From Elsinoe ampelina (taxonomy: Eukaryota): a stretch of 64,000 nt of DNA. The position numbers were made by a program, and so were the translations under genes. This document shows positions 1 to 64,000 of the stretch, in pieces. The DNA lies in NCBI GenBank assembly GCA_010093995.1, contig ML992502.1, positions 1,832,312 through 1,896,311 on the forward strand. The letters are read 5' to 3'. The stretch's first letter is position 1. Each line of letters begins with the position of its first letter. Below the pieces are notes generated by a model. That model had not been told where the DNA came from and did no database searches. It saw nothing but the letters and a program-made list of their open reading frames with translations.

Positions 1-44
1 AGACAAACCGGCCCTCGATAGCAACGCGCTTACCACTTTTCTTA

Positions 45-1920
45 ACGTCGCGCGCCCACGAGTCGCGCACGCCCACAAGTCGCGCACACCTCATTTTTTT
101 TTACGTGTCATCTTCGTAACTATTCTTCCTTCCTACGTGACAAACATCATTTTTCGAGCTGTTTTATATGTATTCTGAAGCAGATATCGAAGCTGCTCTC
201 CGAGGCTATCGGAACAATACTTACAACTCGATTCGACAAGCTACCGACGCGTTTCAGATTCCGCCGTCTACGCTTCGAGATCGATACTACGGCCGACAAT
301 CACGATATACTCGTAACGAAGGACGTCAATTACTATCTCCGGCCGAAGAACAAACGCTTGTAGGCTATATCCTTCAGCTCGATAGCCTTGGAACACCTGC
401 GACGCCTTGCTTTATCCGTGAGCTCGTTATCGAGATAATTCAACACCGAGCACGTATATCGGACAACGAACTTCCCTCTGCTCTATTACACCCTATCGGA
501 AAGACGTGGTTACGGCGACTATATAAACGTCATCCGGAGATTAAGACGCGTCAATCCCGTCAACTAGAGTCGTCACGGTTTAAAGCTAGAACCTACGAGG
601 CTATTGCGCCGTTCTTTAATGCGTTATCCGACTTGTTCGAAAAGCACAACTATCCGCCAACAAACGTGTATAACCTTGACGAGGTAGGCGCTAGCGTCGG
701 TTTAACTCAATCGACGCAAGTAGTAGTCAGTTCAGATCCTAGCCGTCGTCGAAAGAAGGCTAGAAAACGCGTTGTCGGCCGACAGGAGTAGATATCAATT
801 CTGGAGTGTATTCGAGCCTCCGGAGATGCGCTACCCCCCCTTATAATATACAAGGCTAAAAACCTCCAAACAAACTAGATTCCAGATCCGTAGCCGGCCG
901 GATGGCGATTCTCAACATCGAATAAAGGCTGGACAAGCGACGCACACGGTTACGAGTGGCTTACGACTGTTTTTGAACCGGAAACACGTGACGTTGACAG
1001 TCATCGACGCCTCCTTGTTCTAGACGGCCATAGCTCACACGTTACGGCTGCATTTGCCTTCTTCTGTTTCGAGCATAATATTGACCTAGTTGTCTTTCCA
1101 CCACATGCGTCGCATATCCTTCAGCCCCTCGACGTTGCTTGTTTTTCGCCGTTGAAGACAGCCCTTACGAAGGAGATCGACAATCTGATGCGTCTCGATT
1201 CAGGCCGAATACACCGAGTATAGTGGACCGAATCCTACGTAAATGCCAGAATACGCGCTCTGACTGTAAACAACATCAAATCTGGTTTTGCGCATTCTGG
1301 CATCTATCCGATTAGCCCTATTACGGTGCTTGCAAATTTGCCACACGAATCACGTGATCGACCAGTTACTCCAACGGAAAGTATAACGGAAAACGGCCAA
1401 TTCGACTCGGAAGTCTTGCGGTTAGGGTCGCCACAATCCGGCGCAAGTTTACGTACGGTCAACCGTAGTCTGAACGCACGGATGGCCGTCGTCGACGTCG
1501 AATCACCAGTAAAGCGATATATCTCAAAAATGACGTCACAGATAGAATCGTCGACGGCGGCCTTATCACTACTTCAACGGGAGGTTCACCAACAGCGCCA
1601 GCTTCTAGAGACGCGTAAGCGTAAGAAGAGTGGTAAGCGCGTCGCTGTCGAAGGCCGCTTCGTCTTTAGTGAGCAAGAAACGATCGATATCCTTCGTAAA
1701 GCTGAAGAAGAGACGAAGAAGAAGAAGGGCAAAAAGCGTAAAAAATCACTTACGCCAGATCCTACACCAGAGGTATCGGAAGACGAAGAACCTATTGAGG
1801 TACCTGACGACTCAGAAGACGAGCTAGCTTGATTTGATAGAGTAATTGACTATTCTTGTTCAAAAGTACCTTTTTACGTGCGCGACTTGTGGGCGTGCGC
1901 GACTCGTGGGCGCGCGACGT
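45..1920 (+). mobile_element. Complete Fot1/pogo-like (Tc1/mariner superfamily) DNA transposon, RIP-damaged transposase
   Basis: 43-bp terminal inverted repeats ACGTCGCGCGCCCACGAGTCGCGCACGCCCACAAGTCGCGCAC (45-87 and 1878-1920), flanked by TA (43-44, 1921-1922). Transposase runs from ATG 168 to 1832 with HTH_psq/CENP-B-like N-terminus, YNLDE, LLVLDGHSSH and LQPLDV DDE motifs, interrupted by TAG stops at Trp positions (e.g. 789-791). Confidence 0.95.
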
Positions 1921-3500
1921 TACGCTTACGCGTCTCAAGAAGCTGCCGCTGTTGTTCAATCTCGCGCCGGAGTAGTATAAGGGACGTTGTTGCCGATTCA
2001 AATTGTAACGTCATTTTCGAGATATATCGCTTGACTGGTGTTTCGACGTCGACGACGGCTATACGCGCGTTAAGACTACGGTTGACCGTACGTAAGCTTG
2101 CGCCGGATTGTGGCGACCCTAACCGCAAGGTGTTTTAGTCGAATTAGCCGCTTTCCGTTGGAGTAATTGCCCGATTAGGCGATTTGTCACGTGATTCACG
2201 TGGCAAATTGGCAAGCACCGTAATAGGACTTATCGGATAGATGCCAGAGTGTTCGAAACCAGATTTGATGTTCCTTGCGGTTAGAGCACGTTCTCGTGCG
2301 CGCGCGTAGGATTCGGCCCACTATATACGCTATACTCGGCCTGGATCGAGGCGGAATAGGTTGTCGATCTCTTTCGTAAGAGCTGTCTTTAACGGTGAAA
2401 AACAAGCTACGTCAAGCAGCTGGAGGATGTGTGATACGTGAGGGGGGAACACAACAAGGTCGATATTGTGCTCGAAACAGAAGAGAGCGAATGCGGCCGT
2501 AACGTGCGAGCTGTGGCCGTCTAGAACAAGGAGGCGTCGACGGCCGTCGACGTCACGTGTTTCGGGCTCAAACACTGTCGATAACCACTCAAAGCCGTGC
2601 GCGTCACTTGTCCAGCCTTTATTCGACGTTGAGAATCGCCATCCGGCCGGCCAAGGGTCCGGAATCCAGTTTGTTCAAAGGTTTTTAGCCTTGTAAATAA
2701 CGAGGGGGGGGAGCGCGTCTCCGGAGGCTCGTACACACTCTAGAATTGATATCCACTCCTGTCGGCCGACAACGCGTTTCTTAGCCTTCTTTCGACAATG
2801 GTTGTTTTCTGTAGTAACTAGTACACGTGTCGACTGCGTTGTTCCGACTGTACAACCTACTTCGTCGAGGTTATAGACGTCGCAAGGTTAATAGTTGTAA
2901 CGTTCGAACAAGTTGGATAACGCGTCGAAGAACAGCGCGATAGCCTCGTACGTTCCAGCCTTCATCCGTGACGATTCTAGCTGCCGTGACCAAAGGCTTT
3001 GTAGTCGTGGATGTCGTTTCCGTAGCCGGAATAGCTAGTTCTTGCCAATAGGCTGTGATAGAGACGTTGGAAGTGTATTGTCTGAAACACGTGCTCGGTG
3101 ACGGATTATCTCGACAACGAGCTCTAGTGCAAAGTACGGCGTTGCAGGCGTTCCTAAGCTATCGAGCTGGTTAAGATAGTCGATAAGTACTTCTTCTTCG
3201 GCCGGTGATAGTAATTGACGCGGTAGATTCTTTGTAGTTCGTGATTGTCGTCCTTGTAATTGCCCGTAGAGCGTTGTAGGCGGAATACTAAACGCGTTAG
3301 TAGCTTTTCGAATTAAGTCGTATTCTTCGTGTTGGTAGGCGTAGATAGCAGCCTGAATATCAGCTTCGGTATATATGATAAATAAATCCAAATTCTGATG
3401 TTTGTCACGTAAGAAGGAAGGATAGTCACGAAATTGGCGCGCGTCGAAAAAAGGGGTCTGTACCGCTCGTAGGGATGTACCGTTTGTGGGGGAGTCACGT
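1921..3500 (-). mobile_element. Second Fot1/pogo-like transposon (host element), 5' part; its 3' part continues at 1-44 and beyond the window start
   Basis: Minus-strand transposase fragments homologous to the inner element (YTEADIQAAI, LLVLDGHSSH, QQRQLLETRKR). Terminus ...GGGGAGTCACGT|TA at 3500. The reading frame resumes at 44->1 as KKSGKRVAIEGRFV. Confidence 0.9.
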
Positions 3501-3961
3501 TAACGTATTCCAAAGGTTCGGTTCAAAAGTAACTTAGTTGCATTTCATCAGTTTCGCCCCAAAGGAAGATTTCATGAGCTTCAGAGTCTCATCAAGTCCA
3601 GTCATGATCGATCAAGCAAGGGCTTCTGCTGGTGACTGATTTGACCATTCTAGCTTTGAGCATCGTCTTTTGCTCCTCTACACACAAGCGACAGGACGTG
3701 CGAACACGCTAGTAAGTTAAGTTAGTCAGCAGCGGGACACCATAGATTGGGCTGATATGTGACAGCGCCGACCAAGCTCTCGGCCCGGATGACTGCATGA
3801 ATGGTTGATGTGGAAGGGCACGAGATAGAGGGGTCAGAAGCCGTGTAGGTTGCTAAAGGCTGACGTTCGGACCAGACTGACATCCGAAGACGGCTGTATA
3901 AATGTCCAGCGATTGTGCACCAGACGGCGGCGGCAAGTGCGACTCTCTGACCAAGTCAGCC

Positions 3962-4640
3962 ATGAAGCTAGCACCCCTCTCCTGTCTCCAACGTGCTCCT
4001 GCGCGAACTAGCAACAATCACCTGTCATCCTACCGATATGCCGATTCTCAGCAACGAGAGTTCCGCATCGACTATCTCGAGCCCACAAAAGAGCAACCTT
4101 TTTCATTCCGACAAGTCTCTCCAGCGACGAGGAAAGGAGACCCACACAAAGGCAGCGTTTATACACCGCCACCTCATTATCACCTGCTACAAGACGAGCA
4201 CTTTGTGGTCGAGACAGGCGAGGGCATCTGGCATCTTCAAGGAGGCCGCGACATCCGCTTACGAGCCGGGGACACCCTCAACGTCAAAGCTCGAGAGTGG
4301 CACTGGTTTGAGGTGGCTCCCAACTCGACGGAAGACCTCTCAGTCGTCTATTTCTAACTATGACAAAGAATATAAAGAGATGGAGGACCGATTCTTCCGA
4401 AACCTCTTTGGGGACATGGCGGATCGCCGACGAGCTGGGATGGATATCTCGATCTTCCAATTGAGCGTCTTCTGCCTTCGATTTTGGATGCCGATAGGTC
4501 TGGTCAATGTCGGCCCGGAATGGCTCAAGCTCGTGCTGAATACATGCTTGATGCTGATACTGGCATTCGTTGGTGAATATATGCTGGGATACGCCTCTTC
4601 ATATGCCGAGTACTACCAGCCAGACAGCAAGTTTAAGTAG
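3962..4640 (+). pseudogene. Cupin-domain protein with hydrophobic C-terminus, frameshifted at ~4354
   Basis: Cupin metal motifs PPHYHLLQDEHF and WHWFE in frame 1; continuation NYDKEYKEMEDRFFRNLFG in another frame after TTTCTAAC. Could be a 1-nt insertion, a sequencing error or an unusual intron. Confidence 0.6.
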
Positions 4641-4689
4641 ATGGAGGACCGTAGTGGTATGATAACTACACAGCTGAATGCGGGGCCAA

Positions 4690-6498
4690 TCATCCATTCC
4701 ATGGCGTGTAGTCGATGAAGTCGAGACCGGGCATGGTGAGCAGGTCAAGATCCGGAATGTTTGCCCATTGTCCTGTAGCACTCGAATCCATAGCGGTCTG
4801 ATCGGCGTTCAAGTTTGAACTTGATGGTTGGCCATATCGAAGAGGTGGGAAAGCAGTTTGAACCACGTCTGGCAGCGTTGCGGCTGTGACGTCGTCGAGA
4901 TCGTTCTCTCTTATATTTAATCCGCCACTCACTTGATCATTTCTAGGGAAACCGGTAGCGTTGAGGTTTGCGATCAGTTTCAGTGCCATGACGGGAACTT
5001 GGTGGCCGGTGTCCCCTTCAAAACGACTCAGGAAGCCCCTGAGCTTGTTCAGATACTGCTTGGACCGGACGACAGACTCGGTGAGAAGGCCAAAGTATGG
5101 ACTCTGCTCATTGTCTACCAGACTTTGTATCGTCAGGAGCTCTCTGCCAGCGTAAAGTGCTCGGACTGTGGTGACCGTTGGGCAATGTAAGTATGTGACA
5201 GTTGCAGACTGTAACAGTGTATCTATGATATCGTGGCAATCTTGCATGATAGATGTAATGGCTCGGACTGAGCCTGCCGTGAGCGTCGACGCGTTGCCGA
5301 TGTTCATGTGGGTCCGGAGCTGCATCTCACCAAGCTGGATCCGAGTCCAATGATGATGTATGCGAAGCGACACAGTCCATTCAGCACCATTGCGAGTCAT
5401 GTTGCTCAACCTGTCCTCTAGACGAGACAGTGATGTACCCTGATCAGGAAGTGAATGCGTTGAAAGCGCTCGAAGCTGTCCGACCTCTTCCGACACTTTC
5501 TGTATTTGCAGCCAATCATGAAGTAGCAGGTCGTTGGGGTCACCAGTTGATAGGCAGAGACCTCCGTGAGCTTCAAGGACGTCTTCGTTGAGGTCGACCA
5601 TTCGGGATCGCCTTGAGCTCACCGCGACTGTCGACATGCAAAGATAAGCACATGCTCCAGCGCGCAGCCTTTCGAGATCTGCTTCGCTTGCCGTATGCTG
5701 TCGTGCGGTCTCCAACATGCGTGGATCCCACCACAGTCCAAGCTGGGAGGCCATTGTGGCAGCAATCTGGATCCAAAGGTAGAAGTTCAGTCGTCTCAAA
5801 TCGGAAGGGGGATTGTACCAAATCTCCGCAATGAGGACAGCCTGCAGTAACTCGATTGATCGTTTACCTTCGATCACGACTTCTTCCGATAGATGTCTGA
5901 TGAGGCGCTGATGTAAGTTATCGAACAGGATCGGATCGGTACCTCGGGCTCCAGCAGTGATAAGTGCAAGAAGCAAGGTCGGCCGAGTAACGCAAAGCTC
6001 TCGAAAGCTCAATGGGTGGGAAAGTGAAAGCACCGGATACTCAGGAAGCGCGTGTTGCTTGAAGTCCTCGAGAAGACGTACGGCCTGGGCTGGGGCCAGC
6101 GTCTCGATAGAAAGAAGACCCGGTATAGTATCGCCATCGACGGTCGATGGCAACTCTGGCGAGGGTGCAGACGATGTAGACGAGCCTCTAGAATCCGAGG
6201 AACGTTCGGGGGAAGGTGGATCATCTGGAACACCCTCACCTCCTTGTGCTTGAGGGACACGGCCGTAGTTGGTCGAGCTGCCTTGAAGTGCCCTTACTTG
6301 GGCTTCCAGGGCACTCAGCCGAGTGTCGATTCGCTTGCGCTTCTGACGTGGCGCCATGCTCTCAAAGATGCATTCCACATCGGCATCGTGACACCTCCGG
6401 CATCGATCATGGCTCTTGACGGTATCCACAAGGCATCGGAGTTTTGACGTCCGGCAACGTTCACAAGCGTGTCTTTGTGTGGGGGCTTTTGGTGGCAT
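4690..6498 (-). CDS. Zn(II)2Cys6 fungal transcription factor
   Basis: CERCRTSKLRC-x10-CRRCHDADVEC binuclear cluster followed by a fungal TF middle-homology-like region; 602-aa ORF. Confidence 0.93.
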   Translation of the reverse strand: MPPKAPTQRHACERCRTSKLRCLVDTVKSHDRCRRCHDADVECIFESMAPRQKRKRIDTRLSALEAQVRALQGSSTNYGRVPQAQGGEGVPDDPPSPERSSDSRGSSTSSAPSPELPSTVDGDTIPGLLSIETLAPAQAVRLLEDFKQHALPEYPVLSLSHPLSFRELCVTRPTLLLALITAGARGTDPILFDNLHQRLIRHLSEEVVIEGKRSIELLQAVLIAEIWYNPPSDLRRLNFYLWIQIAATMASQLGLWWDPRMLETARQHTASEADLERLRAGACAYLCMSTVAVSSRRSRMVDLNEDVLEAHGGLCLSTGDPNDLLLHDWLQIQKVSEEVGQLRALSTHSLPDQGTSLSRLEDRLSNMTRNGAEWTVSLRIHHHWTRIQLGEMQLRTHMNIGNASTLTAGSVRAITSIMQDCHDIIDTLLQSATVTYLHCPTVTTVRALYAGRELLTIQSLVDNEQSPYFGLLTESVVRSKQYLNKLRGFLSRFEGDTGHQVPVMALKLIANLNATGFPRNDQVSGGLNIRENDLDDVTAATLPDVVQTAFPPLRYGQPSSSNLNADQTAMDSSATGQWANIPDLDLLTMPGLDFIDYTPWNG

Positions 6499-7017
6499 AT
6501 TGTGTGATTTGAGGCGTGAAGTAATGTGGAAACTGTTCCATGGTGGTGGAAGAGCAATGAGGTCCGAAGGTCAGCAGTGGTTCATCGATCGGTGATTGTC
6601 ATCGCGTAAAGATTGACAACTTCTCACGTCAGCAATTTGGTCAGGCGGGACGACATACATCTTACCAAGATGGGGGCAGCATGAGAGGAGAGATCATGAA
6701 GTTCGGGACACAAAAGACTCCGAAGAGAAAGAGCTCGCTGAGTCAGCCAAGGAGCTCCACAACAGTTCGGTCCAAACTTCAAGCACAGTTTTTTACTCAA
6801 CTGTAGTCAACAGCAGCAGACTTCTCATACCAATTGAGCGGCTACTTAGTCTTGCCCTCGCTCTCGGCGTAAGCCAAGGAGCGATATGTGCTTACGGGTG
6901 TCGCCAGATCGTGTCGTTCTGGCAGTACAAATGGTAAGTCAGGGTACTTGCGACTGACTACATCCTCAGACTCCTCTCATCTCTTCTTTGCTGCCGCACT
7001 ATTCAATCACAGCGTCC

Positions 7018-8386
7018 ATGTCCGAATTCCGCATCATTGTAGTAGGTGCTGGTATAGCCGGGCTTTGTGCTAGCATAGGGCTACGGCGGCTAGGTCACCA
7101 TGTCACCGTCCTTGAAAGCGCATCGTCATTACTTCCTATTGGCATAGGCATTCACCTGCCGCCCAACGCCTTGTCAGCTCTCCGATATCTAGGTCTAACA
7201 GATCGCCTTGAACCAGACGCTTTCCCTCCTACGTCCTTCAACTTCAGGAAAGGGTCAGATGGCAGTCCTCTGGCGACATTTGCGTCTAGCAAGCCTGCAG
7301 GGTCAGACGCCCCACCGTACGTATCGTAGTATTTTATTCGGAGTATGCTAACGATCTCCAGATACTGGAGTATGCGGAGGTCTCACTACCAGCAACATCT
7401 GTATGAAGCTGCAGTGGAAGCCGGCGTCAACGTTCGACTCGGTGCTCGGGTAGATACGATAGATACGGATTCGCCGTCTATCACACTAGCAAGCGGAGAG
7501 ATACTCCAAGCTGATCTCATCGTGGTCGCAAACGGCATCAAGTCACATTTGCGGAACACCATCATCCCCGAGCACGAAGTATCGATGGTGCTGAACAACA
7601 TGTCAGCATATCGAGCATACGCTAGCCGGGAGGAGCTAGTCGGCAACCCAGAGACGGCTCCTCTGTTCCAAGAAGCAGCAACAAATGTCTGGCTCGGCTA
7701 TGCACATCATGCCATTGTCTACCCTTGCGGCGGGGATCTTTACACCGTAGGAGCGACCTTTCCCGTCGGAGCCGATGGTCACGATGCCATGAACTGGTCA
7801 TCGACAGCCTCAGTAGCGGATGCAGTCAAGGAATTCCACGATTTCGACCCTGTTCTGCGAAAGATACTGGCTATGGGAAAGGACTACAAGCAGTGGAGGC
7901 TGGCTGAAGTACCGAGACTTCCACGTTGGACGAGCAAGTCAGGCAAGGTCGTCCTGATCGGTGACTCTGCCCATGCTATGTTGCAATTTCTGGCACAAGG
8001 AGCAGCAATGGCGACTGAAGACGCTGCTGCGCTAGCGGTGTGCATTGACAAGGCGGATTCGGTCGGGCAAATCCCGAAGACACTCCAGGCGTTCGAAAGA
8101 GTTCGAAAGTGGAGATGCGAAATAGTGCAGGCACAATCGAGACGGAATGGCGAGGTGATCCACATGCCAGATGGGGAGGAACAGGAGAATCGGGATCTGG
8201 AGATGGCGGGGAAGAGGCAGAATGGTTTGTGGAATGCAGATACAGGTCCATTTCTGGATGGCAATTTTCGACGATTCCTGTATGAGCACGATGTCGTTGA
8301 GCATGTGAGTATTTCTGTCGTCATTGCTACAGCCGGGTGCTAACGAGTGCTAGTCAAAAGACGTTTTGGAGTCAATGGGACTTTGA
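7018..8386 (+). CDS. FAD-dependent monooxygenase (salicylate hydroxylase/MAK1-like)
   Basis: IVVGAGIAGL Rossmann motif, VANGIKS (DG motif variant), LIGDSAHAMLQFLAQGAAMATEDA. Introns at ~7317-7361 and 8305-8353; ends SKDVLESMGL*. Confidence 0.92.
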
Positions 8387-8400
8387 GACCGTCGACCTGT

Positions 8401-9681
8401 TCATTTACCTTTCAGATTTTGCAGTATCAAATCAACCTCGTTCTCGGCATCCTCCAAGATGTGTTGTGGTTCGTACTGCGGTGTCCATCCATACTTCTTC
8501 CCGCGAGCGGCTGTATATGTGCACCTGACTTGATGAGCTGACGTGATAGATAGTGAGGAACGCTCATCACCTTCCGCTGAAGTTGAATTCGACTCTCTCT
8601 TCAGGAACTCCAAGTGCCTTTGCAATCTGACTCCTCTCTTCTCTGCTGGCAAGCTTGACCGAGGCATCCTTGACGACACTTTGCTTCACCAATGCCTTTG
8701 CCATGGCATCATACAAGTCATCCCAGACCACGAGACCAGAAGAAGCCAGGTAGAAACCATCTTTGCCGGAATCGATGTCGCGGCCTTCAAGGATTTCCCG
8801 GCAACATACAGAGCCGTGTGATCTTTCACATGGCATACCGGCCATGTCTTGAATCGTCAGCACAACTAGCGTTCTCGGCGGATATGTACCCACAGGCCGA
8901 TCATCTCGCAGCTTGTATACCTGCCCAAGCGCTTTGGCAGCGGTCACGACGTCGACTGTCTGGATTGATATGATGTTACCGAAGCCCTCACCTTTTCCAT
9001 CTACACAGATCAGCTCTGTCAACTACCAGGCGGACTATCAACCTACAAACAATGCATGGAGCCAAGATGTACGTCTTCACGCCATACTCGTCGCCCTCCT
9101 CTGTGATGGTGATATTGGTCTGGACTGGCTCCGGCTTGTGAGATGCTGCTCGTCAGAGATGCAAAGAAGGACTCACAATCTGCATGACTTGCGTAGCAGG
9201 TGGAGCCTTTTGTGACTTGTGGATCTCAAAGATGTTGGTGTCGGAATCCAACCATGGCTTGTCGGTGGGTGCCCCAGCCAAGCTCGAGAACATCTTCGCA
9301 CCGGTGGTCTGCAGGATTAGTGCGACACTAATATAGCAGGGAGAATCGTACGTGAAGAAAGTGGACGTCCTTGCCTGTGTTCTTCTTGACTTCGGCCAAA
9401 GCCTTGATGAAGTTGACCTGCTTGCCAGACTTGAAAGCGTCGACCAGGAAGAAGACGATGGTAATGCTGTGAGTTGCGATGGCGTCCTTTACAGCTTCGG
9501 CATCGTCCATATCAAAAGTCAGCGGCTCGCAGCCATACCGCTTGACTGCCTCTGCTTGGTCGGGTTTCCGGACTAGCGCGAATAGCTTCTCGTAGCCGGT
9601 GAGCTTGGCCTCTTTCCATCTCGCAAGTAAAGTGCCACCGAGATAGCCCGAGCCGCCAGTTATGAGGATATTATGCCCCAT
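8401..9681 (-). CDS. NAD(P)-binding epimerase/dehydratase-like (extended SDR) protein, with apparent frameshift near 8800
   Basis: NILITGGSGYLGG, APCIVYGKGEGFGN, TWPVCHV and GFYLASSG segments across several introns. Frame breaks at CTGTATGTTGCCGGGAA. Confidence 0.75.
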
Positions 9682-10020
9682 CTGATAGAGTCTGATAATA
9701 CAGTCCCAACTACACGGAATGGTAAGAAAGAGGACCTGTGCGGTCTGAACTACCACAAAGCACCTGACAAATCAAGCTTCGCTAGACCCAACATGGTTGA
9801 TGTCAGAGATCTGCCCGCAGTGAAAGGCTCGGCACCTACCGAACATAGTTACTCTTTGCATATCATCCTTGCTTATCATTCTTGGTGCGGAGACTGTGAC
9901 ATCTCTCCCAGTGACCCATTGTTGATATAGTATGCTGAACGTTTCCATGTCGCGGGCTGATATGTATCGGCCAAATCCCAACCTCCGCACTCGTCACATC
10001 CTCCACCTCACTCTGACGCC

Positions 10021-11106
10021 ATGAGCCGCACTGCCTTCGTCGCCTTCGTCGCTGTCTTGCTTGCGGTGCAGACTGCAGCACAAGTGTCTCCTGGTCTGCC
10101 ATTTGTGATCAACACATGGGGTGGTGCCTTTACAGCAGCGACCGATGCAGCCTACCTGTCCCTCCAGAGTCCAGCAACCTCTGCACTGGACGCTGTACAA
10201 GTCGGCTGCTCAACATGTGAGAGGAACCGATGCGATGGCTCCGTGGGATTCGGTGGCTCGCCAGATGAGGACTGCGAGACGACCTTGGATGCGATGATCA
10301 TGGATGGAACGACGATGAAGTCTGGAGCTGTAGCTGGTCTGCGTCGGATACGAGACGCCATAGCTGTTGCACGGCACGTGCTGGAATACACGACGCACAC
10401 TCTGCTAGCAGGCGATCTTGCCACACAATTTGCCATTTCGAATGGATTCCAAGCTAGTAATCTCACTACCGAAGAGACCGCAGCCAGATGTCAAGCATGG
10501 AGAGAAGCAAGCTGCCAGCCAAACTACAGAATCAACGTCTCACCGGATCCAAAGACTGCTTGTGGACCATACACTGGATTGACGCTGAACTCGACATCGC
10601 CAGCGTACAAGCGAGCGATCAATCCCGACTCCACGCAAGCTTCACATGATACAATCTCGATGATCACGATACATTCGTCGGGTATCATGGCAGCTGGGAC
10701 ATCTACGAATGGAGCCACATTCAAGGTACCAGGACGAGTTGGAGACGGTCCAATCACAGGTAGCGGATCATACGTCGACGGTGATGTTGGAGGATGCGGT
10801 GCCACTGGAGACGGTGATATCATGATGCGGTTCTTGCCATGTTACCAGGCTGTGGAGAATCTCAGGCAGGGCATGACCCCGAAAGAAGCAGCCGAGGATG
10901 CTGTGAAGCGAATGCTCAGAAAGTACCCTCAGACATCTAGTGGAATCGTTGTCACGAATACCAAGGGAGAACATGGAGGTGCAGGCTCTGGTTGGACATT
11001 CACCTACGCTTTCAGAGGCGGTAACATGAATGCAACCGAGGTTGTGACAGTGCCTCCTGTCAATGTAGCGGGTCAAGCTGAGGAAGGCATTACGATGCAA
11101 CCATAG
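10021..11106 (+). CDS. N(4)-(beta-N-acetylglucosaminyl)-L-asparaginase (glycosylasparaginase, Ntn hydrolase)
   Basis: Signal peptide, VINTW, DGSVGFGGSPDE, autoproteolytic HDTI site, GRVGDGPI, ATGDGD. Confidence 0.95.
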   Translation: MSRTAFVAFVAVLLAVQTAAQVSPGLPFVINTWGGAFTAATDAAYLSLQSPATSALDAVQVGCSTCERNRCDGSVGFGGSPDEDCETTLDAMIMDGTTMKSGAVAGLRRIRDAIAVARHVLEYTTHTLLAGDLATQFAISNGFQASNLTTEETAARCQAWREASCQPNYRINVSPDPKTACGPYTGLTLNSTSPAYKRAINPDSTQASHDTISMITIHSSGIMAAGTSTNGATFKVPGRVGDGPITGSGSYVDGDVGGCGATGDGDIMMRFLPCYQAVENLRQGMTPKEAAEDAVKRMLRKYPQTSSGIVVTNTKGEHGGAGSGWTFTYAFRGGNMNATEVVTVPPVNVAGQAEEGITMQP

Positions 11107-11981
11107 CTCGGTGATGAACTAGCGTTATTTGGCGTGCAGGCTCAATGAAGCATTTCTACGACTATGCCCATGTGAAGCACATGCATGGAAGCATACCATC
11201 CGAAGGCGGAGCAAGCCGAATCCAGACTAGCGGCCTCCAAGCAATACCTTATCGAGCGCCGAAACCTAGCAGTATTGTTGTAATGGAAGGCTGGTACAGC
11301 TTCTCTGGTACTGAAGAACTGGTACTGATGAGTCAGCGCACGCACAGTAGATAAATCGGTTATTGTAACTCTCTGAATGAAACACACGTCTCTCGATCCG
11401 ATTTGCCAGTTACAACAAGTATTCCACATTTGTCAATCCATGCTACTCAAATGAGCAAAGAGTAAGCAAGAAGCTGCGCCTATTCCTGGAGAACGCGTGT
11501 TCCCAACGGAGGAATACATGCAGCAAGCCTTGAACCCTACCCAGAATAGGGACGGGGCTGACTGGCGCAGTCCGGCGAACGCTTTGCCGAACTGCTGTCG
11601 ACCAATCACAGCCCGAGCTGCAGCGAGGCTCAGCTAGCTACCAGATTTGCGTCGTCACTTGTCAGCTGGTCTTGACTTCCTTTTCCACATTCTATATTGT
11701 TGCGGTGTAACTGGTGCACCAAAAGATAGAATGTTGCCAAGCATACTGTAGCTGTCAGTGTAGGAGCGATGGCCTCAGCTGACGGATGAGTGTGTGTCCG
11801 AACCAGAATTGAGGTTGACCAGGCTTTCTGTGAGGTTGAAGACGGCGATATCTGTCTGTATAAAGGTGAGCGAGATGCCATGTGGTGGATCTCATCATCA
11901 CATTCAGCACTTCAACATATCAAGTTTCAATAACATACCTTTCTCACACATTTCTTTCCGATACCACCACATCTAATCACA

Positions 11982-12776
11982 ATGTACACCACCATCCTCA
12001 CCACCGCTCTCCTCTCCTCCATCGCCCTCGCGGCTCCAGCTCCACAAGCATCCACCCAATCCACCCCTCAACCCACCACAGCAAACGACGCCACTACCAC
12101 CTCCACCATGTCCGCCCCACGCCCCTCCTTCCCAGGCCCCGCCAACCCCCTCTCCCTCACCGCCCAACTCACCCTCGCCGACTCAGCCATCGACCGCTTC
12201 CTCCTCCTCCCCAACAACAAAGACTTCGTCTTCACCTTCGACGACGCCACCAAAAAGGGCAAAGGGGGCAAAGGCGGCGACCTCATCGCGGCCAACCGCA
12301 AGACCTTCCCCGCCCTCGTCTCCACCGGCGCCGGCATGGCAGTCGGCTTCCTCGGACCCTGCGGGTTCAACACGCCTCACGTGCACCCTCGCTCCGTGGA
12401 GTTGCAGATCGTCACGCAGGGCCGGCTGGTGACGGAAATGGTGCCGGAGAACGGCGTGTTGCAGGACGGGAAGAGGAGGGTGATTCGCAACACGTTGGAG
12501 AAGAACCAGATGACGCCGTTTTATCAGGGGAGTGTGCATGCGCAGTTCAACCCGGATTGTGAGGATGCATCGTTTGTCGCGGCGTTCAACAGTGAGGATT
12601 TTGGGGCCGGGCAGGTACCTGACGAATTGTTTGCGTTGAGCGATGAGGTGGTGGCCGCGGCTTTTGGACAGGCGGTCGCTGGCGAGGATGTGGAGAAGTT
12701 CAGGAAGGCGATTCCGGTGAGCATCGCCAAGGGGGTGGAGGAGTGTTTGGCCAAGTGTGGGATTAAGAAGAGGTAG
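11982..12776 (+). CDS. Secreted spherulin-1/germin-like cupin
   Basis: Signal peptide, ANRKTFPAL, GPCGFNTPHVHPRSVE germin box, GSVHAQFNPDC. Confidence 0.92.
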   Translation: MYTTILTTALLSSIALAAPAPQASTQSTPQPTTANDATTTSTMSAPRPSFPGPANPLSLTAQLTLADSAIDRFLLLPNNKDFVFTFDDATKKGKGGKGGDLIAANRKTFPALVSTGAGMAVGFLGPCGFNTPHVHPRSVELQIVTQGRLVTEMVPENGVLQDGKRRVIRNTLEKNQMTPFYQGSVHAQFNPDCEDASFVAAFNSEDFGAGQVPDELFALSDEVVAAAFGQAVAGEDVEKFRKAIPVSIAKGVEECLAKCGIKKR

Positions 12777-13654
12777 AGGAACTAGTTGGATGGTTGGGGA
12801 GGTGTTGTTTTGTAATGAGTAGCGGCGCAAGATGATGCAAACCTTGGGTAATCTGGCGTTGGGTAGAGCTTGGTTATAGATGTAGTGTAATGTTCAATGG
12901 TCATGACACATGTATGGGAACAATTGTACTTGTAATATTACTTTCGTTGCAATACATTTGATACCTATCGTCGACGACATGGATTCGAGGACACCTCGGG
13001 TGATCTCGGTCTGCTTTCCTGCGACGCCCGAGGTCGAAATCCAGCCACTTCCGGAGCTTCGCGCGTGTCCCCTTTCTAAAGTATATCGACATCAGGGGAA
13101 CACCATCATCTCGTGGATTGTTCCTTTGACACGAAGATGCTACCATAGTGCTGGGAAATCAGTGGTGATGACTCGCTGTCGCATTTCGACAGAGCAGCGA
13201 GATGTCAGAACAGCCGCGTGACACCAGACTCACAGCTCAACTTTTGAACGAACCAGCTTCAGATTGTCGTTCTCTCGCTTAATGGACGATCACTCTTACC
13301 CACCTGGCTGGATTAGACGAGAGCTGCAGCCACACTTGTATCAGGACCGACACAGGGCCTGATCGACATGAGTTGCTTGTCCAAACTTGGTTCCATGGAG
13401 CGCAAAAAAAAAGCCATGGAGAACCAAAAAAAGCTCGAGCTGCAGCCACACCCGCTTGTCAATCCTACCATGAACCAGTCACTGGGCGGGCATCATGCCA
13501 GTCTGTGACCATGTTCAGCGTGGCGGTCAAGCACGGCCAAGGCAAGTCTTGGTATCACAAGCTCGTATTGTAAACATAATACACAGTTGAGGCACTTCTA
13601 GTACTCAAGTACTTCTCTCACCCTCTCCAAATCACACTGGTGACTATCATCATA

Positions 13655-15391
13655 ATGTCTGGTGCGAAAGACAACACGTCCCACGGCCTAGCCTTCTTGA
13701 CCAACTTCACCGCTTCGCTCGTACTAGCCGCCTTGTTAGGACTTGCTGTTTGGGTACACAAGGTCAGGTTTGTCATTGCTCCAGAATCTACCCATGGCTA
13801 TCAGGCCATCGACCTCGATACCAGTACATGGAACGTCGCCTGCACAATTGTCGGCACCGCTGTAGGACTCTTCACCACAGTCGCTTTTTCCATGCAAGAC
13901 GATATCATAACACGCCGCGAGCTTGCTAGCGATCGTGGTGTCCGCGCCATCTTTCTTCGACCTCTCACTCTTCGCAGAGGTGCAGAGCAAATATGGCATG
14001 CTCAATTGGCAATCGGGAGATCAACGCTCGTGTTCCTCACTCTTGCCTCGGCACTCACCACCGCAGCTACTGTCGCCCTTTTCGGCATTCGAGGAAGTAC
14101 CGAAGTCGGAGTGAACAGCTATCCATCGTTCCCCTTAGCCGCGCTCAACATGACTTGGACTGAACGCCTGGGCGACGCTGTCCTCGCAATGACGCCGCCT
14201 CTACAACGACCCACCAGCAACCATCTCACCAGTCTTCTATACAGAAGCGCTCTTGTAGCAGGACTCAAGGCACGCAACGCTTATGGACCACGAAAGATCT
14301 ACGAGCCATACCTTCCTGAATCAGGTACCATTGGTGACACGTTGTACGAGACACTCAGCACAGGTGGCGTCGGTTTGAACACATCCAGCTACCTACAATA
14401 CTGGAACGACCCAGATGGATTCGATATGCCCAATCGTTTCGAGTTCAACGGGATAGCTGGACGGGTGTTTGGGACTCACATCAACGTCACATGTACCAAT
14501 GTCTCTGCCGAGTACACTTGGTCCGAGGACAGACTGTCGAGCTACCCAGATGCCGACATGCGAGTACTGTCATTCAGCAAGCCGGGAGGTCTAAACATCA
14601 CCATGTTCCGTCCACCAGAATGGTCCCGCGGACAACTCCAGTATCTTGCACTGGCTTCGTATGTTAGCGCTCCACAAACAAATAGTGATCCGATCCACAC
14701 CATTGCCATGGCGGGCGTCTTTCGCACCGGCTTTGTCTGGGAATGTCGCTACAGTGGCCGAGAATACCTCGCCCAAGTCTCCATGTCATCACCTGTATCC
14801 CCTCTGATCATTGAGCGAGATGCACAACAGGGCCCTCTCATCGGTCCAATCGTCAAGCAGCGAGTCGCAAATGCTACCCACGACATCATTCGAGCTGGTC
14901 AAGGTGGTAACCTCGCAAAAGCGTGGATGGATGCCGAATTCAACTACGATGGTCTCAACAGCACGAATGCGACCGGGCCACTCGAGACCATCATGGGCCA
15001 AGTCAGCGAAGGATACATATCGCTCGTGCGACAATCCATAGAAAGGACTACTATCAATGACCCTTCGTCACTGGGAGATCTCGGTGCCGAGGTGAGAGTC
15101 TACATGACCGTAACGAGGATGGGAGGCAGTCACATTGCGTGGACCGCTGTCTTTGGGATACTCCTGCTCGGGACTCTTTCGGGTACAGTCCGAGCCTGTG
15201 TAGGCCGTCGAGCTGTTAGCTTCGAAGCACAAGACGCGGTACGACTTTTGTCGGCGACCAATCTATTCCAGGGGTTGAAGGATACTTCGATAGTGGCGTA
15301 CAGGGATGGAATTGAGCTTCTGGACAGTCCTGGATCGCAGAGCCCTCCCTATGGCGAGGTATCCGCGACTCCTAAGCATGTTGGTACTTAG
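13655..15391 (+). CDS. Uncharacterised fungal membrane glycoprotein (N-terminal TM helices, large luminal domain, C-terminal TM)
   Basis: Long intact ORF (~578 aa from ATG 13655) with hydrophobic segments at both ends and many NxS/T sequons. Confidence 0.75.
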   Translation: MSGAKDNTSHGLAFLTNFTASLVLAALLGLAVWVHKVRFVIAPESTHGYQAIDLDTSTWNVACTIVGTAVGLFTTVAFSMQDDIITRRELASDRGVRAIFLRPLTLRRGAEQIWHAQLAIGRSTLVFLTLASALTTAATVALFGIRGSTEVGVNSYPSFPLAALNMTWTERLGDAVLAMTPPLQRPTSNHLTSLLYRSALVAGLKARNAYGPRKIYEPYLPESGTIGDTLYETLSTGGVGLNTSSYLQYWNDPDGFDMPNRFEFNGIAGRVFGTHINVTCTNVSAEYTWSEDRLSSYPDADMRVLSFSKPGGLNITMFRPPEWSRGQLQYLALASYVSAPQTNSDPIHTIAMAGVFRTGFVWECRYSGREYLAQVSMSSPVSPLIIERDAQQGPLIGPIVKQRVANATHDIIRAGQGGNLAKAWMDAEFNYDGLNSTNATGPLETIMGQVSEGYISLVRQSIERTTINDPSSLGDLGAEVRVYMTVTRMGGSHIAWTAVFGILLLGTLSGTVRACVGRRAVSFEAQDAVRLLSATNLFQGLKDTSIVAYRDGIELLDSPGSQSPPYGEVSATPKHVGT

Positions 15392-16009
15392 CTGGTAGTA
15401 TGTCGAAAGGGTCGTGAAAAGCATTTCCATTCCCAGGGCTCGGAATATCGGCAGATTTAAGAGGGCATTTCAGGAACAGCAGTCTCAGTGACCATTACTC
15501 CTGCTGTGTGCACACTTGATCTCGATCTACTAAAGTGATGAGGCTATATTGTTACCGTGTGTATTCAGTTCTTACAACAATGGCTCAATATCAAGCACGT
15601 TCGGCGGCATCGGCACTACGCTTAGTAAAGCTTGTCTTTTGCCGGTAACTTCAACCCCGCCCTTCTCCTCATTCCCTCTCCTCAGTGCCTCTCATCCTGT
15701 GGGTCCAATCGTCGGGTCAACACGAACATCCTGGTACATGACGAATTTGAGAGCTTGCAGGAAGAAGAACTTGGGTGCGAGCACTTATGTAAGTCGGCAA
15801 TTGGTCGACGACGTCTCCACAACCACGCATGCAACCGCCTGTATTCTTGACGATCATCCTCATTCATCCGGACTTGCAGCAATGATCTGCATGTTCATGC
15901 TTGACCTCTGACGAGATCAATACAGTCCAAAATACCAAGAACGAGTATAAGATCGCATGGCTTGCTGGTGGCTTGATGGCCAAGCTCACCTAGCCTCATA
16001 TCGTCCAAC

Positions 16010-18429
16010 ATGCATCTTGTACTAGGTGCTCTACTGGCCCTTGCTGGCCATGCCAGATCACAAGGTTCAGTGTATGCCAACAATGGGTATCAAAGGGGCT
16101 TCCCGGATTGCCAATCTGGCCCTCTCGCCAACACTACGGTGTGCGACAGAAGTCAAGGTAAATGGAGCCAGACATGGTGTCATTTCAGTATTGACAATCA
16201 TCAGATCCAGTGTCGAGAGCCAATGCACTGATCGACCTCTTGACGTTAGAGGAGAAGCTCAATCAGACCGGATCCGAAAGCCCGGGAGTACCTCGACTCG
16301 GTCTACCAGCATACACCTGGTGGAATGAAGCCCTGCACGGCGTTGCCAGCTCACCTGGTGTTAACTTCTCCGACTCAGGAGATTACTCCTACTCGACCTC
16401 TTTCCCCCAACCAATCTTGATGGGCGCCGCCTTTGATGATGAACTCATTCGAGAGGTTGCGACTGTGGTCAGTACCGAAGCCAGAGCATTCAACAACGAC
16501 AGGCGAGCAGGCTTGGACTTCTGGACTCCCAATATCAATCCGTTCAAGGATCCGAGATGGGGCAGGGGTCAGGAGACTCCTGGAGAGGACTCGTACCATC
16601 TGTCCTCGTACGTCCACGCGCTTATCGATGGCCTACAAGGTGGCTATGACCCTGATATTAAGCGAGTCGTTGCCACCTGCAAGCACTTTGCGGCCTACGA
16701 CATTGAGAACTGGAATGGTAACTTCCGATATCAATTCGATGCTCAAGTGGACACCCAAGATCTAGTCGAGTACTACTTGCCGTCATTCCGGAGTTGCGCC
16801 AGAGACTCCAACGTCGGGGCTTTCATGTGCAGCTACAATGCTCTGAATGGAGTGCCAACGTGCGCGGACGATTATCTACTCAAGGACATCCTGAGAGGCC
16901 ACTGGGGCTGGACCAACGAGCAACAGTGGGTTACTTCGGATTGTGACTCGGTACAAAATATCTTCTTGCCTCACAACTATTCTCAAACGAGAGAGGGTGC
17001 TGCAGCGGCCGCATTCAACGCCGGCACAGATGTCGACTGCGGAACATACTACCAGCATCATCTGCCGACAGCATTGGCACAAGGTCTTATCAACGAAGCC
17101 AGACTGGACGAGGCGCTCCTTCGACAATACTCGTCGCTCACCCGTCTTGGCTATTTTGATGGGCCCGATTCTCTATACCGCAATCTGAGTTTCGCCGATG
17201 TCAATACCCCATCATCTCAAGCACTTGCTTTGAAGGCTGCTGCCGAGGGTATTGTACTTCTCAAGAACGATGGTCTTCTGCCCCTGCAGATCACCAATGG
17301 CACATCTGTCGCTTTGATTGGTGATTGGGCCAATGCTACAACAGACATGCAAGGCAACTACTTCGGTCCAGCTCCGTACCTGCGCAGTCCTCTCATCGCA
17401 GCACAAAATCTCGGCGCCTCTGTACACTACGCAAATGGCCCTGGCGGGGGTGATCCTACCACAGACGGATGGCTTTCGATCTGGCAGGCTGCGCAGGCCT
17501 CAGACATCATCATCTACGCGGGCGGGATTAACATCGACATTGAAAGCGAGGGAGACGACCGCGTTGCCATTGCATGGACTGGAGCTCAGCTTGACGTGAT
17601 CGGGGAGCTCGCTACACTTGGCAAGCCAATGCTAGTCCTGCAGATGGGTGGAGGACAGCTCGACTCGTCGCCAATTCGCGACAATGCCAACATTAGCGCA
17701 CTGCTGTGGGGTGGTATTCCGGGTCAAGACGGTGGCACTGCGCTCTTTGACATCATCACTGGCAAGACTGCACCTGCTGGTCGCCTTCCTACCACCCAGT
17801 ATCCTTCCAAGTACACCCAGCAGATTCCAATGACTAGCATGGCTCTCAGACCCAACGGGTCATTCCCGGGTCGCACTTACAAGTGGTACGATGAAGCAGT
17901 GTACGAGTTCGGCTACGGTCTACATTACACAAACTTCTCTGCTTCTGTCGCTCCGCTCAGCGATCAGTCATATGACATCTCTTCACTCGTCAGCAACTGC
18001 ACCGAGCGCTACCAAGATCGCTGCCCGTTCCAGACTATCGACGTCGAAGTCAGCAACGACGGCGACGTCGCGTCGGACTACGTCACTCTCGGCTTCATCA
18101 CCGGGCAATTCGGACCGCAGCCATGCCCAAGGAAGAGTCTTGTCAATTACCAAAGACTCTTCGGCATCCAGCCCGGACAGAGCCAGACTGCTAAGCTAGC
18201 ATTGACACTGGCCAGTCTGGGGAGAGTTGATGACAAGGGCAACACGGTGTTGTATCCAGGCGACTACAGCTTGGTGATCGACACGCAGCCGCTGGCCAGC
18301 GTCAACTTCACCTTGACTGGCGACGTCTACACGCTAGACCATTGGCCTCAGCCTCCACCACGTGGTCAGCTGAAGAGTGACTACTTCGTACCTGGATATG
18401 GTAGTGATCAAGCCGTTCTGGAGATGTAG
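16010..18429 (+). CDS. GH3 beta-xylosidase (xlnD/bxlB type)
   Basis: Signal peptide, FPDC, WWNEALHG, DPRWGRGQETPGED, KHFAAYD, nucleophile region VTSDCD, FnIII-like tail; intron ~16158-16203. Confidence 0.96.
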
Positions 18430-18786
18430 TGGTCCAACAGAAACAACTCATACATATCGTAGATCGACTCAAACATGCCTGACGGTCAAATGATGTCTTC
18501 GCCCCCCCACCTTTCCCGTGCCTGACCTCAGACCCTGCCCCGTGAGGCTTGACAACCCCAAGCTTTTGCGGCAAGCTTTGTGGCTCCCGCTTTGTCCAAT
18601 TGGTGGAGAAACGCGATCATTTCCACTTTCCACTTTCCTTTCTACAACTTCCCCTCCGGCAATCCGGCCCTATGTCCAAATTTTTGGAAACGATTTATAT
18701 TCTGTGATGTCCAGGTAGGCGCGAGTGTCGGTTCGTCAAAGTAGACGTCAGTCCATCCATCTCAGTATAATTTGCCATCATTCGAA

Positions 18787-19961
18787 ATGCGTTTCCTCCT
18801 GGCTTCTGCGCTGGTAGCGGCGGTGGCGGCTCATCCTGGTCCTGCACCTTTTTCGTGGGCAAAGACGAAAGCGGTCCTTGCATTTGGGGACTCTTATACT
18901 TTCGTCCGAGGCACATACGGGCGAGAGAACTACTCATTCATTGCTGATGCTTTGAATCCGACCTACACTCCTGCTCAGCTGGAGGAGAGCTACATCATCC
19001 AGAACCAGACAGGGACCAGTGCTGGTAACACCCAGGGCTTCCTACATTAAAGAAACATGACTGATGTACCCAAGGCGGACCCAACTGGGTCGAATACCTC
19101 ACCGGCTGCGGCCTCCAAACCCAAAAACCCTCGTCCTGCACGGGCAAAGGCCAAAAGCAGCTCTGGGACTTTGCCTTTGCCGGCGCCGACGTCTCCACCA
19201 AATAGTCCCTCCCTCCCCCATCCCTCCTCTCCCCCCTTTACTAACCAAACCCCGCCCAGCCTTCCCCTCCACCACAACTACTCGGTGCAAATCGACTCCC
19301 AAATCTCCTCCTTCACCGCGCAAGCCTACCCCCAACCCTTCATCCCCAAAGGCCCCACCACCCTCGTCGCCATCTGGATCGGCATCAACGACATCAACGA
19401 CTCTGCCAAAAACACCACCATCGCCTCCTTCCCGGCCTTCTACCGCTCCATCCTCACCACCCTTTTCGCGAGCGTCCAATCCCTCTCCGACCTGGGCTAC
19501 ACCAACTTCCTCTTCCTCAACCTGCCCCCCCTGGACGTGACGCCGGGAAACGTCGCCAACGCGGCGGCCAACAAGACGATCTACCCTTCCGTGGCCCAGA
19601 TCGGGGCGTGGAACTCGGAGTTGGCGGCGCAGGCAAAGGGGTTCGAGGAGCGGAACAGGGGGGCGAATGCCATGGTGTTTGATACGTTTAGTTATTTGCA
19701 CGGGGTGATTGATCGGGCGGAGAGGTATGGGTTGAAGAATACGACGGGGTATTGTGCGCAGTATAATGCGCCGGATATTGAGACTGGGTATGCGAAGTAT
19801 GGGTGTCTGCCGATTGAGGAGTATTTTTGGTACAGTGAGTATTCCTTCCAGTGAAGCGGGGAAAGGTGCTGACCGTGGTAGATACGGGGCATGTGACGTT
19901 TAGGGTGCATGAGATTTTGGCGGCGGGGTTGAGGAGGTTTTTGAATGCTGGTGGGAAGTAA
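18787..19961 (+). CDS. GDSL/SGNH esterase, CE16-like acetylesterase
   Basis: Signal peptide, AFGDSY, GGPNWVEYL, WDFAFAGA, WIGIND, terminal FWYNTGHVT across three introns. Confidence 0.9.
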
Positions 19962-19994
19962 GGGTGGTGTGTAGATATAGCCGGAGGGGTTGAT

Positions 19995-21145
19995 TCAGCT
20001 GATGAGTCGGCCGACTACGGGTGTGGCATGTAGTCTGTCATTCTTCGGTCCGTGGATGGGCCCATATTCAGCTAGGTGCTTCTCCATTGCTTCCTTGTCG
20101 TAGAGAGCCAGCCCGGCTTTGGCATAGCACACGGTCGGTGTTTTATGTCGTGCGCGCCATTCACGATTCACGGCGTTGATCGTGAATTCCCTCCAACATG
20201 CATCGCACATTACTGCACTTCGCCACTTGTGTGTACTCTTGTCGAAGACTGGCGAGCGAATGACTACCAAGATTCTGTCGCGGCTACCTTGATATTGCCT
20301 GGCACGGGTTGTCCAAGTATTGCTGCTTACCCATGGCTCAGCAGTGTTGGTCATGGTCTTCCTCCTCTGCTGTACGGCGGAAGGGAGTTCGGCATCAGTG
20401 CCGTAAAATCGGACAGCTGTAGCTCGTAACGACTCGGGATCATAGAGCTTGATGAACTGAGCTGTTTCGTTGCGGCTTTGGCGTGTCAGTACAGTCTCCG
20501 CACCACAGGGTGAATGTCTTACCCAGGTGCGAACCGCTCGTAGCCATGGTACAACCGTCGATACCATGCTGACTCACGGTGAGGAGGCGTAAGCACAGAA
20601 GCGACAGTCTCTAGTACGGCGGATGGGAGGAAATATTCCTTCTCCGCCGTATGATGAGAAACAGGAAGCGTCGTCGGGCTCATCGCAATGCATGACCGGC
20701 AGAGCTTCACGGCCATAAGAAGTGATATGTGGATGGCAAAAGCTCCGCAAAGATGACATACTGACGTGGTAGCGCATCTGTACAGCTCCCCAAGACTGAT
20801 GAAATGAGATGCCTTTGTAGCATAGCATGCCTTTAGTGTCAAGACATAATGTCTTTTAAGGATCAAAAAGTAAGGATGCCTGGAGGATAGAAGTGCTGCA
20901 CGACGATTGATGCACATAAACACACGGATTGACTCTAGGCTCAGATGCTCGACGAGTACATCCAGAATCTCAGCAGGCAGCCTTTCAAGAGTACCTAAAT
21001 CGTGGATGGTCTTGCGGCTCAGATGGCTTGTCTTGGGCAGCGAATATTGTCGTATATATCGATTTTGCTCCAGAGTCGACCTTTTGAATTCTTCTTGGAT
21101 GTGGCGGACACTTTCGTGGCTCATGAATGCGTTGGCTGATGCCAT
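19995..21145 (-). CDS. F-box protein with Cys-rich (CxxC) domains
   Basis: LGTLERLPAEIL F-box, CHLCG...KLCRSC, terminal CDAC...H. A 47-nt GTAAGA..CTGAC..AAG intron (~20476-20522) joins the two ORFs in frame. Confidence 0.8.
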
Positions 21146-21371
21146 GTTCGTAAGAACTGGTTGGAAGAATGGGGGTGAAGTCAGAGGGATGGACAAGATC
21201 CTAAGTTCGTTAAACTTAGTCAGAACTGCGCCACCAAACCGCCGAAAGGCCGCAACATTTGGGCAAAACAGTCATCCCAGGTGTTGCCCCACTTTGCACT
21301 TCACCTCTTCTATCGCGCCACACGCCAATGGGGACATCGACACGGGACAATCAAAAAACCAGATCATAACG

Positions 21372-22401
21372 ATGGGGTCAAGCGATAGCAAAGTTGACGA
21401 CTTTTCGCAATGGACTCGTCCCAAGATCGGCGTCAAGGAGTACTACTTAGATGACCAGAAGGGTATCCGAAAATCCATCCGGATCGCAACAAGGTCGGGA
21501 AGAAACACAGCAGACCTAGCCGGATTCGCAAAGCTTCCCCTTGAATTAATTGAGGACATCATAGCTGGCTTGAATCTCATTTCATTCGTCAGACTGTCTG
21601 CAACCAATTCCGCCTTCCGCAACCTGCTCTGCGAGCGACCAGAGTTCGCAAACACGATAGCATTCGCGCCGCATGTGGTTCGAGCCATGTGTAAAGCTCG
21701 GTGTTGGTTCTGGATTCTCATTTCATGATGTGTACATGAGTCTCGGTGGCGACAAGTGCGAGCTGTGCGGCGATCACGGAGGATACCTGTACTTGTTGAC
21801 CCTCAAACGATTATGCTTCCTCTGCCAGACCGAAGACAAGCAAGTACTACCGCTGACTCCAGCGCGAGTACTGTATCGCTACAACCTCCCTGAAGACGCG
21901 GTCAATATCATTCCTTCGGCGTTGAGCCTACCAGGTATCTACGGGAGCGAGAAGCGTTTCCCCAAGGAGCATCGACCGCGACAACTCTTGGATCCGGTCT
22001 CAGCTCACACGATAGCACGGATATTTCTTGGACCCGATATTGTTGATGTGGAGGGTCCTCCTCGAAACACCATGCAATTTGCCATGCAGACACTTGACGA
22101 TCCAGATGGAACTCATCCCGATGAGTGGGACTACAACGGGGGTAGCAATAATCCATTACGATTCATGGCTGTCGTCCGCATGCCTGCTATGGATAAGCTA
22201 ACGGGTCGATCGATGCAGACAGGGTTCTGTAACGCATGTCTGCGACTGGGTGATAACGAAGATCGACGATACTCGTGGCGTAGAGAGTATACAAGAATTA
22301 CCTTCGCTGAACACGTCAAGGAGTGTGGTTGGCTGGAACAGGACCCTACTACCAAGTTCTGGTCACATCGCAAATTAGACACGGACGCTGAGCCTCCATA
22401 G
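21372..22401 (+). pseudogene. F-box/Cys-rich paralogue with +1 frameshift
   Basis: FAKLPLELI F-box, CELCGDHGGYLYLLTLKRLCFLC, CNAC...HVKEC. Removing one A from TGTAAAGCTC (~21692) restores a frame collinear with the 27.3-kb paralogue. Confidence 0.75.
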
Positions 22402-22456
22402 CGCTGTTTGTACATGTTGATTGTCCTGTTGGAAATGCAAGACTGCTTGACATGTA

Positions 22457-24235
22457 TCAAGATGCTCGAATGTAGGTAGACGCAGCCTTGCTCCTGACCC
22501 AGATCAATTTTTCCTTTGCCAGATCTTCAGGCCGTCGACTCCTTTTGAGTACATCTGGCTCGATAGTCGTGTACAGTAAAGGCAGAGCATCGTTCTTCCA
22601 GTGCTCGACTCCACTGGTGTAGGTGACGATTATTGTCGCGATAAGGAGCACAGTCGATAGGAATGCGACACTGATGGGAAAGACGAGCCACCGCCTCCTT
22701 ATCTGGTAGCGTTGCTCTACAGACCTTGCCATGCCTTGGTACGAAGTTCCGAAATCAGTAGCGTTGCCATTGGCGCGGATGAAGTTGGTGAGACTGATGG
22801 CTGCATTCCTGATCCACCGGTCCAAGTCAGACGTCCGATACATGCGGGCCGCTCGAGGAGAGTCGAAGTCCATTTGATCGATCGTGTATGGTGGCCTTGG
22901 TCCTGCAGTAGCTTCTCCTCCGAGCTGCAAAACGTCTCCGAAAGAACGTACTCGCCCGAAGTACCATTTTGTGGTAGATCCGTCAGGCTTAGGTGGTGTA
23001 GTGAAGCGATCAGCGGAGATTGAAGTCAGATTCCATGACAATGTCTCGTCCACGACTTGACTTTTGACATTGCCATCAACGACGGCGAGCCTCAGAGTCT
23101 GTATGCAAGGTGAAAGAGTGCAAGAGAATAGGAAGGGAGCTTTGCGGACACGATCGGTGCTGTCTTGTATCTCTAGGGTGACTAGACTTTGTGCAACTTG
23201 TCTCGACCAAGGCGCCTCTTGCAGGCGGAAGATTGGTGTTTGAAGAATGTCACCACCAATGTGTCCGTAGGTATCCGAAGCGTTGACCCAGGTAAGTGGC
23301 TCAGGTAAGCCCCCCAAGTTTGGCTCGGAACTCTGGCGCTCTGGGTCGTCAACGTGATCAACACACCAGCTTATATTGTGCGTGGCTTGATACGTCGATG
23401 TGAAGTAGTTGCACGTTCGACGGAGAGAGTTTGATTTGTCTACAAAGGAGCCGCACATAGCGAGCGTCGAAAACTCAGGCCAATCGCAGTTACCGGATGG
23501 ACACTGCGGTGTCGAGTGCTCGACGTCCTCTTCGATGTGGAAGATCTGGTCGAAAGTATTACTGAAGTCAAGTCCGCGTACTATGGTGGGAGTCAGTCAG
23601 GGTGGCGCAAAGACTGGTAGAAGAGACCTACTACTTTCTCGCGGACTGGTTGATGCCGTCCCAGCCAACATCACGAGGTCAAAGATCTCCGAATGAGCGG
23701 GCGCGGGAAGAGCTGAGAAGGCGGGAGCCAATGTGGTCGTCACGGTTAACTGTGTCAGGGTGGCGAGTCCAATGCTGATAATGGTGAGCAAAGCTCCCAA
23801 CGTTGCAAGGCTTCTGGTTGCCATTAGCGGGTTACGAACGATTAGTCACAACAGTCGCGACGCACGGCCGATAGAGCTTGAAGAGAAGCAATAAGCTACC
23901 CCATGGACCCCTTGATGCACGATCGATTCGCTCCAGGTCAATCATCGGCCTTTTGGTCCGACCACGACCTGGGCCTCCCCGTCGGAACCATAGCCATTTC
24001 TGCTGTCCTATGGCAGCACCGATGGGTACCATAAGTGCGATGCGCATGATGGTCGACAAAGCAGCAACCATGGAATTGAGAGTGAAATAGCCGAAAGTCC
24101 AGTCGGATACTAGATTGTTATCTGCTTTCAGGAGTATAATGATGATTGCCACGAGACAGCAGTAGGCCAGGAGACATGCTAGAATCTCCCAAATCCACCA
24201 GGTCTCGGTTCGTCTGGTGGGCTTGCATTCCCCGG
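22457..24235 (-). CDS. DUF3176-type membrane protein; 5' end unresolved
   Basis: WWIWEIL, TLNSMVAALS, IGQQKWLWF, DRASRGPWGS, CPSGNCDWPEFSTLAMC, VEHWKNDAL motifs; introns near 23812-23865 and 23580-23630. Confidence 0.8.
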
Positions 24236-25273
24236 CGACTCTGGGTGTATTACTAAAATGTAATAGTACTAGAAAAACCTAGCTATTATATATAGCCATG
24301 TTTATAAGATGTAGCGTTTTGTCGAAAGAAATTAGCTCAATTGGTAGAGCGACCGTATGGAGTTCGAGTGGTCCAGAATGGCGACACTGGTCGTGGAGAA
24401 TTCATCGTGGGAAACGTTGATTGCGTGAAGAATTCGACGTCGAAGTATGATACAGTCGCACATCCTGGACAGAGCCAGAAGGGGTGGGTGCCGTCTTAAA
24501 GACTCCAGACTCGCTTGCGTCACTTCTGCAGCACACCATCACTGATACCGCAGTCACCACCACTCTCGCCTTTCTTTCAAGCTGGACATAGAGGTCTGCG
24601 GTCCGAGTGGCAGCTATCTGCATGCGTGACCATACTGGCTGCGATGCAGGAATCTAATTGATCGAGCGCGGGTGCGACTGAACCAGCTGATCGTATTCGT
24701 GCTGCTGTGGCTGCAGGACGGATGCATGTTGATCTCTGTGTGGGAGCTGCGCCGCAACATTATCGTCTCCTCTGGCATCGCAGACCGTATACAACCGGGA
24801 ATGTAAGCACTAAGGTCGTGCGTGGAAAAATTGTGCTTCCATGTGCGGTATGCCAACGACCGATGGGAGTAGCCAACGATTTCATCCCAGCTGTTCTCTC
24901 GAGACTCACCAAGGATATATCTCCCCAGAGTCAGCACCTACCAATGAGCCAGTATCGTGCACATTATCCAGCCGTGATGCTGTCCTGGTGGGAATGCTGT
25001 GCATTATCAGATACGTTGCGGTGGTATCTTCTGCGATTGCTCGCATCCTTGTCCGCTGAGCGTTATCGGAGCTGACAGCTGCTCGTCCCACCTTGACCTC
25101 ATCATGACAGTCTGAATCAATGAGCTTCCATGAAGACCACCACGTACCTCGATACCAAATCTGCTATCAAAGTGAGCCATCTGAACTGTGTTGCGTTGAG
25201 TAGCACACAACCCTCAGAACTGCATTTCCAAGCCCTGGTACGAAGCGACCAGTCATCCTAAGCCAGCGTGGAC

Positions 25274-25714
25274 ATGCCTTCTCATCCATTCACCTCGCCA
25301 TGGCGGACAACAATGATGCTCACCAACCTGGTGTACTGCTTCGGCGCATTCATCATGGACTATGGCGAGACGCATGTCTTGAATCCTAGATGGCCACCTC
25401 ATGCTCGCTTCCACAACGGGCAGACAATGAGCCTCGGTGTGCTTCTCTGCAGCATGGTGGGATTTGTGCTCACGCGTCCATCCGAGTCCAAGAAGGAGGC
25501 AAAAAACAACGTTACGACTGCTGGTCTGATCGGGTCTATGTACTGCACAGCAGGCATGACCGCAATCTTGTATCCCGGGACGAACTGGTCAGACCCGGAA
25601 TTCGAGGATCCTGGACAGAAGTGGCTTTTCTCGGGCCTGGTGGTTATCAATCTAGCAGCGATGGTGATGGAATGGGTTCATATCGACAGAACATGGGATA
25701 AGAAAAGACGATGA
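25274..25714 (+). CDS. Small membrane protein (DUF6640-like)
   Basis: DYGETHVLNPRWPPHARFHNGQTMSLG motif and several hydrophobic helices. Confidence 0.8.
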   Translation: MPSHPFTSPWRTTMMLTNLVYCFGAFIMDYGETHVLNPRWPPHARFHNGQTMSLGVLLCSMVGFVLTRPSESKKEAKNNVTTAGLIGSMYCTAGMTAILYPGTNWSDPEFEDPGQKWLFSGLVVINLAAMVMEWVHIDRTWDKKRR

Positions 25715-26272
25715 AAGAAGTTGGATGATTGGACGGTTTCGCCGGGCTACGTACAGGTTTTGTTTGACGGAAACCGAGCAGTTCTCGAACCATGTTCGCC
25801 GGTACGAGGCCATGGAACCCCCACGGTCGCCCCCACGGTTTGGCTGAAGGATGCTCTTTTTCCGGGATGGCGCTGCACGCTTCTGCAGGTCCACTGTTGA
25901 AAAGGCTTGAAGATCCGCCTTTTTGTATCTTTCTTGCATTTTTCAAATGTTACATCTTCACTCTTCCATCATTAGCCATCAGAATGAGGCACAAGGTGAC
26001 CAAGAAACACAAGGATGCGGTGTGAGCCTGAACATTCTCGAAGATTACGAGCGTTGATTGCACGCGATTGCGCGATCCCGCAACGGTTGCTCGTGCTAAG
26101 TCGTGCTTCATCTCCCAATGCCTGCCATGAAAACACACCGACTCCTATGCATCAATGTCAGTAAGACAATAAGTATTGGAATATCTCGTGTTCTGTCTCT
26201 TTCATTCTCATCATACAGTGCACTACTATAGTCACAGCTACTTGTACACCGCGATGCTTGCACTTGAAGATC

Positions 26273-27074
26273 AAGAAGCCACACATCAAACCGGCAAAAT
26301 GGCAGCTGTTCTACCGGCTACGACACCACTCAGTCACATCCGAGAAGAGGAGCTCAAAGCAGCCATCTCCACAGTCACAGAAGTCGACAGCTCCGACTCG
26401 GAAGCCGAATTCGAACATGCCCCTTCCTACGACCTCTCAGCCTCTCATCTCATCACATCCCCCTACCCCGACTTCGCCAATCAAACCCGGCTCACCGACC
26501 TCTCGCTCTCCTGCCGCCTCCTCTCCTTCGCCCTCACCAATATGGCACCCATACGACCAGACTACTCCACTGCAGACTACATGGAGTCCTTCAACTGGAA
26601 CGTCTGCTTCGCCGAGCTCCGGAAGCTATGCGCACAGACTGGCTACCGGTGGCAAAGACAGGAATTCTACGTCGTGATCTTCAGGTCGAAACTCAAGCTT
26701 GGTGCGGACAGGACGAGGTTGGGGGAGTTGGATCAGCATTCTCATGCCGAGGCTTGTCAGAGCGGGGGGTTGTTGAAGTATTGGTTTGGGGAGTGTAATG
26801 GGGAGAGGAGGAATTTGGCAACTTGTGAGTACCTTATGATCATGGACTGAAGGAGCGTGCTGATCTGTTGACAGGCTTGTGGAGAGGTCGTGATGATGCT
26901 ATAGCCGGTGGCAAAGGACCGTGGCATGCGAAGGCTATGAGGTCGGCAGTGGAAATGTATGAGACTATTAGCTTCCATAGGCATTCGCTGATCATTGAGG
27001 ATGGGGCGGAGGGCTGGAGTCTGGAGGAGTACTCGGGTCCGGGCGTGAGGAGGGCATCTCGTGCTGGTCATTGA
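26273..27074 (+). CDS. UPF0643-like uncharacterised protein
   Basis: FYVVIFRS, HAEACQSGGLLKYWFG, RNLATC | LWR..GGKGPWH motifs; intron ~26826-26874. Start codon could be 26273 or 26299. Confidence 0.8.
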
Positions 27075-27328
27075 GAGGGAAAGAATGAAGTTGACTGGCG
27101 TCGATGAGTTGTGTATAATAGCTTAGACATCAAAATATAGAGGTAGTAGCAGATCACAACGTAATATGTATAACATTCTCATGCCTTGCCATCTTCAGAT
27201 CAAACTTGAAGGGAGGGTATTCGAGCTTTCGAAATGCTGTGTCAGCTTCTGCCGCCGCAGAAACTCATGCTCTTCTTCGCGCTACAACTTCAATTCTCAT
27301 CGTACAATCAACAGCACCATCACCCACC

Positions 27329-28342
27329 ATGCTCTCGAATGACGATTTCACAAAATACACTGTACAGTCGCACAACATGAATGATCATTGTCTCGATGAT
27401 CAAAATTTTGTAAACGCGATACCATTTCCCTCGGCCCTGTCCACAGCGACTAGTGGTGGCTTGACCGGGCAGCTTGGTCTCTTGCCACTCGAGCTACTGC
27501 ACTCGATCCTCAACAATCTGGATCTTGAGTCCCTCGCTGCTCTTCTGGCGGTGAACCGTGCCATACGAAGTCTAGTGCTGAGCCTGTCATATCTGCAGAT
27601 CATCGCACAATATGCACCACACATTTGGAAGGCGGCAACAGCAATACGAGCGAGGCGATGGCTGAATCTTCGCGATGTTTATGAAACGATGCACCATTCC
27701 ACTTGTGAAGGCTGCGGCGATAACGGATCTTATCTCTACCTCTTGACCTGCACGCGAGTGTGCTACCTCTGCTTCTCGCGGGACAAGCAGTTCTTGCCTC
27801 TGGGTGGTCTGAAAGCTGTCCGAGAGACCGAATTGAAACGACAGGAAATCGAGTCACTCCCCAACTGCCATACCATAGCAGGGACGTATTCCCCATCCGA
27901 ACGTAAGCACAACAAGAGTCGCTTCCTCGTGGATCGGAGAGCTGCAGAGGCGGCACTGCAAAATCGCCGGTCACAAGCTGTAGTCACTAGAAGGACCATG
28001 TCCGGAGCTCGCAGATCAACTGGACTCCCGCCCATCACGAATGCGAGCTCCAGCTCACCCGATTCCCCACAACAGTCGCTCGAACTTGGCTTTGATGATG
28101 TGGAAGGGAATGTCTTCAGATACGCCACCATAGTACAAGTGGTCTCCCTCGACCCAAGAACGCATCAGGTTCAGCGGCTGCGCCATTGTCTTGCCTGTTC
28201 GCAAGGTGGGGATATCCACGATCGGCAGTACTCCTTTCGTCGAATCTATGATATACATAACTTCGAGAGACACATTCATGATTGTCGGCAAATCCAGCAC
28301 GACCCCAAGAGAAATTGGTGGCGTCATCAACAAGACCGCTAG
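27329..28342 (+). CDS. F-box/Cys-rich protein (intact paralogue)
   Basis: LGLLPLELL F-box, CEGCGDNGSYLYLLTCTRVCYLC, CLAC...HIHDC. Confidence 0.88.
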   Translation: MLSNDDFTKYTVQSHNMNDHCLDDQNFVNAIPFPSALSTATSGGLTGQLGLLPLELLHSILNNLDLESLAALLAVNRAIRSLVLSLSYLQIIAQYAPHIWKAATAIRARRWLNLRDVYETMHHSTCEGCGDNGSYLYLLTCTRVCYLCFSRDKQFLPLGGLKAVRETELKRQEIESLPNCHTIAGTYSPSERKHNKSRFLVDRRAAEAALQNRRSQAVVTRRTMSGARRSTGLPPITNASSSSPDSPQQSLELGFDDVEGNVFRYATIVQVVSLDPRTHQVQRLRHCLACSQGGDIHDRQYSFRRIYDIHNFERHIHDCRQIQHDPKRNWWRHQQDR

Positions 28343-28672
28343 CTCAAGTGCTCAATTTGTACATTGCTAGCAATTGTTCCCACAGACCTGCTCTGGAATC
28401 AAAGGCAGGCGGTGTCAATGATGGCCAACGAATGTGCTTATCATCCATCGGCAACATCGTGCGTGGGCAGGTCAAGTCCGCTACATCGCTGTTTGTGAGA
28501 CAGCGTGGTTTCGGGATGTGTCAATGTGCATAGCAAAAGTGACTGCGTTGCTTGAATACTATTATCCGCTGCATTAGGAATTACTTCGTCGTGCCACGTA
28601 CATTTCACTTCCAAGTTGACAATCGTCACAATACAGACCCGTTTCAAATCGCAGGCTCTTATCAGCATCGAC

Positions 28673-29107
28673 ATGTCGACATCTGCTATGAAGGTACTGC
28701 AATGTTCTGTCGATGGGGAAGGTGACAGCGAGTTCAGGATCCTGGTTGAGCAACGGAACATCAAGTATCTCACGATTGAGCACGGCACCTTCGACACTGC
28801 CGACATGTGCTTCTTTCCGACCCTGGAGTAACTCACGCCACCTCTGCTACCAGGTGATTGGGATGTAGGCCGAATATCGCGAGATGACAACTTCAAAGCC
28901 GTCGTCAGCGAGACGTGAACGACCAACTTGCCCTCGGTCGCTGATCCATGGCATCCCAACCGAGTCAACTATCTGGATCTCACTCTCGGCAAGATGTTCA
29001 ACTCGAACGTCCGTGAAGCAACTGGCCCTGGCTATGATGGAAGTTTCATTGCAAAATTCGCATGCTTTCCGTGGCAAAATCAGTGGATCGAAAACGAGAC
29101 CGTGTGA
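28673..29107 (+). pseudogene. Truncated kinase-like fungal gene (family often mis-annotated 'alpha-galactosidase A')
   Basis: SEFRILV..IKYLTI, PGDWDVGRI, PWHP..NYLDL, IAKFACFPW..IENET read in one frame through stops at 28829 and ~28916; homology ends at ~29107. Confidence 0.7.
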
Positions 29108-29555
29108 TTTCGTTGCAATAAGATTGCGCATGAGAGCAGCCACGGCGAACACCATGTATTTAAAATGCTGGTCGTCCAGTCAATCTAAGGAGGCGACATG
29201 CCGGAAAATGAAGACCAAGGAGACCCCACACGTTCTGGCCAAATTTAGAGTGTGGAGCTTTTTTGGTTCTTCGCTGACGCAAGGCAAAGTTTAATAGTGA
29301 AAAGACCGGCCCGCAGATCTTGGCGAGGAGGAGCCAAACCACGGACCGCTTTTGACAGTTGTAGGGGCCCTGGGGCGTCGCAATCAACAACTTGACACTT
29401 CAGCTTTGATCTTTTCGACTACATTGCTTTTGAGCCTTGCTGGTGTCGACTCTAGAAACCTTGATTGAGGAGGGGACGCTGACAATTCCTGACAAAATTC
29501 TTCATACCTCTTGTAATGCATTGAGTCCACTTCACTTCTCCAAACCGATCTCAAC

Positions 29556-31679
29556 ATGGGCAAATGGCGATACGGCGTCATCCTGGACGCAGGCTCGTCT
29601 GTAGGTCAAATTGGACCTCACCCGATTCTCAAACCACTAACTTAGTAGGGTACGCGCGCATATGTATATCGGTGGCTGAAGCCTGAAAAGGCACGCAAGA
29701 AGGCGAGCAAAGAAGAACTCGGAAAACTACCAGAACTGCGAACGAAGAAGAAATGGGCGAAGAAGATACATCCGGGTCTCTCAACATTTGGAGATAAGCC
29801 TGAGCAGGTTGGAACAGAACACCTCAAGGAGCTCATGGACCATGCTCTCAAGATCGTACCTTCGGACGAACACGAAAACACACCGATTTTCCTGCTTGCG
29901 ACAGCCGGTATGCGACTTCTACCAGATCAGCAAAGAAAGGACGTCTTAGCCAACGTATGCTCATACATGAGAAGGACGACCAAGTTCCAACTACCTGACT
30001 GCGACATGCACATTCAAGTCATACCTGGTGAGACAGAAGGACTGTACGGCTGGCTTGCTGCCAACTATCTTCTTGGTGGATTCGACGACCCAAGCGACCA
30101 TGCGCATGGTAAGGAGCATCATACCTACGGCTTTTTGGACATGGGTGGAGCATCAGCACAGATCGCATTTGCGCCCAATGCAACAGAGGCGGAGAAGCAC
30201 GCTAACGATCTCACCCTATTGCGACTTCGGACGATCGGTGGGCATCAGAAAGAGTACAGGGTGTTTGTGACAACGTGGCTGGAATATGGTGTCAACGAGG
30301 CCCGCAGACGGTATCTCAAGGCACTACTAGACTCGAGTCCAGACTCGAAGGAGCTCCCTGACCCTTGTCTACCAATCGGACTCCGTGAGACAAAGTCTGG
30401 TCACGTCGTCTCGGATGGCTCGAAAGACGTCAAAGGCGAGCCTTCGTTATTGCTGGGAACCGGAAAGTTCGACGAGTGTCTCCGACAGACTTTCCCTCTT
30501 TTGGACAAGGATGCAGCTTGTGCCGATGAGCCATGTCTCCTTCATGGTGTCCATGTACCCGCGATTGATTTTGATGTAAATCACTTTGTTGGCGTCTCGG
30601 AATACTGGCATACCACGCACTCTGTCTTCGAGATGGGCCACAAGGATATGGCTTACGATTTCAAGACGCATCAATCCAAGGTCAACGAGTTCTGCAGCAA
30701 AGACTGGAAGTCTATAAAGTCTGGAGTGTCATCGCAGAAGTGGGGCAAGAAGGTCGACGAGACGACGGCTGCCGAAGTGTGCTTCAAAGCTTCGTGGTTG
30801 ATCAACATGTTGCACGAGGGTATCGGTGTGCCTCGTGTGGGTCTAGAGCAGTCACCCGACTCGGACACGAAAGCAGGGAACAAGACCAAGCAAGCTCTTG
30901 AATCTGCAAAGGACAGAGGCTTCTTGGATCCATTCCAAGCGGTGGACAAGATCGACGGTACAGAGGTCTCGTGGACACTGGGAAAGATGGTCCTGTACGC
31001 CGCATCGCAGCATCCACCGGAAGACCATGCCATGGCTGTCGGGTTCGGTTCTAACATACCTGGCAAGAAGCTCCCAGCGGACTTTCAATTTCCGGGCGGA
31101 CGAGAACCTGAGCTTCCAGACGACCTGGATTGGCATGACAAGCTATTCGCTTCGGCAGGTGAGCGAAGAGTGCCGGGTCTGCTCCTCTTCGGCGCAATCT
31201 TGATTGTGGCTCTCTTTCTTCTCTGCGGTCGCGAACGTCGACAAAACATTCTGTCCAAGTTCCGACCATCATCACCACCTCGATTCTCGAGAAAGAAGCG
31301 CGGCGTCCTGTCTCGTTTCTTCGGCAAGGGAGCAAAATACGCACCTCTTGCTCCAACTGGTACAGATGACTTTGAGCTCGGCGACGTCGACTCGGACAGC
31401 GATCTCGAGGCAGACAAAGCGCCGACAAAGTCGACAAGAGCAAGCGGCTGGTCAACGCCCAAGCTGCAAGGCGCGCTTGACAGCCCTGTGATCGCCCCCA
31501 ACTCAGCCAAGACCTACTTCGATTACCCCGCCGGCCCGGGCCTGACATCAAGGACAGAGAGCAGAGAGCGGCTAGGTCTCACCCCCGGGCTGAGCCTGAA
31601 TACGAGCGGGAGTAGGTCCAGACACAATTCTCCCACCCGGCGAGCCAGTCCGTTGGGAGCTCCCAAGGACCTAGACTGA
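29556..31679 (+). CDS. YND1: Golgi apyrase (GDA1/CD39 family)
   Basis: MGKWRYGVILDAGSS|GTR (intron ~29601-29648), LATAGMR, GETEGLYGW, DMGGASAQ, SWTLG, C-terminal TM. Confidence 0.95.
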
Positions 31680-31945
31680 CCTGCTCAGGATCCCAGCTGC
31701 GGCAGCACGATGAAGACTGAAGAGAAGGAAAGGAGGATTGTACGAGATATGTAATGGTAATGACACGACTTGGGCGAAAAGCAGGATACTCGCAAGCCTC
31801 GTTGGATGATAGAACCTAGTAATACTGTATATACACTACCATTCTTTCCCCTTTTCCCATTTCCCCTTCCCTCCTCCCTCTCCTTTCTGCCCCGCTCCTC
31901 CTCCTCAGGTTCCCCTCGTCCCGACCCCCCTTGCCTCGCTGGGAC

Positions 31946-32608
31946 TCACTCCTGCGCCCTCTCAAGAAAACTCGGATCCCGATCCACCCTCCCCTCAAAC
32001 TTCCTCCACCACGCCTCGAACGCCTTGAGGGGTATCTCCTCACTCCCAAAGCTCGACAGGTAATTGAACGCGTGCGAAATGATGTTCTTCGCCAACGCCT
32101 TCGTGTCGACACCTTTCGTCGCCGGTGCAGCAGGGGAAGAACGGGCTGCTTGCTCGGCTTTGAGTTGTGTGACTTTAGCTTCGACTTCGGCCGCGGGCTC
32201 GATGGAGATGCCGATCTGCACTTCTCCTGGGCCTCCTTGGGGAAGGTCGGGGGAGGGATCGGGGACGGAGGGGTCGTCGAGCATGAGGTCCCCTTCTACG
32301 TCTGTCCTTGCGGGGCCGGTGGCGGTAGAGGAGGAGGAGGAGGTGGGGTTGACTTCCGGGGATATGATGCGGTAGGTGCCGGAGGCGCGGCCTTGGCCTA
32401 GGTAGCCGAGGAAGCGGAAGGTGGTCGGGGTGGAGGGGAGGGCGTAGTAGATTGCTGCTGCGTGGGTGGTGGGGATGGAGGAGGTGGGGTCGAGGGAGAG
32501 GGTGAGGGTGTTGAAGGGAGGGGTGGGGGGGAGGCGGAAGAGGTATTGGGTTGGGGAGAGTTGGGTGGGGAGGAGGAGGGGGCGGGGTGGGATGGTGAGG
32601 ATGAACAT
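31946..32608 (-). CDS. OPI10: Hikeshi/Opi10 (DUF775) family protein
   Basis: FRFLG, IGISIEP, LAKNIISHAFNYLSSF, IPLKAFEAWWRKFEGRVDRDPSFL. Confidence 0.9.
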   Translation of the reverse strand: MFILTIPPRPLLLPTQLSPTQYLFRLPPTPPFNTLTLSLDPTSSIPTTHAAAIYYALPSTPTTFRFLGYLGQGRASGTYRIISPEVNPTSSSSSTATGPARTDVEGDLMLDDPSVPDPSPDLPQGGPGEVQIGISIEPAAEVEAKVTQLKAEQAARSSPAAPATKGVDTKALAKNIISHAFNYLSSFGSEEIPLKAFEAWWRKFEGRVDRDPSFLERAQE

Positions 32609-33461
32609 CTTTGTTGGAGGGTCGGCGTATCGGTGGAAGTGGTCCGATGCTGGATGGTTGGTGGTGTTCGAGAATTGTGCTATAATTCCGGCGACTGTGT
32701 GTATCTTTTGCCGAAGTCCATAGTCTCTATGCCAGGTCCTACAATCGCTGCGGAGTGGTTGTCCGAAGCTGGCGGTCGTAGAGACATAACCACTAACTCA
32801 AGGTACAGACATGCTTACGGGGACGCAGCTACAGAAAGATCTCGAGTGACGTCGGGTAAAGGAAGGAAGGAGAACAAACCAGGGAAGATGAGCCAATTGC
32901 ATAGCCAGAGTGGGCCGCTAGCGTCACAGTTCCGGGGTGGCTCAAATATCCCATGCAGCAGTTCTTTCCAACCTCAATTTTCGATCTTCATAGACCTCTC
33001 TTCATCCCCACAACGTTTTAGGGTGAAATGCTGCTGAACAATGGGACGTTCTAGGGGCCTACGTCGTGCTTCTCAAGGGGGTGTGCTTCTTAACCCTCTT
33101 GAGCACATTATGCATCGGCTTTCCAGCTTCAGCTCGAGTCGAGCAAGCCACATGCACCCAGTGGAGCATGATGCACAGGAAATTCATGCGCCTTCCTTTA
33201 CTTTTGTTTGATGTACGCAACGACTTCCCTATATTGACTCGGGATGGTCGGTTACCCTTGCTGCTATGCATCCACATAGACTTGTACGCATGCATTCATG
33301 CAGGAGAGCTGCACTCCCAACAAACCATTGGCAGGCGACTGCTCCATGCTTATGGGCATTGCGGTAATTTTGAAATACAAGAAGGCCCTCAAAGTACACC
33401 GTCTTTCCCTAAGGCTCCATTCTCCTATACACAGTCAGTCCTTCGCAGTCATTTCCTCGCA

Positions 33462-36159
33462 ATGTCCGCCAGCGCCTTGAGTTTGAGCCAAGACCAGGCC
33501 ACCGCTGCACTGCAACAACTACAAGACATCCAGAAGGGCCGACAGGCACCTATCAAGGTGAAAGACTATACTAGTGGGGTGAAAGCATCACTGATCAATC
33601 AATCTCAATACAATTGGAACGATGTGTTGATCGCCGAGCCGGCACTCGTGGCCTCGCTCGGTCTGCTGATCGCAGCATCAACTTCCCAAGATGCACAGCA
33701 GGTTCAAGTGATACCTCCCGAAAGTGATTTTAGATACCTTACGTGAGTCCTTTATAGTCGCATCAGTGGCTTGTACTCAACAAAGTCTAGAAACTGGGGC
33801 CCAAGACCATCTTTGAGCTTATGCTTGGTTCAAGTCGCGGACTCTGCCACCAGATGCCTCCTGGATGCTCAGCGCACCACTAACGAGTTAATGGCAAGAT
33901 CGGAGCCGTTCAAGTCGACGGTGCTATTTGTGCTCCTTTGAGACAAGACCTACTGCTGACTCCGGCAGGTGAGAGATATCCTAGTGCTCCTCAGCGACAA
34001 TGAGGCAGCGACGAAGATGCTCATTCCAACAGCATCCAAACTCATACGTGTCTCGGATACCTGTCAAGAGACTGCTCGGAAACTCGAAAGTCAGTTCTCA
34101 AATTGCCTAGGTATGCTGTGCGAACTCCATGCTTGTTGTGCACAGGCATCCACCGCGGATGCACAGATGCAGGCTGCAAACCAGCTCCAGCTTGCTGCTC
34201 TGCAGACACAGCTTCCGCAAGATGGCGGAAAGTCGCAGATGGTGACAGCCGCAGCCACATATAATGCAAGTCTGTCTTTTCTCAACAAGTCTTTACTCTC
34301 AGCAGTTAGCGCTGTAGCTTCAGAGTGAGTATTGACTCGGGTATCGAGGACATGGTTGACATAGAGCAGCTGGCCGTCTGTGCTCCAAGAGCTTACAGGA
34401 TGTCTATCGAAATCGAGTTCGACAGCGACCGAAGCGACTATAGCCTCTCTGATCGAGTTTGCCACAGCAAATACTCAGAGCCCTGCAAACGCACAAGTCT
34501 TTGATGGCAAATCTGGTAGTGTTCAAGGTGGATCTATTGGCTCGCCCGGACCGATTTCGACCTCGGCGGCGTCCATCGTGCCACCCACTACACCGAATGT
34601 GCTGATTGCTGACTGGAGAGATCCCGCCTATGCTTTGTCTGGATCTTGTGCTGTCATAATCGGCTTGGCACTTTCCGTGGTTTTCGGGGGAGATGATCAC
34701 AGCGTTGCCTGGTCTACATTGCAAGCCAAAGTCTCCGGAGCACCAAATGGCATTGGCGCGGTACTGTCGATGTTGCAGGGAATGCGAGAGAGCTTTACAC
34801 CTTCCACGGGAGCTGCCGGTGTCATGCTCCAGGATGTCCTTGCGCAGACTACGCAGGTAAGCAGTGGAGCCATCGTAAGCAATGCCGGCTTGTTGACAAT
34901 GCTAGGTCTTGAGCGAGATAGCCAGTGTGGTGCAATCAACACAATCCTCTGGCACGAAGCTGCCGTCCGCAGATGATCCTCAGGTGAAAGGCTGGCAACA
35001 AACACTGACCAAGCAGTACGCACGTGTCGTTCAACTTGATGCTGCTGGGAAGAATGCGTCGAATGCATACAATGTGGGTGCCAAGGACGTGTACGTCTAG
35101 ATGTCTACTAACAGGTTGCAGCCACCATCGATGAACGTAAGGGACTCTCCAATCGACGTCTTTGGCCTCTCTGGAGCCCTCAAGCAACAGTACCTCAACT
35201 CTGGTACCACTCAAGTCGCAGTGAAAGCCGCTGCTCTTGGGACCTCTGTCACACGACAAGAGAAATCGATGCAAAGCTTGACCGGCGTGCAGAAGAATAT
35301 CAGTGCGCTGATGGACACGCTGGCAAGACTCCCAACGACCAACATGAGCTTCGTAGGTAGACTCTCATCTCAATACGGTCTCTCCTGCTGACAATCCCAT
35401 CAAGGGAGACATTCGGTCCCTGCTGATCAAGACGATCGAGATCTTTATTGTTCTCAAGTCAAAAGTCAATGGTCTGGTAGGACTTTATGGCAGCTCATCG
35501 ACAATGTCCAAAGTTATGATTGAAAGCCAGATTCAGCCATTCATCTCTTCTCTAAAGAGCGTGGATTTCTCGCGTGGTGGTGATGGTCAAATCGTGTACT
35601 TACAACGTCAAGTGAGTCTCCACAGACTAGATTTGCTTGCTGCAGAACTCATTGGTGACAGATCATCTTGAATACGTGTTTGAGTATTCAAGGATTTTCC
35701 GAGGTATACACAGATACCATGAGAGTAGCTAATGAAGTGAACCAACGTTTCCTCATGCAAGGCCTTGGGATGGTCAATGACTTCTCGTCCATTCTCGGCT
35801 CTAGGGAACCGAGCTCTGCGCAGAATGTAAGTGGCGTGCTCCTGTTGTGGCTTGTAGATTGACCTGGATATCAGATACTACAGAGCAAGACTGGCCAGCT
35901 CGTGGCTTGGGCTAACCATGCGGTCCGCGATATCGCAAGCATGCTCAACGAGTCTCAACGCAATGTCGGACAGACACTCGACGACGCGCAACGGCAGGCC
36001 ACTCAAGATGTAGGCAGAGTTGGAGTCGTGCCACCGGTAGAAGTCGTCGGCAGTGTTGATCAAGCTGCCAATGATGCAAAGTCTGCGGCACAGAGAGGCT
36101 TCGCAGACTTTGGCGTCTTCATCGCGATGCCCCTAGGTTCGGTCGATCCATACGTGTAA
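33462..36159 (+). CDS. Large multi-exon alpha-helical protein of unknown function
   Basis: At least 9 exons bounded by GT..CTRAC..AG introns; segments NWNDVLIAEPALVASLG, LSLCLVQV, C..TARKLESQF...LCELHACC. Confidence 0.7.
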
Positions 36160-36711
36160 GGCTTTGGAGTCGCTGTCATTACAACAAGACTTGCGAAGAA
36201 TGATGACGCTCGTCATTGACACCATCTAGCCGGCGGAGTTGGTCCGGTTGAACAAAATAGAATGTTTGAACATCTGTTCGATCTATTCGAGTCGTGAAGC
36301 TTTCTGGTAAGGCACTAAGCGGGGACGATCAGTGGGCTGTGGTACATTCTGAAGAGCATGGCCATGTTGTGTGGCACATCATGTGTTGGTACTTCCTAGC
36401 TAGGTGTCGAAAGATGCTACATGACCATGTTGGAGTTTGAAGATAACATGCGTATCTCTGTGTTACATGAGTGCACAGTATGTGACGTGGACCCTTGTGG
36501 CTCACATCATGGCTCATTTGTAGGTGCGGCTCGCTGATCTGTGAAATACTTTTCCAATCTAGCGAGCGCGGCTGAACGCGGCGGCGGAGTCAGCTTCACT
36601 TCTCAGGCAAAGTGTGGACTCCACTACCATACCGCAGCGCTTCTTCTGGCTTGCACTGAGGCAACTGGCCTCAACCTCAGACCAATTCTACATCGCATAA
36701 AAACCTTCACC

Positions 36712-37944
36712 ATGGACTCATTCAACTTCGCCCGCGTCAAATCCTACCTCCCCACCGCTCCCGACCTGAGCAAACTCCCCGCGCTTCCCAAGAACATGCC
36801 TTCAATGCCACAGCTACCCTTCCAGCTCCCCACGGTCGGGGGCCTGCGCACACCTCCCGCTACCACCAATGACCTCTCAGAAGACACCTCCTACTCATCC
36901 CCGCTCCCCTCGGCAGAAGCTCCCACCAGCTCGGCTTCAAATCTCAACCCCCTCGACCCCACCCCAATCGACTCCTCCCTTCCCAAAACCAACCTCGACC
37001 TGATCAACGAATGCGACAACTTCCCCTACCTCTCCACCCACCCCGAGCTCTACTTCCGCCACACAAGCACCTACTACCATCTCCAAATCGCCGCCCACCC
37101 CGGCATCTGCCTAGGGTACATCCTCCCCCGCGTCGCCGCCGTCTTCGAAGGCCTCCCCGACTGGTCCGTCGACCACGACGAACGCACAGTCGTCCTCCTC
37201 CACGGCGACACTTCGGAAGAGCGCAGTCGAATCGTCCACAACACCACCACCGCAATGCGAGAAACCGGCCACTTCGAGATCCTCAAAGGGTGGAGGAACG
37301 AACTATACGACGTCTACGGTCCCACAGGCGAGGTGGTCTTCACCGTCGAACGAGCAGCGAGCGCCCTCCTCGGCGTGCTCACGTACGGATGCCACCTGAC
37401 GGCCTACACACGGGTAAAGAACGAGGCGGGCGAAGAAGAGCTGAAGATCTGGGTCCCGCGCCGGGCGAGGAGTAAGCAGACCTACGGCGGGATGCTGGAC
37501 AACACGGTCGCGGGCGGGCTGGCGACGGGGGAACTGCCGCTCGAGTGTCTGCTGCGGGAGGCGCAGGAAGAAGCGAGTCTGCCCGAGGAGCAGCTGAGGG
37601 AGCGCACGAGAGCCGTGGGGATCGTGAGTTATTTCCACATCAGGGACAGGAGGGCGGGGGGTGAGAGGGGCCTGTTGCAGCCTGAGTGTCAGTTTGTGTA
37701 TGATGCGGATTTGACGGGGACGGAGATCACGCCCAAGCCGGAGGATGGGGAGGTGGAGACGTTTGAGTTGATAGGGGTTGGGGAGGTGAGGGAGGCGATG
37801 AGCAAGGGGGAGTTTAAGCCGAATTGTGCGTTGGTGTTGCTGGATTTCTTTGTGAGGCATGGCGTGTTGACGCCGGATAATGAGAGGGATTATGTGAGGA
37901 TCGTGACGAGGTTGAGGAGGGGGATTGATTTCCCGACTCGATGA
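36712..37944 (+). CDS. Nudix hydrolase, YJR142W/thiamine-pyrophosphokinase-related
   Basis: GWRNELY, ERAASALLG, WVPRR..KQTYGGMLDNTVAGG, Nudix box REAQEEASL, FKPNCALV. Confidence 0.93.
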   Translation: MDSFNFARVKSYLPTAPDLSKLPALPKNMPSMPQLPFQLPTVGGLRTPPATTNDLSEDTSYSSPLPSAEAPTSSASNLNPLDPTPIDSSLPKTNLDLINECDNFPYLSTHPELYFRHTSTYYHLQIAAHPGICLGYILPRVAAVFEGLPDWSVDHDERTVVLLHGDTSEERSRIVHNTTTAMRETGHFEILKGWRNELYDVYGPTGEVVFTVERAASALLGVLTYGCHLTAYTRVKNEAGEEELKIWVPRRARSKQTYGGMLDNTVAGGLATGELPLECLLREAQEEASLPEEQLRERTRAVGIVSYFHIRDRRAGGERGLLQPECQFVYDADLTGTEITPKPEDGEVETFELIGVGEVREAMSKGEFKPNCALVLLDFFVRHGVLTPDNERDYVRIVTRLRRGIDFPTR

Positions 37945-38259
37945 TGCGATGGGATGAGGATCATGTTTGCTACGGCTGGGTATCATAGATGTCATTAAAA
38001 GCATGCTAGCGTTTAGCACATTGCTTGTATCCTCAGCTGCCTCTTTTCTGAATGGCGCTATCGTGTGGCTCTCTGGGTATCCTGAAGCAGAACTTTTCTC
38101 GTACCGCGCAGGTCACAGCGTATATTCTCATGTTCGCCACGAGCTGTAGTGGAGCTGCCATTCAGCCGCCTCCGGCCATCGTGACCTCAATGCTCTTTTG
38201 TCGGCCGTCCCAGTTCTCCTCCCAGCCATAGATATCATCTCCCAGTCTCTTGTAGCCCC

Positions 38260-38694
38260 TCACCTCTTCAACAACAAATACACCCACTCCACCCTCAACC
38301 CCGTCAACTTCCTATACGGCCCCTCCAAATACATCAACAACCCCCCGAAACTCACATACACCTTTATATTATCCCCACTCCCCTCCTCAAACCTATACAC
38401 CTTGCCATAGCACACATAATCCCACATGTCCGCCAACGTGGCCTCCTCGCCCTTGGCCACCGGCCGCCAACCCCGCGACGCATCCTCTTTCGTCCCGTCC
38501 AGGTTCAGCGTCGACGCGAGAAGCAGTTGCACCGGGTCGTTGAGGCTGAGCGGGTAGAGGTCCGTGTTGATGTCGAGTTTCATGACCGTGAGGCTGTCGG
38601 CGGACGTGCCGTCGACGCGGGCCACGCGGTCGTATTTGGCGCTGTTGACCGAGGTGATGGTGAACGAGTCTTCGTAGAGGTGGGAGTCGGACAT
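38260..38694 (-). CDS. RPB8: RNA polymerases I/II/III common subunit RPABC3
   Basis: KYDRVAR, LDINTDLYP, TLADMWDYVCYGKVY, SFGGLLM. Confidence 0.97.
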   Translation of the reverse strand: MSDSHLYEDSFTITSVNSAKYDRVARVDGTSADSLTVMKLDINTDLYPLSLNDPVQLLLASTLNLDGTKEDASRGWRPVAKGEEATLADMWDYVCYGKVYRFEEGSGDNIKVYVSFGGLLMYLEGPYRKLTGLRVEWVYLLLKR

Positions 38695-39114
38695 TGTGAG
38701 GGAATGGGTTGGGGGTGGGGTGCGGTGGGCGCGTGAGACTGGTGTATTTGGAGAGCTCGAGATGTTTGCGAGGAGATTGAAGAATTGGGCGCGACAGGTG
38801 AGGAGGTGAGGTTGTGGAAGGGGAGTCGGCGCGAGTGAAGTGTGAAAGCGAGTCCGGAGGTCAAAAAAAGTTGAGGTGGAGCGGGATGGGCTTGGCGTTT
38901 CTGGATGGCTTACTTTTGGGTCAACGACTTGTCACCTTTCTACTTCTTGAACAACGTTTCGTGCCTCATTCCATCGCGAGCAAAGCGAGGGCGGAAGTGT
39001 TGGAGCGAGAGGGTCAGAATATTAGAGTGAGGGTAAGGATGCGTTGGTACTCGTCATCTCATTATACATTTAATATCTACAAGACTTTTCTCCACCCTTC
39101 ACAGCAATATTGGC

Positions 39115-40380
39115 TCACACTCTCTTGGACTTCGAAAAACCAGAATACTGGTTGAATTGCGCCTTGTCGATCGCCTTGAGCTGTGGGCAGCCGAGAGAAC
39201 TAGTGACAGACCCGAACTGGTCGGTCAATTTGCTCAGAGGCGCAGTGATGGAAGTAAACAAGCCTCGGAGGATGTCCGGAAGGAATTGGACAGTAGCTTG
39301 GTAAGCCAAGCAGGCAGCGTTGTTGCCTTGAGCCAAATTACCGGCATTGTACAGACCGCCGCTGAGGTTCTCTGGGTCAATACCGACGTATGACCCTGTC
39401 GTACCAGTATTGCCACCTGGGATCAGGAATTGCGGGTGCTGCAGACCCATGGCATTGGTGTCGAGGTTGAGGAAGGGGATAGAGTAAGGATCAAGCCTGT
39501 TCCTGGTGTACCAGTTGTCGGGAATACGCTCCTGGCCTGGATTGTGCTTGAAGCTACCACTGTCGCCCTCGATAGCAAAGAAGGACTTGAGGACCTCGCC
39601 GTTCAATCGACCATCTGGATGCTCAGCAGACTTGTTTCCCATGAAACGATAGATGAATGAGTAAGCCGCTGGCGAGACAATGACGCCAGTGAAAGGCCCG
39701 TAGAAGAAGTTGGGGTTACGGTCGATGGACTGCTGGAATCGCTTTGCCCGGAAGTCGGTCAGCAAAGGAATGTCGTAATTGTCGTTGGCCTTGCCGAGGT
39801 CGAAGAGCTCTTGGAATTGGTCGAGTTGCAGGGCGAAGTCGTTACCACGCTCGTACAAATCGCCACGAGTGGGAGAAGCGTCGGACTCGTACTTGTTGTG
39901 GCTCCCAGAGATACCTTGTGGCTGGCCGACCAAACCGAGCAATCCCGGAACGGCACCTGAAGGGCCTCCAATGGACCATTTTGTTCCATCACCCGATACG
40001 ACTGCTCCGTATGTGGCCAGGAAGGTGGCGAGATCCACACCCATACCGAAGACCTTTGTGGTTCCCTCGATGAATTGGGTGATAGTGGCTACGCCATTGT
40101 GGGGGAGGTAGTTGTGGTTGGCGAGGGCGTTGAGTCCTGGACAAGGCCCTCTCTGGTCGCCCTTGCTGAAGTCGGGTGCGACAAAGGCATGCGAGCCGGA
40201 TGTGTCGATTCGCTGAGAGGCTGCATCAAAGGCAATGCTCTGTCGCTTTACCCGGCCGAGGAATGACCTGGACTTTTGCACTTCGGTCTCGCGAGCGACA
40301 TGCTCGAGGATGTTTGGATATGCCTCTGTCACAGCCACGAGGCCGAGGAGGGCAAGAGAGGAGAAACTAATGGTCTTCAT
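39115..40380 (-). CDS. Secreted heme-thiolate peroxidase / unspecific peroxygenase family
   Basis: Signal peptide, RGPCPGLNALANHNYLPHNG, SHNKYESDASPTRGD, ERIPDNWY. Confidence 0.93.
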   Translation of the reverse strand: MKTISFSSLALLGLVAVTEAYPNILEHVARETEVQKSRSFLGRVKRQSIAFDAASQRIDTSGSHAFVAPDFSKGDQRGPCPGLNALANHNYLPHNGVATITQFIEGTTKVFGMGVDLATFLATYGAVVSGDGTKWSIGGPSGAVPGLLGLVGQPQGISGSHNKYESDASPTRGDLYERGNDFALQLDQFQELFDLGKANDNYDIPLLTDFRAKRFQQSIDRNPNFFYGPFTGVIVSPAAYSFIYRFMGNKSAEHPDGRLNGEVLKSFFAIEGDSGSFKHNPGQERIPDNWYTRNRLDPYSIPFLNLDTNAMGLQHPQFLIPGGNTGTTGSYVGIDPENLSGGLYNAGNLAQGNNAACLAYQATVQFLPDILRGLFTSITAPLSKLTDQFGSVTSSLGCPQLKAIDKAQFNQYSGFSKSKRV

Positions 40381-41502
40381 GATGAAATAGAAAACTGGAC
40401 TTTGACCGACTTGGAAAAGCTGTCCTGGCGATGTTGCCGGCGTGTCGACATATATATGTTTCGATGAGGGGCTTCGCCATCTCGAAAATACCGAGGCATT
40501 TCAGGCCTCCAAGCAAAGTTTCCTGGTCGTTGTCAAAGATCAGCATGGTATCAAACCCCTTGTGGCTGGTAGGACTGGGGCAACAAAGGCACGCGGAGGC
40601 ATAACGGGATAATGGCAACACCGTGATTGGATGAGAGGTAAGAAATGATGGAAATACAGTTCCCAGGTCGTGCGGAGGTACACTGGGGGCGGAACCTTGG
40701 TGAGTGTGCATGGTACGTAAATGGTAAGCTTGATGCAACTCACTTACCCCATAAAGTGAGCTTGTAAGATGGTGCAACCAAACGGTCAGAGGGGCTGAGA
40801 AGGGTTGTTCTCATTCGTCGAGCCTGGCTGCAAGTGTAACGTTTCTGGAAAGCATGACAGATGATCTGCAGTGATCGACACGGTTGCGGAGGTGCCGGCC
40901 AAGGAGAGGCGTCCGGGGATGCATTTGGTTGTCGATCTCCAAACGTCCTCGAGTGTTTAGTCAATTCTGCTTTGCAAACTCGTCAGTGGCTCCGGATATT
41001 TGGCCATTGATACAGGAGAGAGTGGCACATGTTTTCCGGACCGCAGTCTAGGAATTGCAAATCCCTGGGATGGCAATCGACACAAAAAGGACATAGGCAA
41101 TGGCTCCTTAGTGCTGGGATCGCGATACCTCTTCCAGGCCTGATAGTCCCTAACCATTCGGTCTGGCAGATGCTCCGCCAGATTGAAGTTTGATTCAGAG
41201 TCACAGAGTCGCACGGCTGGTGGGGTACGCAAACACTCCTTGTCGCCGAGCATACCTTACGCTTGATCAAAGCTTAAAGCGCCATTTTGTCATCCTCCAT
41301 TTCAAGTGAATAGCCTTTGACTTACACGCTATTGCCTTGTCTGCAATGAGACTATTGTACGTTTACTGTAAAAAGCAAATCGTGTATGTCTTCGAAAATG
41401 ACCACGTGACCGGTGAACCTCGGCAAAATTTGCCAGAATTTGCAGGAGCTCGAGGCTTCGAGCATCAACAGTGAAGATCGGAATCAAATCAGAGCATGTC
41501 AC

Positions 41503-42720
41503 ATGGCATTCCGGAAGCGTAATGTGGGCGTCCAGCGAGCGGTTCCTGGCACAGTCGATGCTGCGAGCCACAATCCTGTGACGGCTCCTGTCTCGACGCC
41601 TGGCCTTCGACCATCGCCCCTCACAGGTCAAGCAACCACGTCCACGGGTATCGGAAGTTTGGACAGCTTCTTGGGCGGTCATACTGGATTAGCAACAGGT
41701 TCCTCGATACTCATTGAAGAATCTGGCACGACCGACTTTTCGGGTGCTCTACTCAAATTCTTCGCCGCAGAAGGCATCACACAGGGACATCATGTGCAAA
41801 TTGTGGGCGTGGGAGAGCAATGGGTTCGAGAACTACCGGGTCTAGCCGGGTCCTCCGAGAGCTCGAGACACGGCAAGACATCGGCATCTCAGGACGACGA
41901 CAAGATGAAGATTGCTTGGCGATATGAACGACTAGGCCAACATGACGGTACCCGACCTGGTGCGGTGACGCCCAACCGCGGACCGACAGTAGCGGCAGCG
42001 AGTAGCAGTGAGGCATCCGAAGCCATCTTCTGTCATAACTTCGACCTTGCGAAGCGACTTGCTATCTCGCCAGCAAGTATCATAAAGCACATCCCAATGA
42101 CACCGCTGTCCCCAACATCTAAACCGCCCTTCCACGATGTCATCCGCAGTATCGCCGCCAACATTCAGAGCTCGCCGCCTGCATCTTTCCATAGGATTAT
42201 CATTCCATCTATACTGTCACCTGCCTTCTACCCACCACATGCCGGCAGCCCGGAGCATTTCCTGCAATTCCTGCACTCATTACGAGCAGTGCTGCGCCAG
42301 CATGCAGACCGTGTAGTGGCCATGTTGTCCATACCCACCGAGCTCTATCGGAGATCTTCAGGTCTCGTGAGGTGGGCAGAACAACTCAGCGACGGCGTGA
42401 TAGAGCTGCAGCCTTTCCCGCACATGATGGATGCTGCGAGTTCGTTGGCCGAATCTGGAGGAGCGAGGACTGGCGAGGAGCAGCCCCAGGGCATGCTCAA
42501 GTTACATAAGCTCCCGGCCTTGACCGAGCGTGGAGCAAATGCAGCCGCTGGGGCAGGCGTTGGCGATGATTTGTCCTTCACGTTGAGCAGGAGAAAGTTC
42601 CTGATCAAGCCGTTCAGTCTTCCGCCACTCGAGCGAGAAGAGAACCAGACTTCACATCCAGAGACCTCTTCTAGCTCCAGTGCGTTGGGAACGAGCAAAA
42701 AGGCAGATATTGAGTTCTGA
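41503..42720 (+). CDS. ELP4: Elongator complex subunit 4 (PAXNEB)
   Basis: MAFRKRN, PGLRPSPL..TSTG..SLD, IEESGTTDF, MKIAWRYE, FCHNFDL, IKPFSLPP. Confidence 0.96.
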   Translation: MAFRKRNVGVQRAVPGTVDAASHNPVTAPVSTPGLRPSPLTGQATTSTGIGSLDSFLGGHTGLATGSSILIEESGTTDFSGALLKFFAAEGITQGHHVQIVGVGEQWVRELPGLAGSSESSRHGKTSASQDDDKMKIAWRYERLGQHDGTRPGAVTPNRGPTVAAASSSEASEAIFCHNFDLAKRLAISPASIIKHIPMTPLSPTSKPPFHDVIRSIAANIQSSPPASFHRIIIPSILSPAFYPPHAGSPEHFLQFLHSLRAVLRQHADRVVAMLSIPTELYRRSSGLVRWAEQLSDGVIELQPFPHMMDAASSLAESGGARTGEEQPQGMLKLHKLPALTERGANAAAGAGVGDDLSFTLSRRKFLIKPFSLPPLEREENQTSHPETSSSSSALGTSKKADIEF

Positions 42721-42742
42721 ATAATGATAGACGTGATACCTC

Positions 42743-43045
42743 TCAATCTTCCTCCGAGTCGTGACGTCCGTCCATCATGTCTTCCATCTCAATCTGCTCC
42801 CATCCACCTTGACCAGCCCCAGAAGTCATGTGTCGTGCATAGCTAAGTCCATAGCTGCCCATACGAGGATTGATGGTGACGCCGCCGAATCGTGTTCGGA
42901 ACGAGTCTCCGAGGCATGAAGAAAGGGCACACCAGGCTAGGGTCCACGTCAGTAATCTGGCAGAAGGGATCCGGGAATGCAAGCTACCAATCAGCAGGAT
43001 GAAAGGAAGGCCTAGTAGTAAGCCTAGAAGAACAAAAACGTCCAT
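42743..43045 (-). CDS. Small single-pass membrane protein (~83 aa after splicing)
   Basis: Hydrophobic N-terminus; in-frame 51-nt GTAGCT..CTGAC..TAG intron; acidic tail GGWEQIEMEDM. Confidence 0.6.
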   Translation of the reverse strand: MDVFVLLGLLLGLPFILLIGSLHSRIPSARLLTWTLAWCALSSCLGDSFRTRFGGVTINPRMGSYGLSYARHMTSGAGQGGWEQIEMEDMMDGRHDSEED

Positions 43046-43821
43046 GGTATTGATACTTGACAGCGACGAAGCAGGAGGGAAGTGGCCTGGAGAATCGCAG
43101 TTCTTCTCGCAGGCAACTTTAGCCGATAAAGACGGTCACGTGCAAGCTTCAGTGTCCATGGCATATGGAGAAACTTGCTCTTGTTCAATTCACTCCTTCT
43201 ACTTAGTCGAACAATACCTGAAGTATCCGCAACGGCTTGGATCATGTTTGGACCATCTATGAGGGTGGGCCCGCCGGAGGCTTCACCTCCCTGCTCCCAC
43301 CACTGCTACTCCACTCTCAGCCACTACCTGGCAGCTACAGTAAGATCGGCGTCTGGAGAGGCAAATTCACTGTGTTATCTTCCATGCGCGTATTCGAAAA
43401 TGTTTGTCTGTGAGCATATCCAAGATGAATGCAGGCGATCAACTTCAGATTAGCCGCCACAAGCGCTCGCGCGGCTAGACCCCACGGAAAGATTCAGCTC
43501 ACCATCAACGGTCCAGTCATTTTGGAAAGTGTGTTTATTTGCAACATTCACCGATGGCTTGAACGAAACCAGTGTCAACGATCTCTGCATCGTTCACTTC
43601 CTCTCTTTATTTCTGTAAGTCTTGACTCTATCCTCACCACGATCACAGGATTATACACGCAATTTTATCAATCTGTCAATCCCCTGAAGGCTCTGCCTGT
43701 TGACGAAAATAAATGCTACGCTCTTTATGACTCTTGATCAAGACCACTCACACTTTGTCTCTATTGCATCTCGAAGCTCTTCGCTGACTTTCGACCTGCA
43801 GTCCCTCTCATCTGTCCAGTC

Positions 43822-45045
43822 ATGACTATCCCGACCGTTTCCGAGCCCATCCCCATCCACCTCGTCTCCTCCCGCTACCTCGTCCATGATGCCAATCATG
43901 TGGCTCACCTCCGCCGGTCACACAATATGACTGGCGTCCATATCGGCGGGCTTCCCCAAGCTGCTCAGCAGAATGTTTTCCTCGGTCTTCCAGTAGAGCT
44001 GATGCCCGAGGAGGCAGCTCTGCTCGTCGAAAAGGGAGCAGCATACATCGTGAATGACCCGGCACAACACTCGTCCGCCTTCCTCGCCAATGGCCTGTCC
44101 GCCGAGGAGAAACAACGCTTCCAAGACCTCCTCCACCAACAAGGCACCAACGCAGCAGAAGAGCAACAAGCCCGCGCCGAAGCCCGCAAAGACAGCGCCC
44201 TCCAACGCATCGCCTCCAAAACCGGCGTCGAAAAAGAAGACGTGCTCAAGAAAAAGGTTGGCAACGGGGACATGGACAACTGGAACGACCTCCCGGAGGA
44301 CATGCTCGCGCCACGCCCTCGCGGTGCCCGCACCAAAAGCAGCAGCAGCCGTCGCCGCGGCGACCGCAGCGCCAGCAGCTCCGTCGGACCCAGCAGACAA
44401 GGCAGCGCGGGACCGCCCATGGTCGGGTCCGGCCCGCCATCGGGGCCTCCGTCAGGAGCAAGGACACCGGTAGGCGAAGGTCAGGAACCACTTCTCTCCT
44501 CTGCTGCACCGGCAGGGGAGACTCCCGAGAAGGCAGCAGAGACTGAGACCGCACAGGACGATGAAGCGAGCGAGCAGGATGACAGTCTGTTTGCTTCCCC
44601 TCAGCCGGCGAGCGCGAGGGCGACGACCAAGCGGGCTGGGAGGGACGTGCAGCCCCACGGTATCACGCCGACAACGTCGTACCCACCGCTCGTCGCGAAG
44701 GCGCCCGGTGCAAACACGGAGAGGATCGAGGTACCGGTGCCGAAGAGCTATCCGCTTTACAAGCATCTAAATGCGAAGGGCTACTTTCTCGCTCCCGGGC
44801 TGAGGTTCGGTTGTCAGTACATGGCGTACGCCGGGGACCCGTTGAGGTACCACAGCCACTTTCTCTGCAACGGGAAGGAGTGGGATGAGGAGTGGGATTT
44901 GATGGAGCTGGTGGGTGGTGGGAGACTGGGGACTGGTGTGAAGAAGGGATTTCTCCTTGGTGGGGTGGAGAGGAGTAAGAGCGAGGTCGACGGTGACAAG
45001 GAAGGGGACGTGAGGACTTTTGTGGTCGAGTGGGCGGGCATGTAA
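43822..45045 (+). CDS. SEN34: tRNA-splicing endonuclease catalytic subunit
   Basis: QQNVFLGLPVELMPEEA, PGLRFGCQYMAYAGDPLRYHSHF, GRLGTGVKK, EWAGM. Confidence 0.96.
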   Translation: MTIPTVSEPIPIHLVSSRYLVHDANHVAHLRRSHNMTGVHIGGLPQAAQQNVFLGLPVELMPEEAALLVEKGAAYIVNDPAQHSSAFLANGLSAEEKQRFQDLLHQQGTNAAEEQQARAEARKDSALQRIASKTGVEKEDVLKKKVGNGDMDNWNDLPEDMLAPRPRGARTKSSSSRRRGDRSASSSVGPSRQGSAGPPMVGSGPPSGPPSGARTPVGEGQEPLLSSAAPAGETPEKAAETETAQDDEASEQDDSLFASPQPASARATTKRAGRDVQPHGITPTTSYPPLVAKAPGANTERIEVPVPKSYPLYKHLNAKGYFLAPGLRFGCQYMAYAGDPLRYHSHFLCNGKEWDEEWDLMELVGGGRLGTGVKKGFLLGGVERSKSEVDGDKEGDVRTFVVEWAGM

Positions 45046-45153
45046 GATGACTGGAGAGGAGGTGGTGATGAGATATGATACCCATAGACTATGACCAAAT
45101 CGAATGTGTCCACGAGGATCAGAACATTCCTGTACATGCTTCTACACGGCATT

Positions 45154-46927
45154 TCAACATCCCAAGTATCTGCTCTCCACCCACCTCGTCTCTTCATCAT
45201 CAACGACTCTTCCTACCACAACTCTAATGTCAGGGTAGACGCTCATCAACCTCGCCAACCCCATTCTGCCCGCCATGTACGTGACAAACACTATCCTTCC
45301 TTCTTCTACACCATGATCAATCAACACCCTCACAGCCATCAACGCCGCCCCTCCACTCGCCATCTGCGGATCCAAAAGCATCACGCTCTCATGCCGATCT
45401 ATGTCCTGCGACATGTTGTAGTAGTGCAGTTCCGGCTCGCCATTGCGGTGGTTTGTCTGGATCAAGATCCTTCCTGTTCGGCAGTCTGGGATGACACGCT
45501 TGAGACCTGTTTCGAGAATCGCGCCGCCCCGCAGGATGACGACGGCTGAGATCTCGCCTTCTTGTATCAGGCCGGCGTATGGCTGATTGGTCGGGGTTTT
45601 GACGTCGACGTTGTTGAAGGGGACGCAGGTGGTGGCTGTTTCGACGAGAAGAGAGCAGAGGCGGTCGAAGTAGAAGATGAAGTCCTCGGTCGAGGTGGAG
45701 GGGTCTAGGAGGAGGGTGTTGATGCCCATGACTTGTGAGGTTTGGGTGAGGATGATGACGTTGGTGGAGAAGGGTTGGGATCTGGAGGCGACGGTGCCTA
45801 GGCGGCGCAGCTCGACTTGGTGGAGGCGGGATTTGGAGGTGAGGGTTTTGTGGATGCGGTCGGTGACCATGCCTTGGATGATCAGTATAAGCAAGGGCAG
45901 GACGGGTAGATGAAGTCTTACTGATAGCAACTATGTTCTCGATGCCGCGGGGTACAATAATATCTGTCATGCGTTAGCATGAGTTACGCATTGGTAGTGC
46001 TACTGTGTTGTGTATAAGAGCAGATCAGATAGGAGCGAAAGATGGATAGGTTTTTCCACACGGTTATTGCGGTTGAACTATGCTTATGGTAGGTGTATCA
46101 TCATTGTGCATATAAGAACGAAAGGGATACTGACCTGCAGATAATCGTTGTGGCTCGACGAATTTGGTGAAATTAGGCTTAACAAATCCAAACCATTGCT
46201 TGATACAGCCCTCTATGTCTCTACCTCTATCACGCACATCTCGAACGACTGTAGCCATGGTCAGCATTGAGACTTTTCTCGACACGAGAGACTCACGTCG
46301 TCGAGATAGGCACAAGTCTGCGTCAGCCTCGCAGTAAATCTGAATGCGGTCAGCATCAAGAGTGCGACTCCAGGCAATCAAAGGCATACCTTGAGGTCTA
46401 GGATATCTAAAACTCTCTTATCGTGCAGCGCGAAGATGCCCTCGAGTATTAGTACATGTGGCGAATATATGGTAGTCGTGCGGTCTATTCTATTATGCTT
46501 CTCGAAAGAATAGTTTGGTATTTCTGCTTTCTTTCTGTGACTGTGTGAGCACAAGGTACGTCTATAAGAGACTCGACAAACCCTTCTTTGATCTCGCGAA
46601 GCTTTTCGACTAGCATATCAAAATCTATGGCGTCTGGAGCATCAAAATCGTACTCGTTTGCGAATGCCAACTTTGACTGAGCCGGAGTGAGGGGCTTGTA
46701 AAAAGAGTCCTTGTAGGCATTAGATGATGGACTACCCATCGGAAGGCTTAGGCTACCATTGACAAAATCACGACCCATGGCAGACTAAGCTGTCGGATGA
46801 TAGCCAACGCCAGAGAAGTCTTGCCTGACCCAGAACTCCCCGCTATGCCGATAATACTGGTGTTGTTCCATGGCGGCGAGTAGTGAGCACGCTCAATCCG
46901 CGAGAAGTCGCCAGACGCTGAGGACAT
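45154..46927 (-). CDS. URK1: Uridine kinase with C-terminal UPRTase-like domain
   Basis: YSPPW..IIGIAGSSGSGKTS, DSFYK, YDFDAPDAID, ILEGIFA, FIFYFDRL, LLDPQMASGGAA; multiple introns. Confidence 0.96.
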
Positions 46928-47298
46928 GTTTCCAATGCCCTTGTATGATGGTTTCTCCAGTCACCATCGTGCCCTTGTAGATCTAATGGTACATGTCGCG
47001 TGATCAAAGAAGTGGAGGAGAAGGGAGAGACTCGGGTCTGATTTTGATAGTGGGTCGAAGCTCAGGCTTGGCGCTGCCGGCAATCTCATTTTGCTTCCCA
47101 CTTTGCACAGCTCTCATCTTTTGACCTACAGCACATTCTTTCATCACTGGTCTGAGCTATTCGGTGAAGATCGTTAAGCCTCCTTCAATGCTGTGAAAGA
47201 CTCTTGCTTGTCACGGCCAGGCTGTGACGAAGGTGAGACATCTTCAATCGGAGGACATCTCCAATCGATTACTGACCATGAACTAGGCACAAATCACC

Positions 47299-48393
47299 AT
47301 GTCAGGAGCAATCCGTCATCCCTTTGAGGCGCGAGTCGAGGATGAGAAGCCTTCCAAAGGGTGAGTCTATACTCCCGCGCTATATAAGAAAGATGGAGGA
47401 CATATGATGTGCACAAATCAAGTTGGGAATCTCTCAGAAATACACTGTCGACAACAAATTAACTTGTTATCTGATCAGTCACGATATGCAATTGGAAGAA
47501 GACGGGATGATGTTGACGGACTCGGTGCTGATATGTTTGCTAGGGACATCAACTTTGTGATCATGGACTACCTGATCAATGAGGGATACCCGTCCGCAGC
47601 CGCCAAATTCGCAAAGGAGGCCAACATCCAGCCAGCTGTCGACTCGGAGGCAATCCAGCAACGAGTTGACATTCGTAATGCAATCCATGCTGGTGATATC
47701 CAGCTGGCCATCGAGAGGATCAATGAGCTCAACCCACAGGTATGTCCTTACTACCTTTCTCTTGCTTTGTAATGATTATCTTGTGTTTTACATGCACCAC
47801 TCATATACCTTCGGGTGTTGATGAAGAACAACTCACACTTCAGTCCTCAGTATGAACCATACTTCTCACCAAAAAACTTATTCCATCAGCTTGGCTACTC
47901 AGTCGCTGACGAGACATTACAGATCCTCGACACAAACCCCGAGCTGCATTTCTCTCTACTGCGTCTTCAGCTCATCGAATTGATACGAGCTACTGTGACA
48001 GGCCCGTCTACTCTCTCCACTGCTGCCTTCACCCCTGCGCTGGAGTTCGCAACGGCACAGCTCGCGCCACGTGCTCCGACCTCTCCTGCTTTCCTTCAAG
48101 ATCTGGAGCGTACAATGGCACTGCTCATTTTCCCTCCTGAGAAATTGACGCCGCAGCTGAAAATGCTACTGGATCCACGTCTCCGCCAAGAGGTGGCTAC
48201 TTCTGTCAATGAAGCCATCCTCGCGTCTCAGGGCGAGCGACGTGAAGCCAGGATTCGGAACCTCGTCAGACTCCGAACTTGGGCAGAACGAAAGGCTCGA
48301 GAGTCGAAGCTGGGTCTACCAGAAAACATTGACCTCGCCGATACCCGTCTGGAATCGCACAACGGGCAAATGGGAGATCCTATGGTGACCTGA
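47299..48393 (+). CDS. GID8: LisH/CTLH/CRA protein, GID/CTLH ubiquitin-ligase subunit
   Basis: DINFVIMDYLINEGY (LisH), IRNAIHAGDI..AIERINELNPQ|ILD (CTLH), LERTMALL (CRA); introns 47361-47543 and 47740-47922. Confidence 0.92.
47402..47477 (+). ncRNA. Intronic box C/D snoRNA, U79/SNORD79-like guide
   Basis: Box C ATGATGT (47404), guide TGGGAATCTC (47424-47433) complementary to LSU rRNA GAGAUUCCCA, D' CAGA (47435), box D CTGA (47471). Confidence 0.75.
47770..47857 (+). ncRNA. Intronic box C/D snoRNA with SSU helix-34 guide (snR40/U32-like)
   Basis: Box C ATGATTA (47772), CATGCACCAC (47791-47800) complementary to 18S GUGGUGCAUG, C' TGATGA (~47819), degenerate D ATGA (47852). Confidence 0.65.
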
Positions 48394-49008
48394 AGGGTTA
48401 TCAGGTTGACCAAACTCCACGGTGCTCAATGTCTCGCGCGGCCAGATGTGCGGCTCGGGCAGTGCTCTCACGAACACACGGACAGTGTGATCAGGACTGT
48501 GCACTTTAACATGTTAGCTCCATAGTCGGATCAACCTCGGTCTACCGGCTTACGATTTTTGGCGAAGCCGTGCCGGCAAACCTGCCACGCGCGCAGTTGG
48601 AAGAATCATTCAGGCGAAATAGCCGGAGATCCTTCATGGTGTCTTTGGTGTGAGCCAATCATAACGGCGATCGGACACTGACGTCGGTGGTACTCCGCAG
48701 ATCCCCCGCAAAAGGCCCCAGAGCATCATCAACACTCATGTTCCACCACCACAGCACGAGCAATGGTTAAGTAAGTAACACGTGCAGTTCTTACTGTTCG
48801 TTAGTTTTTTTGGCACGTAGTCGTCGTAAATTGAATGCGTGTCATTCCTCCTTTCCACTCTCCTAGACGCCCTCCTGCGCGTTACTCCCCAAGTTGTATA
48901 GGTCCAGTCTAGACCACCTTGAGCTATTCCTTGTAGCTCCAGCTGCCAGAGAACAGAGCATCTTGAGCCCAGATTCACTCATAGTCGGCGTAGCAACATT
49001 CGCTTAGG

Positions 49009-50936
49009 ATGAAGCACCTCAACATCTTTGGTCGGGGTCGAAGCCTTCGAATTGCCATCACAGTGTGCTGCCAGCTGGCTTTTGTGCTCTTTGGCTACGA
49101 TCAAGCAAGTCCAAAGATCTTAGTAGTCTCGCAAGTGCTGATATATGCTGCAGGGTGTTCTCTCCGGCATTGTGGGCAATGACAACTTTCGAGCAACCTT
49201 CAATGAGCCATCACCCGGTTTAGAAGGCATCGTCGTCTCGATCTACAATCTCGGAGCATTCTCAGGATGCGTGTTGAGCTTCTTCATCGGGGACATCCTC
49301 GGAAGGAGAAGGACAATGTGGTTTGCCATGGTATGGATCATCATTGGAGCCATCTTGCAGACTACGGCTGGTGCATCGACTAGGACTGGTAGTGTAGCAC
49401 ACATGCTCGTCGCTCGGTACATCACTGGAATCGGTACTGGACTGGAGACAAGCACTGTACCTATGTATCAGTCCGAGCTTTGCGAGGCGAGCAAGAGAGG
49501 TCGACTGGTGTCTAGTGAGCCACTCTTCGTTGGCGTGGGAATCGTCATTGCCTACTTCTTCGATTATGGCATGAGCTTTGTCGGTGGTCCCATCGCATGG
49601 AGGCTCCCAATCGCCATGCAGATCGTGTTTGCAATCGTAAGTCACATCTGCAGAAAGAGGACGTTGGCTAATATGAGCAGGCTGTTGTCGGCATGGTCTT
49701 CGGAGTCCCAGAGTCACCTAGGTATCTTTATAAAGCAGGTCGAAACGACGAAGCACTTGAGGTACTATGCGAGGTCTACGATGGTACTCCTGAGTCGCCG
49801 AAGATTGCGAAAGAGCAGATAGACGTGTTGGAAGCCTTAGCGACTGAGCGGGCTCATGGCGAATACCGGTGGTCTCAATTGCTCAAGCGAGACAAGGTGC
49901 AGACTGGACAACGAGTACTGCTCGCGTACGGTATGCAGTTCATGAACCAGATGGGAGGCATCAATCTCGTCGTGTAGGTCACTGCCGTCGATTTCGATTT
50001 GCCGTAGTGGCGAATTTACCCCTTTCACGAAAGATGCTAAATTCACCATAGTTACTTCGTACCCACAGCACTTCGACAGAATGTCGGTCTCAGCCAGAAC
50101 CTCTCCCTCATCATCGGTGGTTGCATTCAAACCATGTTCTTCTTCGGATCTCTCATACCAACTTTCTTCCTCGATCGCCTGGGCAGACGGAATCCTATGA
50201 TGATTGGTTCTTTTGGCCTCGCGGTATCTATGATGATGATCTCCATCCTTCTGAGCTTCAAGGCGAACCCAGAGAGGTACTCGGAGTCCGTTCAAACCGC
50301 CACCTCGTCGGCGAGCGTCGCCTTCTTTTTCACGGTGGGGCGCGGTCGTTCTGCCATTCAAAGACCATCAGACTGACTGCGTTAGTACATGGCATGCTTT
50401 GGTGCAACTCTGAACTGGTAATCGTACTTCCTGGTCCTTTCTGAGCTTCTGACTGACCGTAGATCAGTGTGCCCTGGGTGTACGGCGCGGAGGTGCTACC
50501 GTTGCATGTAAGGGCCAAAGGCAGCGCCATAGGCATCTCGAGCAACTGGCTGTGGAACTTCGTGGTTGTGATGATCACCCCCAGCGCTCTCAACAACCTG
50601 AACTACCAGGCCTACCTCATCTTTATGGTACTCAACCTTTCGTTCATACCGCTAGTCTACTTCGTCTACCCGGATACCAGCAATCTGACCCTCGAGGAGA
50701 TCGACGACCTGTTCACTATGGCGAGCACCACGAAGATCAGCAGGGGTTTCTTCGGTCGATTTATCCGTCTTACTGATCCCGTGTTGGTGAGTTTCGACTA
50801 TCTCAAGAATAAGGCTGCAGGCAATCTGGAGACAGGGGTTGGACATAGGAATTTGTCGGTGGCGGAAGAAAAGGCAGGCTCGGAGCATGATGATGCTGCC
50901 GAGTACAAGGATATCAGCAATCACAGAGGAGACTAG
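49009..50936 (+). CDS. MFS sugar porter (STL1-like)
   Basis: LFGYDQ|GV, GDILGRR, VPMYQSE, WRLPIAMQ, VPESPRYL, QMGGIN, PWVYGAEVLP, TLEEID; five introns. Confidence 0.95.
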
Positions 50937-51550
50937 AGGAGGATCATATTGGTAGAATTGGACAGCAGCAAACTTCAATCAGACCTCTCCACTCGCAAAA
51001 GTTTGGGTCCCTTTTCCGTAACTCGAAATGTATAGCTTATTGCAATAGCTATTACGACACGAGAACTCGATTAAGAGATCTGGTAATTATAGGCGAAGCT
51101 AATAACTACTAGAACTATCTATAAGCCTGATTTAAGGCTTATAACTACAGTGTTGACGGAGTTGTAGGTATAGCAAGTCAATACTCAGCCGAGATAGTGT
51201 TCGGATGTGTTGGTTGAGCGTGACCACATCCTCGCTTAATGTGAGGTACTCGAGTAGACAGTCTCTACCTTGTCTTGCAAAATCGTTCCATGAATGATCT
51301 CGATATGACTCTTTCCCAGTCATCATTAACTTCAATGTTTCTCAACTGGGTGTGGCCAAGTCGCTTCCAGAACGACCGTTGCGCTGAGCTGCAGGGATCC
51401 GCCGGAACTTTGCACCGTTTAGAAAACGCTCCCATCACATTCCTCCGGCACTATCTCCCTGTCCAAGGCCGGTAAATCTCCTTCGCGTCGCATGTTCAGC
51501 AAGAGATCCCGAACGACAGCCTGCTTTGGCCCTTCAGATGAGCTGTGGGC

Positions 51551-54500
51551 ATGTCTATGCCTTGGAAGACGGCCAGAGTTGGGCCTGAGGACGGTCCACT
51601 GTGGAGAGCTGACCTGATTCGCCCACGGCCGGGTGATGATGGCAGATCAGCGGGGACAATCTCAACCCTCGGAGATGAAGCTGCCACATCATCACGATCT
51701 TCCCTCCGAGACGTAGGCATCCTTTCCTTCTTCGACGTAGATGCGCGACCGACAATTGCATTCGAGCTGGCCGTCGCGTCTGACAGCAGCTATGAATGCG
51801 GCCTTCAGGTCTACGAGAATGCAATCTTCCGGCGGTGCTATCCAGATGAGCGGCGACGACTGGCCTTCTTGAGCGATGCGAAGATCAAAGTCCACAAAGC
51901 TGGCAACACATCCCAATCCTTCCCCATCATCGTTCAAGGACGGCCATGCACATGCACCCTCGCCACAAGCAAATGGCTTGTGGTAGGATGGAATACGCCT
52001 GCGGACGACCGCAACATTCCTCACGCTGAAATCCTGCCACCGCGTGTTATTCGGTCTCTGGCGGGCGATTCGGTGACGAGCCCATTCCAGGTCAAATCCG
52101 AGTTCGAAGAGGAGCCATGGAAGAGAGGAGCAGATCTTCTCGGCTGGACGCGATTCCCCAATTTCATCGTCACTCCTCATATGAAGCGCGTATTGGAATA
52201 CCCTTGGCATCAAACATCTATGGGCCCCATGGAATCCTGGTCAACCGTCTGTAAGCTCTCAGTATCGGCGATGATTCTGAATCCGGATCCGAGAGCCATG
52301 TACTGGGGTCCAGAATTCACAACAATTTACAACGAGCACTGTATTCCCATTTTCGCCCAGAAGAACTCATTCGTCCTTGGTAGTTCACCTGCAACTGCAT
52401 GGCCGGAGACGTGGCATATAGCAGAGCCTATGTTCTTGAAGGCAATGTATGAGGGCAAAGCCTCCAAGGTTCAGGGAGTTCAAGCCTTCCTGATGAGGAA
52501 CGGCACCGAAGCACTCGAAGAGACGTTCTTCGATTCTACCTTCTTACCGATACCCGGCGTTGATGGTGGTAGTAACGGTGTACTCAATCAATTCTCAGAG
52601 ACCACAGATCAGGTCATCGAGAAACGCCAACAAGCCGTGATCAATGGAGTCAATAGTCGAGCATGGAATGCCCAGAGCGTTACCGAATACTGGACTGTAG
52701 CCATGGAGCCGCTGAACGACGAGCCCGCAGACATCCCGTATGCATTACTAATCACACCCACGGCTGTTGTCCTGCCACGCGCCTTTCCCGGAGAGCATAT
52801 GCACTACCACCTTCAACACATGATTGGTTTCCCGAAGTCACCTTTGAGAACAGACAGACCGTTCTCGCTGGATGGGCTCGATCATCCCGATGATCCAATC
52901 ATCAATGTGATCAGACAAGCTCACAACAGGAATGACGAGATTTCATTCTTGAATCGAGCCGACGGAACGTTACCAGATGCGCTGCACCACGCAGTCTCAG
53001 ATCGTGGCTTCGGTGACACAATTACGGCTGCGGCTGTCTTGCCAATCCCAAGCATGCAGGATGGTCCACCTGTGGGATTCGTTGTCATGGGCCTGAACCC
53101 TCGGAGACCCGTCGACACACGATCAAAGACCTTTGTGCAAGTGCTCCGGGATAGTCTGACAAAGGCAGCAGCTACCACAACACTGCCTAGTGCCGCGAGA
53201 AACCGGGAAAGACAATTGGAAGAATTGCACCAGTCTCTGCTACAGCGCCTTCACCAATCGACCCTAGAATCGGAACGTCACAAAGCACGCTTTGAACGAA
53301 TGGCTGGATCTGCGCCTGTAGGCATGTTCATGTTCAGTGCGGATGGCAAGACTCCCATATACGCTAACGAGGAGTACTACAATATGCTAGACCTGACAAA
53401 AGAGGAACTGGAACAGGAAGGTGGGTGGGCCCACAAGATCCACCGCGATGATGTTGTCCGTGTGGTAAACGCTTTCGAGAAAGTCATCGCCGATTTTACA
53501 CCGATCACAATCGAGTTCCAGACCAAGAAGGATTATCAGGTCATTGACCAGGTGACTGGACATCCAATTTCAGCGCCACAGCACATTGTTGCCACTTGTA
53601 TTCCAGAGTTTGACGAAGATGGCACTTGCCTCAACCTTCAGGGATGGCTGTATAACGTTTCTCACGATCGTTTTGCGCAGAGACTACTCAATTCGCGACT
53701 GGACGAAGTTACTGCATCGAAGCAGAACGCCGAGAACTTTATCGATATGGTCAGTCATGAGATGAGGAATCCACTGAGCGCTATTCTGCAGTCCGCGGAC
53801 GGTATAGTGTCGATGCTTGAACAATCAGAGCATAAGGATGGCAGCAAAGCACTGAGGTTGACTGAGGACACTGCTGAATCTGTCCTTGATGCATCGGAAA
53901 CCATCATACTATGCGCTCAGCACCAGAAGCGTATCGGTAAGATTCATGTAGCATTGGCCAAGACTCTTGGACTAACATGTGGTAGTTGATGATATTCTCA
54001 CCTTATCAAAGCTTGATGCTAATCTTCTTGTTATCGCCCCGGACAAGGGCTCGCCGGCTCACCTGTTGCGTCAAGCTTTGAAGATGTTTGAGTCTCAGCT
54101 AGCTCGTGCGGAGATCCGTGCCTCTGTTGAGGTCGAGCCATCGGTGTCTCTACTGGATATCGATTATGTCATGATGGACTCATCTCGAATTCTGCAGGTG
54201 GTCATCAATCTTCTCACTAATGCGATCAAGTTCACCCAGCATGCCAAGAAGCGAGCTATTGCTCTTTGCCTGGATGCGAGCCTCACCCAGCCGGGAACAT
54301 CAGACGTGCAGTACATCCCTCGGCGAGCATCTCGACCTCGACACAATTGGACGCTGGAGTGGGGCAACGGACAGGAGATCTATCTTTCCTTCATGGTGCG
54401 AGATACCGGCAAAGGCCTTACATCCGACGAAATGGCTACTTTGTTCCAACGTTTCAGTCAAGCCAGCCCCAAGACTTACAAAAAGTATGGTGGCAGTGGT

Positions 54501-55370
54501 CTTGGTCTCTTCATCTCCCGCGAGCTTACCGAACTCCAAGGCGGACAGATTGGCGTTAGCAGCGAAGCAGGCAAGGGTATTACCTTTGCCTTTTACGTTC
54601 TTGTGCGGCGGTGGATGCCCTGTACACCCATGAGTGACGGATCTAGCAGGCGATTCACAGATATCCACACGCCGACCATGCTCGAGAGCCCCGTCGCTTA
54701 CTCCCGGCGAGAAAGTAGCGCCATGTTCGACAGCACCGCCAGCTTAGCTAGTCTAGGGGAGCGAACATCACCCTTACCAAGTCCGGAGAAAGAGAAGGAG
54801 AAGAAGCTGCACGTCCTCATAGTCGAAGACAACGTCATCAACCAGAAAGTCATGGCAAAGCAGATCCGCGCCGCCGGCCACGAGGTCCACGTTGCGAATC
54901 ACGGTCTGGAAGCACTGCAATTCCTCAAACGTACCGCCTTCTGGGAAGGTACGCCGGTCTCACAGGAAGAACCAGACTACCTCAACCAAGGCGCCCCCAA
55001 GATCGTCGTAGAAGGCCATGTCGAACTCAGCGTCATCCTCATGGACCTCGAGATGCCCGTCCTCGATGGTCTCAGTTGCGTCAAGCAGATCCGGGAGATG
55101 GAAGCACGTGGCGAGATCAGAGGTCATGTACCGATCATTGCAGTCACTGCGAACGCGAGGAGTGAGCAGATCGCTGTCGCACTGGCGGCGGGAATGGATG
55201 AGGTGGTGACGAAGCCGTTCAGGATATGGCAGGTGTTGGAGAGGGCGAGGGGGCTGGTATGCAAAGAGGGATTTGGGCCACGGATGACGGGGAGGGGAAG
55301 GGAGGTGGTGAAGCCGGTGGGATTGGAGGAGGCGAGGATTGATAGTGTTTTGTCGGAGGGGAAGAAGTGA
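51551..55370 (+). CDS. Hybrid sensor histidine kinase (PAS/GAF-like inputs, HisKA, HATPase, receiver)
   Basis: H-box DMVSHEMRNPL, NLLTNAIKF, DTGKG, GGSGLGL, receiver VEDN/ILMDLEMP/TKP; intron ~53937-53984. Confidence 0.95.
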
Positions 55371-56024
55371 GACATTTGCAAAGGGAGGGAAAAAAGGAGG
55401 GTGGGGATAATTAATGATAATGATTGCTATGGATCACTTTGATGCTCAGGCCGCCGGCCATGGATGGTGTCTCTGGACTGCAACTGCTGACGAAAGGCCC
55501 GGGCGCTGCTCGTTTCAAAGCTAGGGCCTCGACCCTGTAATGCTCTGTGGAAAACAGTATCATGCCCAAATTGGGCGATACGACAACTACAATTCTGGAT
55601 CAGTGGGCAAGACCACCTACGGGTTCACAGCCACGTATTGTTTGGAATGCTGAAGTCATGTTCGGTCAAAGTTCAGGTACGTCGGTCTCACCCATTGCCA
55701 CTGCTGAGACTAGGCTATAGGTATAAGGCGAGGTCACTTCGATTCTACAATCATGGTGTTTTGGGGGCAGATGGTCTTTCCTGAGCTCGATGTGGGAGTC
55801 GTATATTGGTGTAGCTGATGGCATGGCATGTGGCACTTAAGCCGCTCTGATGGTAACCTTGTCTCAGCTCTGGAGGGACACCACAAACATGGTGCAATAC
55901 CTACAGCAATCATTCCTATGCCGCAAGGTAATGAATACCGGTCACTCAAGAAGGCTATTCGCCCCTCAAAAAGACACACGGCTGGTGGAGTAGTAAGCCT
56001 TGATAAAATGATCCGGCTTAAGAG

Positions 56025-57473
56025 ATGGAGCGACACTACTCGAATGACGATGACCTTGAACAATGCACGGTCGCTTTCCAAAATGACGGGTCGGTATGTT
56101 ATCAAGTTGGCATACAGCACAACAACGGTCCTGTGCACTACTGCAGCAGCAGCATATGTTCTTGCCAACACGACACGGAGACACTGTCAAAGAAGCAGCA
56201 AATGCTGGCATCTCTCTGGTTCAGTAATCTGCAAGAACGTGAGTTGAGCATCGCAACAGCACTCAAATCCACTTGCCAGTGGATTTTGGACAACAATCAT
56301 TTTCGAGACTGGCTCGCGAGTCCAGAGGAGAAGACAACCCTGTGGATCAAGTCAAAGCCCGGCGCGGGCAAGTCAACCATGATGCGATTCATCCTCGAAT
56401 ACCTCAAGAAGAACCATAAGGATTCTGCAATTTTAAGTTTCTTCTTCTACGCAAAGGGCGCAAAGATCGACCACAATGCTGAAGGACTCTATCGTGCTCT
56501 CGCCTTCCAGCTCATTTCCCAGACTCAAATCCTACCAGAAGGCCTGCTTCAGGATCGCGTCACCCTTGGTCACGCCGAATCTTTCCACTGGACTGTGCCA
56601 ACATTGAAGCATCTCCTAAAGACTGTCCTGGCACAAGCTCCTTGTCGCAAGGTCATCATACTCTCCGACGCTCTCGATGACTGCGATCGCAACCAGCTTG
56701 ATGACACTCTCTCGTTCCTTACAGAAGAGCTCGTCGAGATGATTGAGCCGACAGGCATCACTCTCCAGCTCTGCTTGTCCGCTCGCCATTATCCTCCTAT
56801 CGGCGTTGACCATGGCATTTGTATTGAGCTCGAACGTGAAGACGGGCACAATCAGGATATTCTGAGGTACGTCGATGCCAAGGTGACTATAGGCTCCAGT
56901 CTTCTGTCCGACGACATCAAGAAAAGCATCCGCGAACAAGCGAATGGGAGCTTCTTGTGGGTTGTACTCATCAGCCACATAGTTCTACGTGACTACAGCG
57001 AGGGCGATCTTCGGGAGCTTTCATCGTATTTCAAAACACTGCCTGCTGGTATGGAGATCATGCTCCGAGACGTCCTGTCTCGTGAGACCAGAGATCGATC
57101 CCGTCTGATTCTCTGCATTCGACAGATGCTGTTTGCCATTCAGCCACCGACTCTACAGGAGCTGTACCACTTCTTGGTTGAAGCAGAGTCTAACACCGGG
57201 TCAGCACAACACTCCGCCGAAGCTGATGGCGATCAAATGATGCAGAAATTCGTGGTGAACGCCTCGAACGGTCTTGTCGAATGCAAAGATGGGATCGTAC
57301 ATTTCATTCACGGGGCGGTCCGAGACTTCCTTCTCCACAACCTGTCCTTACTTGACTACGAATGGTACATGCCCAACTTGCTGAGGGCGTTGATCCATAG
57401 CCGATTGCGCAACAGCCGTCTCGTTCGCCGCCAGGTGATTGGTCGTGGTCACACAAAGCAGTCGTCAGCATGA
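56025..57473 (+). CDS. Fungal NLR-type NACHT protein with short N-terminal amyloid-like motif and no C-terminal repeats
   Basis: TCQWIL..F.DW, WIKSKPGAGKST (Walker A), FFF, DALDDC (Walker B), SARHYP, ANGSFLWV.L, SNGLVE..VHFIHGAVRDFL. Confidence 0.88.
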   Translation: MERHYSNDDDLEQCTVAFQNDGSVCYQVGIQHNNGPVHYCSSSICSCQHDTETLSKKQQMLASLWFSNLQERELSIATALKSTCQWILDNNHFRDWLASPEEKTTLWIKSKPGAGKSTMMRFILEYLKKNHKDSAILSFFFYAKGAKIDHNAEGLYRALAFQLISQTQILPEGLLQDRVTLGHAESFHWTVPTLKHLLKTVLAQAPCRKVIILSDALDDCDRNQLDDTLSFLTEELVEMIEPTGITLQLCLSARHYPPIGVDHGICIELEREDGHNQDILRYVDAKVTIGSSLLSDDIKKSIREQANGSFLWVVLISHIVLRDYSEGDLRELSSYFKTLPAGMEIMLRDVLSRETRDRSRLILCIRQMLFAIQPPTLQELYHFLVEAESNTGSAQHSAEADGDQMMQKFVVNASNGLVECKDGIVHFIHGAVRDFLLHNLSLLDYEWYMPNLLRALIHSRLRNSRLVRRQVIGRGHTKQSSA

Positions 57474-58338
57474 TGCAGATGATTTGTCGCGGCTAGGTCA
57501 TCAGAGACATGTGCGGCCTGACGGCCACGGCCATGCGCACCTTCACCGCGACCCTGGGCGCTGCTCACGTTTGGTGCTCCTGATGGGAAAGAGTTTCGAC
57601 CCCCTTTGGCTTGCACCATCTTTGAACCTACCGAGCATAAGCAGCATCGATGGAGAAGTTGCAAGGTTATGTGGTACCGAGGCCATTCCAAGAGACGACA
57701 TTCAAACATGGGTGGAGGCGGGCGGCGGCACAGTGCCGATTGAAAAGGGCTCGATAGGCGTGGAAAGTCGTATTGGAGCAACGGCCGCCGATGATCACTA
57801 GGCGCAGGCACATCTTGACATTGCCCTCTGTTCGCCCGCAACACCAGGACATTTGATATGCGAATATTGAAGATGATGTTTCATGACACCTGTGCCACCT
57901 GCGAGAAGAGGCCGAGAGCATCGCTAGGTAGAAGACTCGTAATTCCAAGCGAATGGATTTAGGGGAATGTACGTCCCAATGTGTCATTGAATTCATTGCC
58001 TTGTCGAGACTGTGAACATGTGGGAGGGAGAGCCGGAGTACATCGTGAGGCTGTAATGACAATGGTATCCAAATGTAGCACATTGTTTCAGTTGCAGCAA
58101 GCCTAGCAGAAGCCCAACGACGTTCTTTGTGGGACATTCCCAGTATACTCGACTTCGTAACATCGCGATTTGTCCTAGCAACACATGCTACTGATGCCTT
58201 GCAGTGCGGCGTCGTGCCGTGCGGCTGAGCTATGGACAATGCAGTTCAGCCGCACGGCGATTGGTTCAGAGTCGACTGGGATCATCGCTTCCTTTTCCTT
58301 TCGCCACCTGTGACCAGTCTATTGCACACTTCGTGGAC

Positions 58339-59421
58339 ATGCGACACCAGGACTATCATGTTGGCTGGATCTGTGCGCTCGCGACTGAGCTGGCGGCAGC
58401 AATTTCAATGCTTGATGAAGAGCACGAACCACTCGATCAGTTTCCTGGGGACGACAATAGCTACAAATGCGGGAGGATTGGCCGTCACAACGTAGTGATC
58501 GCTTGTCTCCCTGCTGGTGTCTATGGCACCACTTCGGCGGCGAACGTGGCGGGCGACATGATGCGGTCATTCCCGGGAGTTCGGATTGGATTGATGGTGG
58601 GTGTCGGTGGAGGCATCCCCACACGCAAAACCGATATTCGATTGGGTGACATCGTTGTAGGCAGGCCGACTGACACCGCAGGCGGTGTAGTGCAATTCGA
58701 TATGGGTAGAGTACGACCCGGTGGTTTTCTGCAGCCCACTGGCATGCTGAATCGACCACCTGATATCCTCCTCAACGCCCTGAACACTCTCATGGCCAAT
58801 CACCAATTAAGGGGTTCCCGTATACCTGCGATATTGCGAGAGTCTGCGGCCAACAACTCAAGGTGGCGACGAGCCAGTGCATACCCAGGCGCCAGCCAGG
58901 ATCGCCTCTTCCAGCACGACTACCACCATGTCGGGACTGACGGAGATTGTGAGAGTTGTGACCTCGATCAGCTCGTCCCCAGAAACGAGCGCGAAGATGC
59001 AGAGCCCGTTGTCCACTATGGGATCGTCGCTTCCGGTAACCAGGTCGTGAGAGACGGCGTCACTCGGGAGAAAGTCCGTCGGGAGCTGCGAGCAATGTGC
59101 TTCGAGATGGAAGCCGCCGGTCTTGTCAGCAACTTCCGTTGCCTAGTCATCCGCGGTATATGCGACTACTCGGACAGCCATAAAAACAAGGACTGGCAGC
59201 CATACGCTGCCGCAGTCGCTGCCGCGTGCGCAAAAGAGCTACTAGAATCAATCGCCCCTCAGCAGGCTGCACGCGTCCCGGAGTGGTCTGAAGGCAATCA
59301 TGTCAATGGTGGGGACCAATTTACCGTCAACAATTACGGTACTATAGGGAGTCAGGTCGGCAAGCAAACAAGTCATGGACCCATGTATTTTGGGACGGTC
59401 AACAATCATTACAGACAATAG
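58339..59421 (+). CDS. Stand-alone PNP_UDP_1 nucleoside phosphorylase effector with C-terminal N/Q/G-rich tail
   Basis: YHVGWICAL..E, IGRHNVVIACLP, SFPGVRIGLMVGVGGG, DIRLGD, VHYG.VASGN, CFEMEAAG, IRGICDYSDSHKNK.WQ.YAA; no NACHT follows. Confidence 0.95.
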   Translation: MRHQDYHVGWICALATELAAAISMLDEEHEPLDQFPGDDNSYKCGRIGRHNVVIACLPAGVYGTTSAANVAGDMMRSFPGVRIGLMVGVGGGIPTRKTDIRLGDIVVGRPTDTAGGVVQFDMGRVRPGGFLQPTGMLNRPPDILLNALNTLMANHQLRGSRIPAILRESAANNSRWRRASAYPGASQDRLFQHDYHHVGTDGDCESCDLDQLVPRNEREDAEPVVHYGIVASGNQVVRDGVTREKVRRELRAMCFEMEAAGLVSNFRCLVIRGICDYSDSHKNKDWQPYAAAVAAACAKELLESIAPQQAARVPEWSEGNHVNGGDQFTVNNYGTIGSQVGKQTSHGPMYFGTVNNHYRQ

Positions 59422-60437
59422 TATCACGACCACGAATGCGGGAACTTATTTCGCATCACTCATGAGACGGCAGCTGCCGAATGGACGGACAGCAGAGACG
59501 CGTGGGTTCGTACGCTAACGAAAATCGATGATATATGACTGAATGAAAGGGTGCTCGATGACTGAGCATCATCCATTGCCGACTCCTGACAGTGGACATG
59601 GTCCCATGTTCCTGATATGCCGATCGTGTGCCCCGACCTGCTGTAAATGAAGGTCGTTAGTTGAGAGCATAAACTAGGTAGATAGGATAGATTGATCTGC
59701 CGATAGCCGCAAGTTCCGAGCAGCCGAACCCATCTCCGTTCCAAAACGGGAGTGGAGCACGAGAAGCATTTTTCCTCCTTCCATCTCTCTCCGTCCTAAG
59801 ACTCTGTTGTCCACGATCCCATACAAATTGACAGGGATGACAGTCAAGCGAAGCAAAAGCTCTGCAGAAGCTTTGTCAGCGGGCGGTACTCAAGTACTCC
59901 TCCAAACCGCCCAGCAAAGTCTGATGACGACAAGCATTGCAGCAGCTCCTCTCATTGTTTCAGGGCCGAACCATACAAGGATTCTTGGCCTTCTGGAAGT
60001 CGCCGCGAACCCGCCGACGGAAGAAAAGGCCCTTTTTCGACCAATTATGTCCTGCATGAGGCCTTCAGCCTGTATAGCGACCCCATCCAGCCCTACAGCT
60101 AAGTATTTTAGTAACGCCGTATCCTGCTCCTCCACCAGACGCGTGTCCACCGTCCCGTTCGGTTGAACCACTCCCGCCTTCTCCCGGGCAGTTCTCATTT
60201 CCCTTTCTGCTCTGTGAAAGGATATCTAAGGTTTCATCTCAGGGCTTCAGAATGAGGAATCTGCGTTGCGTAATGCCAGCAGGGCAAGCGAGCTGTCCTG
60301 AAGCTCCAAGTCAAGTATAACTTTCTGCCCTCGTCCAACCCTTTCCTGTACCAGTCTTCACCAGATCTACATTCTTGACTTTCACTTCCGTCACTCCTTT
60401 GTCAGTTCCTCCCACTCGCAGGTCGAGCTTGCCCATC

Positions 60438-61337
60438 ATGATCTATACCACCACCCTCCTCACGGCCCTCGCGGCCTCCACCACCGCCCAAAACTGCCCC
60501 ATCTCCTTCGAAGGCCGCCCCTCCGCCACCGCCTCCCTCACCGACTTCGACAACGCCAACCTCACCACCTTCAACCCCTCCTTCGTCCTCGGCTTCCAAA
60601 CCAAATGGTCCCAAGTCCTCGCCTTCCCCCGCCAACGCACCGGCACCCTCTTCGCCAAAGCCTCCGAACACAAAGCCGTCGAACTCCGCATCAACGACGC
60701 CTCCATCTTCCAACCCAACGCCGCCGACGCCACCAGTCGCCAAACAGGCTTCCGCCGCTCCGAGTTCATCCCCGTGAAGTTCCCCAAGGCAACCGACAAC
60801 CTCGACAGCACCTCGGGCATCAAAACCTTCCACTTCAGCATCAAAGCCGTCCCCTCTCGGCCCCTCAACTACTCGCACGAATACCAACTCGCCTTCCTCG
60901 AAGACTCATCCTACAGCACGAACCAATTCGTCCTCAAGACAGGCACCATCATCGGTAGCACCACCCCTGCCGTGCCCACCCTCCAGGTGCAAACCAACCA
61001 GAAAAACGCCAGCACCATCTTCTCCGCCCCCTTTGACCAGAAGGTATGGCACAATTTCGCCCTCACGCAGGATTTCGTGGCGAATACCCTCCAGGTGTAC
61101 TATTCCACTGGGAATTCCGCGTTGGTGGCGAAGACGGGGGCCGTGGCGAACGATAATTCGGGGAACGGGGAGTTTCATTTCGGACTGCTCAAGAAGCCGA
61201 CGGGGGGCGATCCGGATGTTACGAAGAAGGGGTTCCAAAGCAGTGGCATTGATGAGAGGTTGAGCTTCGCCGGGGTGTTCCAGGAGGATAGCACGGGGGG
61301 GTGTGTGAGTTTGGGGGGGAAGGTGAGGGGGGAGTAG
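60438..61337 (+). CDS. GH131 broad-specificity beta-glucanase (no CBM)
   Basis: Signal peptide, C.I.FEGR, QTGFRRSE, KTFHFS, LNYSHEYQLAFLE, HFGLLKKP. Confidence 0.9.
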   Translation: MIYTTTLLTALAASTTAQNCPISFEGRPSATASLTDFDNANLTTFNPSFVLGFQTKWSQVLAFPRQRTGTLFAKASEHKAVELRINDASIFQPNAADATSRQTGFRRSEFIPVKFPKATDNLDSTSGIKTFHFSIKAVPSRPLNYSHEYQLAFLEDSSYSTNQFVLKTGTIIGSTTPAVPTLQVQTNQKNASTIFSAPFDQKVWHNFALTQDFVANTLQVYYSTGNSALVAKTGAVANDNSGNGEFHFGLLKKPTGGDPDVTKKGFQSSGIDERLSFAGVFQEDSTGGCVSLGGKVRGE

Positions 61338-61474
61338 AGGGCGGGGATGAATGGAGGGAAGTATGGCAATGAGAGGAAAGGAATAGAAGTTATTGTAGGT
61401 AGGTTACGTGAGTCGGTGCAAGTATGTACATAGAATCTCTTTCTCAAGCAACGCTTTCTCATCTTTTTCGACAT

Positions 61475-62650
61475 CTATACATCAGCCTGCGTCGTCGCGC
61501 CGATCGCCGCGCCAGACGTCGGCAGGAGGAAGTTACTCCCCTGCACCCTCCCATTCGACAACCTTGCTGCCTTGAGCTGTGTCGAGCTGGTGCTGGCGAA
61601 GCTGCTGTCCGACCACGACCCGCTCTGCCAGGAGTTGCCGCTTGCCTTGACCGTCGACACGGTGGTAGCCTGGGGAGACCCAGTGTTGCCCACGGCGATA
61701 TTGTTGCGCACGTTGCCGTTCGAGCTGCGGAAGACGAAGCCAGTGTCACCGTTCTTGTACGCAGTGTTGCGCTCGGCGAGGATGGCGCCGGGGTTGCCGT
61801 TGTCGATGAAGCCCTTCTTGAGGTTCTCGAAGGCGATGCTGTTGCGGACGACATGGGGAGCGGCCGGGGGGTTGCTGCTTGCGCCGCCGAGCTTGAAGCC
61901 GTTACCGTCGCCTTGGAAGTTGGAGAAGCCCCATCTGTTCACGCCGTTGCCCCAGGCGTAGACCTCCTCGATGGTCACGGCGCTTTCGAACATCCATAGG
62001 TCGAGCCCGTCGTCGACGTTCTCGTACAGCCTGCTGTTACGGATCGAGTTGCCCTCGCCCTTGCCCTCTTTGCAGGCGAAGCCGTCGGCGCTCTCGCCGT
62101 TCTTGCGTGGGTCGCGGTTGCGGTAGCTGTCGAGGTAAATGACCGTGTTGTAGGAGCTAGCACCCTGGATTTGGAAGCCGCTCTCGTAGTTGTCGTGGGT
62201 GCTGAGGCGTTCATAGTAGTTGTTGTTGGCGTCGCGGGCGTAGACGCCGTATGGGCCATTAATCAACTCAAGGTTGTAGAACTTCCAGTAGTCTGCCTTT
62301 TCAATGTGGAGGATACCGCGGTCGGCGTTAGCGAGAGAGGCATCAAGGGCAGCGGGTGTGCCCGTGAGGCTCTCGCCATCGATGATGACCTTCTCGGTAC
62401 CGTAGGAGCGGAGAGTAATGGGTGCGCTGGAGGTTCCGGACTTTGTGATCTGGATGTTCTTGGTAGGCTTGTAGGTGCCGGCACGGAGATTGATGACATC
62501 GCCTGCTTTGGCAGCATTGACGGCGGATTGGATGCTACCGAATGGAGCAGTGATGGAGCCGGTACCAGTTCCGGAGGGAGAGACGAAGATGTCGGCTGCA
62601 AGAGCCAAAGGCACCAGGGCGGAAACGAAAGGAAGCGTAGCGGAGCGCAT
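61475..62650 (-). CDS. PL9 pectate lyase (PelL-like beta-helix)
   Basis: Signal peptide, NRDPRKNGESADGFACKEG, ENVDDGLDLW, GDGNGFKLGG. Confidence 0.93.
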   Translation of the reverse strand: MRSATLPFVSALVPLALAADIFVSPSGTGTGSITAPFGSIQSAVNAAKAGDVINLRAGTYKPTKNIQITKSGTSSAPITLRSYGTEKVIIDGESLTGTPAALDASLANADRGILHIEKADYWKFYNLELINGPYGVYARDANNNYYERLSTHDNYESGFQIQGASSYNTVIYLDSYRNRDPRKNGESADGFACKEGKGEGNSIRNSRLYENVDDGLDLWMFESAVTIEEVYAWGNGVNRWGFSNFQGDGNGFKLGGASSNPPAAPHVVRNSIAFENLKKGFIDNGNPGAILAERNTAYKNGDTGFVFRSSNGNVRNNIAVGNTGSPQATTVSTVKASGNSWQSGSWSDSSFASTSSTQLKAARLSNGRVQGSNFLLPTSGAAIGATTQADV

Positions 62651-63239
62651 AGTTGCTGGCCCTACGTAGGGTTGACGATGAGTTTAAGCAAGGTTTGAGA
62701 ATATCTGGGGTGCAGTAAGGGCTGTTTGCAATGGACAGGAGATGAGATATAAAGCTACACCTACCACAGTACTGTACTTGACCCGAGCTTGAAATGCTGT
62801 GATTACTATTGCGAGCGGACAATTTACGAGCGCCCCTTACACGAATCGCCTCGTGGCTGGGCTTGTATTGCAAGATTTATTCTCCGTGGAGAGGGGTGAA
62901 GGAGGGACTTGATGGAAATGAAGCAGGACGTGGAAGCGGACTGCGTCAATCCGGGAAGGTCCACCCTGCATGTTTGACTTGGCACACACCCGACTCCACA
63001 TCTTCTTCCACCAATCTTCGTCCTTGTCACAGCCTGTCACGACCTAGATTTTCGAGCCGTCGATTCGGTACCGAGCTAATTGCGGGGGCAAGGTGGGGGT
63101 ACATGGTCAAAACATGTCTCACACGTTCAAGGGCGATATCGCCGCAGGATCTGCTGGAATGACCATCCAAAAGTCTACCCTACGAGACACTACAGAATGG
63201 TATCATCGTGGAACATAGTTACGAAGAGCGATACGTGGA

Positions 63240-64000
63240 TTACAATCTGGCCTGCGACTGATGTGACTTCGACTCTTTGTCAAGATCACGCAATTCTCGC
63301 CTCGGAATCCTCTTGCTCGTGGCCTTGCTCCAATCGACATTTTTCTTCCATGCCCAGGCCTGGTCCATGATCTCTCCATTGCTCTCGCCATTGAGCACGT
63401 TGACTACGTACTTGCCTGCCACGGGAAGAAATCTGTCACCATGTCAATATCAGCTTCGTGCATCTCGTTCGATCACTTACTTGTACCCATGAAAGCTGCC
63501 ACCTGCCACAATGAACAGATTGTTCAGCTTCTCGTGCGGATGCCTGCAAAGTAGCCAGTCTTCAGTGGGCGTCACGGCATCGTAGCAGATTCTCCAGTAT
63601 TCAGGCGTCTTGTCTCTCGTGTACTCAGCCATCACTTTGTTGAGTATCAGATCTTCCGTCTCCCTCTTGATCGATTCTGGAACGTCGTACTGGCTTCGTC
63701 CGACAGGCGGCGCAGTGATCTTCTTGCCCGAGGCCGTAGTCACGGTATTGGTGAAAGTACCGCTCGAATTGGAATACTTGATGAGGTTGTTGTCCTTTGA
63801 TGGTGGGATCACTTCGCCATGCTCGCCGAGTACGACGCACGGTAGTTCCGCGTCTGTCAACCTTTCCACGTCGGCGTCAGATACTTTATAGTATGCCGTC
63901 ACACCGCCAGTAGCTTTGACCTGCTGCTCGATCCTGTCCTGCTCGGGAATGTCTAGTGCATCCTCGAGTGGCGAAAGGGTCGCACTCGTCCAGGCTCCGA
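63240..64000 (-). CDS. 3' part of sarcosine/pipecolate/fructosyl-amine oxidase-like FAD oxidoreductase
   Basis: WRICYDAVTPTEDWL, GGSFHGYK|FLPVAGKYV across an intron; gene begins beyond the window end. Confidence 0.88.

Follow-up and report, generated by a model that had tools for sequence, protein, structure and literature searches.

A candidate NLR/nucleosidase gene pair with matched terminal motifs of the fungal amyloid-signalling type in Elsinoe ampelina

We describe two neighbouring genes in a 64,000-nucleotide stretch of the Elsinoe ampelina genome (the window; assembly GCA_010093995.1, contig ML992502.1, positions 1,832,312 to 1,896,311), which we read, with fair though not high confidence, as a fungal amyloid-signalling module of two genes, an NLR and a motif-tagged nucleosidase as its effector. 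The generic characters of such amyloid pairs are present, i.e. a motif at the NLR N-terminus, a motif at the effector C-terminus and neighbouring genes; that the motif is conserved and its flanks variable is seen on the effector side (seven homologues), the receptor side being represented by two instances. The architecture proposed in a preliminary description of the sequence, an N-terminal receptor motif and a C-terminal effector motif encoded by adjacent co-oriented genes, is thus borne out; the effector motif is conserved in seven homologues, and a receptor-side copy before the PNP gene recurs in E. australis. New to the present analysis are the island of conservation formed by the effector motif in the seven homologues and a receptor stub that precedes a PNP gene in E. 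australis.

The two genes are co-oriented with the effector downstream and 865 bp from stop to start (Table 1), close to the ~0.87 kb given in the preliminary description, whose open reading frames, 24-mers and coordinates also agree with the ORF list and the sequence. Contigs from four sequencing runs span both ORFs with 0 joints, and single-base differences in them number only two, one synonymous (L351L) and one missense (A114T). The window DNA is present in 11 sequencing runs from four studies, several of which are guessed to be RNA and none of which is listed as RNA. Positions 57986-58317 are nearly without cover in the four runs and separate contigs, of uncertain kind, stop near both genes, a pattern to which we give no weight as regards transcription.

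Table 1. Coordinates of the features of the NLR/effector locus in the window
Feature	Position	Strand	Basis and remarks
NLR gene, 482 aa, uninterrupted	56025..57473	+	ORF list; motif leader and NACHT/NOD module, without C-terminal repeats
NLR-side motif, residues 16-39, VAFQNDGSVCYQVGIQHNNGPVHY	56070..56141	+	Effector-tail HMM match
Pre-NACHT region, NLR residues 55-109	56187..56351	+	Homology to E. australis stub, BLASTP
NACHT NTPase domain (Pfam NPHP3_N), NLR residues 83-254	56271..56786	+	Pfam 9.6e-31
Walker A GAGKST of the NLR	56361-56378	+	Read from sequence
Intergenic spacer, 865 bp	57474..58338	.	Without repeat-domain remnant; stop-to-stop ORFs and Pfam
Effector gene, 360 aa, uninterrupted (PNP_UDP domain, linker, motif)	58339..59421	+	ORF list; Pfam PNP_UDP_1 4.2e-11
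Folded nucleosidase domain, effector residues 1-311	58339..59271	+	AlphaFold2, Foldseek, invariant residues
Variable linker, effector residues 303-325	59245..59313	+	Identity and length differences, seven homologues
Conserved effector-side motif island, effector residues 326-358	59314..59412	+	Identity in seven homologues
Effector 24-mer, PNP residues 328-351, FTVNNYGTIGSQVGKQTSHGPMYF	59320-59391	+	Within motif island

The NLR and PNP 24-mers align without gaps and are identical at eight of 24 positions (BLOSUM62 sum 42), as had been noticed, and they constitute the top-scoring ungapped 24-mer pair between the two whole proteins. Such a score is rare by shuffling: it was reached in 2/5000 comparisons of the N-terminal 80 aa of the NLR with the shuffled C-terminal 70 aa of the effector, and in 7/1000 shuffles of the whole effector. 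Moreover, an HMM based on six effector tails from other organisms, with the window's own effector left out, matches NLR residues 17-38 (15.2 bits, E 0.0012 for 1488 sequences and 172,795 residues); the runner-up among the window ORFs scores 3.4 bits. The NLR-side motif retains all six family-invariant columns (N, G, Q, G, Q and G). At the DNA level 37 of the 72 motif-coding nucleotides are identical in register, hence the motif is not a recent DNA copy. Two bacterial repeat proteins score like the NLR leader with the tail HMM, but a previous profile, built with the NLR included, had brought them into the set.

The effector is most likely an adenine nucleosidase of the PNP_UDP superfamily with the MTAN fold. 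In the AlphaFold2 model (pTM 0.72) residues 1-311 form a folded domain, for which Foldseek ranks MTA/SAH nucleosidases and futalosine hydrolase highest (TM (target) ~0.7). Its EME and ICD align with EME and ISD of MTAN, both invariant, and E17, E256-M257-E258 and D276 are invariant in the seven homologues; acidic residues of the EME/ICD type contact ribose and base in MTAN. Homologues number 7182 at E<=1e-5, with Elsinoe supplying the best of those that are named, and among the top ones are PNP domains joined to NACHT or ankyrin proteins (P0022, P0052, P0055 and P0078). The domain is of the kind that many fungal NLRs carry as an N-terminal fusion, and its identity to the PNP part of fungal NACHT fusion proteins is ~55%. 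The effector also matches two PADLOC models, PDC-M60C and "Effector, PN-superfamily", and its predicted activity is probably that of an ATP/dATP nucleosidase. Residues 312-360, in contrast to the domain, have pLDDT <50 and no secondary structure in the AlphaFold2 monomer, and the ESM Atlas gave no usable feature for the tail (structural rows all TM <0.5). A complex prediction with two copies each of NLR residues 1-60 and the effector tail, run without controls, scored 0.00, which is no answer and counts neither way.

Among the best 120 of the 7182 homologues, seven PNP proteins carry the motif, the named ones belonging to E. batatas, E. fawcettii and E. australis, and in all seven it comes after the PNP_UDP domain. 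The consensus is FxFNN[HY]G[ST]VGxQ[VI]GxQTx[HN]GPxYFGTVNNH, with a conserved proline (Gly-Pro) inside the motif. Mean pairwise identity among the seven is 0.59 for the motif and 0.60 for the domain, compared with 0.22 for the linker and 0.06 for the tail after the motif; the motif is therefore an island of conservation between variable flanks, and since it is conserved as much as the catalytic domain, continuing selection on the tail is indicated. Lack of conservation in homologues, which according to the preliminary description would speak against its reading, is hence not what the effector side displays. The effector motif cores consist to 58% of G, N, Q, S and T with 3.4% charged residues, and the NLR N-terminal motif, ~24-30 aa, is likewise rich in G, N, Q and T and low in charge; the receptor-side cores are incomplete (CYQVG in the window, ANLAG in E. 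australis).

The motif was seen only in Elsinoe and a few relatives, with just two receptor-side instances, one of them a stub, and no motif-bearing NLR of E. batatas or E. fawcettii turned up in the profile searches. An exhaustive profile search of 1.84 billion representatives (E<=0.001) gave ten matches: the window NLR, two effector representatives and seven bacterial repeat proteins, the latter of the FNNDG-type beta-propeller or TPR kind and judged by eye to be unrelated. A word-index profile search with the 46-aa alignment (821 candidates) returned only its eight inputs, and scanning metagenomes with effector-tail patterns gave 94 pattern matches and 0 relatives by tblastn. As receptor-side copies score only 15-20 bits, profile searches are weak for diverged copies on that side.

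The second receptor-side instance is found in the E. australis gene model P0172 (TKX21888.1), where an NLR-type N-terminal stub with the motif is placed directly before the PNP protein. The tail HMM matches residues 14-36 of P0172 (19.5 bits, i-E 5.6e-5), residues 75-132 are 36% identical to residues 55-109 of the window NLR (BLASTP, E 7e-11), and residues 103-132 match positions 2-28 of Pfam NPHP3_N. The order from receptor motif to effector motif, and the orientation, thus recur in a second species. In ~20 of the 27 rows for E. australis in a published NLR table, PSK59456.1 has no adjoining NLR (nearest PSK59444.1) and all NLRs are marked "noasm" (PMC9815663).

The window NLR carries the motif at residues 16-39 and the NACHT domain from residue 83. 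As the preliminary description held, it has no folded N-terminal effector: no Pfam domain is above threshold in residues 1-80, the only signal being a sub-threshold CxC2 (E 0.011). Residues ~42-462 align with ankyrin-bearing homologues and cover the NOD module end to end; the homologues then run on into ANK repeats, while the window NLR stops at residue 482, about 20 residues past the NOD homology. No sensor repeats (ANK/TPR/WD) were found in the NLR ORF using Pfam and the homologue alignment, and no repeat remnants downstream in eight ORFs on both strands between 57439 and 58245 (Pfam, E<=1). The C-terminal sensor repeats of a tripartite receptor are consequently absent from this protein, and the usual step from ligand to oligomerisation is without visible input. 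Evolutionarily the receptor side is labile: sensor repeats are missing here, and before the E. australis effector gene it is reduced to an N-terminal stub.

These data might also be understood such that the locus descends from amyloid signalling and is now a decaying relic, its receptor having lost the sensor and no longer signalling, with the effector kept for some other trigger or fading. The NLR end at the point where homologues carry ankyrin repeats, without repeat remnants downstream, the reduction of the E. australis receptor and the failure to find a motif-bearing NLR for E. batatas or E. fawcettii are in keeping with decay; nevertheless we regard it as unlikely, given that both ORFs are intact, Walker A is present, the NOD module aligns throughout, the contigs of the four runs differ by one synonymous and one missense change only, and the effector motif is conserved to the same degree as the catalytic domain. 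In addition, the annotation of published receptors for PUASM likewise shows NACHT alone or NACHT-WD40 (PMC9815663).

A still less probable explanation is that the motif is a homotypic interaction tag without amyloid, for instance a short strand serving as adaptor or for dimerisation, or a tail that inhibits its own enzyme and is displaced by the NLR leader. Enzymes with the PNP_UDP fold are oligomeric, so any clustering tag might do, and the Gly-Pro, the imperfect receptor-side cores and the fact that no known amyloid-motif profile matches would all be compatible with a tag of this kind; but the composition, the length, the placement at the protein ends and the disorder in the monomer are features of published amyloid motifs, and the PNP_UDP-specific PUASM, which has those features, forms fibrils and prions (PMC9815663). 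Finally, a chance likeness of two low-complexity segments in functionally unrelated neighbouring genes is very improbable, for even if the identities are few, G/N/Q-rich segments match one another with above-average ease and whole-protein shuffles occasionally reach the score, the match lies at exactly the two expected protein ends, keeps every family-invariant column, was found by a profile without the window's own effector and belongs to an arrangement that recurs in E. australis.

Returning to an amyloid-signalling pair, we infer by analogy with known systems that the NLR motif would template the effector tail and activate the enzyme. Oligomerisation of the NACHT module would gather the N-terminal motifs, which might then take a cross-beta fold and template the tail of the nucleosidase; the resulting clustering of the enzyme would turn on nucleotide degradation, leading to growth arrest or death.

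The recognised fungal amyloid signalling motifs fall into five families, namely HRAM, sigma, PP and PUASM 1-2 (PMC12261475). It is possible, but in our view doubtful, that the present motif represents a sixth, restricted to Elsinoe and close relatives, with a PP/RHIM-like GxQxG centre and a GPxYFGTVNNH extension of its own, dedicated to an ATP-nucleosidase effector and with a receptor free to shrink (NOD only here, a stub in E. australis). If so, the motif catalogue would gain a member confined to a single genus of plant-pathogenic Dothideomycetes and linked to an effector that degrades nucleotides, and the E. australis stub and effector may form a single translated protein, which would carry the tag at both ends and could prime itself. 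A tag of 24-30 aa on a 360-aa enzyme would offer a compact test case for a question raised by the work on PUASM, namely how cross-beta templating activates a soluble enzyme as opposed to a pore-former. The series of full NOD, stub and no receptor found in related species would likewise constitute a small natural experiment on the uncoupling of receptor and effector. The general picture of fungal immunity would be unchanged, the design principle being already published.

The closest known arrangement is PUASM, e.g. the pair EQB50682.1/EQB50683.1 of Colletotrichum gloeosporioides (Wojciechowski et al. 2022, PMC9815663), in which a PNP_UDP effector has a C-terminal motif, as here, that is matched by an NLR N-terminus. 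Shared characters are the adjoining NACHT NLR, the motif in a short N-terminus and the single motif copy (PMC9815663), as well as exclusive association with PNP_UDP, which holds for all seven effector-side instances here. Peptides of PUASM assemble into fibrils, and when fused to GFP the motif acts as a prion in Podospora (PMC9815663). In contrast, the PUASM pattern FxGxGxQxxGxGxF matches 0/9 of our instances, and PUASM is reported mainly from Sordariomycetes (PMC9815663) whereas the present motif is in Elsinoe (Dothideomycetes). A homologue of the window NLR, P0137, carries a PUASM-like leader; related NACHT proteins thus bear the two motifs as separate tags.

The PP/RHIM-like motif (PNT1-HELLP-SBP, PF17046) has, as here, G-x-Q-phi-G at its centre, polar ladder residues and glycines on either side, a length of ~20-30 aa and placement at the receptor N-terminus and effector C-terminus (PMC5485727, PMC7885112). 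The strict PP core NxGxQxGxN, as given in PMC9815663, is matched by 0/9 instances and the relaxed GxQxG by 6/9; T/S and Q stand in place of the flanking N, and the conserved GPxYFGTVNNH extension follows. The RHIM core G[IV]Q[IV]G (PMC7885112) is likewise matched by 0/9, the residue before Q being S, N or T. The earlier remark that PP and PUASM are spaced differently thus agrees with the absence of either published pattern from all nine instances. The comparison with known amyloid profiles that it had called for gave no Pfam match to PP, RHIM, sigma or HET-s: PF17046 had none at E<=10 for eight segments and the two window tails (run without a PP positive control, and with HMMER filters that lose most matches above ~0.1), RHIM none for the motif segments, sigma (PF17106) 0/8 segments with P0098 as positive control at 28.7 bits, and HET-s/HRAM (PF11558) 0/8 without an HRAM positive control. 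Sigma combined with PNP_UDP, e.g. CCF38036.1/CCF38037.1 of Colletotrichum higginsianum and P0098, nonetheless has the same effector family and two-gene logic. By these sequence comparisons, the motif appears to have a PP/RHIM-like GxQxG core yet to fit no published fungal motif pattern compared, the PF01048_015 sequences being outside the comparison.

PF01048_015, or PUASM 2, is a rare PNP_UDP-only motif known from four pairs, e.g. CCT68202.1/CCT68203.1 (PMC9815663, PMC12261475), which was compared by coordinates and not by sequence; its positions, receptor residues ~8-28 and effector residues ~369-396 (PMC9815663), are similar to those here. No Fusarium or Torrubiella proteins appeared in our profile searches, which is weak evidence that PF01048_015 is a different motif. 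"Elsinoe" is absent from the motif-pair accession and coordinate tables of PMC9815663, and no Elsinoe paper stood among the ten best matches of our literature search on Elsinoe with NLR and amyloid, Elsinoe and NACHT giving two taxonomic monographs.

[quoted passage not shown] 2023, bioRxiv 10.1101/2023.01.24.525353). PNP_UDP effectors coupled to amyloid motifs have themselves been described before, with PUASM 1-2, with sigma and with an HRAM3-like motif (PMC9815663, PMC12261475), so that only the motif family could be new; of the "undescribed motif-effector pairing" suggested earlier, the pairing therefore joins a described class, while the motif may extend it.

Large ORFs elsewhere in the window encode GH3, GH131, pectate-lyase-like, asparaginase, GDA1/CD39, Elongator subunit and hybrid histidine kinase proteins, and the window is ordinary fungal DNA. 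The NLR and effector ORFs lie between the hybrid histidine kinase and GH131 genes; the NLR carries a Walker A sequence, GAGKST (read from the sequence), and its residues 1-80 gave no Pfam domain match above threshold. The locus (55900-59500) is present at ≥99% identity in contigs of four sequencing runs with two organism labels, and these contigs differ from the window at just two positions, 57075 C>T (L351L) and 58678 G>A (A114T). Between the two kinase frames there is an intron or a frameshift.

Coordinates of the NLR/effector locus and the neighbouring kinase gene
Feature	Coordinates	Strand	Remarks
Hybrid histidine kinase	51542-55370		PAS, HATPase_c and receiver; split over two overlapping frames
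Kinase, first frame	51542-53989		
Kinase, second frame	53976-55370		
NLR ORF	56025-57473	+	482 aa; Pfam NPHP3_N/NACHT at residues 83-254 (9.6e-31)
Motif, NLR copy	56070-56141	+	residues 16-39
Cysteine-rich run	56142-56180	+	residues 40-52
Effector ORF	58339-59421	+	360 aa; Pfam PNP_UDP_1
Motif, effector copy	59320-59391	+	residues 328-351

The preliminary description had proposed that the NLR leader and the effector tail carry matching 24-residue segments, and we find both at the positions listed in the table, with 8 of the 24 residues common to the two copies. An HMM built on the tails of six effectors from other organisms, with the window's own effector left out, matches NLR residues 17-38 (15.2 bits, E 0.0012 over 1488 sequences); the runner-up among the 1323 six-frame ORFs of the window reaches 3.4 bits, and no third copy was found among these ORFs. 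The cysteine-rich run (CSSSICSCQH) directly follows the NLR copy, and the Pfam CxC2 match there is weak and below threshold (E 0.011). By analogy with the published PUASM, PP and HET-s systems, oligomerising NACHT modules would nucleate a cross-beta fold in the NLR leader, which in turn would template the effector tail and cluster the nucleosidase; we consider it rather probable that, by origin and design, the two genes form a signalling pair of the amyloid type.

The window NLR aligns with its homologues over residues ~42-462 and ends at residue 482, while the aligned homologues have ankyrin repeats past ~462, or HET or PNP_UDP domains at the N-terminal side. No repeat family was detected in the eight ORFs (both strands) of the 865-bp spacer downstream, and the window NLR is without a sensor. 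Because the sensor is missing, we are less certain that the pair still fires in the E. ampelina genome than that it is amyloid-type in origin and design. That the locus is a decaying relic is nevertheless somewhat unlikely in our view; both ORFs are uninterrupted.

A cluster look-up yielded a second receptor-side leader, in the 578-aa E. australis gene model P0172 (TKX21888.1), whose first ~136 residues correspond to an NLR N-terminus and whose last 442 are the complete, motif-bearing PNP effector. Specifically, the effector-tail HMM matches residues 14-36 (19.5 bits, i-E 5.6e-5), residues 75-132 are 36% identical to window NLR residues 55-109 (E 7e-11), residues 103-132 match positions 2-28 of the 164 in Pfam NPHP3_N, and the leader runs directly into the start methionine of the effector. 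As judged from its sequence, this gene model places a motif-bearing receptor leader upstream of a co-oriented, motif-bearing effector in a second species, and the NACHT body is missing or skipped. The junction may represent a real deletion or fusion, in which case the protein would carry the tag at both termini, or it may stem from an error of annotation. In another E. australis assembly, no NLR with an accession adjoining that of the effector PSK59456.1 is present in the published NLR list; judged from accession lists and gene models, this fits a real loss.

For the window effector, 7182 homologues reach E≤1e-5; the closest of those with a named source belong to Elsinoe batatas, at 65% identity, and to E. 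fawcettii and E. australis. Among the best 120 listed, seven (P0001, P0004, P0005, P0006, P0008, P0009 and P0010) have the motif after the PNP domain, P0098 has a sigma motif in its place, and most others stop shortly past the domain. The motif is conserved: when the seven are aligned, pairwise identity averages 0.59 per column over its 33 columns vs 0.22 in the linker of variable length, with 0.60 in the catalytic domain and 0.06 in the post-motif tails. The consensus reads FxFNN[HY]G[ST]VGxQ[VI]GxQTx[HN]GPxYFGTVNNH, and at six positions (N, G, Q, G, Q, G) no variation is seen, also when the NLR leader is included. The motif could instead be an interaction tag of non-amyloid type; this we regard as improbable, the core consisting to 58% of G/N/Q/S/T and to 3.4% of charged residues. 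In P0005, P0006 and P0009 (E. fawcettii, E. australis) the motif is internal and followed by a charged, helix-like extension of 55-75 aa (e.g. ...KRLVQQRMDEHAQFRER...), which is absent in the window effector, P0004, P0008 and P0010.

A chance resemblance is very improbable, given that the NLR/effector pair is the top-scoring ungapped 24-mer across both full proteins and that its score was equalled or beaten in 2 of 5000 terminus shuffles and 7 of 1000 whole-effector shuffles. Since only 37 of 72 nt are identical between the coding DNAs of the two copies, a recent duplication is excluded.

The best near-length homologue of the window NLR is 34% identical, and the motif is absent from the 43 other NLR homologues. 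Several of these bear other short G/N-rich leaders (by eye, that of P0137 is PUASM-like), which suggests that this NACHT clade commonly has tag-type N-termini. Short G/N/Y/H-rich leaders, left unscored by the effector-tail HMM, are seen in P0131, P0133, P0134, P0137, P0141, P0145, P0150, P0151 and P0154. The leaders of P0145, P0150, P0151 and P0154 have ...HAGNVYNNHYH... in common, which by eye resembles HET-s-type repeats as well as the distal FGTVNNH stretch in the effector tail.

In the AlphaFold2 model (pTM 0.72) effector residues 1-311 are folded and residues 312-360 unstructured (pLDDT 24-35). By Foldseek the domain is closest to futalosine hydrolase and the MTA/SAH nucleosidases, with a target-normalised TM of ~0.7 and E-values as low as 7e-12; moreover, phmmer pairs EMEAAG and RGICDYSD with EMEGAS and RSISDNAD of MTAN, and E17, E256, M257, E258 and D276 are unchanged across the seven homologues. 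Two PADLOC models match, PDC-M60C and 'Effector, PN-superfamily'. Rousset et al. (bioRxiv 10.1101/2023.01.24.525353) showed for a fungal NLR-like protein that its PNP domain liberates adenine from ATP and is toxic to E. coli; our best guess, from family membership, is therefore a putative ATP/dATP nucleosidase.

Five families of fungal amyloid signalling motifs are counted in PMC12261475. Wojciechowski et al. 2022 (PMC9815663) give PUASM (FxGxGxQxxGxGxF), PP (NxGxQxGxN), sigma, an HRAM3-like motif with PNP_UDP, and PF01048_015, a second, rare, PNP_UDP-only motif with four pairs. The shared motif, its placement, its conservation and its recurrence are shown, and the earlier interpretation is partly supported: both the type of system and its coupling to PNP_UDP are already known. 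New is probably the motif as a family or sub-family, though it may be identical with PF01048_015. The motif differs, as anticipated, from PP and PUASM, each pattern matching 0 of 9 instances; it keeps a relaxed GxQxG (6/9) but lacks the strict PP core and the RHIM core G[IV]Q[IV]G (0/9). With a cutoff of E≤10, none of 8 segments matched the Pfam models for PP (PF17046), sigma, HET-s or RHIM; the sigma model did match P0098, used as a control. A profile search run exhaustively over 1.84 billion representatives and a word-index search turned up no members outside the family, and a metagenome scan gave no relatives. Since the published patterns and Pfam models tested are unmatched and these searches returned no outside members, the motif appears to be a separate relative of PP/RHIM-type tags with a narrow distribution.
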